From Podarcis tiliguerta (Eukaryota): 64,000 nt of DNA. A program made the position numbers and the translations under genes. The number at the start of each line of letters is the position of its first letter. Positions within the stretch are counted from its first letter, which is position 1. Shown here piece by piece: positions 1 through 64,000 of the stretch. The notes beneath the pieces were generated by a model. It made no database searches and was not told the origin of the DNA. It saw only the letters and a list, made by a program, of their open reading frames with translations. Location: assembly GCA_965153285.1 (NCBI GenBank), contig OZ229119.1. One strand, written 5' to 3'.

Positions 1-154
1 GTTCAATTTCTCTTTAGTTTGAAAGTGTTGCGACAGGAAAACCAGCGAACTACCTGCACAGTCCAACTGGGGAGTGGGGGTACAGACCCCCACCTCCTAT
101 GGGAAAAGGGTGGCAACATGTGGAACTCTTACCCTGGAGAAAGGGTTAGGGGCA

Positions 155-585
155 ACATGACCTCAGTGTATAAAATCTTGCATGCCATGAAGTAGACAAA
201 GGTTATTCCTCTGTCTCTTGTAACACGAGAATTCATAGGCAGCATGGGCATCCAATGAAGCTGCACGTTGAAAGACCCAGGATACCAAAAATGAATAAAT
301 AAACTGTGGAACTTGCTGCCACAGGAAGCAGGGATGGCCACCAGCTTTAAAATAGAGAAATATGTGGAAGGTAAATGCTATCGATGGCAACTAGCCATTG
401 AGGGCTATGCGCTGCGTCGGAGGCTGTAGGCTTTTGAATACCTGCTGCCGGAAAGGGCAGGTGGAGTGTGTTCTTGTGATTGGGTCCTGCTTTGCCGCTT
501 CCCATAGGCATCTGGTTGGCCACTGAGAACAAGATGCTGGACTAGATCGACCAGTGGCTTGATGCAACATGCTCTCTTGTTATTA
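155..585 (+). mobile_element. CR1-type LINE 3' fragment (degenerate)
   Basis: Decayed ORF2 end (GGGCATCCAATGAAGCTG...TGGAACTTGCTGCCACAGGAAG) and squamate CR1-like 3'UTR (GGCATCTGGTTGGCCACTG...GATGCTGGACTAGAT); recognised from memory. Confidence 0.65.
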
Positions 586-954
586 ACAAAATGTTCTCCC
601 CCTTCCCAATGTGTGACTGTGGTTGAGGATTAGCCCATGTAAGTTGTTTCCCTTTGTGGCTCCAGGGTGTGCAGTAGATAAGAGTTAGCTCCGGTTCTCC
701 GGTGTATTTGTTTTTAATTTTAACCATCAATGGGGGGGAAATTCATGGGAAATGCGTCCAGTGGCCTACAGTTATTGTGCATGTATCGTCAAGCAAAACC
801 AACCGACCCCCACATTTGCACCAGCTTAATTAAAGACAATGGAAACAGGATATTTTTTTAAAACTTATATTCAAAATATCTTTGTATAAACAATGGCAAT
901 ACTACAGAGTAGTATTTTAATACAAATCAGTTCAATATTATTAACTGTTAAACT

Positions 955-960
955 TTTATT
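955..960 (-). terminator. Probable ZFC3H1 polyadenylation signal (AATAAA); second ATTAAA at 916-921
   Basis: Plus-strand TTTATT in an AT-rich 3'UTR-like block ~730 nt after the stop; U-rich sequence downstream on the minus strand. Confidence 0.6.
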
Positions 961-1191
961 ATAAATTAAAATTTCTTTACAAAAAATTGCACATAATAAA
1001 TTGACCACTCTTAGGTTCTGATGCACTGGCAATTGCAACTGTATCTTTAATCTTCAAGTTTAAGTCTCTGCCACAAGTCCAGAATGCAGAAAGGGCAGGA
1101 AACCACCCTCATTGAGCCTTCAAGTGCAAAAAGCATACTTGTGGCCATGGCAGTTACTTTCCTTAAGAGCGGCTGCTTTTGTTTTTATATC

Positions 1192-1450
1192 CTGCAATGA
1201 AAACGAATCTCCAAAACGAAACAAAAAGGGATTGGGAAAGAGGGTGGGGTGGGGTTGGGAGGAAAACAAAGTGGACCGATTCTTTTTGCTGTAAACTCAG
1301 CCCATATTTTTAGCCCCAAACACAGATCTCTCAGGCATCAGTGCGAGCGTCAAGTGAAATCAGGAACCGCACAAAAGAAAATGAAAAATCGAAAATAAAA
1401 TATAAAAATTAACACATTTAAAGTCTGTCATTGGGATGAACTATACTTAC
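1192..1450 (-). other. Candidate intron inside the ZFC3H1 3'UTR
   Basis: Minus-strand donor TAC|GTAAGT at 1450; long pyrimidine tract and TTTTCATTGCAG|G acceptor at 1192. Confidence 0.55.
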
Positions 1451-1689
1451 GTACATGATGTTATGAGAGTCTGGCAGGGCCCAGAAGCAGGCCATAGAGG
1501 ACATTCATTTATCCAAGGAGGCGATCATGTCAATTGTTTCCAGGTTCAAGGAAAGCAGGCCAGAGAGAGACTTGATATGCTCAGCTTTGCGCATCTGCTT
1601 TTCAGAGGCCTAAAGCCAGAGATCAGCCTGAAGAATCATTCAAATGATTTTGGCATTTAATAGGACTTAGCACTGACTGCACCCAGTGT

Positions 1690-1827
1690 TCAGCGATTCG
1701 TGCTTTCTGTTCTGTAAGTGTTTAAATTTAAAAGCTCATCTAGGCTGACTCCAACCTCTTGGCACTTGGAAACTAGTTTTCTCAGGTTATCAGTTTTACC
1801 TCCTCCTGATGCTTCAAACAGGAGCTG
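1690..1827 (-). CDS. ZFC3H1: ZFC3H1 exon 35 (last coding exon)
   Basis: QLLFEASGGGKTDNLRKLVSKCQEVGVSLDELLNLNTYRTESTNR*; TGA at 1690-1692; CAGCAG tandem acceptor. Confidence 0.94.
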   Translation of the reverse strand, partial: QLLFEASGGGKTDNLRKLVSKCQEVGVSLDELLNLNTYRTESTNR

Positions 1828-4800
1828 CTGTAAGAGATGGTGAAGCAGACATAAGATTTAGCCAGAGCTGGAATATCACCACATCAATGGACATGGGATA
1901 TGCAGAAAATTGAAATGAAACCTTAAACGGAAACATAAGGAGAAAACATTACATCTTTCCACAGGGTTGCGCAAAGAGGTAGCTTCTGAAAGGCTCTCTG
2001 ATATAAGTGATGGACCTGTAAAGAAGAGACAAGAATCAATCTAATGTTATCCCAACAAAACTTATGTTTGTTGCGCAACATGCACTTTTTCTGTCTTATG
2101 TGCCTGTAACACAGGTTAGGAATGGTGACGATATGGCAGGGAAATGCTTGAGGGCTACTGCTAGATTTAAAAGCTTTACATTTTTCAAAAAGTGCTTAGT
2201 TTTAAGGCCGTAGAGCAGACATGGAAGCCTGATGACAACATTGTAAATGCTTAGAAGCAAGTTAGTCCTATCTGTCCCCATTTCAAATTGACTGAATTGG
2301 TTTACTGTGTGCCATATATTCAAAAGTTTGTACTGATCACTGAAGACTTCTTTGTTGGATTTAAGCTTCTTTTGTTATTTAAAGGCTCTGCAATCCTACA
2401 CCCACTTACTGAGGAATTAATTGTTCTGATTTCTTATCCACCCTTCACAGTGAGGACTCATGGTGTAACTATTTAAAAATACAGTATTGACATCCGCTAA
2501 AAAAACAGCTATACTGGAGGGAACAAGATAGGTCCCAAATACATATCTCAGGCATCAAAGGACAGAGTAAAGAGGTGTGCCTTCATCAGCATGTGAAAAA
2601 TTACAGAATGAAGATGTCAGACACACTTCTGTAGCTCAGGGACTGCCAAATAAATTACCACTCCTTGGACACTTAGCTAGTTTGTAGGGAAGGAGACAGC
2701 TATTTGGGACCTAGGCCTCATTCAAATAATCAGGTTTTGCTTCTGACATGTACAGGATTGCATAGTAAATGAGCATTATGTGAACAAGTGGGAAGAATTA
2801 AGTATGTTAAATTAACATCCTAAGTGTCCTTGTGTTGGCACACTACTGTGTTTGAAAGCTAAAGGTAAAGGTACCCCTGCCCGTACGGGCCAGTCTTGCC
2901 AGACTCTAGGGTCCGCAGACACTTCCGAGTCACATGGCCAGCGTGACGAAGCTGCTCTGGCGAACCGGCACCAGAGCAGCACACGGAAACGCCGTTTACC
3001 TCCCGCTATAAAGCGGTACCTATTTATCTACTTGCACCCGGGGGTGCTTTCGAACTGCTAGGTTGGCAGGCGCTGGGACCAAACGACGGGAGCGCACCCC
3101 ACCGCGGGGATTTGAACCGCCGACCATGCGATCGGCAAGTCCTAGGCACTGAGGTTTTACCCACAGCGCCACCCGCGTCCCTCCCTGTTTCAACCAAGTC
3201 TGGCTCTAGCACATCGAGCCCCTGACAGAATTAACCTAAAAGGAAAAAAGACTTAGCCAGAACCTTTCTTCATCCTTGCCTTCATTTGATAACGGACACA
3301 ATTTCTGAGGAGCAGACCTCTTATTCTAAAGCTCGCTTAGCAAGAACACTGTTCTCAAGCTTCTTTTTTTTAAGGTGTAGACTAGTTCATTAAACTCAGG
3401 GGTGAGGCTAGTTAAGTATCTTTGCAACTGGCTATTTCAATAAGCTTTTCTTACATACCTCTCTCTGTCCCTTTAGAAAGCACTCAGCAGCAATGGCTCT
3501 GAAGGGAAGAAATAAAAATGACTTATTTTTTTGCAGAATACAGAATATCTTTATGGGAAGAACACTGAGTATGGGATGGAACTATAAAAGTCCTGGAAAG
3601 TAACAGACTAACTCCCAATGATGGTAATCTATAGTGAAGAGACAAAAAAGATCCATTTCATAAACAATCTTACATGAGCAAGACATTTCAGTTGTTCCCA
3701 TTATGTACAAACACTGCAGACAATGATCAGTTCATCACCACTGGATATTGCTATTATGATATATAAAGGGGAGGGTAGAAAGGAGGAGGGAAACAGAAGT
3801 CAATAATTTAATGGTAAACATTCCAAAGCAGCAACAATAAAATTCATCAACACATTTTCCTTACTTAGACACACAAGGCATACTTACTTCTGAAATATTT
3901 TTTGTATGGGAAGCAACAGTCCTCATTTTACGACATTAGTGCCAGGAATCTGTCTAAACCAAAGTTTGTGGAAAGACTGCAATAATGAAAAACCTTTCTA
4001 GCATAAAACCAAATTTGAAGGCCTACTTCAAATGTAGCTTTATGAAGCAAACCTTATTTTTTTAAAAAAAATTATCTATGTTAACAGGTGTATGACTGTT
4101 GAATTACATTTTCCAGATGGCCAGGCATGTTGGGATATTATATGTAAACATCTTGGCTTGTAGTTTCAGAATCTGGACATTGCTCTCTTCCCAGTGTTGT
4201 TGAAGCAGCCTGCAGTGACAAAGGAGCAAAGGGAAACATGTAAAGCAGTAATACTAAGCTCTTTTAAAAGCTTGAACAGGGGTGGGGGGAGGTGGGAGAA
4301 GAGGCGCAAGGGAGAGTACAGTTAGGGGGAAAAGAAAGTACACCCTCTGTTGTGGTTGTACACATCAGGACATCATATTGTATCATGGTTTATTTAACAA
4401 AAATAAAGCCCAAATGGAGAAGCCATGTGTGAAAAACTAAGTACACCTTATCACTCAATAGTGTGAAGAACCACCTTTAGCATCAATAACTTGAAATAAT
4501 CGTTTTCTGTATGACTTTCACAATAATAGTAGTTGTAATAATACTACAGTGGTGCCCCGCAAGACGAATGCCTCGCAAGACGGAAAACCCGCTAGACGAA
4601 AGGGTTTTCCATTTTTCAATGCGCTTCGCAGGACGAATTTCTCTATGGGCTTGCTTCGCAAGACGAAAATGTCTTGCGATTCTTGCGATTTTTTTTCGCT
4701 CCCCACCCCCTTATTCTAAGGCACTAAGCTGCTAATAGCCTTTTAGCAGCTAATCCGCTAATCCCTTAAGCCTTTAATAGCCGCTAAACCGCTAATAGCG

Positions 4801-7800
4801 CTAATCCGCTAATAGGGTTGCTTCGCAAGACGAAAAAACCGCAAGACGAAGAGACTCGCGGAACGGATTCTTTTCGTCTTGCGAGGCACCACTGTACTTT
4901 GGAATAACAGGTGAGGCCTCTCTGTCCAGTGTTCTTATAAACCTACTGTAGAATACTTGGCCTAAGAATGAGTCCCACAAACCCAGACGTAATGCCGGGG
5001 GTGGGGGTGGGGGTGGGGGAGGGGAGACTGTTCTATCTGGCAAACCAAAATGCTTGCCCTAATGTAATGATCACCTTAGAGCAAAGCTTCCCAAATTTTT
5101 CATGTTGGTGACACACTTTTTAGACACACATCATTTTGTGACACAGTAATTGAGTTTTACTAGCAAACTAACCCTTTTCCAGTCCCGGGAGGAGTGTTGA
5201 GAAAGTTTGGAAAGCTCTGCCTTAGGAGCAACACTAAATTCCTCTCCTCATGTTTTTTTGTTAACAAGTATTATTTCAGTTTGGAGGAAGGCTTAGAAAT
5301 CATATTATGTATTTATTCTCTTTGCTCTATACCAGGGTTTCCCAAACCTGGGTCTCCAAGCTGTTTTGGGATTATAACTCCCATCATTCAGTTAGCAGGA
5401 CGAGTGGTCAGGGATGAGGGGAATTGTAGTCCAAAAGCAGCTGGAGACCCAAGCCCTGCTCTAGACTATTTATTTTCAGATCTAATCTTTGTGAAGATTT
5501 TTTTTTTTCTTCAAAGAAAGCCCCACTCAGCCATCCAGCTTAGAAGATGGCAAGTAACTTTTTTAAAGGGCATCAGGGAAAACAGGTACTTGCTTCTAAA
5601 TGCTTCCGCCAATATTCTCTTACCTGAATGCAAGTCCAGGATTAGCAGGCATGGTAGAGCAAAATCTTTCCAATTCTTTGGAATGCTGAGACTTCGGAAT
5701 ACAACTCAGATAAAAGAAAATAACCTGTAAAGGTTAATTTTCAAGAAGTTAGATCATTCAAGCTGCCTGCTTTGTTCACAAATCCAACACTGATGGGCAC
5801 TCTCTCTTGAATTTGATGACGAAGACAGTGGCACTGAGTTAGTAGCAGCATCTACAAATAGCTCTTCCAGGTACCAGTGGCCCCAAAGATGAACCACAGC
5901 AAGAGGAACACAGGGGAATTTGCACTTTTCCAGCAAATGCTGGAGCCTTCAAAAAGTAGGGAGGGCCGATGGAAGAGACACCAGCTGAGGCAGCATTTCA
6001 GAGGTGTTAGCCAAGGATGATCTCCAAGCAGCCTAAGGAACCTGAAGGTCAGCTCTGAAAGGAAAGTGAGACAGACAACCCTTCCCTATACAGCAACACT
6101 AGGCTTCTACAGTTCGCCAATCCCCAGCCTACAAAACATTTTAGAGAAGTTGATACTCTACAAATTTAGCCACTGCGCAATGTGCACACACACTCTGCAG
6201 CAAGGAGCTTTTGTATATGTGTACAGTTCTCATTTCCCTTACAGAATTGGTCTTTTAGCGCACTATGTTGAACAAAATACTAAGGAAACCCTACATGTAT
6301 TTTAGCATAACGTATTTTATATACAGAGTCCTGTATCTGAATTACCAAAACACTTATACCTTGTTGTGGAATTCATAGTTGGTCCAGTAATCAGCGGTGC
6401 TAAATGGAATAGGGTAACGGGTGGGGACTGTAACAAGACATCTGTTCACAAGATCTGTAAAAAGCTTGAATTCTTGAACTTGATTGTTAGATCTGACAAC
6501 CTTGCCATTGATGAAAACAAGGTAACTGAAAAAGAAAGAAACCCCGGTGTGAACACTTCCAAATGCATTACTTTTACAGTTACAATGTCTCGTCATTTAA
6601 ACTTACTCTATCCAAATCTGCTGAACTATTTCCTCTTGCATAACTGCTCCCAGAGCTGCCTCATAAGCATCCACTGCATCGCCAGAACTTCCATGAAGAG
6701 ACTGGTATAAGCTATTTTTCATTGAAAGAAAACAGCATTAGCTTTTTTGAAACTGTTACATGCCTTTTGTGAAAGAAAAGGGCAACGGAGAAGCTTGACA
6801 TTATACGCAAGTATAAGCCAAAGAAAATTATCAGAGGTACAAAATGTTTCCTAGTTTTAAAAGTGTTTCAACACTTTAACTATTCACAGTGGTTAACAGG
6901 CAACAATTAATACTGAAATTAATGTAGTTAACGTAAGTCAGCAAAACAGCTCTTCATCTCTTTTTGACTGAATGTCTGCAAGAGAAATACTGTGGCCAAC
7001 AATGCAGATGATGAGAGTATTTTAGTAGAAATTCCTTACACTTTATGAATCTAAGCACTTGAAGAAAGGGATTTTGGCAGCTGCCTAAGTACTTCTAAGA
7101 AGTTCTCTCTTCCATTTATATATAATTCAAAACTAAAGTGTGGGACACAGGGCTCAAGCAGCACATCTGTCTTCTGATTTTAAACTTAGACACAGCCAAC
7201 TTCATGGTGTTTTAAGTAAAAAAATCACAACAGATGCTTGTAACACCAAACTGCAAACTAAATAGCATAAGAAAGGGCAAGCAAAGCAGTGCATGGTGTA
7301 TGTTCATGACATAAATACCAAAATCCTAAAGGATACTGGCAGAAACTAGGACAACCATGGCACTCCTTATATTTGCTCTTATTATATATAATACAAGATT
7401 AGCTGCCTCCTCTACAATCTGTAGTTCCCTACTTAGAAAGTGTTGCAATATTCAAAAAATTATCAGACTTTGGAAAAACTCACCAGTATATTTGCCACAA
7501 GTAAGGAATTTGCTGGTTTAAAAGCTCTTCTGTAAAGCTTCCCTTATACATAGGCGGTGTGAATTCAATTGGCATTGGGAAATTCAAAAAATATCTAGAA
7601 CAAAGAGTCCGTATTCAGTGTGACAAATGTTCACTACACCAAAACAATCCTAACCTGAAGCAATCTGAGCAAAGAGTGGACACACCACCTATGTGTATCT
7701 CCAAGCGAATGAGAGGCAGACTAGAATTTGGAAGAAGCGTATGGCAGCCACTGAAAATGGTAGCTGCTTGTCTAGTTTTCCCATCTGTAGCGTAGAGCAT

Positions 7801-10800
7801 AGCTGCGTTTCAAAATCATGATTTTCTGCATTCCCTTGCGCCAAGGATTACTGTGGTATCTAGTTTGATTCCAAGTGAAAACAAAACAGTGAAGGAGATA
7901 CCAAAGAAATGTATTTAAGCTATGCTTAATATGGTCTTAAAGAGATGTCTGAAGAAGGCTTTGTTATAATCCTTTCACAATCTTATGAGAACATATAAAT
8001 ATGTGTGATCCGCCCTGACACCTGCAGGTATACGGCGGTATACCAATTTTAATAATAATAATAAAATAATGCAACCCACTAATAAACTTTTTACCTCAAA
8101 TGGAGTGTTTGAATTAAGTTACAGAAACTCATAAGGTAACATAGGCTCCCATAACAACCCCACCTTAGGGTGCTGCAAGGCTTATTTCAAAAGCCTGAGG
8201 TGTTGCAGAAATCTATCTTCCTGTTTGCAGCATCAGTTTCAGCTACTTAACCTGGCTACCTCATATGTAAATGGGGTTTGTGCCAATAATTACAGGGTGC
8301 TAAAAGATTCTGGAAGAATATCTCAAGAAATAATAGCTTCTCTCGACATAGCTGTACACCACTTTTCTAAAAGTATTTGTCTACTTTTATATCACAAGCA
8401 CTAGTTGCCTTACACTCAACACACAAACTGACAAATAATAAAGTAACATGTGAATTGCTTTTCACTGTAATGAGAAATCTAAGGACAGCATCACCATAAA
8501 GTTCTGCAAGAAACTAAGGTTTGTGCAAAATGGCAGTGTGTAACGTAAGTGTTTTTACAAGTAACCATACAGAAATTTTATAAACGGAACCGAGCAACGC
8601 ATCACATAAACCGAGCTCATAGCAGCATGGAATGATTAGTTTGCTTGCCAGACTTACCGTAACAGATCCACAGGACTGTTGTCTCGAGTCACACTCTCAA
8701 AGAATGCTGCAACGAAGGCTTGCAACAGTGGAGGAATACTATCTGATCTATTCTGTCATGAGAGAGTAAGCGACATTGGACTAAAGTTACAAAATGTGAA
8801 GAGCAAATCAAACTTCTGCGTAATACATTTTAATGGCTCTTTCAAAACCATGAATGCAGATGGTGGGCAGACATTACCCAAAAGCAGAATGCTACCTAAA
8901 TTTTCTGCAGTGCTTCAAATGGTTAACATTCAAGGATGAACTTTTTCATCTCTCCATAGGTTAGATTCATCAGCTCACCCGTTTGCACGTTACAAAAGAA
9001 GGATAAAGAGTCATACACGACTGTTGCAACATCTGTGTCATATTCTAACGCCAGCGTGCCCCAACCGGATGTTTTCCTCTACAGCTCTCACCAACCAAGC
9101 TGGAGCCGATAACAGTTGAGTCCCAATCATCTGAAGAAGGCTGTTCTACATCGTCCAATAAACCACTCCCTTCAGATTCACATTCCAGCTTTTTTTTGTT
9201 TTTAGCATTTGTGGGCAACAACAACTTTAGGCAAAACAAAAACTCAGCTGCTTAAAGTCTGAAAATCAAACTCATGGTCAAATCCTTTCACTGTAATGTA
9301 CTCTGACTGTCACCATTTTGTATTAAATAAACTTGGGTTTCTCTCCAACCAGTTACAAAAAGCTAAATAAAGTCATTGGTGTTTTACCTGCAGAATGAAG
9401 AATTTGCACATAAAGTAGAAAACCTGGGCATTTTGAGGGTTTTTCTCAAATGCTGTAAGCCAAACGTCACATGCTTTTTCCATCTGGCCAGTCCGCAAGT
9501 ACAAACCAACTAGTGCTTCTAGCAGCCGACAGTCAATGGGGTTTAGTTTCAAGAGTGATTTACAAAGCTCAATAGCAGCTTCCCACCTTGAATGAAAACA
9601 GTGAAAAACAGCAATTACTTATCTTATTTTAAAAAAGACCGTGACCTAGAAGAACTTCCAAGACAATCTTGTGAACTATTACACTCTTTCCTATTACCTA
9701 TTCTTTTTTAATCATAACAATGGGCATGAACCTCCTTTCTTAGTGCTGATATATTCATCTGTGTTAATACCAGAAAAATGGGAAATTGTCACTCACCATG
9801 CATTTTTGTACAAAGGATTCTATTCAACTAAATTTTACCCAGAGGAGACCCATTTAAATTAATTGCCTTGGCTAACTCGCAGCAATTAATTATAGTGGTT
9901 CTACTCTGAGTAAAACCTAGTTGAATATAACCCATAATGCTTAACACAGCATATAAAAAATAGCAATTTTGCAAGTGACTTACCTTTCTAACAGCTGCTG
10001 CAAAATGACCATGTTTCTATATAGCGGAAGACAGAGAACTCCTCTTTCATCAGCTGCAGAATCCTCACTGGTGCATGACTGGATGGCATCTAAAAACAAG
10101 CAAACATTAAGTAAGATCACACATTCACAATTACAAAGCTTTACCGCAGAAAAAGCTTATAAGTTAATGTATAAATACACCTGTATTTTGTTGGGTTTGG
10201 GGGGGGGGATGGGGAGACAATGTAGTCATGCATTTCATTTCAGTCATTGTGCTTTAGAGTTTCTTTTAAGAGAAGAAGATGTAAATTATCCAAGCAGATA
10301 AAATTAAGTTTCCAGATCCCAATTCAAAAATACCAACTAATAATTATTATTATTAATTATTATTATTAATAATAATAATAATAATTTTAAAAACCAGATG
10401 AGATAAAATAAGATCTGAGCTCTTTCAAACTGTTAAGAAAGCAACAAAGCCAGTCTTCCAATTATCACTGATTATTCTCAAAGCAAAATTATTTTTTATG
10501 AACATTTAAAGAATTTCCTTTGTGTACATACATGTGCATTACTGAACATGGAGGATTACAGTAGGAAGTTGTGTCTTAGTTCAGTCACTTGTTGTAAACA
10601 GATTCCTCTTACTATTATTTACTACTGCCTTCCCTGCATGCTGCGCTCACAAGCCCCTTTTGCCCTTTCCACATTCTTGACCAACCCCCTTCCCTCTATC
10701 CCTTTACACACACACCCTCGCCTATCCTTCCACAGCTCACCCAAGCCCTCCCCCCTTTGGAAGGAGGGGGAGGCCCTTCACCCAGCTGCTTGCTAAAAAC

Positions 10801-13800
10801 AAGGTAAAGGGCCCTTTAAACCTATCTGCCGGTGCATTTAAGGGAGGGGGAGGGGGAGAATGAACTTCCCCCAACAGCATGCTAAACTTCAAGATGAAGG
10901 GCCTCCCAGCATTCATTTAACAGCTCACCCCAACCAGCCTGCTGTTCTTCACGCTGCAGTTTGTATGACTATCAATGCTGCAAACATTACGTTTTTTAAA
11001 CCTATGGGAAGAAATTCTCAAGCCAGTCTGCACGATCCACTACAATAAACTGTCTTGCTGCAAAATACATGGATTCTACTCAGAAGCAAGCTCCATGGGA
11101 TTGGTCCCAGATGACTTGTACAGGATAGAAATCATGGCTTCTCCTACACATGCTAAGCATAAGCAAACTGCCTCTAAATCAATGAAAACCACAAGAGACT
11201 ACACATTGAAAAGCAAAAGTCCACTGCATAATTAACCATAGCACAATTATTTTAGATATTCTATCAATATTAATTCAAGAAATAAACCACAGCTGAATTT
11301 AAATGGGTAACCTCACCTTCAAACACAGCTAACAAAGTATCAGGATCAGCTTTCACATCTTCAATTGTTTTCCAAGGTATTAAAAAAGGCTCCTTCTTCA
11401 TTATTTTTGAAGGGTTGCTATTGGCAGGATCATAGAACTTGATGGGGAGATCGCCAAACTCAATCAGATGTATATAGGATAACCAAGCTAAGCAGCGGTC
11501 ACTTATGGTGAGATGTTGCACCAAAACTGGTTCACTTTCTGACTTCAGTGCATTCTGCGGAGAAGAAAGTTATATGATGATTAAATCTGACAGCTTAAAT
11601 AACAGGCAACCTTGCTATATTATGCCTAGTCATAGAAATATATTCTAGCAATCAAGCTTGAATTTTTGTTTCACTAAACAAATCCCATGGTCACAACTGG
11701 GGAATTTCAGGTTTCAGAAATTTGCCTGGCCTTATTTGTTCTGTATCCAAGCCTCACATTTTTAAAAAAAATGCTTTAAGGTTTTACAGTATTACAATTA
11801 AGCAGCATATAAATGTTGTGAAATAAATAAATTTGCAGTTAAAACTATTTCTACAAGGACTGAGATGGCAGAAGACACAAATGTTGAAAACTGTATGCAA
11901 CGGCCATATATTACACTGGTAGGCCATGTGACAGAGGAACATTTAATCACAGACAGTAGTATAGACTACTGAAGTCCCTGCTCCCTAGAACACCCAGTAG
12001 AAATGGTGGAGATTTTGTGATCTTATATATTTACAAGCATTTTTTCATAACTGTAGGGAAGCACACTCTGGTCCGTATGAAATTGCTCTCATCTGCTACT
12101 GAATAGTGCAGCAGGGACATTACCGTCAAACTAGATATATAGGACAAAACAGCAATGGATGCCAAAGCCAAAAATCACTTTGATGAAAGTATAACCACCG
12201 TAACATGACATACATAAGCAAGTACCTGGAATAACGCAACAGCATTTTGATATTTCCCAGTGAAAAGGCTTAGGTGAACTCTATACAGCAACATCTCCAG
12301 CAAGTGAAAGGACCGAAGATCCAGATTCTCTTCACATTTTGGACTCTCCATCAGGAACTGTAGCATTCTCCCACAGACATAATCCTTTCCATCAAATGAG
12401 TTTTCCAGATTTAGAAACTGAATGGCAGTTAAGAAAAATAAAATGTTTAAGGATTCATCTCATTTTGTTACGGGATCTAAAGAGCTGTGTGCAAGTGTCT
12501 AAAGCGCTTCTGTGTATGCACAGAGACATTCCAGAGGTATGCTTTCAACTACAGCCAATTGCACTGTATCACATATTATCCTGGAGGCATGATGTTGTGG
12601 GGAAGGTTTGGATGCAAGGTAATGTGAAAGGAACCCTAAACAGGCATCCATTTGTCTGGTACATTTTATGGGATTCTATATTCCCTGTGGCAGGAAAAGG
12701 GAAATCCTAAGTTTAAAAAGTTTTTGTAAAAGTTCTTTTTGAGCTTTAAAAGCTATTTAGTGGAAGCCTTCAAATGAAACATACATGGAAGTGAGATGTA
12801 GTGTGCTAATATGTACTAACTTCATAATTACTACATATAGCTTTTCCAGTGATCAAACTTACTGTCCACCAAATCTTGTAAGTAGGAGCATATTCCACTG
12901 CAGTCTCACACATTTCTTGCACCTCTTCCTTAATTCCTCTTTTTGAAAATAGCTTGAGGTAATGACACCAGACTTCAGAATTTTCTTTGTTATTTTCTAG
13001 TGCTCGAGCCAGGACATTTAAAGCAGAATCCAAGCGTTCAGAGGATGATCTTCAATAAGAAAGGAAAGCAATACATTCATTTTCACATTCTCAGTTTCAT
13101 GGTACAATGCCAAGGCATGCACATGCATTTCCCCTTCAGAAGCTCTCTGCACTTCATACATGACCTTTTTCTCTTCTGTGTTTAAAACAGTTTGAGGGAT
13201 TTGAAATGCAGCAGTCAGAGGAAGAACAGGGAACTTGCACGGTAACTCTAAGGCACTTGTGGATGGTAAAGTACAACTGCAGTTTGTTGCCAATACTCTC
13301 AGACACCTGCTGGTTCCTGATGTAAACGTAAAACATCTGAAAATGACTTCTACCATCTTGCTTAAGGAGTTTTCCATTTTGTCATCATGAATTAAGAAAA
13401 CTAACCTTTAGAAATCCAATCACTTGTATCCTTCATTAAAATGAAACCTCTTTTTACTATTTCCATGCTGAAATGAAGCACTTTAAAGCATAATAATTTA
13501 TTATGCTTACTGTGGACTGTGCACAATAAAAGAGCAAATCAATTCCCCACCAATTGCTTTAAAACAATAACCTATTTGTTGTACATTGGCCAAAGTAACA
13601 AAGGGTCCTTTTGATGCTAGCGACAAAGCTTGCTTCCAACAGCACAGGTGAGAAGTTTGAGACAAAAAGTGCAACTGATTTGTTTGCAAAGAAAGAATTA
13701 CCCACCCTTCATTTTGATTCAGATATTTGTAGGCCAATTTGATCCAAAGCTGAACGTTATATGGGTTCTCAAGTACACTTGCTTCCAGGTTTGAAATGTC

Positions 13801-15823
13801 GTCGGTTTCATTAGTAAAATACCTAACATCATCAGGCGTCACAACAGCATCCAGAGCGGGAAGATTTATTCTGTTCTGTACTGCGGGAGCTGCAAATAAA
13901 AACAATTCTCTTTTTTTAAGGATTGTCACAACTTTCATGCGCGCACACACACACACACACTAATTGTTATGGCAAGATAAATTGAGTTACTTTTGTCTAA
14001 TACTCTATTAGAATTTTATTTAAACATTTTGATTTTTTTTTTTTTTTGTTATCGTTACGTGAGTCAGTGCTGAATCATGAGTGACAGCAGTGCAAGACAT
14101 TCAGGACACTTTCTTCCAATTAACATGACTAACTGACTCAGGCACAGGACTCTTGACCACTAAGCCAACACAGTGCCTCCAGGCACATGTATACTTGCAG
14201 CCTTTCCTAGCTCCAGCAGGATCCTATAATAACCCGCCCCCTGCTGAAATTAGGCATCAAAAAAGTCTTCCATTGTAGGCAATAGAATGATTTTTCACTG
14301 GGTCTGTGTGGAAATGGTGCCACCTACCTGTGACACCAGCTCTATATGCCTATATCAGTTTTATCATTACAGGGCAAATAAAGAGAGGAGACAAGTAAAT
14401 GTGTTCAAGTACACTTTTTTGCCCTTTTTCGGAATTACTCTTAACATTCCAGATTTACTTGCATAATAATTAATGCTACCATATTTAATAGGACCAGAAG
14501 ACTGTTCCTCTTCACTGCTGATATCACTGTCCAAATGAGTTTTTTCCCAGTGCTTAGGTCTCCATTTCCTTTTGTCTTTCCAAGTTGTAAACGGAGGGGC
14601 TATTTACAAGAGAGATAAAATTGAAGTATACATTAAATTCTTTACATCGTGTTTTATCATCAAAACAAATCCTGCTTATCCAGCTACAACATTTTTTTAA
14701 AAAAACTCCACTGAATGCTGCTGTAGACTGGATCTTGAGATATTAAAAAAGTTACTTACTGTGACCTTTGCTTTCATTGACATTACTAGCAAGAAGAACA
14801 GCCATTTGATCCATTGCCATGCGATCTTTGTTTACACCAAACAGTTTTTCGACATATTTTTCTGAAATAAGATTGTAGCAATATCTAAGACACATATCAT
14901 TATCAGTAATTTACAACTATATGCATTCATACTGTATATCCATGACGAAATCCACAGAACTCTGATGAAACTTTTAACACTACAAATTGTTTCAAAATGG
15001 TGGCATCAATGTCCCATCAATACAACTCCAAATACTTTTCACTTTTATGATCTTTTGCTGAAAACTTACACAGGTGAAAAGTAAAAAGCAATTACATGAC
15101 AGCAGAAGGCAGAATCACACTTTGTTTAATATGAATACAGTGCAGAGTGAAAGCATGCATTAGGAAGCAGCTTGCTTTCTTAACTTTTGGCTATGAAGCT
15201 AGAATACCTAATTGCAGAACTAAATTGCCTTGCTGGCAAGACTAACAAGCAACATACCTGTTGCAGTGCTTATCTCTTCATCGGTGCTTTTTTCTGAACA
15301 GCCTATCAGAGCTAAATTGTATGAAAGAACATCCTCAAACAGCTGTCTTCGGCTGAGAGTGCAATCTTTCATGTGTTGCCTGAAATAAAAAATAATCCCG
15401 TTTAAAAATCAGCTAAAGGCTCTGTGAACATCATACCTAAAGTAAGTGAATGTTATTTTCAAACAGCATTTAAAACATTTCCAGAAACTCTAAGAAGTGT
15501 GCAGCTGCAAGCCAAGTGTGTACAAGACAAGATAGTGTACATATGCACTCTATCTAATACTCAGGTGCCACTACTACTCATAAGGACTGACTTCAGTAAT
15601 CCCGGCGTATTACAGAACACATCTCAAACTTTTTATTACTCAAAAGCAAAGTGAACTTTGAAGAGCATCTCCGACATAATGTACCTCACGTTCAAATGTT
15701 AGCTGTCATCTGAGAAGTTTAAATACGGTCGCACAGATATGTCAATATGATACTAGCAGCTGAATACAAGTGTATTGAGGGCAGGCAATTTGTAATTCCC
15801 AATTCAATCCAGTGAACAGGTAT

Positions 15824-15856
<33 letters not shown>

Positions 15857-18800
15857 AATAATAGATTTCAAATGCCATGCAACACCAAAACTGAAGAATG
15901 TGTATAAAATGAGAATTGATGAGACTAAATGGGTTATTCTAACACTTCTAAAGGACTGCAAATTAGGAGTGCTCTGTAAAACACACATAAATAGCAATGA
16001 CTTTCTTTTCCTGTAGGTGTCCCCACCCCACTCCACTTCATTGATTAAGGCTTCTCCAAGAGCCTTGCTTCAAAACCCTATCTATGGGAGAAAGGATTGC
16101 TGGGAATTTAACCAATGCATACTATTTCTCGGTGAATGAGAACGTGCTTTGGGGCTTTGGCTGCTGGCAGTTCAGAATACTGGCTATTGCTCCTGGGTAT
16201 ATAAGTTCTTACCATTACAGTGGTACCTCTGGTTACGAACTTAATTCGTTCCGGAGGTCTGTTCTTAAGTTGAAACCGTTCTTATACTGAGGCATGCTTT
16301 TGTTAATGGGGCCTCCCGCTGTGCACACAGCTCTGGCGCACGATTTCCGTTCACGTCCTGGAGCAAAGGTCACAACCAGAAGCAGCTACTTCCGGGTTAG
16401 CGGAGCTCGTAACCTGAAGCATTCGTAACCAGAGGTACCACTGTACTGATCTCTTTAAATGTACCCCAGGTTCATTTCTTTTTACGCACAGAGCAGGACA
16501 CAAACACACTACAGCAAAACCACACCTGAACAGGCAGGTTCTGATGCCTTCATATAGAAGCTAAATCCCTTCTGCTCTGGGAAGAAAAGGGCCTATTTTT
16601 CTTCGAACAGTATTTTCAAGGGATGTTCTAGAAAATGGTGGCAGAATCTCTCCCCCCGCCCCAGTAGCTTGTATCAAGAGGCCTTCAAAACTCTGCAAAA
16701 GGCACTTTGGAACTCCTCTTCCTGCATCTGTTTGTATAAGAAAGGGCAGGGATTCCCTCCACTGCCATGGCCAAAAAAGCCATCTGTGTACCTTTCCCCT
16801 TATTCCCATCCTTTCCAGGATACAAAAATGAAACAGATTATCTGATGAACGCTACTTTTCTTTTAACATAAGCAGACAAAAATCTTTCTTAATCAAATGA
16901 CAAATTTGCCTGGAATCCCAAGGCAATAGCCTCTGCAGTAGAGATCATTCAATTAGAGCAGTATGAGGTGAAGGGGAGAATCACTCACCATCGACAATCA
17001 TCATCATTGCATGTACCCGTTAGATCAAAACGGCAGAAACACTGTTTAGGCTCAATCATATTGCTGTAGGATACTGAACTGAGGTAAAGCTTTTCTTTTG
17101 TTCGAAAATAGGGACTAAACCTAAGCAAAGTAACAACATGAGATGTTAATATTTCCAGGTCAATAAAATTAGCTCATGGCTAACACACAAACATGTACTA
17201 ACGGTACTAAAATTGAATCCTATATCACTTCACTTTTCAAAGATAATCATAACCATAAGCAGATATGTAGCACCACCTGCTGTTCATCCCAAAAGGGAAT
17301 AGAAGCTTGTTTTTCTTTCATCCACAAAAGTATTTAAGACCAAATCAGCCGGTAGTTCTTAATTCTTACCACCCACTTTTAAGAGATAACTCTGTATTCT
17401 ATATGTATTTTGTAGCCGTTTTTTTGTTTTTGTTTACATGTGTATGTGTCCTCTTCATGTAATGCATTTAAATTGTCTACAGTTTGGTGTTTGCTGTTTT
17501 AAATGAAAGTCCAATAATTACAAATGCAAGAGCGATTTAGCAACATTTGCTACCAAACTCTAATTTCTCACATCTGCAGAGCTCTTCCTCTTTGAGGACC
17601 ATAAATGTAGCTATAGTTCTACAGCTCTGTTCTCCATTGCTACTCCAAAGCTCACCATCCTTTCATATAAAGGATTTTACAACAGAAATCCCCAACCATA
17701 CTCAAAGCCGCTATGCAACATAGCATCTTTAATCAACTCAGTATTCATACCTGTAGGATTTAAAAACAAGAAGTGGGCTATGATAAGGTCCAAACGGATA
17801 TGGCTTCCCTTCTGTTTGTTTACTTGGAGCTGTGAAAGGGTCTACGTCCACTTTTATTTCCTAGGGGAAAGATACAATATATAACCATACAGAGACTCAA
17901 GCCACAGGAATTCATTAAAAAAACTTGATCTTTTAGTATTAAATAGTACACTGAATTACCTGCCCATGTAAGTTTTCTTCATTAGAAACCGCAAGCATGG
18001 TATTTTCTCTCAAGAGATCTTTTAAGCCATCAGCTTTCCCATGAAGTTTTTTCAGTTCATCAATATTCAGACCCAAAAAGAGCTCGGGTTGTTCTAGTGC
18101 CTTTTTCGAAACTTTGCTTGAAGTTTCTTGCTTGGGGGTGTCAACGTGCTTAAGGTTAGGTTTAGTAGAAGAATTTGATTCTCTGAAAGACCTCCTTCGT
18201 TCTCTGGTGGAATTGGACAAAATTTCATCATCACAATAATTCTCTTCTGTATCTAATGTCAGTTTGTCTTGTGTCAGATCATGAAGGGAAGGTTGAGGTA
18301 GTGCAAAGTCAGGTTCCTCTTCTGTAACGGGAAGAATATTTGATCGGTCCTTAGTCTGATGTGCATGGGCCTCCTTCAGCTGCTGAATTTTTAGAGCATA
18401 TTCATACTGTAGTTGCTGTAATCTTTTTTTCTCCAGTGCAATCAGTTCTGCTGAATGTTTCTTGGGGCTCGACGAAGGAGATTTCTCCAATTTCAATATT
18501 TTGTTTGGCTGCCAAGAAACACACTCAAAATTCTTAGAACTTCACATTTACAGACAAGATAAATAAATAAAAACACTTCTGACTAGCTTTGTAGTTTAAA
18601 TTCTTACCAGACAATTCACACATACAAATGGGAAAAACAGAACATAATTTACCAATGGTATAACTATTAGGGTTTCAATTAATCTATGCCATTTCAAGTA
18701 TATTTCTAAGAACCCACAATTTTGCTCTCCGTGGGAAGAGCTCATTCAGTCCTTAGCAAAGGTGACAAACCGCAGGCTCTCCCCCAACAGACGAGTGGGG

Positions 18801-21800
18801 AGAGGGGATGGATAATCCAAAACCCAGCTTGGAATTTGTTTTGACTCTACACATGTCAGGTGCTTGGAACATGTGCACTTGGCCTACAAATACAGATATA
18901 ACCTCCAAACTGATCTGTTTGCTTCCAGGCCACTTCAAGTTCCCAGCAAGGGAACCAGTCTCTGCATCCTCCATGCAGCTGGTGGGAGCAGATGGAGTTT
19001 GTCTCTGTTTTAATGGGATATTCCGAGCACCTGACAAACTCTAAGCCAAGCCTCCAGCTCTGCCTCCTATTGTCCATCTGAGCTGGCAGAAAGAAGTGTG
19101 TGGCCTTGAATACATAATGACAGCATTTTCTTTGCACTTACTAGGCAAGCCTTTATCCTGATGAGCTCAGTACTACCTAGAGAGCAGGGGCATGTGTTCA
19201 GAATCCCTCACACTGCCTTCCCCAGTTCCAACCCAAGGTCTGAAATGGGCAGAGGGGGATTGTCTCTGACATCATGCTGTATTTCAGAGGCTCATCATAA
19301 AGTGAAGTGTTAACAAGCTTTTAGGTACAGTAGCGTAAGTTTTAATATTCAAATCTGTTGAACATGATCTCTGAAAGCTATTATTTCCCAGAATGGACCC
19401 AACAGTTGAGGCTCATTTCACGGGATTTTTGACTTTTTAACAGTAAGGATAATAAATTGAATTTGAAAATCTCACTTTCAAATTCCATGTGGCAAGGATG
19501 GGTGCCCTTTGAGAAAGAACTCCGAACCCTCCTTAGCAAGCAGAAAAAGTAGAATGCTACTTGGATTATGGCCAGTGTTCATAATGCAACAATCCCTTAT
19601 GCTTTCTCCAAAAACTGAAAACTGGTATTATAAAGCACAGGTGTGTTTGGAGGTTCATTTCAGCTCTCGATTAATATTCTTGTTTTCTGGTCTAGTTTTC
19701 AAGGCTATACTTACTCCAAAATGATCATATTCAAGTTTTCGTTTTCCAAGTTCTTTGCTAGCCAGTGCTTTTGCTCGAGCAAGCTCTTCTCCATATTTTA
19801 ATGCTAGCGCTTTTTTTGCTGTTACTCGTTGCTGTACTCTGTGGATCTGAAATATTTATGCATTCTTCAGATGTCACATTTGAACCCAAGCATGGATATA
19901 AACCAAATAAGCTAACAAATTAGTCTGAAATATGTCTAGTAAAAAAGGACTGTCCTACATACAACACGACGGTTAAACAAGCAAGTTTTATAGTGCTATA
20001 GAAAAAGACAACTTACTTGTTCCTGAAGCTTCTTCAAGAACACTTTATTAGCATTTAGTATCTTCTCTGCTGCTTGCAGCTGCTCATTCAGTTTTGCAAT
20101 CTTGCTTTCAGCAAGACGAACAGACTCTTTTTTCTTTGCCTCTTGCTGCAATAGATGTTTCAACACAGATTCATCCTTCATCAAGAGAAGTCTAAAGAAA
20201 AGAAAATGGAGTTCAAATTTCACCTATATTCATGACTATATACAAAAGCCGTATGAAATTAGAGGCACCATCTAAACTGTTCAAAGCATCTAGGTATTAT
20301 TTAAGAATACAGTTTATATTAAGGTTATTGTTGGGGGATTTTTAATGCTGTGAAGCTGCAGCGAGCATTACGCTGGGGTGGGAAGGCACAGGCAGAAAAA
20401 CACAGAGAAGCGGAGAGCTGGTGGGGAGACCACCACTGCAGGTTCCCAGCAGACAAGGAAAGCTGCTTGTGAAGGAGCAGCACCATTCAAGATCCAATCC
20501 TTCTGCTTAGCAGGAAGTTCCAATCATGCATGGTCCTGCTCCTTCATGAGCAACTTCTCTGCACACAAGTTAAGGGGAGGATCGGAGACAAGGGTAGAGC
20601 GAGGATGGCTGCTGGGGAGAGGCATCAGGAACGAAAACTAAGGAGCCAGGATCTGTGAGCACAGCACCCAAACAGGCTGCCCCCAACCAGCAAAAGGCAA
20701 ACAAGTAAGAAGAGGACTAAATGAGCTTCTTTAAAGTTGTTGTTTTTTCTCTCACTGAGATTAAGGAAAGTCATTCTCTCATAGTGTGTTGTTCATAGGC
20801 AGGTTCAGCTGTTTCAATATCTAAATCAGCTTGTATGTGTAGCATAGTACGGGTACAAATTTATCATGTTCAGATAAGGGAATTTTTACATAATGAGTGG
20901 ACAGATAGTGGGACCTGCATGCAGTTAAAGTGAAGTGTCCCAAACACACAAACAACACATACTAACCATTGCTACGGAGGGTTACCATTAAGATGAGGAG
21001 ACTTACTTGTGTTTTTTGAGTTTTGCCTCTGCATCTGTAACTTGTTTTGTTACTATTGCTATCCTACCAACCCCATCAACTTCAACGTCAGAGTTTGCTG
21101 GTGATGAACTTGTCTTCAAGGGTTCAGATATTATCAGGCGTTGTTTCTCCCTGCTAAAATATTCAAGACGCATTATTTTTAAAACTTTAGTTTTCAGACA
21201 AAAAACTGAAACTTATTTTCCAAGAAAGTAAAATCAGATTTGTTATCACTACCACTTTGAATTAGAACAGCTCACAAGATAATTTATAAATAAAACCAAG
21301 GCTTTAAATAAACAAAATAGAATAATTAAAAAATATGGATGACTACATCAGGCCACTGATTTTTAAATCAGTCAGTTTTTGGCTAACAACTCAAGTGCTT
21401 TTCTTGATTTTCACTGTGCGAAGCCCAAATACCTGGCAATCTCTTCTTTTAGGAGTCTGTATTCAATCTTTTTATCTTCTGGTAAGGCCTCTGGGGTTCT
21501 TACAGGATTGTTTTCTTTTTCAGATTTTAAAGGTGCTTTGGGTTTTGATGCCTGTAACAGAAGAATCCAACACTGTTATATATAGGAACCGAAATAAAAA
21601 ATTGAAATTATTGAAGAAAGGGAAGTTGGATTTACCACAGAGTTTCTTTTTATCTAGAAGACAGGATTAACTCTACTGATTCAGAAAGCAGGGTCAACCA
21701 ACTTTGCCTCTTTTAAAAGGAGAGGTCCTCTCCAGTTTTGGAAAGGCAAAAGAACAAACTAAGTGTAAGACTTGAGGAAAAAATGAGCCATCCACAAGGG

Positions 21801-24800
21801 AACCGGAATAGCCAGGGAAATAGAAGGTAAAAGTAAGTAGCAAAAATACACTTTCAAAAGGATATTATGAGCCCAAGTTATAGCTTATTTTAACAGGATA
21901 CAACTTGCCCCCAAAGCCACCCAGAAGTCAAATCCTTCTCTAGTGCTGGCAAGATCTTACTTGCTCTCCTACCTAGCTATGAAGATTCCTTCTGTAAAGT
22001 TATGTCCAACTTCTCTTTTTCATTTAATGGTAGAAGACCAGGCAGAACAAGGATACTCTGAAGCAGAACCACATTCCGCAACGGGTTCCAGAGTAAACAG
22101 ATTATTATGGGCAATTCTCTGAAAAACCCACTGTGGCACACACCTACTGAAAGAGGCACACTGCTGCCACACTGCTGGAGCCCAAAGTAAATACAAGAAA
22201 GCAGTGCAGTGCTGCCGACTCCTGTGCTCAACTAGCAGTCTTCACCAGCAAGAGTGTGAAACAGGACCTTCTTCACTGAATGAGAACATGAGAAAGGAGA
22301 CCCGGAGCTCTGACAAGTGATCTGCTTATTGTATAGCTACCCAAAGGGATCAGTGCGAACAAGTACTAAGCTCCTGCTTTCACATCAGGTGCAGGGAGGA
22401 AAATAAGACAAAATGTACTTAAAGATAAAAGGCTGGCAATGACTTTCACTCCTTGTCAGAAGGCAGGCCCAAGAACTGGGATGAACTCTTCTCTAAAAGG
22501 AATAATTTGTTTCTCCTAACCTCTGAACCAATTAAGTCTACCCATACCTTCCAACATTTCTCCAATAAAAATAGGGATGTCCCATTCCATAACGATCATT
22601 TTACTATTTATATCCCACACATCTTACTGGGTTGCCCCAGCCACTCTGGGCTGCTTCCAACACATATAAAAACATAATAAAACATTTTTTTAAAAAACCC
22701 TCCCTATACAGGATTGCCTTCAGACGGCTTGGGGGGTCAGATAACGCCATACCCTCCAACATTTCTCCAATGAAAACAGGGGCGTCCTAAGGAAAAGCAG
22801 GACATTCCAGGATCAAATCAGAAACCAGGACAACTTTTCTAAATCAGGGACGTCCCTAGAAAATAGGGACACTTGGAGGGTCTGTCCTTCCTGTTCTCCT
22901 ACCGATAGACAAGGAAGTCTGTTTTACACAGCTGGCCATTGCAGTGCACAGCAAATGCAGGCTAAGATTTTAAAAACTAAATTTCATGTGATCTTTTCAA
23001 AGAATGTCATTTCCACATCCACATCCATTTTATTTACCTCTACAGTCCTTCGAGCTTCTTTGATCATAGATTCTAGGCCACCAAACACACTAGCAGCAGA
23101 GATGGGTTGTTCCGCATCCGATTCACTGTCATCTGAATCATTCAGTGTAACCACGACTGACTTGTGCTTTGGAAGCTAAAGAAATAAAAGGTTAAATAAT
23201 TTTGAGTGAGCAACTCTCTTAAGAATAGTGGCCTTGCTCTTCTTTGAAAGAAACAGTACACAGGAACCAACCTAACCCACCTCCAAAATGCTACTGTTCC
23301 CAGCTGCCGAATCAGCACAAGCCAACCTAGGATTTTGCATGTTACTTTCTTGCCCTACTTTGGCAGTGTTAACCTCAAACATGATGCACCTTCCTATATG
23401 AAGCCAAGTAAAAAATATTTCATTACCGTAATCACTGTTCGTGGGAGTCTTGGTACTCTAATAATCTTTGTGTTCTTTACACGAGGTTGAGAAACAGTGT
23501 TAATACTGACGGCTGAAAGATTGCTTCTTGGCACGGCATGGGAGTTATTGGGGAAAGGCGGTGAAGGTGGACCACTATTACTTGAGTTCTCCTATAAATA
23601 AATAAACAATCAGAAAAGCCACTGTGAAAGGCTTTTAAATATTTAAATACACAAATGCTGCAAAAACGTAACACAAACAAAGCCTCCTCAACCTGTTAGA
23701 AGCTGCCATTTTAGAAGGCATAGATTTTTAACGACAACAGAAGCCACTGAGCATGGAAATGGCCAACATCAGCGGTAAGTGAAGTAATCGTTGCTCAGAT
23801 TTCAACCATGTGAAATGTCATAATCCTACTAATTATCCAGCTGAAATAGCTAGGACAATGCCAAACAAGTGGGAGGCAACTTGTTCAGTTTACAGCAAAT
23901 TTAACCCTAACCAAGAGAACTTTAAACTCCTTTTAAGGTTAAAGAACAGATTACGCTGTTTAAAGAACTGCATGCCACCTTCAAGTTGTCCAGTCACACT
24001 TTTGTTTTTCCAAACTAACACAAAAAACTTTTCTGGTGTAATGCAGATCATAATGCACCAGGGCTGACATCTAGTGGCTATATTCAGAAGTGATAAATAC
24101 CTCCGGTTTGAAAGCTCGTTTGTTTGCTAGAGATTTAAGTAGCTCTTCTCGCAGCAACATTTCTTCCTCCTCCTCCTCATCTGCAAATGGCGGTTTGGGT
24201 GGCTGTTCAGGTTCTTCAGGTGGAAGTGGAGGAAGGGGTGGTAGTGGCTCAAGAGAAGCACTTGAAATACCTTCTACATACAACTGGCTGCCTGGTGGCA
24301 AAGCCTTAAAAAGTTGGAAAGGAAAAGGGAAATAGCTTAATTACTACTTGACCTTCCCCAAATAGTGTGCCAAGCATATCTGGCTCATGCTACGCTTCAA
24401 TACAAAACATCAGCAACTCCAAAAGCCAAGATACTGCACTTGAAAATCAAGATTTTCCAAGACAGAAAATAAAAGAGAATGACTTGCTTATTCAAAACTA
24501 TTAGTCGCCAGTACTGGACTGCACTAAGCAGTTGGACTTACTCCCAGGTAAGTGATTATAAGATCCATTTTAGTTCCTTAAATAACATTTAAGAGACACA
24601 AATCTATAAAACGTGCAAAAGTTTAGTAGTAAGTAGCTATGTACTGAATGGGGAGCTATCACCTCAGGATTTTTTACTTATATTTCCAGTAGAAGAAATA
24701 GGTAGCACAGGATATAGAAGCTCGGTGAGTATTAGTACTGGCATTAATCAGTAATAAGAGTGGAGCTAGAAATAATTTTGATCCAGGCCAAGTCCCATTT

Positions 24801-27800
24801 CAATAGATACCAGAAGAAATAACTTCCAAGACAGCCTGAAGGGATGCACACAAAAGATCAGCTCATCATAATTTAAAGATAGGCTGGCCTAACAATATTT
24901 CTGGTTTCAAATGTTTCTACTTCAAAACGGCCATCTTGAAAAATCACTTACTGAAATCTGTGCTGCAAGAGGCAGTGTTATTTGTGGAATGGTAGGAGAA
25001 AAGTATCCAGCAGGGCATTCAAAATATGGAGGCTGCACTGGAGATGATGCTACAAAAGGATTATGGAAAGCAAAAAATAAAAGGTTACACTAGGCAAGAT
25101 TTTATTTATATAACCTTTATATACAGTCGTACCTTGAAAGTCGAACGGAATCTGTTCTGGAAGTCCATTCGACTGTCAAAACCAAAGCGTGGCTTCTGAT
25201 TGGCTGCAGATAGCTTCTGCAGCCAATCAGAAGCCACGGAAGCCCCATTAGATGTTCGGCTTCGAAAAATAGTTTGCAAACCAGAACAGTCACTTCTGGT
25301 TTTGCGGCATTCATGAGCCAAAATCTTCGAGAACTAAGCTGTTCAAAAACCAAGGTACGACTGTACTTCAATTCATGAAAACTATCAAGATCCAAACAAT
25401 AGAATAAGCAGTAATTTCTCTCATCACATACTGCTCCTGCTCTTATGCTGGGTCAGCTATTGAATTTTTTATTTTTCATGTAGCAGCCATAACATTAGGT
25501 AAATGAGTAAATAAAACAGTGGAACACAAGCTTTAATTATGGCTTCATTAGGAAATTAGCAAAAATAAAATGTTGTAATCCACACATTAGGTAAGTTAAC
25601 ACTTACCAGGAGAGTTAGTTTCACTTTCTGTGTCCATGGCAACTTCATCATAATTATCATATTGATAGATTCCTCCTGCACTCTCAGTAGATTGCTTATC
25701 TAATGACCGTCTCAAGTCTTTATCTGAAGACTACACAAAAAAGTTTTGTTAGCCTCAGATATATTTTATTTCCTTTCTTAAACACATGCAATGCTGCCTG
25801 TTTTGCCTCAAACAGCTGCCCACTTGCAGGAAGAAAAGCTATAGGAAAGATAGCAGTGGCAAACGACTGACTCCTATTTGCTGGATCTTCTCTCATAACA
25901 ACTGTGGTTTCAGTAAGGGACAGCAAGCAGCAGAACAGTTCATTTTTACAAAACACTGCATTTTTCAAAGCTACGAAGTCATACTCTAATTATTTTTAAG
26001 TGTGTGGGAAGGCAAATCTCCCAACCACTTCCAACCCACAAAAAAATGAATAATTATGATCCCAAAGGTCATGACAACAGAATGGTACAGTTGGCATCAG
26101 CATATGGCATGGCCTATCACAAGGCTAATGTCAGCCTCTTTTTTAAAAATCACTGAGCGCTGATTGAAGCAGCTACAGCTGCAACTACTGTAATTATCCT
26201 TGTCTCCAATGACCCCGGGCTCCTTCCCTTCCCTGGGGTGTACATCAGGTGTGAGGCCCAACTGGCAGCAAGAAAGTGAGCGAGCCACGGACAGAGAAAT
26301 GCCTTGACAATCCTAGGCAGGTGCCCATCAGTGGAAATAGGCCAGGAAACCCAGAGTAGTACAGAGTGCAGAGCTTCTCCTCTGTTGCTGGCTGGCCACT
26401 GCTGCTTCCCCCCGCTCCTAATCCAGGTGATTAACTATGGTATTCTGGGTAAGGAGAGAAGTTGTCATGGTGGTCAGCCATTAGTGGCAGGGGAAGCACT
26501 GCTATCTGTTCCTCCAGGGTCCCCAATCCCTCAAAATTAAATTCTTTCCAAACACTCAATGGAGCACCAGGAAATAAAGAAAATTAAAAGGAACAGGCCC
26601 CAGAGGAGACATTCCTTTTCTGCTGGTGCCCACAATAACATAGGTGACAGTTCCTCACCCTCAATCTAGTGTTGCCAAGGTGGGGAGGGGGGTGTCTGCA
26701 GAGGGCATCTGGCAGAGAGCCCTCTCAAACCTGGAGCTGACCCTGCAAAAACCTAGTTGTAGGACTTGAACTCCACCGTCAGTCATGAATTCGTATTATG
26801 GACTCCAAATGAACTTAAAACTACTTCAGATTCTGGGGAAGAATGTGCTACAGTTAGAAATATAGTTGGAGGGATTCAGGAATATCTGCAATTTCTCACT
26901 GTTACAACACCTTGCACATCCAGTCGCTGCTTTTATTCCCCAATGAAAACACAAGTGGAAACAATCCCTTGTGCTTTCAGGATGCAATTTTACACAAGTG
27001 CTTGTGGCACTGCTCAAAAGAGAAAATTCTCAAATCATAGATATTTACACCACCATTCCTAATCAACTTAAAAACATGACTAACAAAATGAGTTTAATAT
27101 TTACAGTGCCTCAGCACTGTTGCCACTAATCTTTAAGGCCTCACTACTTACTAGTGAGAATTTTATGCCTAATTTGGTCTTCCTACTCATCTGTATCAAT
27201 TTCCCTTTGCAATTCCTTTGAAAACCATCAGGTTGAGAAAAAACACCCATTGTTAACGACTTTCAGTTTTTTAATGTGTATAATATACTTGAATATAAAA
27301 GTTCTCATTTTCCAGATTGCTAAGCATTTTTTGCTTACATAGCACTACCAAAAGTTTTACAACCCTTATTTCATACAGCCCAGCAAACTAGAGAAGATGG
27401 TCAGTATTTCTGATGGAAAACAGGCTGAAAGACAGCAAGTTGTGCAGGACCAATATGTCCATATCCATGGAGAGCTAAGACCCTCAGGTCCTAATCTAAT
27501 CCTATCAGATAATGGGTCACCAAAAAGAGCAAACCCCACCCCACGCCCAACAGCAACATTAATTACACAAGTACTTCCATGTTAAAGCCATACTCCATGC
27601 CTGTCAATTTACCTTGCTTCTTGATCTTGCCTTGCTTCCAACCAGCTTCATAAACCTATTATACTGTTCTTCTTGATTTGAAAGATCACGGATTTTTCTT
27701 ATCTCCTCTTCCCTTTTCCTTCTCTCCTCCTCCTCTTCTTGTTTCCGTTGTTCCTCTTCCTTCTGACGCCTTTCTTGTTCCTTCTGTTGCTGCAGTTTTT

Positions 27801-30800
27801 TCCACACTTTTGTTTGCTGTTTCCTCAGTGCTTGCTTAGCTTTAAATAAGAGTATTGATTAATTACACTTAATTTTTCCAAAGACACACAACAAATCTAT
27901 GGAGAAAGTAAGCTGTCAAATATTGAACATTACAGATCTCAACTTGGAAAGCCACTGCTCACCAATTTAACCATTTACCTGCAGTGCTGGTTTTTTTGGC
28001 CGAATGCGATTTTGTGCTGGTTTTGATCTTTTGTGGTACATTTTTTGCCTTTGTAAGTTTTTCCTTGCTTTCTTTCATCACTTGTTGCTCTTTCTGTTGC
28101 CACTTTTTACTGGCAGACTGCAAAGCTAGTAGTCTTAGCTGCAACTCTGACACTTCCTCCTCTTCATCAAGCAATTTCTTTTGTAAAATGAAAAGCACAA
28201 ACACACTTCAGTTCTTTATTCATCATTAAACTGATATTTTAAAAAGGTTTTGACTAAAAAAAATCACTCTATGCAAAACACTAGCTACAGAAGGATGGTT
28301 TTCAAACTTTACAAACAGAATCCTAAAACACATTTTACTCAAGCATCAGCCACATTTAACACTGTAGGACTTGCTTTGAAACAACACACATAGGATTGCA
28401 CTGTAAGTATACATTAGGCTAGAGCTAAATTTTAAGTGACTGATGTTGCAGCTGGAAAAACAAGTGGCTCCACTTACCTTCTCTACTGCAGCACCTGATG
28501 GGCTAAGATGTTGTTCTCCTTGCTCTTTTTCATCTACTGCTTAAAAAGATAAATGATATATTTTATCAAGCACAATGACAAAGTAAATGAATCTAAGCAT
28601 GCAAAGGAATAGCCATATTACACATAAATTTGTAACATGTATATTAAGCAGAATATGCTGCAAAATCTATATGCCTGGTTCTTTTAATCTTGCCATGGTC
28701 CCAATTTATACTTGCCCGGTGTGCAAAAGCAAGCATACATTCCCCTAAGTTCCTGTCTTCGACTCTTTTTTTATTATTACATTACACAAGAGGTGTACTT
28801 CATACTGGGGGAAACTCATGCTCCCTGGTCACCTTAATACTTCCACTAATTCTGTGACCCAGTCTGAAGGCCTAGAAGCATCAGCATCACAGTGTGAGAG
28901 AAACTCAAGCAGAGGGTCCCAGGCACCCCCAAACTCATTATCAAGATCATCTCAAGACCTCAACTCATAGAGCAACACTGCAGATTCCAAACTATCTACT
29001 CTTACATTCAGGTCCAGGCTTGATTTGCCCACACTAGTATTGTAAAGAATGCCTGCTATGCCCTCAAATGAAACATGCAGCATTTCCAACAGCAAAAAGT
29101 TAGAAAAATAGATAAACATCTCAAACAAAACAGGAGGTGCCAGAGGATAGTACTCTATTATTCTCCAGTACTAAACAGCACTCTAGATTCAATCTGTTCC
29201 AAATTCCCAGGCAAACAATGGTCCAGGAATGGAAAGATAAAACAGAAGTGCATGCCAAAGTTATCAAACAAATGAGGGCATGGAATTCCCCCTACACATT
29301 ATTTTTACAATGTACTTTTAATATATGTTAGATTGTTGTTTGATTCTCTTTTTATTCTTGGCTGCCTTTACTTGAGTTATATTCTGTTAGTAAAACAAGA
29401 TATAAACATTCTTAAGAAATGTCACGTTTTCAAAACACTTCTCTTTTTACCAGTAATAAAAGTTAAATAAAAACAAACTGCAATCTGTGCCAACATTACA
29501 ATGTCTTTAAAAATGCAAGCTACTCTGTCACAAGCAAAAGCAGTTTTAAAAATTACAGAAAGGATAAAAACATGAGTTTATTACACATAAAGAACAATTA
29601 CCTTGACTGGCATCCAGTAATTCAGTTTTCTGTGACACTTGTTTTACTCCATCTTTCACTTTTTTCAACTTGCTCCTCTCAGCTAGGGTTGGCAGTTTTT
29701 GCCTGAGAGGCTTCAGTTCAAATGCCTGAAAGGTTAACACTTTATTCTTCTCCTCAGGAGACACTTCATTTACAGCATCCTTTGTAATACTGATATTTTC
29801 TGTAGATACTTGGTCCTCAGGACTGGCCATTTCATCATTGCCTTGCTGAGCAGTTTCCTCTTTGTTATTCAGAGCCAGCTTCTCATCTTTATTAATATAT
29901 TCAAGTTCTAGTTGAATCTGCTTATATTTCAACAACAGATCCTCAAAACTCTCTTCAACAGAGTTATCATTCTTAGATGAATAGTTCTGCTTTCTAGATG
30001 GAGATTTTCCAAAGCTTTTGGCTAATTTATTTATTAAGAAAATGGTCTAGAGAACATTTGTCACTTGCACCATTGTAAGGAAGTGATCAAAAGCATATAG
30101 CCACTGAAACCTTTCATTCCAAACAGCAATTCAATCATGTTTCAACATGCAGGAGATAATACATACAGCTTCCATGTTTACTCACACAGTGCTTCCTTAC
30201 AAGATTCTGCAGTAAGTGAAGCGGCATTCTCTTGTCCTCTTCCCAAACATCTGACGCCAGGCATTGCAACCACCCCTTTGAAGAGGCTTCCTGACCTCAG
30301 TTCCACTGCCACAACCAGTTTGGTTTCTTTCCCTCCTGGGACACGCCAACTCTCATTATACACATCCCAGATGATTTCCTCCCCTAAAGTATTTCTGATC
30401 ACAATCTTAAATGTTAGCAACACACAAATACTTCTGGCTGGCCTCTTTCATATTTAAATAAGCTGGTGGCAGATCTACTTAAGTATAAGGTGTCAAAAAA
30501 ACCTAGTTTGGTGAACTTTGATATTTTAGGCAGTATCCAACTAAACAATTCTGCTAGCACAAGGACTTCTGGATGTGCAATGGAGCTTTCTCTACCTCTG
30601 CTTGACATGACAGCCTCTAGTGCAGAGTCTGAAGCAGCCATGTCCAAAGTCAGTTCTGGGGGCCTAATCTGGCCTGCCAGTTGATTTAATCCCATCCATG
30701 TGGCAGTTTATTTCCTGGGGTAAAATTCTTAAAAAACCTCAACAACTTCAATCCTAAAAGAAGCTCAACAACTTCAATCCTAAAAAAAGGTAAAAAGGTC

Positions 30801-33800
30801 AACAACTTTGGTCGGCCCCCATGACCCTTCACTTCATCAAATCCGGCCCTCTTTGAAAAAGATCTGGACACCACTGAAATTGCCCTCATTTATGACACAG
30901 ATATACCTTAAGGCTGTGTGCACTCTGTGCTAAAAATAATTGAGTCCATTTGTTGCATATGAAAAATTATTTGGATTTGTATATATAGACCTCTTTTTAT
31001 ACTTTATTCTACTACTGCTCTATCTGCAAATGTTCTGGTTTTCCCTAAATATGGGCAACCAGTAGTGCAGGCACAGCTACTCACCTCTAACTACCAGCAG
31101 TATTAAGCTATCACAGGCCTCTGATTTCACTAGACACTTTCAAATATGTCTTCACAAGGATAAGAGACCAGAAAGTTGTTTCTGTTAAATGAAACTCCAT
31201 ATACTCAGGGAGCTAAATTCTGTGGCCAGTATCATTTTATGTGCTTTCTTCATGGGTTAAAGCCTCAGCGCCTAGGGCTTGCCGATCAAGAGGTCGGCGG
31301 TTCGAATCCCCGTGGCGGGGTGCGCTCCCGTTGTTTGGTCCCAGCGCCTGCCAACCTAGCAGTTCGAAAGCACTCCCGGGTGCAAGTAGATAAATAGGGA
31401 CCGCTTACTAGCGGGAAGGTAAACGGCATTTCCGTGTGCGGCTCTGGCTCGCCAGAGCAGCGATGTCACGCTGGCCACGTGACCCTGAAGTGTCTTCTGA
31501 CAGCGCTGGCCCTTGGCCTCTTTGAGTGAGATGGGCGCACAACCCTAGAGTCTGTCAAGACTGGCCCGTATGGGCAGGGGTACCTTTACCTTTACATTCC
31601 CCTAGAACTAGGGCTTCAGGTTTTTAATTAGCTGCCAACACAGTACTTCATTACAGTGGTTCTTTTGAACAACTGCCTCTGATTGGAAAGCATCCTAAAA
31701 TACATTGGAACAGAATCCAATGGTGTTTCAAAAACAGAAGCTTACTCATGTGTTACGCCAGCTATGCATTGAGGAGCTAATAGGAGTTAGTCCAAAACAA
31801 GAGCCCCAGGTTGGGCAATTCTGATCTAACAGAAAACCAATAGCCGTCAAGGGGTAAAACCTAGCCAAAACAGACTTCCACACTGAGCCAGTCATAGGCT
31901 TGCATTGCAACATGTTGAACTCAGCTTGTAGTGACAGAGTTACATGCAGAGACTGGAAGGCAAAATCCATTTTCTTTTTCCTAAGTTTCTTTTCTCCAGT
32001 GATCACAAGAAGGAATACATTGGATTGTCCTGTTTTATTCTCACAACCACTTAACAGGATAAGGCAAAGCTGAAAAGACAGCAACTCACCATCCAGGACG
32101 ATCTGGACTAAGCACTGTCAACATTCCAAGTCCAAGTCTACCATACCACAAGCTTAATTTGGCCAATGAAGCAAGTTATCTGCTTCTAAATAGAATGCAA
32201 CCCAAGAGAAACAAAAGCAACTCCTTCTGTCATCTTTAGAAGAATAAAACTGGGAGATGAGTAAAAATATACAGTAGCACCAATTGAGAAGCCTCAGCTT
32301 TTATCCTATTCTCTATTTATATAATTCCATAAAGACACAGAGATACATATGAGGAAATTACTACATGCAGCTCACACAGAACAAACTAAACAGTTCTCTG
32401 TATGCCCCCACACTATGCCTTTTTTATTCTTTCAGTTCATGGGCAAAACTGAAACTAGTAAACTGGAAAAGAACCACACCCTAGACAATGTGTAACTAAG
32501 GAATATGACTCTAGTAGTGAACTTAAATTCAGTTTTTAAAAGTTACTTGTTCAAATAATAAATGTGAAAGATATTAATCACTGATGGAATTTCTGACAAT
32601 GATCAGCTACTCAAGCAATAGAGTCCTTGAATATACATTTAAATTTAATAACAAACATAAGCAATCTCCAATTTCTGCTATCTAACTGCAGCTGACACGA
32701 ACATACAGTACATTCATTGCTTGTAAGTTCCGCTTGCCTCCATTCGGACTTGTCTGGAGATACTAAAAGCTTTTATCAACTTATGCTGTTATGTTACCTG
32801 CAGCCATACCTAGACGGAAACTGCCTGGGAATAGTTACACATGCTCTAGTAACCTCCGATTTACATTACTGCAATTGAAAAGGGTCTGAAAACTGCAGCT
32901 GGTCCAAAATAGGACATCAAGGCTTTTGACTGGGATTATGTTATTATGTTAATTATGTTATTGTTTTATCAGCTGTACTGTCTCCCCGTCAGTTTCTGGG
33001 ATCAAAGTGCTGTTTTTAAATATTAGACCAGACATGGGAAACTTGTGGCCCTCCAGATGTTGGTGGCTTCCATTTCCCAGCACCTCAGTTAACATGGCTA
33101 ACCAAAAGATCCCTCTCACAGGTCCTGCTCAAGGTGCCTCCATTTAGACAGGCAGCAACCATGAACTCTAGAACACTATCCAGAGAGACTCATGCAGGCC
33201 TAGCATATTCTTTATTGCCGTTCTGGCACCAGGTAAATAAACTTCTATTTTCCCTGTGCCTTTACAAACAAAATGTGATTGTACTAATTATTTTTGTGGG
33301 TTTTATTTTATTTTTTGTCATCTGGCTTTAAGCTTGTCTCCACCAGAAATTTTAGACAGTATGCTGTTCTCTGATAGTATTTAAATTGCCGGACAGCTTG
33401 AGAATGTTATTGGGCAGCCTTATTTAAATATCCTTCATTTTCTGTCCTTTCACCTGGCTTTCCCCTGTGGCCAACGTTTTCACTTATCTTCTCAAACAGC
33501 TACAGCACAGGCACCCTGCTACACAACGAACAACATAATATTTTCAAACATAAGCCCTAGGAGTTCAATGGGATGTACTCCTAGGATGGCCACCATAATG
33601 AATGTAATCTTTTGGGTATTATTCAGAAGTAAGCATGCTTTAAAAAGTGGATGAAAATGATAACATTTCAATAGTACTTTTTAAAGGTACCATTTTAGTA
33701 CATAGTACTATATACTGATGCAAGAATTGCATGTTTCCTCACCCTCAAAAGAAAGGGGGAACTATTCCCCCTATGCCTTCAACATATCAAAGAAATTTAC

Positions 33801-34078
33801 ATTTCTCATCCTAAAAACAGAAAGACAAAAATTAAAAACATATTCTCGGTCGAGGACAAACTTTAAGCATTCCTTGGTTAGGATATTCCCTGCCATCTTC
33901 GGTTACACAACTTAAAGGCCAGCTGTGTGGCCAGCAAACTTGCTTAAATGTAAAATCAACACTCATTAAGTATTTCAAGTATTTCAGGCATCACATTTGA
34001 AAGCCAATGAGGCTCCTCCCAAGATACCAGATGACATCTTCTGTCTCGGACCACACACTTCACTTCTGCAGAACCTCT

Positions 34079-34137
<59 letters not shown>

Positions 34138-34936
34138 CCTACCTCTGCATTCATTTCCGCTTTGCCCTTTCTGCTGTCGTCACTACGGCCTACACAAGAG
34201 AAAACAAAACAGGCCGCCGGTCCAACTCCAGGACCACCCTGGGGCCAAACTACCCCATGTTGTAAGAGACCAGGACAGGCAACCCCACCCCCACCCTGTG
34301 TGGCCTTTTCTTAATGGCAAGGATACATTTCCGAGGAGAGGGTTCCCTCCAGCCCTGGTTCCCGCCGTACCCGCCGCCGCCCCCTCCCCCACCTCCCCCG
34401 GGGGGTCTTCCCGGGGGGTTTCCTCCTCGGCTCCTGCCCCATCGGCCCCCGCCCCGAAAAGGCCTTCCTCGGAAGCGGAAGCGGTCCAGGGCGTTGTGGC
34501 TGCGCTCCCAGAAGGAGAGCCTGGGGCCGGAGTCCTGGTGCGAGCCGGGCGGCAGCCGCGAGCACGAAGACGACGGAGGCGGCGGCTGCTGCGGGTGCGG
34601 CCGGAAAGGTTCCTTGAGTCGGTAGCCGCCTCCTCCTCCTCCACCTCGGCCATGGAGGTGCCCGAGCTCAGGGGGAGGCTGGTGGCGCAAGTGGGAGAAG
34701 CGGCGAGACGAGGAGAGGAGGAGGCTGTTCCGCAGGTCGGGAGGCGGCCTACGCCTGGCGTAAGGGCCCTTGGTGGTGGGGCCTCCGCCGCCATCTCTAC
34801 TGCTGGGCTCCGGAGGCCCGCTGTCGTTGTTGTCGTCGTCGCTGATTTCCCCGTCCTCCAGCTCCCCTTCCTCTCGCGGAGAGAGGTCGCTCGAGGCCGC
34901 CGCCGCCGCCTTCCCCTCAGGCGCAGGAGCCGCCAT
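1690..34936 (-). CDS. ZFC3H1: ZFC3H1 zinc finger C3H1-type containing protein (PAXT adaptor scaffold); complete 35-exon CDS, 1993 aa
   Basis: 35 GT-AG exons join in consistent phase (sum 5982 nt). N-terminal acidic EEGELEDGEI motif, Pro-rich PLPPLPPLPPEEPEQPPKPPF, coiled coils, C3H1 finger CRFDLTGTCNDDDCRWQH, C-terminal helical-repeat region ending QLLFEASGGGKTDNLRKLVSKCQEVGVSLDELLNL. Adjacent to TMEM19 as in other vertebrates. Confidence 0.98.
1953..2015 (-). CDS. ZFC3H1: ZFC3H1 exon 34
   Basis: VHHLYQRAFQKLPLCATLWKD; 63 nt. Confidence 0.93.
2860..3181 (-). mobile_element. Sauria SINE (internally deleted)
   Basis: tRNA-derived head GGGACGCGGGTGGCGCTGTGGG, B-box-like GGTTCAAATCC, (ACCTTT)n tail; homologous to 31253-31595. 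Confidence 0.9.
3459..3498 (-). CDS. ZFC3H1: ZFC3H1 exon 33
   Basis: AIAAECFLKGQRE; 40 nt; fits phase on both sides. Confidence 0.9.
4108..4209 (-). CDS. ZFC3H1: ZFC3H1 exon 32
   Basis: LLQQHWEESNVQILKLQAKMFTYNIPTCLAIWK(I); 102 nt. Confidence 0.94.
4319..4521. mobile_element. End fragment of a Tc1-like transposon with IR/DR structure
   Basis: TA|CAGTT start; outer repeat GAAAAGAAAGTACACC and inner repeat GAAAAACTAAGTACACC ~100 bp apart. Confidence 0.65.
4547..4894. mobile_element. Tc1/mariner-type MITE
   Basis: TA target duplication; TIRs CAGTGGTGCCCCGCAAGACGAA / TTCGTCTTGCGAGGCACCACTG; internal GCTAAT repeats. Confidence 0.9.
5333..5458. mobile_element. Palindromic hAT-type MITE (degenerate)
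   Basis: Inverted arms GGGTCTCCA...GCTGTTTTGGGATTATAACTCCCATCAT / GATGAGGGGAATTGTAGTCCAAAAGCAGCTGGAGACCC; same family as 41365-41500. Confidence 0.75.
5624..5724 (-). CDS. ZFC3H1: ZFC3H1 exon 31
   Basis: VIFFYLSCIPKSQHSKELERFCSTMPANPGLAF(R); 101 nt. Confidence 0.94.
6360..6525 (-). CDS. ZFC3H1: ZFC3H1 exon 30
   Basis: YLVFINGK...FTDLVNRCLVTVPTRYPIPFSTADYWTNYEFHNK; 166 nt. Confidence 0.94.
6607..6711 (-). CDS. ZFC3H1: ZFC3H1 exon 29
   Basis: LYQSLHGSSGDAVDAYEAALG...QIWI(D); 105 nt. Confidence 0.92.
7484..7594 (-). CDS. ZFC3H1: ZFC3H1 exon 28
   Basis: YFLNFPMPIEF...IPYLWQIY(C); 111 nt. Confidence 0.92.
8658..8752 (-). CDS. ZFC3H1: ZFC3H1 exon 27
   Basis: NRSDSIPPLLQAFVAAFFES...VDLL(R); 95 nt. 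Confidence 0.9.
9388..9586 (-). CDS. ZFC3H1: ZFC3H1 exon 26
   Basis: WEAAIELCKSLL...FYFMCKFFILQ; 199 nt. Confidence 0.92.
9984..10089 (-). CDS. ZFC3H1: ZFC3H1 exon 25
   Basis: (D)AIQSCTSEDS...LPLYRNMVILQQLLE(R); 106 nt. Confidence 0.92.
10340..10385. repeat. (ATT)n/(AAT)n head-to-head microsatellite
   Basis: Direct reading. Confidence 0.85.
11317..11554 (-). CDS. ZFC3H1: ZFC3H1 exon 24
   Basis: NALKSESEPVLVQHLTISDRCLAWLSYIHL...LAVFE; 238 nt. Confidence 0.93.
12226..12417 (-). CDS. ZFC3H1: ZFC3H1 exon 23
   Basis: FLNLENSFDGKDYVCGRMLQFL...VALFQ; 192 nt. Confidence 0.93.
12863..13049 (-). CDS. ZFC3H1: ZFC3H1 exon 22
   Basis: SSSERLDSALNVLARALENNK...YKIWWT; 187 nt. Confidence 0.92.
13706..13889 (-). 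CDS. ZFC3H1: ZFC3H1 exon 21
   Basis: (A)PAVQNRINL...YFTNETDDISNLEASVLENP...NQNE; 184 nt. Confidence 0.92.
14480..14599 (-). CDS. ZFC3H1: ZFC3H1 exon 20
   Basis: (T)PPFTTWKDKRKWRPK...GPIKY; 120 nt. Confidence 0.92.
14760..14861 (-). CDS. ZFC3H1: ZFC3H1 exon 19
   Basis: (E)KYVEKLFGVNKDRMAMDQMAVLL...KGH; 102 nt. Confidence 0.93.
15258..15379 (-). CDS. ZFC3H1: ZFC3H1 exon 18
   Basis: QHMKDCTLSRRQLFEDVLSYNLALIGC...; 122 nt. Confidence 0.93.
15823..15862. repeat. (AAC)n(AAT)n microsatellite
   Basis: Direct reading. Confidence 0.9.
16218..16443. mobile_element. Tc1/mariner-type MITE
   Basis: TA duplication; TIRs CAGTGGTACCTCTGGTTACGAA / TTCGTAACCAGAGGTACCACTG. Confidence 0.9.
16989..17120 (-). 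CDS. ZFC3H1: ZFC3H1 exon 17 (C3H1 zinc finger)
   Basis: (R)FSPYFRTKEK...CFCRFDLTGTCNDDDCR(W); 132 nt. Confidence 0.95.
17751..17860 (-). CDS. ZFC3H1: ZFC3H1 exon 16
   Basis: EIKVDVDPF...PYHSPLLVFKSY; 110 nt. Confidence 0.93.
17960..18508 (-). CDS. ZFC3H1: ZFC3H1 exon 15
   Basis: PNKILKLEKSPSSSPKKHSAELIALEKKRLQ...NLHGQ; 549 nt. Confidence 0.94.
19715..19846 (-). CDS. ZFC3H1: ZFC3H1 exon 14
   Basis: IHRVQQRVTAKKALALKYGEELARAK...DHFG; 132 nt. Confidence 0.93.
20017..20191 (-). CDS. ZFC3H1: ZFC3H1 exon 13
   Basis: LLLMKDESVLKHLLQQEAKKK...KKLQEQ; 175 nt. Confidence 0.93.
21007..21153 (-). CDS. ZFC3H1: ZFC3H1 exon 12
   Basis: (S)REKQRLIISEPLK...EAKLKKH; 147 nt; TAGCAG tandem acceptor. Confidence 0.9.
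21433..21551 (-). CDS. ZFC3H1: ZFC3H1 exon 11
   Basis: ASKPKAPLKSEKEN...EYRLLKEEIA; 119 nt. Confidence 0.93.
22543..22884. mobile_element. Composite non-autonomous DNA element with duplicated left end and captured LINE-tail fragment
   Basis: CATACC(C/T)TCCAACATTTCTCCAAT at 22543 and again at 22748; right end TTGGAGGGTCTG; same layout at 37980-38349. Confidence 0.7.
23038..23175 (-). CDS. ZFC3H1: ZFC3H1 exon 10
   Basis: LPKHKSVVVTLNDSDDSESD...GLESMIKEARRTVE; 138 nt. Confidence 0.94.
23427..23591 (-). CDS. ZFC3H1: ZFC3H1 exon 9
   Basis: ENSSNSGPPSPP...PRLPRTVIT; 165 nt. Confidence 0.92.
24101..24304 (-). CDS. ZFC3H1: ZFC3H1 exon 8
   Basis: ALPPGSQLY...PLPPLPPLPPEEPEQPPKPPFADEEEEEEMLLREELLKSLANKRAFKPE; 204 nt. 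Confidence 0.93.
24952..25049 (-). CDS. ZFC3H1: ZFC3H1 exon 7
   Basis: (A)SSPVQPPYFECPAGYFSP...AAQIS; 98 nt. Confidence 0.9.
25124..25363. mobile_element. Tc1/mariner-type MITE
   Basis: TA duplication; TIRs CAGTCGTACCTTG / CAAGGTACGACTG; internal 23-bp hairpin. Confidence 0.9.
25607..25730 (-). CDS. ZFC3H1: ZFC3H1 exon 6
   Basis: SSDKDLRRSLDKQ...YDNYDEVAMDTESETNSP; 124 nt. Confidence 0.92.
27613..27839 (-). CDS. ZFC3H1: ZFC3H1 exon 5
   Basis: (A)KQALRKQQTKVWKKLQQQKE...SRSK; 227 nt. Confidence 0.93.
27979..28177 (-). CDS. ZFC3H1: ZFC3H1 exon 4
   Basis: KLLDEEEEVSELQLRLLALQSAS...TSTA; 199 nt. Confidence 0.9.
28478..28539 (-). CDS. ZFC3H1: ZFC3H1 exon 3
   Basis: (A)VDEKEQGEQHLSPSGAAVEK; 62 nt; restores phase between exons 2 and 4; GTAAGT donor. 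Confidence 0.85.
29602..30021 (-). CDS. ZFC3H1: ZFC3H1 exon 2
   Basis: (S)KSFGKSPSRKQ...LLKYKQIQLELEYI...DASQ; 420 nt. Confidence 0.93.
30635..30876. mobile_element. hAT-type MITE (degenerate) with internal 26-bp tandem duplication
   Basis: CAG...GTCCAAA / TCTGGACACCACTG ends; GGCCC subterminal motifs; CTCAACAACTTCAATCCTAAAA twice. Confidence 0.55.
31253..31595 (+). mobile_element. Sauria SINE (slightly 5' truncated)
   Basis: B box GGTTCGAATCC; core GTGCAAGTAGATAAATAGG; tail GGGGTACCTTTACCTTTAC. Confidence 0.9.
34084..34136. repeat. (CT)n(CA)n compound microsatellite in ZFC3H1 intron 1
   Basis: Direct reading. Confidence 0.95.
34327..34936 (-). CDS. ZFC3H1: ZFC3H1 coding exon 1
   Basis: MAAPAPEGK...EEGELEDGEI...WREPSPRK; 610 nt; donor GTATCCTTG. 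Confidence 0.95.
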
Positions 34937-35106
34937 AAGGGGGTTTACTCAGCCGCTCACCGACGCGGCAGGGAGCGGCTTCGAACTGACGTGCACGCGA
35001 GCGAGCGCACCGTTCACTTTCGGTTCCTTGGCCGTGTGCCGCCGCGGCCCAGTCAGACCCCAAACTTGTACGCGAGACACCACCCTTTCCCCGTTTGCTG
35101 GCGCCT

Positions 35107-35120
35107 GCTCTCGCGAGAGC
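35107..35120. promoter_or_regulatory. TCTCGCGAGA palindrome (BANP / ZBTB33-type promoter motif)
   Basis: GCTCTCGCGAGAGC, a perfect 14-bp palindrome ~170 bp upstream of the ATG. Confidence 0.75.
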
Positions 35121-35229
35121 TCAGCTCCGGCTTCTCTCGCTCGCGCTCTCCCGCTCCCCCTCCCCACCGTCGCGCTTCTCTTTCCTCCGAGAAGGGGCAG
35201 CGAAAACATCACAAAGGGGACGTCGAACG

Positions 35230-35250
35230 GCATGATGGGAGTTGTAGTCC
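35230..35250 (-). promoter_or_regulatory. ZNF143/THAP11-type ACTACAnnTCCCA motif
   Basis: Reverse complement reads GGACTACAACTCCCATCATGC; motif typical of bidirectional CpG-island promoters. Confidence 0.75.
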
Positions 35251-37979
35251 TCCGCTATGTGTCGGCAATGGGCAGCGGTGGGGGTCGCCCGCCTGTTCAG
35301 CAGCAAGTTCTACACAGCAGAATGAGAAATAACGGTGCTTTTACAAGTAGAAGTTTAAAGAGAAAGGGCTGGTTCTAGAATTGTATCCCCTCAGAGCGGC
35401 CGTTTCAGTGGACAGTGAGGCGACTCCTTTGGGGCGCAGCAGGGTCGTCACAAACGCCGCTCGTGACGCTTAGAGTGAATCTAGGCCCCAAGCGACTCCG
35501 CTGCCGTAAGATGTGGTATCAGATTCACGGAGGGTGAGATTATCGATAGGGAACGAGGCAAAGATGGCTCTAGGCTGCCTCCAAGATCAGAGGCTCCTAT
35601 CCGTTGACCCGCTTTCGGAGAATACTGAAGACGCGCCTCCTTTCCCTGACCTTTGACACCGTTTTTTTTTCGGGATCCACCCTACTGTTACTTAACTGTT
35701 GTTTTTTATTTTGAAAAAAATTAAATGGTTGCAGCCTGCCCTGGGAACTGCTGCTGAAGGCCAGGTAATCTAACTTAATCATAATAATTAAATAACAGAA
35801 AGAACACTAGGAGACAGCTGTTGTTGCCCTCATCACTTCATGGTGGGGCATCCCATAAACATCTGGCTCTCCACTGTGGGAAATGGGATTCCAGGCTACA
35901 AAGGCTTTGGGTGTAATCCAGTAAATTTTTGTGTGTGTTTAGGGTAAAGCAATCTAGAGAAATGGGTGTCGTTCTGCAGTGAGGTGGCTACCTATGATGA
36001 TGATGGTGATAATAATACTTTATTATTTATACCCCACCCATCTGAAAAAGTTCTCAAGTTGTTATTTTCAAGAGGCGTATGAGGTCATCTGGAATATGTA
36101 ATTAAAACGCGTCAGCTGTCAAGCTACAAGACCTCAGTGTAGCTCATACTACTATTGTCATTTTCCAAATACACACACAAGAGTTTTGTGGCACTTTTGC
36201 AAATACTGTATGGGGAAGGATCCTATGCTTCACTCACTCGGCTAAGTGGCTTACATGGCAGAAGCCCTTTGATGCTACTGCTATATGAGGTATTCTGACA
36301 CAACTGTGCAGATACACCAATGCAACACCGCTGTGTTGACACAACTCCAGTGTAGCAGCCAAGCAGTGTGGAGACATTGGCAGGACAGGGAGGAGCAGAC
36401 CTTGAACATCTTGAATGTGTCCTCAACAATGGCAGAATTTACACAGCCCATGATGCTGGTCTAAGGAAAATTTCTTCCATTCACTTTGGTAGAAACAGGA
36501 GGGGGATCACTACCTACCCACATTGCCTTGATAGATTATAAGCAGGCTGGATCCCTAGATCCAAAGTGTATGCTAAATACACTCTTCAACAGGAGAGAGC
36601 CCCCAGCAGAGTTTAAAACCACAAAATCACGCAGCGCAGTGAAGCATGAGGAATATAGGCTGTTAGACCTTTTGCTTCTCCTCTCTACCCCTCTCTCAAT
36701 GAACAGAACACACTGCTAATAAGTTTAAATACTTTACTTAACAACTCCAAAGATCAGATTCATGCGTTATTCCATGCAGCAGCAAGAACACAGGTAGAAA
36801 ATTTTTGTGTTACAAAATACAGAAAAAATATTTCTGAGCACGCGGTCTGGACTTGAAGCAGTCGAGTTTAAGTTGAGTGTACTAAAGAACAGGAGATGGA
36901 AGATGAGGCTGGCTGAGTGTCATGCCTCACTGGACAACTTAAAGGTACAGCGTCAGCAGGGCTGGCATCAAGGGTCAGCAAGGTCAGGCGCCTGCTGAGG
37001 ATTCACAGCCCAGCAAGGGGCCCTTTAACAAGAGCCCCCTGGATCTGCTACAACAAAGTGGTAGACTCACCAAGGGAGGGGGCCCATGCTAAAGTGCCCT
37101 CTGAAACCTGAAGTTGACAGTGAGCATCAGTCTTAAGTGACTGGATAGCTAGGGTAATGTTTTGGAAACACTGCAATGCTATTCATGCTCCAGAAACAGT
37201 ACATTCCACTGAACACAGTTTGACTTACTTTTGAGTAAGCATGCATCCTATGAGCTTGTAATTTAATTTCATTTTCTAAGAATTGTCCTTTTAATCCTGG
37301 GATATGCATATAAAAAAATAATTATTAGAACTGAAACCTGCAGCAGAATATTTTTACTGTTCTCCTAAAATGTACAATTGGTATCCTTTTGGTATATCAT
37401 TCTAGATACTGATTGGACTGTGGGAACCTGATTAACGATTTACTTTATTTTGCAAAACACGAGGAACAAGTTTCTTCTTGTTTAAGGAGAATGCTTATGA
37501 GACAAAGAAGAACTTTTCAACTAGAGCAATCCTATGTCTGAAGGAATGTCATACCACATACTGGACACTCTGTAGCAGAGATGTCTAAAATGTACCCAAA
37601 TCTTATGTTAGCTCTCTTTTCCTTTGTTATCAGTTAGTATCAGTTTCTGCTTTACATCATTATCTAATAGAGAAAAGGAAAGTGTTTGCTCAGAGGAAAT
37701 ATTTGAAGTATAGTGACAATTAAGTAGCAAGCTACTGTGTGCTTCCTGAATTGGATGTGTTTAGATACAGTGGCAAGGACCATTTTAAATTTCAGAAAAT
37801 CACATACAGTACAGTATGTAGTTCTAACCTGCTTAGTACATTTCACTGAACTCACTGGGCCTTACATCTGGAAAACCCTTCTTAGTTTAATGCTGCATGA
37901 CTGTACTTAGAAGGGAGCTAAGTCGCATTAAAGCAGGCTGATTTGCTGTTTGAGGCAAAACAGAAACCTATGGCAAATG

Positions 37980-38349
37980 TATACCCGCCAACATTTCTCC
38001 AATGAAAATAGGGACATCCTATTCAATAATAATAATACTAATAATTTTTTTATTTATACCCCGCCCATCTGACTGGGTTGCCCCAGCCTCTCTGGGCAGC
38101 TTCCAACATATATATTTTTTATTTTTTTAATTCCCTATAGAGGGCTGCCTTCAGATATCTTCTAAAGGTTGTATAGTTACTTATTTCCTTGGCTCAGGGG
38201 TCGCATAGATCCATACCCTCCAATGTTTCTCCGATGAAAATAGGGACATCCTAAGGAAAAGTGGGACATTCTGGGATCAAATCAGGAACCAGGGCGGCTT
38301 CTGTAAATCTGGGACTGTCCCTGGAAAATAGGGACCCTTGGGGGGTCTG
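37980..38349. mobile_element. Second copy of the composite DNA element
   Basis: ATACCCGCCAACATTTCTCCAATGAAAATAGGGAC, LINE-tail fragment, repeat of the left end at 38212, right end TTGGGGGGTCTG. Confidence 0.7.
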
Positions 38350-39629
38350 CAACAAGGCAACCTGGGAAAGCTCCAGCATGCTGAAGGAGGCAGGGGAGAA
38401 AAAAAAGGAAGCTGGAGGGGAGCAGGCCGTGGCAGAGGGGTGAATGGAGGAAGAGGAGGCTGTGGTGGGTGACAAGCACAGGAGGCAGTGAACGGCATGC
38501 TCCTCAAGGCCTGGATCTGCTGCCCTTCCCAGCTGGCCCCAGCCTGTTGCCTGAGGTGGTGACTTCCTCATCTAGCCTCATGATGGGTTGGCCCTGCATT
38601 AAACACAGTGGTGCTTACTTCTGAATAAGCATGTGTAGAATCTGCCTTATAAATATTAAGCGAACTGTGGTATTGCTTGACACCTTCCTGTATTTCATTG
38701 CTGATAAAAGACACTGGGTGGGTGGATCTCTGAGGTTGAAGGAGGAGAATGCCTGCACAGGCAGGGCTTTGCTGTGAGGCCTGAGGCTTAAGCACGCCCT
38801 GACTTCTTGCATTTCTCAGTGCTGTTCCGTTCCCCCAACAAAATGAGTCGTGAGAAAATTTAAGTTCTGCAGCACATAGTAGCTGAAACAAGGCGAGTGG
38901 AACTAATTTTCTGTGGGTGAAAAGAATGAGCAGGAAAACCTGTCCCACTACTCCATCAAGATGCTGCTGGTGGCTGCTTAGTTAATATGCTACTTTTGAT
39001 ATTTTCTCAGGATTTCAACCTGTGGTTTTGAGTTACTTATTTTACCTTCATCTTCTACTCCCTGAATTCATTCTCTGGAACAGGTAAGGAATACTGATTA
39101 ATTCCCACGCTTTCAGTGTAGTGGCTTATTAATTTCTTGCTATATATTTTGTTTTTAAGTATAATATTTTAATGCATTCTTTGGAATCCTTTGAAAACAT
39201 TCCTTCTAACACAAGCTGTGTACACACTATACAGTACATTCACATTCTTTCCCTCAGTGAATTCTGGGCACTGTAGTTCCCCTCATAGAGTTACAATTCC
39301 TAGCAGCCCTTTGTAAACTACAGTGCCCAGAAACCTTTGCAAAGTCCAATAGTAGTAATGAAAGACAACACAATGTTGCTGCTAGCCTTCTGGGAGAAGC
39401 AATTACCAGATTAACTCCATTGATGTTCTTTTAATCCTCATCTGTGCCTGTTGCTTGCAGACCAACTGTAGCCTGGTAGGTTGCTCAGACTATTTAGGAA
39501 GCTTCCTAGAAACACTGGTAGGTTTGGGATCAGATGTTCATTTACTGTATTTTGGGAGCAAGTCTCTAGGCTAGCACTGCTTGTCAGACTTGCTTTTGTT
39601 GTTGCTGTTGGGAAGCCACTTGGATTACC

Positions 39630-39760
39630 TCAGCCTTTGCCAATCTAGTGCACTTCAGAAATTTTGGACTGCAGCTCTCATCAGCACCAGTCAGTATGGT
39701 CCAGGATGATGGAAGTTGTAGTCCAGAGCTTCTGGAGGGCATCTGGTAGTCAAAGGCTGG
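39630..39760. mobile_element. Palindromic hAT-type MITE (old copy)
   Basis: CAGCCTTTG...GGACTGCAGCTCTCATCA / TGATGGAAGTTGTAGTCC...CAAAGGCTG. Confidence 0.6.
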
Positions 39761-40060
39761 TCTGCCTGATTACTGAGCCTTAGAATGCTGAAAACATTCT
39801 TGCATAGAGTTTTGGTTCAGGTTTGACTGCCCATTGAAGTCCCTGGTAGTGCTGCACTGTCCCAAGGTATTTTGCTGCCTAAAGCAGAGCTCAGATGTCT
39901 CCACCAGCATTTTCCCTAGGGCTAATCCATTTAAATGTGTTGCTGAATTTTTTAAACACCAGTTTCTACTTTTCTCTGTGCGCCCCATCTAAACCAGATC
40001 ACTTCACCTTGCTGGTCAGCAGGAGTGGCATTGGTTCCTAGAGTATCCTATCCTATAATG

Positions 40061-40196
40061 CAGGTTTTAGGAAACTTTGAATCTCCACATGTTGCCAAAC
40101 TGCAACTCCCATCATCCCTGGCCATTGGCTATGCTGGCTGGTTGATGAGAGTTGTAGTTCAGCAACATCTAGTGCACAAAAGGTTCCCCACACCTG
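40061..40196. mobile_element. Palindromic hAT-type MITE (old copy)
   Basis: CAGG...ATGTTG...AACTGCAACTCCCATCA / TGATGAGAGTTGTAGTT...CAACAT...CCTG. Confidence 0.65.
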
Positions 40197-41364
40197 CTAT
40201 AAAGCATTAGTGAACAACCAGCTGAGGAGCTGCATGTGGCCCCTAACCTCATTTTATGCACCCTCTAATGCTTCTCAAAGGTGCCCCATTATTCCATCAC
40301 TGGATCAGTTACTGTTTGTTTCCTCCTTGTTTTTTCTTGGTTTTGAAAGTGTTTTTTCCTCTCCTCTTTTTGTATAGTTTCAGAAGAACTGGAATGCGCT
40401 GTATTGTGTTTGATCAAAATTAATTTATTCCTTTTTTTAAAAAATGCTGATTGTATGGGTTAGGAAAAGTAAGTTGACAACAAACTGGAAGGCTTTTGAC
40501 ATGTGTGTTCTCATAGCTAGGGGTGTGGGAGAAGTTCAGGTCACTTCATATTTTCAGGTGTGCATATCAAATTTGCACTTTGCAGAACAATATATAAACC
40601 AAACCACAGCCATCCATTGAAACTTGTAATGCAGTTGTCCAGGCACGTAATGTGTTACAAAAATGAATATATTTCTGTGAGGGTACATAAAAAGGCATAT
40701 TTCCGTGAAAATAACGTGCAAAATGCATTATTTCATTATATTAGGGAGAATGCTTTGCAAAAATATGTTTATTAGGCAAAATTGCATTAAAAATGTATCG
40801 AGAGAAACTCACATTAACATGTTGATGAATTTTCATGTGAATTTCATGAGAAATTGTTGCAGAAATATGGACAACTGAATTTTAAGGTTGGAAAAAGGAG
40901 AGAACCAAAATTGGCAGAGCCATCCATCTTTGCCTGTAGCACAAACAATTCAGAAAGGGATTACTTCAGAAAAGGATGAAGCCTACCACATTTCAGAATG
41001 GTAGCAGCCAGGTTCTCCTACAAAGGTAGATTTTACCATTTTGTGGTTGGTACAATAGGCATGTGGGGCAGTGGAGAAGAAAAGAACATGGATTCCCACG
41101 AAAGGCTGAGGTGGGATAAAGATCACCCCCAACAATTACCCTGTCACCTCAAGAGCTGTAGATGGGTATGGACTTATATTCCCCACTATTGATTTTAGGG
41201 GAAACAGCTTTTCCCTACGAGAGAAGTTTCTCCATTGACACCCATAACGAAATAGATCCTTGTGAAAGGCACACATGGTTTTTAATCCCTCCCCCAAAAC
41301 ACTGGAATTGGAGTGACATGCGAAAATAATTCACTATGGTTAGAAGCTAACTCTAACTCTAAAC

Positions 41365-41500
41365 CAGGCACCCCCAAACTCGGACCTCCAGATGTTTTGG
41401 GACTACAACTCCCATCATCCCTGACCACTGGTCCTGTTAGCTAGGGATGATGGGAGTTGTAGTCACAAAACATCTGGAGGGCCGAGTTTGGGGATGCCTG
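41365..41500. mobile_element. Intact 136-bp palindromic hAT MITE
   Basis: 8-bp TSD CTCTAAAC (41357-41364 and 41501-41508); 58-bp inverted arms with 3 mismatches; 20-nt spacer. Confidence 0.93.
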
Positions 41501-42660
41501 CTCTAAACCTTAGGCAAAAGGGAAAGGAGGCAGATTGGGAGCCAACTCCTAGGAACTCCCTTTACCTCCCCATAAAAGCTGATAGGCATTGCCATTCAAG
41601 TGGTGTGTGCATCCACCAAGTATTCTGATTAATTATGCGGGGCAGAATTTACCTGCCCCCCCATTTTTTTATTCAGGTTGGCACCCCTACTTAAAGCTGC
41701 TTACTTAAAGCAGTTGTTATCAATAAAATGTGCACTTATGTGCTCAGGACAGCAAATCATTTCCTTGTGCAATTTAGGGAGATGTCTCTCTGGATAATAA
41801 TGCCATTGGATCATATTCAGAGCCAATTTAAAAGAGTGTTGCATTATGCATCACAATTAGCATGCTCAAATCTGCTTCAAAGGAAGATCAGAGCTAATCT
41901 ACTAAAAGCTTATCCCTGGTAAGGGTTTCAAAAGCAATGCTGGGATGCCTTTTGCTGTGGAATGCTTATTGGAAGAGATACTCAATTTCAAATATAATAT
42001 GCTTCTAGTGACTTAAATTCAGTCAATGGAAATTTTCCATTTGATTTACCTACATGGGAGGATATTAACTTCATTTATGTAAATGATCATGAATGTATAG
42101 GTCAGGATGGCCCACTTTTCATACCAAGTGGGCTGCAATAGTACTTTGACATGGAACCCATGGGCTGCACACTGCTTTGTATCGCAGGGCAGGGGGGGGG
42201 GAGGCTAAAATTTGACACACACACCAGCCCTTGCAAAGCCTACTGCACCAGGCTTTGAGAAGGAGACATGAGACTCTGGCAGGTCCAAGAGCACTCCCAC
42301 CTCCTTCCCAAAGCTGGGGAAATGCTAACTAGGCTTTGGGAAGGAGGCAGAAGGACTCTAGGACCCTGCTAGCGCCCTCATGCCTCCCTCCTAAAGCCTG
42401 GCATCTCATTTTACCCGGCAACAAATATTGCCAAAAAGGCGCAGCCCTCCGGCTATATGGAGGTATTCTTGCACCAATTTGTTTTAATGATTATACAATA
42501 AGCCTAATTCATCTTCTGCTTAGAACACTTGCACTGCCCACAAATTTATGCCAGACAGCACCTTCAAACATACCTTAGTTAAGCAGATGAAAGAAAAACT
42601 GTGTACAGCCTTTCATATGGTAGAACCAGTTAAGTGTTTTTCACATGTCTCACCATATAC

Positions 42661-42960
42661 CAGAGTGGCTAACCTATGACACTCCAGATTGCATTGGATT
42701 ACAACTCCCATTATTGCTGACCACTGGTTATGGTGGTTGGAACTGATGGGAAGTAGATCCCAACAACTGTTCTCTACCACTGCCGCACAAAATTTTTCCA
42801 TGTTGTTGCAGATGAAGTTATACATGTTTGCTTTCTGTGCTGTAGGGAGCCTGTGATATTACCAGACTCCAGCTCCCATCATCATCAGCCAGAAGTGGTC
42901 AGGAATTATGGGAGTTATGTCCCAGGAATATCTGAATGCCTACAGGTCTCTCACCCCCTC
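42661..42960. mobile_element. Two degenerate copies of the palindromic hAT MITE family
   Basis: GGATTACAACTCCCAT...GACCACTGG...TGATGGGAAGTAG and GACTCCAGCTCCCATCATC...TTATGGGAGTTATGTCC. Confidence 0.55.
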
Positions 42961-43505
42961 CAGTGCCTTAAAAGAGCTATTATTTCAAATATTGCAAAAT
43001 AAGACTGCTGAGAATGTGGCTAGACACTTTCATTTCAAAAGTACAACTTACACACAAACACGATGACGTTTGGCAAATGAACCATTGACATATACTCCAC
43101 TCTCAGATCACCATCAACTTGCCTGAGGGCAAATAAAGAAAACATTCCAGTCAAAGTGTGTACCTTGCCACATTTGAGGTGCTTAAAACTCGCTGGGACA
43201 GCCACGTGGCACTTAGGAAGGCCATGAAGCCCTGAGCCAAAGCTGCCATGGGAAGCTGCAGCCAGATGGACAGTGTACCAATACACTCCACACTTTGTCC
43301 TGTATGCTTATAACACCACTTGCAAGCACCAGTAACAAAGGCTTTGTCCAAAGCAAAACCTGCAGAGCAGGGGCAGGGCACCATGTTCAGCTCAAGCAGC
43401 ACCTTCTGAGAGACAGCTTTCCAGTCATAGGCGCAGCCAGAGGCCCCAAAGTGCAGACCAACAACTGAGAATTTTACCTTGATACATTAGGTTTCTTCCC
43501 ACTGA

Positions 43506-43667
43506 GGCTGTGTACACACCATGCCTTTAAATACTTGCCGAATAATATTGAGAACTATGGTTGCCCTCAGAGCCACAATTCCCAGCACCCTTAAGAAACT
43601 ACAGTTCCCAGGAGTCTTGATGGGGGTATGCTTTGAATATGCTTAAAGGTATGGTGTGTAGACAGCC
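43506..43667. mobile_element. MITE, probably PIF/Harbinger type
   Basis: TIRs GGCTGTGTACACACCAT / ATGGTGTGTAGACAGCC; related fragments near 39215-39340 and 48085-48200. Confidence 0.65.
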
Positions 43668-44276
43668 AGGGGTGTAACTAGGGGGGTGCAGCCGGGGCGA
43701 TTGCCCTGGACGCATTTTGGGCGGGGGACATGCTTCTCATGCCACCTTCCCCAAGCCAGCCCTGCTTGTGTTTGTGAGGGTGGATCTGATCAGATCCCAG
43801 CCTCGCAAAGCTGCTCAGGGAGGGCAGCAAGAGAAGGACCCCAGCCTTGCCAAGGCTGGGATCGAAGGGTTTGTGTCTGTTGTGTTCTTCTCACTCGTCC
43901 TCCCGGAGTGGCTTTGCGAGGAGTGTTTACATGGAGGGGCACAGAGGGCAAATGGAGCCCACTGCGCCAGGCCAGCTCTCACCACTGAAGCGAGCCGCAG
44001 TTCTGTTTGCCGTCCGTACCACGCACCTTTCGCTACTGGGATTAAAGGATGCATAGCTGTTGCACATTTCTCATTCTGCCCTTCCCTGAGCTCTATCAGA
44101 GTAATTAGTGACAGCCTAGCCTCCCACAGTGATGTATGATGTTAAACCACCAGAAGAAGCAACCACTATATGTTCAAAAAATTAGAACAATCTTAACAGT
44201 GTAAACTTAAGCATGTCTACTTGGAAACAAGTCCAAACTCAATTCAATTAAACTTACTCCAATGCAAATGTGTACA

Positions 44277-44786
44277 CGTCAGGACTTGAGTCAGGTGTAG
44301 ATCAGCAGCATAAACAAAGCACCCGAGGCCAGAGAAGTTAATTTCCCTTGGTCTGGCTCCAGTGAAGCTGTTGTGAGGTCTGAAGGTCCCCGCCTTCCCA
44401 CCGCTCTCTAAGGCTCCTCCCCTCCAGAGTTTTTCCCACACATTGTCAAACTGTGCTCACAACTGTTTTCTGTTCTTTTCATTTCTCTGTGCATTCTTGG
44501 AACCTAGGGGACGGAGACTCCTTGGATTCTTGACCCCCCCCCCGCCTCTGCTTCAGCCTCAAAGTCTGAACTGCACTCTGCCACAGCTTCTTCATGTTCA
44601 CTAAACCCTGTCACCTCTCCTGCGGCTGATACCTCCTCCTCCCAGTCAGCTCCTTCTCCCTCTGACCACTCATCCTTGTCCCCCCACTAATCCCCAGGCT
44701 CCGAGCCTTCCTCCCCTTGGTGTTCCCTAGGGTGTTTCCCGGCTGCTGCCTCCCACCACTCCTCTGCATCCATCCAGTCCATGACA
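44277..44786 (-). mobile_element. Solo LTR (~510 bp)
   Basis: Inverted termini (C/T)GTCA...TGACA; 5-bp TSD GTACA/ATACA with one mismatch. Confidence 0.7.
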
Positions 44787-46120
44787 ATACAGAATTACAT
44801 TCTAAACCAGCAATGCATCTCTTCTGAATATATTCTTAAATGGACCTTCACTCTCCCCCATCCGTTCAAATCTTAGTCACTTGATGGTCAGTCATGTGTT
44901 TCTATCTTGCTGACTTTGGGTGGAAAGCAGTGAGTCACCATTTGTACTTAGTTGTTTATTAGTATGCACGGCATATCTCTGCCCTGTAATGTGGCAAATT
45001 GTTCGATGTGGTTTATATTAAATATTTTAAAAGTGCATAATGTGCAAAAAAAAAAAAAAAGGCTGCTATTAAATATCTAAGCTCTAGGCCCATACTTTTA
45101 TAGAGAATGAATGGTACATGAGTAGAATCACATCTACCCAGTGTTTGCTCTTTCGTGAAAGTAAGTCGGAGTTAAATATTTTAGGGCCTACTTCTAAGTA
45201 AACCTGGTTAGAATCAGATAACAATATGGAAGCATGATCAGAAGCAGATAGTCTGTGGGAGCTCACTAAAAGACTTCAAAATGTAATAAGGAAAACACAT
45301 TATGTTAGATGATGATCAGGATCTTTCACTTTTTATTAATCAATAACAGCCATGGGTGGGAGGGAGCTTGAGGATCCCATCCTTTCCCTTTGTGGAGCAA
45401 ATAACAACTGAATGGGACGGGTCTCATTTAGTTTGACCAAGTACATAATTTTTTAAGGCATTGTTCCCTTCAATATTAGAACTGCCATCAATATTACTAG
45501 TCTATGGAATTCATACAATACCCAACTGATATAAATGCACCCTCCCCCAATTAATTTTAATGGTTCAGTACACGCATGATGTGCTATAAGGATTAATCAG
45601 CTTTACAAGAGCAGGACAGTTTTATGAATAAGTGAGCTCTTTTATTAAATGGAAGTTTATATGCACAATAAATCCCTTTAACAGAGGATGCCTACAAAGC
45701 AATCCAGATTTCCCTTATCTCACTCAGGTTAATTTGGAGCAATCCTTGTCAGCTTTGTAGCTCTGTTCTTAAACCCATTCTTCCATATAATATTTCTCGC
45801 TCTACTGCTTAAGCAAACATAGTGACTGATTTATATTAAAGACGCTCAGAAATAGGCCGGTGGTTAAGATACTGACAGTCACTGACTTCCCAGTCTTGAA
45901 AAGACAATGAAGTAATAAAATCCAAAGATGTTATTTCAGAAATGGTAATTCTACAAGTATAGAAGTAATTCTGCCGGGGGGCGCGGGGATTGAACCATAA
46001 CATTCTAACATCAAGAAACATATGAAAGGTAGGCATGAAAGCCAAATTGTTTTGAAAATAAAAAAGCTTCCTGGCCGAAGTAAGATATTTTGTATCCAGT
46101 TACAGCATTTTAACCCAGTA

Positions 46121-46355
46121 CAGTGGTGCCTTGGTTTATAATCCATTCCGGAAGTCCGTTCTTAAACCAAAACCGTTCTTAAACCGAGGTGCGCTTTCCC
46201 TAATGAGGCTTCCCACTGCCGATGCCCTTCCACCTTTCGGCTTCTGTTTTTAGACCGAGGTAAAGTTCGCAAACCAGGACACTACTTCCAGTTTTGTGGA
46301 ATTCATAAACTGAATAGGTCGTAAACAGGGCTGTTCTTAAACCGAGGTACCACTG
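46121..46355. mobile_element. Tc1/mariner-type MITE
   Basis: TA duplication; TIRs CAGTGGTGCCTTGGTTTA / TAAACCGAGGTACCACTG; related to 16218-16443. Confidence 0.88.
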
Positions 46356-49329
46356 TATCCCTGAAGTATTTTAAAGTAGCTAGACTCCCTTTTTCCTACT
46401 TGCACCTGTGTTTTTAAATGAAACTGGAAGCAGTTGTAATCTCATGTACAGTTAGGAGCACGTTCCACTTAATTCCATGTGCCTTTTTTCAGAGTATGTG
46501 CATAGAATCAGACTGTAAATGTCTTTTGCATGGCAGACAAAAAATAATGTGGGAAAATATTAATTGTGAGTAATACGCATAGGTACATAGGATACTTCTT
46601 AGTAAGCTTTAACTGGCTTCCTTTCATCAGCATATTTTAACAGAGCACAGGTTCTTTGAAGCTTGCTCTCTGTTTTATGGAGTTGTGTTAACTCAGGATA
46701 TTTCAGGTCAACATTCCAATCTTTGGGAAGGGCCTATAATAACATGTGTTCTGAACATCTGTCTTTTTAAGGGACTCATCAAGAAAATATTTTAAAATAC
46801 TACACTTTCCGTTCTGAATGTGTTTCTTGTAAGTCTCACTGATTTGAGGATTTACACCCCCCCCCTTTATTTTTGAGGGAATGTGCTTAGGATCACAAAT
46901 GTGATAAAGCGGTAAATCCTAGCTTGTAATGCAAACAATCAGGTTGTGGAATTACCTCCCCTCTGAGATGCATCTTACATGCTTTTCAATGATTGGTCAA
47001 TATGTGTTTCCTTATCCAGCCTTTTGCTGAATTGAAGTATTCCCTTCTCCTGTGTTCATATGCACTGCTGCCCTGTTATTTTGTCACTGGTTTCACTATT
47101 TTATCTTTTTAATGTAAATTACATTTGTTTTAATTGTGACATTTTTGTAACCTATCCTGGGATCATGGGGTGAAATGCAGACTGAGAGTACAGTATAATA
47201 AAAAAAACAATTTTCAATAGCCTGATAATGAAGCCTCTCTATTTTCCTATACTTGGAAACACTTGTTTCTTTTTCCTACATTAGAATAGGAAAAACTGTG
47301 GTAAGGATGTCATACAAAGACCAAGAGAACTAAAGTTCAAATTCCTCCCTCCTATCTAAACTTTCACTCAGTTTAACTAATCTTCACAACAATCCTGGGA
47401 GGTTGAATCATGGGAGTGCGGAGGACCATGCATACCCCACACCCCGAAAGAAGGGCAGCGTAAAAATGTAATAAATAAATAGTGGACATTTCTAAAATAT
47501 CCCTACATGATCTCCCTGTACTGAAGGCACTGAGAGGCAAGAGCTGATGGGCTTTGCATGTTTTTATTACACATGGTGCAATGGTCTTCAGTTGAGTGTA
47601 AGGACTAGCATGAGAAGCAGGGTGCGTTCTTGCTTGTTATCCAATTGGGAAAGTGAGCAAGGAGTGTGGAACAGAATGGGAGAGTATTATAACAAGAAGT
47701 GTGCTTTCTTAAGGGTTCTGATCATAGTGCTTAATCTGCTCCAGTGCATGCCTTTTGAAAGGCTGAAGCTCCATTGAGCATTGCTATTTATTTACACTGA
47801 GGTCTTGCAGACTTCAGTGGGGCTTCCGGCCTGGCAAATCTGCATAAGAACGCACTCTTACACCTGTGTTCAAAGCAATGTGAAGGCATTTCATGAGATT
47901 AGATACTGCACCATTAACTCACAGTCAGTTTGAGTTATACCCAATGTTATACATACTTCATTCCACTGATTTCAGTGGGTCTATTTTGGGTATGTGACTT
48001 AGCCCCGTTAGTACTATGTATTTAGTGTACTATTCCCCTCAAGTCTCAGAGTTCCTTCGGAAGAAGGATTGGTAGGTAAACCATTCTGAAAAGTGTAGCT
48101 CTGTGATGGGCACAGCAGTCTCTTGACAACTCTCAGCACGCTTAACAAACTACAGCCCCCAGGATTCTTTGGGGGAAGCAATGTCTGTTTAAAGTAGCAT
48201 GATGCTACTTGAAACGTAAAGTGCCTTGGTTGATTATCACTTATTATTTGCATTAAATTTAGTTTGCTGTGATTTCTGAGGACTTCATCAAGGTTATGGA
48301 TCTTAACCAGATCTTCTGAAAGCTCATTCAAAATCAATGGGAGTTCCAGGATATATGTTGAAAAATAGGAGAGTAATATTTATAGATATTAATTTCTGAA
48401 TGCCTTAAAAAGTTAGAAGATGTTCAGAACACATGAGATGACATGCTTACTATTTAATACTTTCTTTTGCTTAAGGTTTTAATCCCACATTTCCACCACA
48501 ATGACTTTCAGGTTGGCTTGCAAATTCTCCTGTCTAAACTATTAACTTTAAAACGGTTCAAGTAAACAAGCTTAAGAACTGATAAATGACACACAAAATA
48601 AGCCAGTAGATTAATTGCTATTTAAAAGGACAGACAAATAAAAACAGCAAAAGCAAAAACAATAGCACTGTATTAATAAAAAATTGTTCTGAAGACTTAA
48701 GCTGCAGTCTTGAGAGCTAAGCTTACCTGCATATTTTGTAAGCGGTGTGTCAAGGATGCAGGGTTACATGTAAATTATAAAAATGCTTTGGAAAAGCAGA
48801 ACCTCGTCTCCTACCCCATCTTGAAGTCTTTAAACCACACCTCATCCCGATGATTAAAATACACTCCCTAGTAATTTTCTTGTCTGCAATTCATGTATAC
48901 CTCTCTGAAATACACTTTTTATTGGCTGTTTTGCTGACACTGTGATATACTATTTTGTCATATTCTTGCTGAGGTTGACAAACTGGCATGATCTGCCATC
49001 ATATGGAGCCTCTACTCTTGGTGCTAAACCATGTTTTCCATTCCCAGAAATAATATTTGGAGATATCAGTCCCACACTCATGGTTTTCTTTATTTTCAGT
49101 TTTCTGCTGAAGCCGTGATTCCTTCCTACATATAATACAGCTTTTCCTGAGGCTCAGCATAAATTAAATGATGAGTAGGGTTTATTTCTAGCATTTGTCA
49201 CGTCAATCAGTTTATTTATTCCTATCCTGCTTTTTTGCAATACAGCCGCACTCAGTGTTGCTGCATTTTACAACAAATGAAAGCACATCATAGCTAAAGT
49301 AAAAACTGCATCCTATCTAAAGCGGTGGC

Positions 49330-49730
49330 ACACATGTGACGCTATACTTAGGACTTGCCTGGAAGCACCAGTTTGTTAAAAATACCTTGACTAGAGTGCT
49401 GAGGAGGACAAACAACCCGAGCACATAACTCCCATACTTAAAAACTTGTACCAGCTACCAATATGCAACTTCAAGGTTCATGTATTAATTTATGTACTAC
49501 TGATTTTGGCCCAAGATCCCTTAAGGACCACCTTATGCTTCTCTCCCTGTCCCATCATTGAGGTATTATGGGGAGTTTATGTTAGTAGTTCCCCAGGGCT
49601 CAGTCACATGGTTTGAATCCACCAGGAGCTGTGCATTCAGTATTGTGGGCCCAATTCTGTGAAACTTCCTCCTGACTGAGATCAGACAGGGATCTTCTCT
49701 ACTGAACTTCTGGTGCTTGGTGAAGGCTTT
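49330..49730 (+). mobile_element. L2/CR1-clade LINE 3' fragment (degenerate)
   Basis: Decayed ORF2 C-terminus (EHITPILKNLYQLPI...FKV-like) followed by 3' sequence; a similar fragment lies near 32780-33020. Confidence 0.55.
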
Positions 49731-50915
49731 AAACATTTCAGTCAACATTTTAAGTAAGCTTTATGACTTCATGGTAATTGTAATGGAGGGATGTAGGTTT
49801 TTTTGTAGCCTCATTGCATATTGCTTAGAGACTATGGTATCAAGCACTATATAAATAGTTGAAATATTGCTCTAAAGTAGTGTTTCAAACAAATCCAGTA
49901 ACTATTTCATAGCAACCACTCAGCATCCATCAATACAATAATTCAAATATAAATGCTAACTCAATAATTAGTAATACTACCAATACAAATAGTGCATAAT
50001 ATAACTGCAACGTTTCAAAGCCATTCGTTTCATAACTGCAATATAATTCAATTCAATAACAACTATCATGGCAAAAATAAATAAAAACCTTATAGGTTTT
50101 CTTATCCAGTAAGCAATATGCAAATGTTGTTAAATAAATAAAACATTGCTTCTACAATAATTTCCACAGAGCACAATAAAATATAGAGTGCACAATAGCA
50201 GAGTGCAGTACAAATAAATATTCAACACTCCAAATCATGGGGAGTCCAGGGGAGATAACTTTGACAGCTGTATAAACTTAGCTTTAAGCAGCAATTCATA
50301 AAAGGAATAAATTCACATTCAAAATGCCTTCCTCTTATCCTCCGCTATTATAATTGGAAGTCTTATATTCTGTACCAAGAGGGGAAAATCATAGTACAAG
50401 TGAAGGCCTTGCCTCTCATCTGCAGTACCATACCATTTATCCCTCATTCACACCTTGACCGTTCTCCTTTTCTTATTTTCTTTCACCAGAGGGGCTCAAG
50501 GGAAAATCCCCTCCCAGGGGGACTAATTCCAGGTGTCACCTGCAGGTCCTTCCATGTCTTTTTTCAGTGTGCTTTCATGATCATTTGTGCTCATGATGTT
50601 ATGGGGCAGTTATATGCAATCCCGCTTTCAATTACTTGTAGCACCTGCAAAGATTTTGGGGCGGACATACTGCTTTGTTCTCAATCAGTGTAAGTCCCCT
50701 AACCTCCTGCAGAAATCTTGCAACTTTTTATACTACAAATGTTCCAGTTTGTTTTTTTGTCCTGCCACTGTTGTTTTGTAGTGCAAGAGTGGCCCTCAAG
50801 ATAGCAACAATTTAGTGGTACTGGGGAAGCATCACAGAACAACTAATAAAACTGATGTCTCAGGGCCTTTTCTGCAGTTGTGTTCTGCAACATGTTTCTG
50901 GATGCTTCCAGACTA

Positions 50916-51143
50916 CAGTCACACCTTGGTTGTCGAACACCTTGGTACCCATACGTTTCGGCTCCCGAACAATCGAAACCAGGAAGTGAGCTTTCCAGTT
51001 TTTGAACTTTTTTTGGAAGCCGAATGCCTGATGTGGCTTCTGCTATTGTTTCTGGTGCGCCTGCGCAATCGGAAGCTGCGCCTTGGTTTCCAAATGTTTC
51101 GGAAGTTGAACGGACTTCCTGTTCGAAAACCAAGGTACGACTG
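50916..51143. mobile_element. Tc1/mariner-type MITE
   Basis: TA duplication; TIRs CAGTCACACCTTGGTT / AACCAAGGTACGACTG; same family as 25124-25363, opposite orientation. Confidence 0.88.
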
Positions 51144-51899
51144 TATTGGCATTTTGAGGTGTGAATCAATCATATTATGGCAAATTCAGCATGCACGATT
51201 AAAGCCAACTTCGAGCTCTTGCACAGCAACCATGCTTCCCCTCAAAACTGTCCTTTTCTGGATAAGGAAAGTGATGAGAAAATGCTTGTGTTGACAGCCT
51301 CTTCACGAAAAGCTCCAACAGCCAACGTTGTCTATGCTCCCCTTGTGAAGAAAGCGGGTTGAACGCTCAATAAGCGTTTCTGCAAACGTCCATTGGTGAA
51401 TTGTCCACATGGCTGATGTGGGCCAAGAAGTAGCTGTTAGCACTGCAGGAGTTCAAAGCACGGGGGGGGGGTGTTCGTTGGCGGATGTAATTACTCGTGC
51501 CTGTAGCAAGGGCAGGAAAAAGCAAAGCTCAGCCGCCCACGCAGAAGCTTCTCGCGGTTGCCTCCACGCCCCTGGTCACGGGGCAGCAAAAGAGAGGCTC
51601 GCCTTCAACCCTCCAGCAGGTGCACATGCGCGCTAGAAGACAACTAATCGCTCTAGAGGCCTGAGATTGATAGAGACGAGCAAACTAAAGGATACAGAGA
51701 TAAGAACACGTGGCGATCTCGAGGACAAAGAGATAGAAAAAGCTTAGAGTGACAATAGGTTTTTTTGTGAACTTCCTGGTTCATTTCGATTCCCCCCCCC
51801 CCGCTTCCCTCCTCCTGGGGCAAAACTGCCGTTCGTATGTGAACTATGCTGATGGGGCAAAGTGAAGAGGGTTAGTGTCTTACGACCAGCCTGGAATTT

Positions 51900-52870
51900 A
51901 ATCCACCGGCAATATTTCTGGTTAAAAGCAGGACCGAGGCTAGTTTGAATTTCCGAATGCGGACACAGCAAAGACATGTCCGCTTAATCCTTCCCAGCTG
52001 AAATCGGAGTTTTATTTGTATGCAGAGTCCTCGAGCTTCGCTACCACGTCGCATTCCTCCTGCCCCCCCCCCCCCAAATCCATTAATCCTAGGCGGATCA
52101 ACTGGGAAGGAAGTCTCACTGACTTAAAGGGGGCTCATTCCAAAGTAAGTGGGTGCAGGATTGGTTTCTGTAAGGATACAGCTAAGCACAAAGCTAAGCT
52201 CGCTCCTGGATTTGCCCACTGCTTTCTGCGAGCGGCGGGTAGAGAATGCCAGTCCAGGGCCAACCCGGAACCTTGAAAACGTGTATGAGTCTACAAGTTG
52301 TCACTCTACGGTCACTAGTTTCAAGCGACAGAGCGTCCTTTGCGCGGGGCGGGGGGCGCTGTTCTGAGGCGGCCATGGGACTTCCAAGCGCCGCGGCCGC
52401 TGCTGTTGCTGTTCTGCGTCTTGGCAGCGCGCGGGTGAGGAAGATGCGGCGGTTCCCACACCCCCGCGCGGTCAGCAGAAAGCAGGCGAGGCCCCGGCGT
52501 CGGTGCTGAGGTGCGTAGAAAGCCCCGGAGGAGCACCCCTGTCCGGGCACAAGGCTTAGAAGCTCCCGCGGCTCCGCTCCGACGTGCCCGGCTCGCCATT
52601 TCATGTCCGATTTTCGCGCAAGGGAGAGCGGGATGCTTCGCCCGCCGAGGTTGAGGTCCTCCTCGCCCCTTCCTTGTTTGTAATGCGGGCTGAAAGCGCT
52701 TGCCCTGCACGGCCTCAAAGTCTTAGGGGTTTGCCGAGTCCTGAAACGTGACAATTGTGCTTGGAGGGGAGACCACCAGGGAGCCTGCCGTGTAAGCAGC
52801 CTTGGGTTCCAGGATGGAGAAAGGCGGGGAATAAAAGCACTAAATACATAGCCGCGCCACCTTTTTAGTT
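51900..52870. promoter_or_regulatory. CpG island / TMEM19 promoter and upstream first exon
   Basis: CpG-rich; GC box GGGGCGGGG near 52346; strong-Kozak ATG at 52375; donors after 52434 (CGG|GTGAGG) and 52510 (GAG|GTGCGT); E2F-like TTTCGCGC near 52612. Confidence 0.75.
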
Positions 52871-52989
52871 GTCACACAAGAGTAGGTGGGCCATTGTTTG
52901 TTTCGCTACCTTTCTGTCCCAACTTTTCCTCCAAGGGTTGGACTAGATTGCCTTTGGGGGTCTCCTCCAACTCTACGATTCTGTGAATC

Positions 52990-53330
52990 CCCCCTTTTTC
53001 TCCAAGGAGCTCAAGGTGGCCTACATACTTTTCCTCAGTGCTATTTTTCTAGAAAAAGAGTGCCAGAGTTCACCGTGAATTTCTCCCTTGTTCTCTTAGA
53101 ATGGCAATGGTGCCCACCTGAGAGGTGCTAGAGTTGAGCTCCAGCTGGAAAAAAGCCCTGCTTGTCCTCACAACAATCCTGTGAGGCAGGTTGGGTTGAG
53201 TATGAGTGACTGGCCCAATGTCACCCTGTGAGATTCACAGCTGATTTGGAGATTTGAGCTGTGGACTCCCGGGACTTATTCTTGCACTCTAACTACTACA
53301 CCACACTGCCTCTCACTACACCACACTGGC
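52990..53330 (-). mobile_element. MIR-like/CORE tRNA-SINE interrupted by the hAT MITE
   Basis: CACAACAATCCTGTGAGGCAGG...GACTGGCCCAA...ACTCTAACTACTACACCACACTG; recognised from memory. Confidence 0.6.
53036..53160. mobile_element. hAT MITE nested in an older SINE
   Basis: TIRs CAGTGCTATTTTTC / GAAAAAAGCCCTG; 8-bp TSD CTTTTCCT/CTTGTCCT (7/8). Confidence 0.8.
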
Positions 53331-54863
53331 TCCAGAGCCAGAAAAGGAGGACAAGAGAGACAGGTAAAGAAGGTCATTTCAGGCTCCTCCAGGCAGATTC
53401 TCCTCCACCCCCACGCCTGTATAGGGCTAGGAACCACATACTGTCCCACGGGGCCAGTATTTCTGAATTGTTATGTGTTGGATACTTCCTTATTGTTATT
53501 TTATGTAATGCATTTAGTTGTGAGATCCCTTGGAAGGATTTGTACCCCAAAAGGTGGGATGCAAATCAATGAAATAAATCAACAGAAAGTGTGGAGTATA
53601 CTCCATGTTTATGCCACAATAATCTGATTAAAGTGACACTAGATTTGTGGTTTGAAACTGCTAGCTGTTATGGTTCTCAGCATACAAAGAGACAGTGGCA
53701 GTGATGGGGCACCGTTGGCCCAACGGGGGTTATATTCCGGCCCATAATATTGTTTCCCTAAGCCATGCAACACCCACCATCATGCAAGACATTAGGGCAT
53801 GAAGCAAGACACAGTTGTTGAGGAACAATCAGGAGCTTTAAAATATGCTCCTGATTATTCCTTGGCAGGCGGGGCTTGTATTTAATGCCTTTCAAATGTA
53901 AGCCCCACTGGGATTGGTTCCCCAGCTGCCAGTTGTAGTTCCTGAGGGGAGCCAATCCCTGCTGAAAGTAGAGCTGGAAGTCAGCATTGATCAACTGATT
54001 GGTAGTGACTTCAAGCCATGCTAGCATCACCTGGGCTCTTCCTTTGCAATGTGTTTTGCAGTCAAGGTGAGCTGCAAAGGGGAAACGGGTCACCTGATGT
54101 CATGGTGACACCAGGTGATGGACAGGTGGTTGGCTGGCAGTGGGGGAATTAAGGTTCTAGCCTTCCATTCTGAAAAGGTTCTTCTGCTCTGGATTATGGA
54201 AATAAGGCCATGTTCTACCTTTGCTACTAGAGGCAATATGTCTCTGAATACCAGATGCTGGAAATCACAAGTGGAGAGAGTCCTTGTGGCCTTCATTCCC
54301 AAGGACACTTGATCATGCTGCAACTCTCTCTCCATATGATTATTGAATAGCTGTTGGAGCCTATGCTATGGAAAAAATATAATATCTCCCTCTGGCTCCT
54401 TACAATGACTCTTTTTCAAAATTCTGCTGCTTGCAGCAGAAGTTGCCTTGTTAACTAAGGACATTTGAATTGTTCATTAGTCAGGCCTGTAGGATTCTGT
54501 GCAGCAGGCCTTCACATGCAGATTTATTTGTATTTAATGCTGAACTATAAGGTCAGCATTACATGGATGAGCCTCCATGAGCTCAAACAAAATGTTAGGC
54601 ATGCATGCTCTTTCCTTTGTTCTACCCCTGCGTAACTGGGAAGGGGATGCCTGCCATGATTGCTTTGCGTTTCAAAGAAGTTTGGCTTACCATTGAATTT
54701 GAAATGGAAACCCAGGTACTGTATATAACCAACAATGGGTACTTGACAAAGAAGCCAGCTTCAAACTGGCTTATGAAGCTGGCTGATTTAACTATAGCTT
54801 CTTCTGCCTTTATTGAATGTGGAAGCTACCTTTCCCCACACTGTTTAATTTGCACACTTTTAA

Positions 54864-60228
<5,365 letters not shown>

Positions 60229-62358
60229 AGTGAAAGCATTGACTCCCATATATTTTATTAAAACAAGCTATGACCTAAAGGAGTCTATACAATGCACTCT
60301 GGACTGGAATTGGTTTTCCTACAACTGCTACACAGGCCACGAGGAATCATCAGGCTATTGAAGCTACACTTCTGTAGCAGCTGCTGTTACTGTAGGAAAA
60401 GTAGACTGGAAAGAGGCAGTATTGATTTGACATCGCTTTGGTAATGGAATACAGTTCTGCCTGAAGTTTCTTCACCTGCTGCTTACAAGGTTGTATGCTT
60501 GATCTCAATTCATTCTCTACCATCTAGTAATTTATTGAAGGAAATGGGAAACTAAGCTGTTAACCTGTCACTGAGTACAGCTGTGTTCACAATCAAAGCA
60601 ATGGACTTAAACATTATATATCTCCTAACTTATTATTATGTTGTAGGATGTGGAAAACACTTTTGAGGTGGTTTTCTCTCTGCACCATCAAAAGGTGTTG
60701 AGGCAGTTAGGACATAAATGCTAGAATGACTTCATAAGATCAAAACCTTTTTCTTTCTTTCTTTTAGAAAGAACAACAAAAACCAGCCTTTGAAAGAATC
60801 TGTGTTGTTTCTCTTAGAACTAAAATGTGATTGTTCTAATAGCACTAAACTATTGGTGTCTAAAGTTTAAAAATTGGCAGAATACTTGATTTGGCCCATA
60901 TCTTTAGCTATTCTTATTAGCTATGGTTTTACCTGAGCATATTGAACAAACAGCATTCTTTACATTCATTCCATTTACTTCTGTGTTTCATGTTGTATGT
61001 TTTGCTTTTTAAACCTGAAGAAGGTGGCAGCCTGCAGATTCACTTTAGTCATCAATAAATGCAAGTTTCTTTCCTTGACCATGCAAGTTGCACAATCCGG
61101 AACTGGATTTCTGAGCTTTCAGAAACCTCATCTTTACACAGAAAGAGTAAACGAACTGTGGTAAAAGTTGTACTTCTGTATAACTAAATGCAACTCTTCT
61201 CAGGATGTGAAATTTCTCTTGTGCTAATGAAAACCTTTCAGGTAGTATGATGGTAAAATAGGCTCTAATATACTTTTGATTTATCTAGTTTGTTTGCAAA
61301 CAGATGTGTTTTCTGTACTCTTATATTTGTTGTTTTACAGCAGTTTTATATTGGTCAGAGATGCTAACACTTTCAATCTGGCGTATAATACTTAAGAAAA
61401 TCTGTAGGATGTTATTGTTATGACCCACAAACTACTTTTAAGACTGTATCCATTCAGAGTTGTCAATATTTTCAAGTTGGTAGTTACAAATTTAACTTGT
61501 CAATGGGATCATGATCTTGTAAGGTAAAATAGGGGTCATTGCCTTACAAGGCAGATCACAAGAATATTTCAAAAGTTGGACAGCAAAACACTGGATGCCT
61601 TGAACTTCACTCGTTCACACAGTAATCAGACATTTGACTTTGTGAACATTCATTGTAGAAAGATTTTTATAGTGTAGGTAGGATTACACTGGGCACAGTA
61701 AAGTGAATATAACACCTCAAAGCAGCATGTAAATTGCACTAATGTTACAGAACCATTGTGAAAAGTTTGTGCTTTATGAGAACATGGAAAAGGTATAAAA
61801 AGAGGAGACAGCAAAGGGAGGCAAAAAGTGGTACCTTAGATAAAAACATTTATTTTATAGTAGAATGCATCAACAAAAGTCCACTTTAGAAAATATCTGT
61901 GCTGTTTTTGTTATAATGAGATAGTTCTAACACTACAACATAATTGATGTCTAAAGTTTGTGGGAAGATGGCAAAGATATAAAAAGGGGGGTTTAAAAGT
62001 TGGAACTTGGAATAAGGCAAGAAGAAATTGATGGAACTGGAAAAAGAGCTGGCAGAGAAAAGCTCTCTCTGATGATGAACTAATTCTAGCCATTGTCAGA
62101 AGAGTGAGAACACAGGAAAGTGTGAGCAAGTTGTAAAGGAAAGGGGTGTGGAGAGAGAGAGAGGATAAGTGGGCTGAGATTTAACACTTTGAATGATTTT
62201 CTTTTTTCTTTTTTTTACGTAAGAGGGAACATACATTTTAATATTCTTTGCCTCAGGGCTCTTCCTTTGAGATCTATAGGGCTATTTGCATTGAAAGTGC
62301 ATATACCGGTAATTTCTTTTCCAGATGAGAGCTTGCTTTATTAAATTATACCCATTTG

Positions 62359-62516
62359 AATAAATCTGACTTAAAAATGAAATCCGTTTTTTGTTTTTAT
62401 TGTTTAGCCATTACAACAACTTTAGAAAAATAATTAAAACCAAACTGAAGACAAATTGCTTTGAGAACACTCAGACATTATTATATGACAGCATCAGTTA
62501 CTTTTATACTAATAAA
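62359..62516 (+). terminator. Candidate TMEM19 polyadenylation signals (AATAAA at 62359 and 62511; another at 61054)
   Basis: AATAAA hexamers followed by U/GU-rich sequence in the 3' flank. Confidence 0.4.
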
Positions 62517-64000
62517 TGTTTCTGCCTTAGCTAGCACCAGGTGTTTTTTTTAAAGGCAGCTCTTCATTATCCTGAAATTATTATTGGAAAGCAAAGCAAA
62601 TCTATCTTCTGAAGGATGGATAATTGTGATTCACATTTTAAAGTCTGTAAAATATTTTTCTCTTGCACTCTGCATCTGTGTACAGTCAAAATAAGTAGTG
62701 GAAAATATCTAGACAAAAATCCGTCCAGGTTTGTACATGTCATGTATAGTGAGCTTTAAGCTGTTCTGTCACGTGCATTTTAAATTCAGTATTATAACAT
62801 TTTCTGTATGCATGTCTTCATGGAAAGAATACCACGACGTTACACTGGAATGCTTCTCAGTCTGGGTAAAGACATGTGGAGGACACAACAGTTCTGTTAG
62901 TTTGCTGCAGAAGATGGCTGCCCCCAGTACTGATTGGCAAGTAGCTTGTGAGGCCACCAAGAAGCCAGTAAGTTAAAGAATTGATAAATAAATAAATTTT
63001 CTAAAATAAACAGGCAGCCTTTCAGAAGCCAGGCAGGGGGAACATGCTTCGCAAATGAATCAGATTTTGACTCTTAATATACACACCTGTCATTTGAAAA
63101 AGTGCTGAGTTGGGAAGAAGCTGGGATCATCTTGCACTGAAGGTTTTCTTCACCCTTGTGTTCATTTTGTGAACATGTTCTTTGTAATACCGTAACTTAC
63201 ATGTAACATTAGGTTAAATCCAGGCTTCATTGTCCACTAGTGGAAGCACTCTTGCCTGTGGGAGAATTTTGGTCCCACCAATGGAAGAGACACTTGCTGG
63301 TGTCATGTTCCACACTATTCTGGAGGAACTGTCTGGACCAAAGTTTTGGCAGGTGGTGGGGGCCTTGGGAGCAAGGGGAATCTGCAGAAGTCACTTCCCC
63401 TTGCCACTTCTCATGTGAACTCACATGAACTCTCATGTGAATGCTAAATAGTGGTGAAATGTTTCCAGCATGCCGTTTAAGAGAGGTCACTGTATGAGGT
63501 CAGCTTATGATACGGATTTGGGTTTTTTGTGCTTTTATAGGCCTATACCCTATGTGGCATCCATTGAGTTTTGAAAACCTGCTTCAATATAACCATATAT
63601 ATGATGAATGAGAGAATGTGGTTCAGGGGTATGCATGCTGACCAATTGATCTTTTACCCTATGTTAAAGACTCCCTGCCCAAGAGAAACTAGGGTGTTGT
63701 TGGCTTGTGGATGGATAATAGCTTTTGAAATCCTTTAAACTTGCACTTTAGACACATTGCCTATGGAGATCACACTTTCCCCCTCAGTAACGTTCTCTTG
63801 TTAAACTGGCTTTACAGGTTTTTGTTGCACTTCATCAAATATCAGGAGGGCAAGTTGAAAATGCCTTCCAGCAGCAGGAATAGGGTTGCTGCAATAGACA
63901 CAAGCATTTTCTTGCACCCATTGTGGGAACCAGTTAGCATCCACAATGCAGAGTTGCTTCTCTTGTCTCCTCCCGTTCCCAGTATTATTTTGGAAGACTG

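What the first reader, a model, noticed from the sequence alone, without database searches (positions are those of the whole stretch)
1192..1692. Splice-site cassette in the ZFC3H1 3'UTR: candidate two-way autoregulatory switch (nuclear retention versus NMD)
Seen: on the mRNA strand, 239 nt after the TGA, lies a consensus donor TAC|GTAAGT (1450) followed by a U-rich tract. At 1192 there is an ~80-nt pyrimidine-rich tract ending TTCATTGCAG|G. The whole 259-nt unit is upstream of the AATAAA at 955-960. Established: an exon junction more than 50-55 nt downstream of a stop triggers EJC-dependent NMD, and ZFC3H1 with U1 snRNP (U1-70K) promotes nuclear retention and decay of polyadenylated RNAs with an unused 5'SS in the terminal exon. 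Inference: the unspliced mRNA would be a substrate of ZFC3H1 itself and the spliced mRNA an NMD substrate. That would give the PAXT scaffold a feedback loop coupling nuclear and cytoplasmic surveillance.
Basis: partly seen in the sequence, partly recalled or inferred. Interest (0 to 1): 0.8.

Follow-up and report, generated by a model that had tools for sequence, protein, structure and literature searches.

The report
Splice-like cassette in lizard ZFC3H1 3'UTR
The 3'UTR of a lacertid lizard's ZFC3H1 gene really does contain a strong U1-binding donor and a strong acceptor 259 nt apart, but nothing available here shows that they are spliced or that they feed back on ZFC3H1, so the proposed two-way switch remains an untested idea.

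Summary
On the minus strand the TGA is at 1692-1690, TAC|GTAAGT has its G at 1450, TTCATTGCAG|G ends at 1192, the unit is 259 nt, and AATAAA is at 960-955. The gene is ZFC3H1 of a lacertid lizard.

The donor pairs with U1 over 8 consecutive bases, but its exon side (TAC) is poor. It ranks in the 11th percentile of this gene's own donors. The acceptor is strong, in the 89th percentile. A GTAAGT followed by such an acceptor arises in about 1-3% of comparable sequence by chance.

The block around the donor is conserved in two other unnamed species, seen only through an antisense ORF. The +1 G itself is not proven there.

Word shares suggest that probable RNA contigs keep the unit unspliced.

Published human data (PMC13391367) show ZFC3H1 mRNA rising when ZFC3H1 is depleted, with no cis element identified.

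Verdict: a real motif pair and a reasonable, testable hypothesis. There is no evidence of splicing or feedback. The scan had not noted this on other DNA.

The parts
1690..1827 (-). Coding part of the terminal exon of ZFC3H1, 45 codons plus TGA at 1692-1690
   Evidence: Translation is identical to the C-termini of the Podarcis raffonei and Lacerta agilis ZFC3H1 proteins, and the stop is at the same place in the snake, turtle and bird proteins compared
1451..1689 (-). Proximal 3'UTR segment of 239 nt between the stop and the donor-like site
   Evidence: Read directly; distance computed
1443..1453 (-). Donor-like site TAC|GTAAGTAT, with the G of GT at 1450
   Evidence: 8 consecutive Watson-Crick pairs to the U1 5' end (+1 to +8), one of 11 such sites in 128 kb. 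Own-gene PWM score 4.54, the 11th percentile of real donors; 6% of decoy GTs score as well
1436..1486 (.). Conserved block containing the donor-like site
   Evidence: The plus-strand ORF 1436..1657 has two Logan homologues (P0155, P0156). Their first 17 residues are identical to the window's except at position 11. Donor positions +1 and +4 fall on wobble positions, so they are not proven conserved
1192..1450 (-). Candidate 259-nt 3'UTR intron (GT...AG), 39% U
   Evidence: It is not a dispersed repeat, has no unusual fold (z = +0.26) and has no Rfam match
1371..1420 (-). U-rich tract (66% U) 30-80 nt downstream of the donor
1193..1272 (-). Pyrimidine-rich tract (76% Y, C-rich CCCCACCCC repeats) upstream of the acceptor
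   Evidence: only 0.2% of 80-nt windows are as pyrimidine-rich. The best branch-point-like site is CCAAT, with the A about 40 nt upstream of the 3'SS. A competing GAG lies 17 nt upstream of the CAG
1189..1200 (-). Acceptor TTCATTGCAG|GA, with the AG ending at 1192
   Evidence: Own-gene PWM score 9.66, the 89th percentile of real acceptors; only 0.66% of decoy AGs in the gene score as high
955..960 (-). AATAAA, the likely main poly(A) signal
   Evidence: The only AATAAA on this strand downstream of the stop
1656..1661 (-). ATTAAA 29 nt after the stop: a possible proximal poly(A) signal that would exclude the whole cassette
   Evidence: its use was not tested

Best explanation
The unit 1450..1192 is most likely a facultative 3'UTR intron that is mostly retained in lacertid ZFC3H1 mRNA. 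The bulk of the mRNA keeps the 259 nt and ends after the AATAAA at 960-955. In a minority of transcripts U1 would pair with GUAAGUAU and U2AF would bind the pyrimidine tract and CAG, removing the unit. That would leave an exon-junction complex about 215 nt past the stop, making the minor isoform a target of EJC-dependent NMD. What is shown: the sequence, the strength of the sites, the position relative to the stop, and conservation of the block around the donor. What is inferred: that any splicing takes place, and that the product is degraded. A link to ZFC3H1 dosage is not supported by anything found here.
For: The acceptor is as good as the best real acceptors of the gene, and the donor has 8 contiguous U1 pairs. 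Real donors of this same gene also lack G at -1 while carrying GTAAGT: TCA|, CAA|, GGA| and ACA|GTAAGT. The combination is a 1-3% chance event, whereas about 5% of human genes have 3'UTR introns (PMC4380460). The intron-like composition (39% U, a U-rich tract after the donor, 76% Y before the AG) differs from both flanks. The donor block is conserved in two other taxa. Fourteen small runs, guessed to be RNA, hold 0.77-0.86 of the sampled words of 955-1860, which is about the share of the large DNA-like runs of the same organism (0.86). The unit accounts for about 33% of the words, so it is present in their contigs and the unspliced form predominates if these runs are RNA.
Against: No read or transcript evidence of the 1451/1191 junction could be obtained. 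The donor scores low on the gene's own PWM because of C at -1 and T at -3. The small runs may be capture DNA rather than RNA. Conservation of the acceptor could not be examined. The branch point is weak and a GAG 17 nt upstream competes with the CAG. The cassette was picked out after the fact from a large scan.
Confidence: 0.4

Rival explanations
1. Chance motifs in an ordinary, partly conserved 3'UTR. The GTAAGT and the pyrimidine tract with CAG are never used by the spliceosome to any meaningful extent. The conserved block and the C-rich tract serve other 3'UTR functions, such as binding of RNA-binding proteins (for example PCBP-type C-rich sites) or microRNA sites.
For: GTAAGT occurs about once per 2.8 kb per strand. 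About 5 decoy pairs of equal quality lie in 128 kb, and 1.2% of shuffles produce one. 5'SS motifs are only about 25% depleted from human 3'UTRs. The donor PWM score is exceeded by 124 decoy GTs in this gene. The donor block is no better conserved than several other blocks of the same ORF alignment. The contigs keep the unit.
Against: The joint occurrence of an 8-bp U1 site, intron-like composition and a top-decile acceptor is uncommon, and the prior for real 3'UTR introns is of the same order as the chance rate.
Confidence: 0.33
2. A U1-binding site that works without being spliced. U1 snRNP bound at GUAAGUAU in the terminal exon acts together with the poly(A) site. It would either mark the mRNA for PAXT/ZFC3H1-LENG8 retention and decay, giving negative feedback, or modulate polyadenylation through U1-70K inhibition of poly(A) polymerase or telescripting over the weak hexamers at 1189 and 1051.
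For: A 5'SS in a terminal exon causes ZFC3H1- and U1-70K-dependent retention (PMC9074902). A 5'ss plus a pA site recruits PAXT. Human ZFC3H1 mRNA rises on ZFC3H1 or LENG8 depletion. The site lies 377 nt after the last exon junction, inside the zone where such motifs are depleted in human last exons. A DRACH (AGACU) lies 20 nt upstream. The local hairpin is only 5 bp and the fold is unremarkable.
Against: The exon side (UAC) does not fit the tested motif. The distance to the AAUAAA is about 490 nt against the 68 nt tested. A strong 3'SS follows, which should engage U2AF and the spliceosome instead. DRACH density equals background, 0.0177 against 0.0184. No lizard data exist.
Confidence: 0.15
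3. The unspliced mRNA is retained and degraded by ZFC3H1 itself, the spliced mRNA is degraded by NMD, and the balance sets ZFC3H1 dosage and couples nuclear and cytoplasmic surveillance.
For: The same evidence as for the two mechanisms above, plus published PAXT self-regulation in human cells with no cis element yet assigned.
Against: It requires both arms to be true and quantitatively relevant. It leaves no obvious productive mRNA unless the ATTAAA at 1661 is used or retention is leaky. No evidence exists for either arm in this species, and conservation beyond two unnamed taxa is unknown.
Confidence: 0.08

Closest known systems
TDP-43 (TARDBP) autoregulation through a normally silent 3'UTR intron (PMC3950720)
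   Same: An RNA-processing factor whose own 3'UTR holds an intron that is usually retained. Its removal lowers productive mRNA, and nuclear retention and NMD have both been invoked.
   Different: TDP-43 binds a defined UG-rich region inside the intron, and the main poly(A) site lies within that intron. Here no binding site for ZFC3H1 is known and no AATAAA or ATTAAA lies inside 1450..1192. Splicing is not demonstrated.
PABPN1 autoregulation by retention of its 3'-terminal intron and nuclear exosome decay (Bergeron et al. 2015, cited in PMC10158996)
   Same: A PAXT-associated factor controlling its own mRNA through an unspliced 3' intron and nuclear decay.
   Different: In PABPN1 the intron is the last coding intron and PABPN1 binds an A-rich tract in the 3'UTR. 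Here the unit lies wholly within the 3'UTR and the proposed sensor is the U1 site.
5'SS-motif nuclear retention and the 'nuclear RNA degradation code' (PMC4380460, PMC9074902, bioRxiv 2024.07.23.604837)
   Same: An intact U1-binding site upstream of a poly(A) site within a terminal exon.
   Different: Those substrates have a consensus exon side ([C/A]AG), no downstream 3'SS, and short spacing to the pA site in the constructs tested. Here the exon side is UAC, a strong 3'SS follows, and the pA signal is about 490 nt away.
PAXT self-regulation reported in HeLa cells (PMC13391367)
   Different: That work is in human cells. It attributes sensitivity to slow export and retained or detained introns in general and names no 3'UTR element. 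Whether the human 3'UTR has this cassette was not and could not be examined here.

Membership tests
NMD-triggering 3'UTR intron | GT-AG unit with competent splice signals lying wholly in the 3'UTR | tested here: met
   Donor with 8 U1 pairs; acceptor in the 89th percentile of the gene's real acceptors; unit of 259 nt
NMD-triggering 3'UTR intron | Exon junction more than 50-55 nt downstream of the stop codon | tested here: met
   239 nt from the stop to the donor
NMD-triggering 3'UTR intron | The junction is actually formed in RNA | not testable with these tools
The joined model was not built or searched.
NMD-triggering 3'UTR intron | The spliced isoform rises when UPF1 or SMG1 is inhibited | not testable with these tools
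   Needs an experiment or suitable RNA-seq
5'SS-motif / PAXT 'degradation code' substrate | Consensus motif [C/A]AG|GU[A/G]AG in the terminal exon | tested here: not met
   The site is UAC|GUAAGU. The intron side is perfect and the exon side does not match.
5'SS-motif / PAXT 'degradation code' substrate | Strong, accessible complementarity to the U1 snRNA 5' end | tested here: met
   8 contiguous pairs from +1 to +8. Only a weak 5-bp local hairpin, fold z = -0.48.
5'SS-motif / PAXT 'degradation code' substrate | 5'SS left unused, with no usable 3'SS before the poly(A) site | tested here: not met
   A top-decile acceptor lies 259 nt downstream, before the AATAAA
5'SS-motif / PAXT 'degradation code' substrate | DRACH / m6A sites supporting retention | tested here: inconclusive
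   13 DRACH motifs in the UTR, at background density. One AGACU lies 20 nt upstream of the site. Methylation is unknown.
5'SS-motif / PAXT 'degradation code' substrate | Retention or decay depends on ZFC3H1 and U1-70K | not testable with these tools
   Needs experiment. Only whole-mRNA data from human cells exist.
TDP-43-type autoregulatory silent 3'UTR intron | Intron normally retained in the mature mRNA | tested here: inconclusive
   Word shares show the unit is present in the contigs of 14 small runs, but whether these runs are RNA is only a guess
TDP-43-type autoregulatory silent 3'UTR intron | Main poly(A) site inside the intron, so that splicing switches the poly(A) site | tested here: not met
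   No AATAAA or ATTAAA between 1450 and 1192 on the mRNA strand
TDP-43-type autoregulatory silent 3'UTR intron | Binding site for the gene's own protein in or next to the intron | not testable with these tools
   No sequence motif is defined for ZFC3H1. Recruitment through U1 is an inference.

The most novel reading that the evidence does not exclude
The conserved U1 site and the downstream acceptor in the ZFC3H1 3'UTR form the missing cis element of PAXT self-regulation. Unspliced mRNA would be sensed by U1/LENG8/ZFC3H1 and held or degraded in the nucleus, while spliced mRNA would be removed by NMD. ZFC3H1 dosage would then be set by a two-compartment surveillance loop conserved in amniotes.
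Probability: 0.08. Interest if true: 0.75.

Novelty: new member of a known kind. Interest (0 to 1): 0.42.

Why it matters
PAXT decides which polyadenylated RNAs leave the nucleus, and ZFC3H1 is its scaffold. Recent human work shows that ZFC3H1 mRNA is itself PAXT-sensitive but names no element responsible. A U1 site and facultative intron in the 3'UTR would give a concrete, mutable element to test. It would also link nuclear (PAXT) and cytoplasmic (NMD) surveillance in one transcript. If it is only a chance motif pair, the result is a caution: splice-like cassettes of this quality arise in roughly 1-3% of 3'UTRs of this size.

Tried and rejected
No junction, depth or 3'-end data were obtained.

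2. Orthologous DNA. I did not use the spare metagenome scan on the conserved donor block, because host-derived hits could be human contigs that I may not keep.

3. Antisense-ORF proxy for conservation. It worked for the donor side and found nothing for the acceptor side. The two hits carry no accession or organism.

4. Dispersed repeat or transposon origin of the unit: rejected, no other copy in the window.

5. Structured RNA element: rejected, with fold z-scores of -0.48 and +0.26 and no Rfam hit.

6. Supplementary tables of PMC13391367 gave no intron-level entry for ZFC3H1 in the stored text.

Full report
**What is there.** Reading the minus strand confirms every coordinate in the finding.
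- The TGA stop is at 1692-1690.
- TAC|GTAAGTAT has the donor G at 1450, 239 nt after the stop.
- A pyrimidine-rich stretch ends in TTCATTGCAG|G, with the AG ending at 1192.
- The unit between them is 259 nt.
- AATAAA lies at 960-955.

The same strand also carries ATTAAA at 1661 (29 nt after the stop) and at 1051, and TATAAA at 1189.

**Gene and species.** The gene is ZFC3H1 on the minus strand, running from exon 1 at about 34936 to the poly(A) signal at 955. The closest proteins are Podarcis raffonei (176 of 185 residues identical in a fast-evolving exon) and Lacerta agilis (174 of 185). The window is therefore from a lacertid lizard. The last coding exon (1827-1690) and the stop position are the same in lizard, snake, turtle and bird orthologues. 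The cassette is therefore truly in the 3'UTR.

**How good are the sites?** I mapped about 31 real introns of this gene by tblastn and phase-consistent GT-AG choice. I used 28 of them to build donor and acceptor matrices.
- The donor scores 4.54, the 11th percentile of real donors, and 6% of decoy GTs score as well. The penalty comes from T at -3 and C at -1.
- The donor nevertheless forms 8 consecutive Watson-Crick pairs with the U1 5' end (+1 to +8). That makes it one of 11 such sites in 128 kb, several of which are real exon ends.
- Real donors of this gene also combine a non-G at -1 with GTAAGT.
- The acceptor scores 9.66, the 89th percentile of real acceptors. Only 0.66% of decoy AGs in the gene do as well.
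- The 80 nt before the AG are 76% pyrimidine, reached by 0.2% of windows. The tract 30-80 nt after the donor is 66% U, and the unit overall is 39% U, unlike both flanks.
- Weak points are a poor branch-point match (CCAAT, about 40 nt upstream of the 3'SS) and a competing GAG 17 nt upstream of the CAG.

**Chance.** A GTAAGT followed 70-600 nt later by an acceptor at least this strong appears in 1.2% of 3000 dinucleotide shuffles of the UTR. About five non-exon pairs of equal quality lie elsewhere in the 128 kb of both strands. The cassette is thus a 1-3% event per 3'UTR of this size. That is uncommon but expected in hundreds of genes genome-wide, and it was selected after the fact. The unit is not a dispersed repeat, has no unusual fold and matches no Rfam family.

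As a proxy I searched the plus-strand ORF 1436..1657, which is antisense to the donor region. Two Logan-derived ORFs from other, unnamed organisms matched, at 74% and 49% identity in the alignment. Their first 17 residues (MNYTYVHDVM.VWQGPE) equal the window's except at one position. The block 1436-1486 around the donor is therefore conserved.

There are two caveats.
- Donor positions +1 and +4 fall on third codon positions of this ORF, so the GT itself is not proven.
- Other blocks of the same alignment are equally conserved, so the donor is not singled out.

The matching search for the acceptor side found nothing, which says nothing either way.

The only indirect hint comes from word shares.
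- Fourteen small runs (65-143 million letters, guessed to be RNA) hold 0.77-0.86 of the sampled words of 955-1860.
- The large DNA-like runs of the same organism hold 0.86.
- The unit and its junction words make up about 33% of the words, so these contigs contain the unit.
- The step from 0.86 to 0.83 equals the roughly 3-4 words that overlap the last real intron (1828-1860), as expected for mature mRNA.

If these runs are RNA, the unspliced 3'UTR is the main form. They could also be capture DNA. Contigs cannot exclude a minor spliced form. The joined 1451/1191 model was not built or searched.

**Literature.**
A 5'SS motif in a terminal exon causes retention dependent on ZFC3H1 and U1-70K (PMC9074902). 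m6A is required for this retention (PMC11629677). A 5'ss plus a poly(A) site recruits PAXT (bioRxiv 2024.07.23.604837).
- PMC13391367 reports that rapid depletion of ZFC3H1 or LENG8 raises ZFC3H1 and LENG8 mRNAs in both nucleus and cytoplasm. It speaks of autoregulation of the PAXT pathway and names no cis element. An earlier paper saw a slight, non-significant rise of ZFC3H1 mRNA on EXOSC3 depletion (PMC8860595).
- No paper in the library mentions a ZFC3H1 3'UTR element or intron.

Four points count against the retention arm.
- The operational motif is [C/A]AG|GU[A/G]AG, and the exon side here does not match it.
- Such motifs are only about 25% depleted from human 3'UTRs.
- The tested spacing to the poly(A) signal was 68 nt, against about 490 nt here.
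- The authors argue that a 5'ss engaged with U2AF and a 3'SS does not recruit PAXT.

**Verdict.** The most likely reading (about 0.4) is a facultative, mostly retained 3'UTR intron whose occasional removal would create an NMD substrate. Nearly as likely (about 0.33) is that the motifs are never used. A U1 site acting without splicing is possible (about 0.15). The full two-way autoregulatory switch is possible but unsupported (about 0.08).

The closest known systems are the silent 3'UTR intron of TDP-43 (PMC3950720) and the terminal-intron retention of PABPN1 (Bergeron 2015, cited in PMC10158996). If real, this would be a new member of that kind, not a new principle. The hypothesis is cheap to test with existing lizard RNA-seq, vertebrate assemblies and the published human depletion data.

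Noticed in passing
window 1825-1830 (-): The acceptor of the last coding exon is a tandem CAG|CAG (NAGNAG). The lacertid proteins read WKDQLLFE, while a Tiliqua scincoides isoform reads WKDLLFE. Both AGs therefore appear to be used in squamates, giving isoforms with or without one Gln.
   Followed up: partly
window 1828-1952 (-): The last real intron is only 125 nt and has the weakest donor of the gene (GAT|GTAATG, consensus score 2.9). It might be a slowly removed terminal intron and so relevant to PAXT or PABPN1 sensitivity.
   Followed up: no
window 3456-3500 (-): A small exon (orthologue residues about 1912-1925) was missed by tblastn and found by peptide matching. Two intronic GTAAGT sites (3887, 2409) with good downstream acceptors (3629 and 2016) lie nearby.
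   Followed up: partly
window 34084-34137: A (TC)19(AC)8 microsatellite lies about 160-210 nt inside intron 1, just after the GC-rich exon 1 and CpG island (GC 0.59 at 34-36 kb). Another reader flagged intron 1 as a U12-type intron; this was not examined here.
   Followed up: no
The tool states that this is no evidence of anything. The stretch was left out of all later searches.
   Followed up: no
window 1656-1661 (-): An ATTAAA 29 nt after the stop codon could give a very short 3'UTR isoform lacking the whole cassette. The sequence just downstream of it is identical at the amino-acid level in the antisense ORF of P0155.
   Followed up: no
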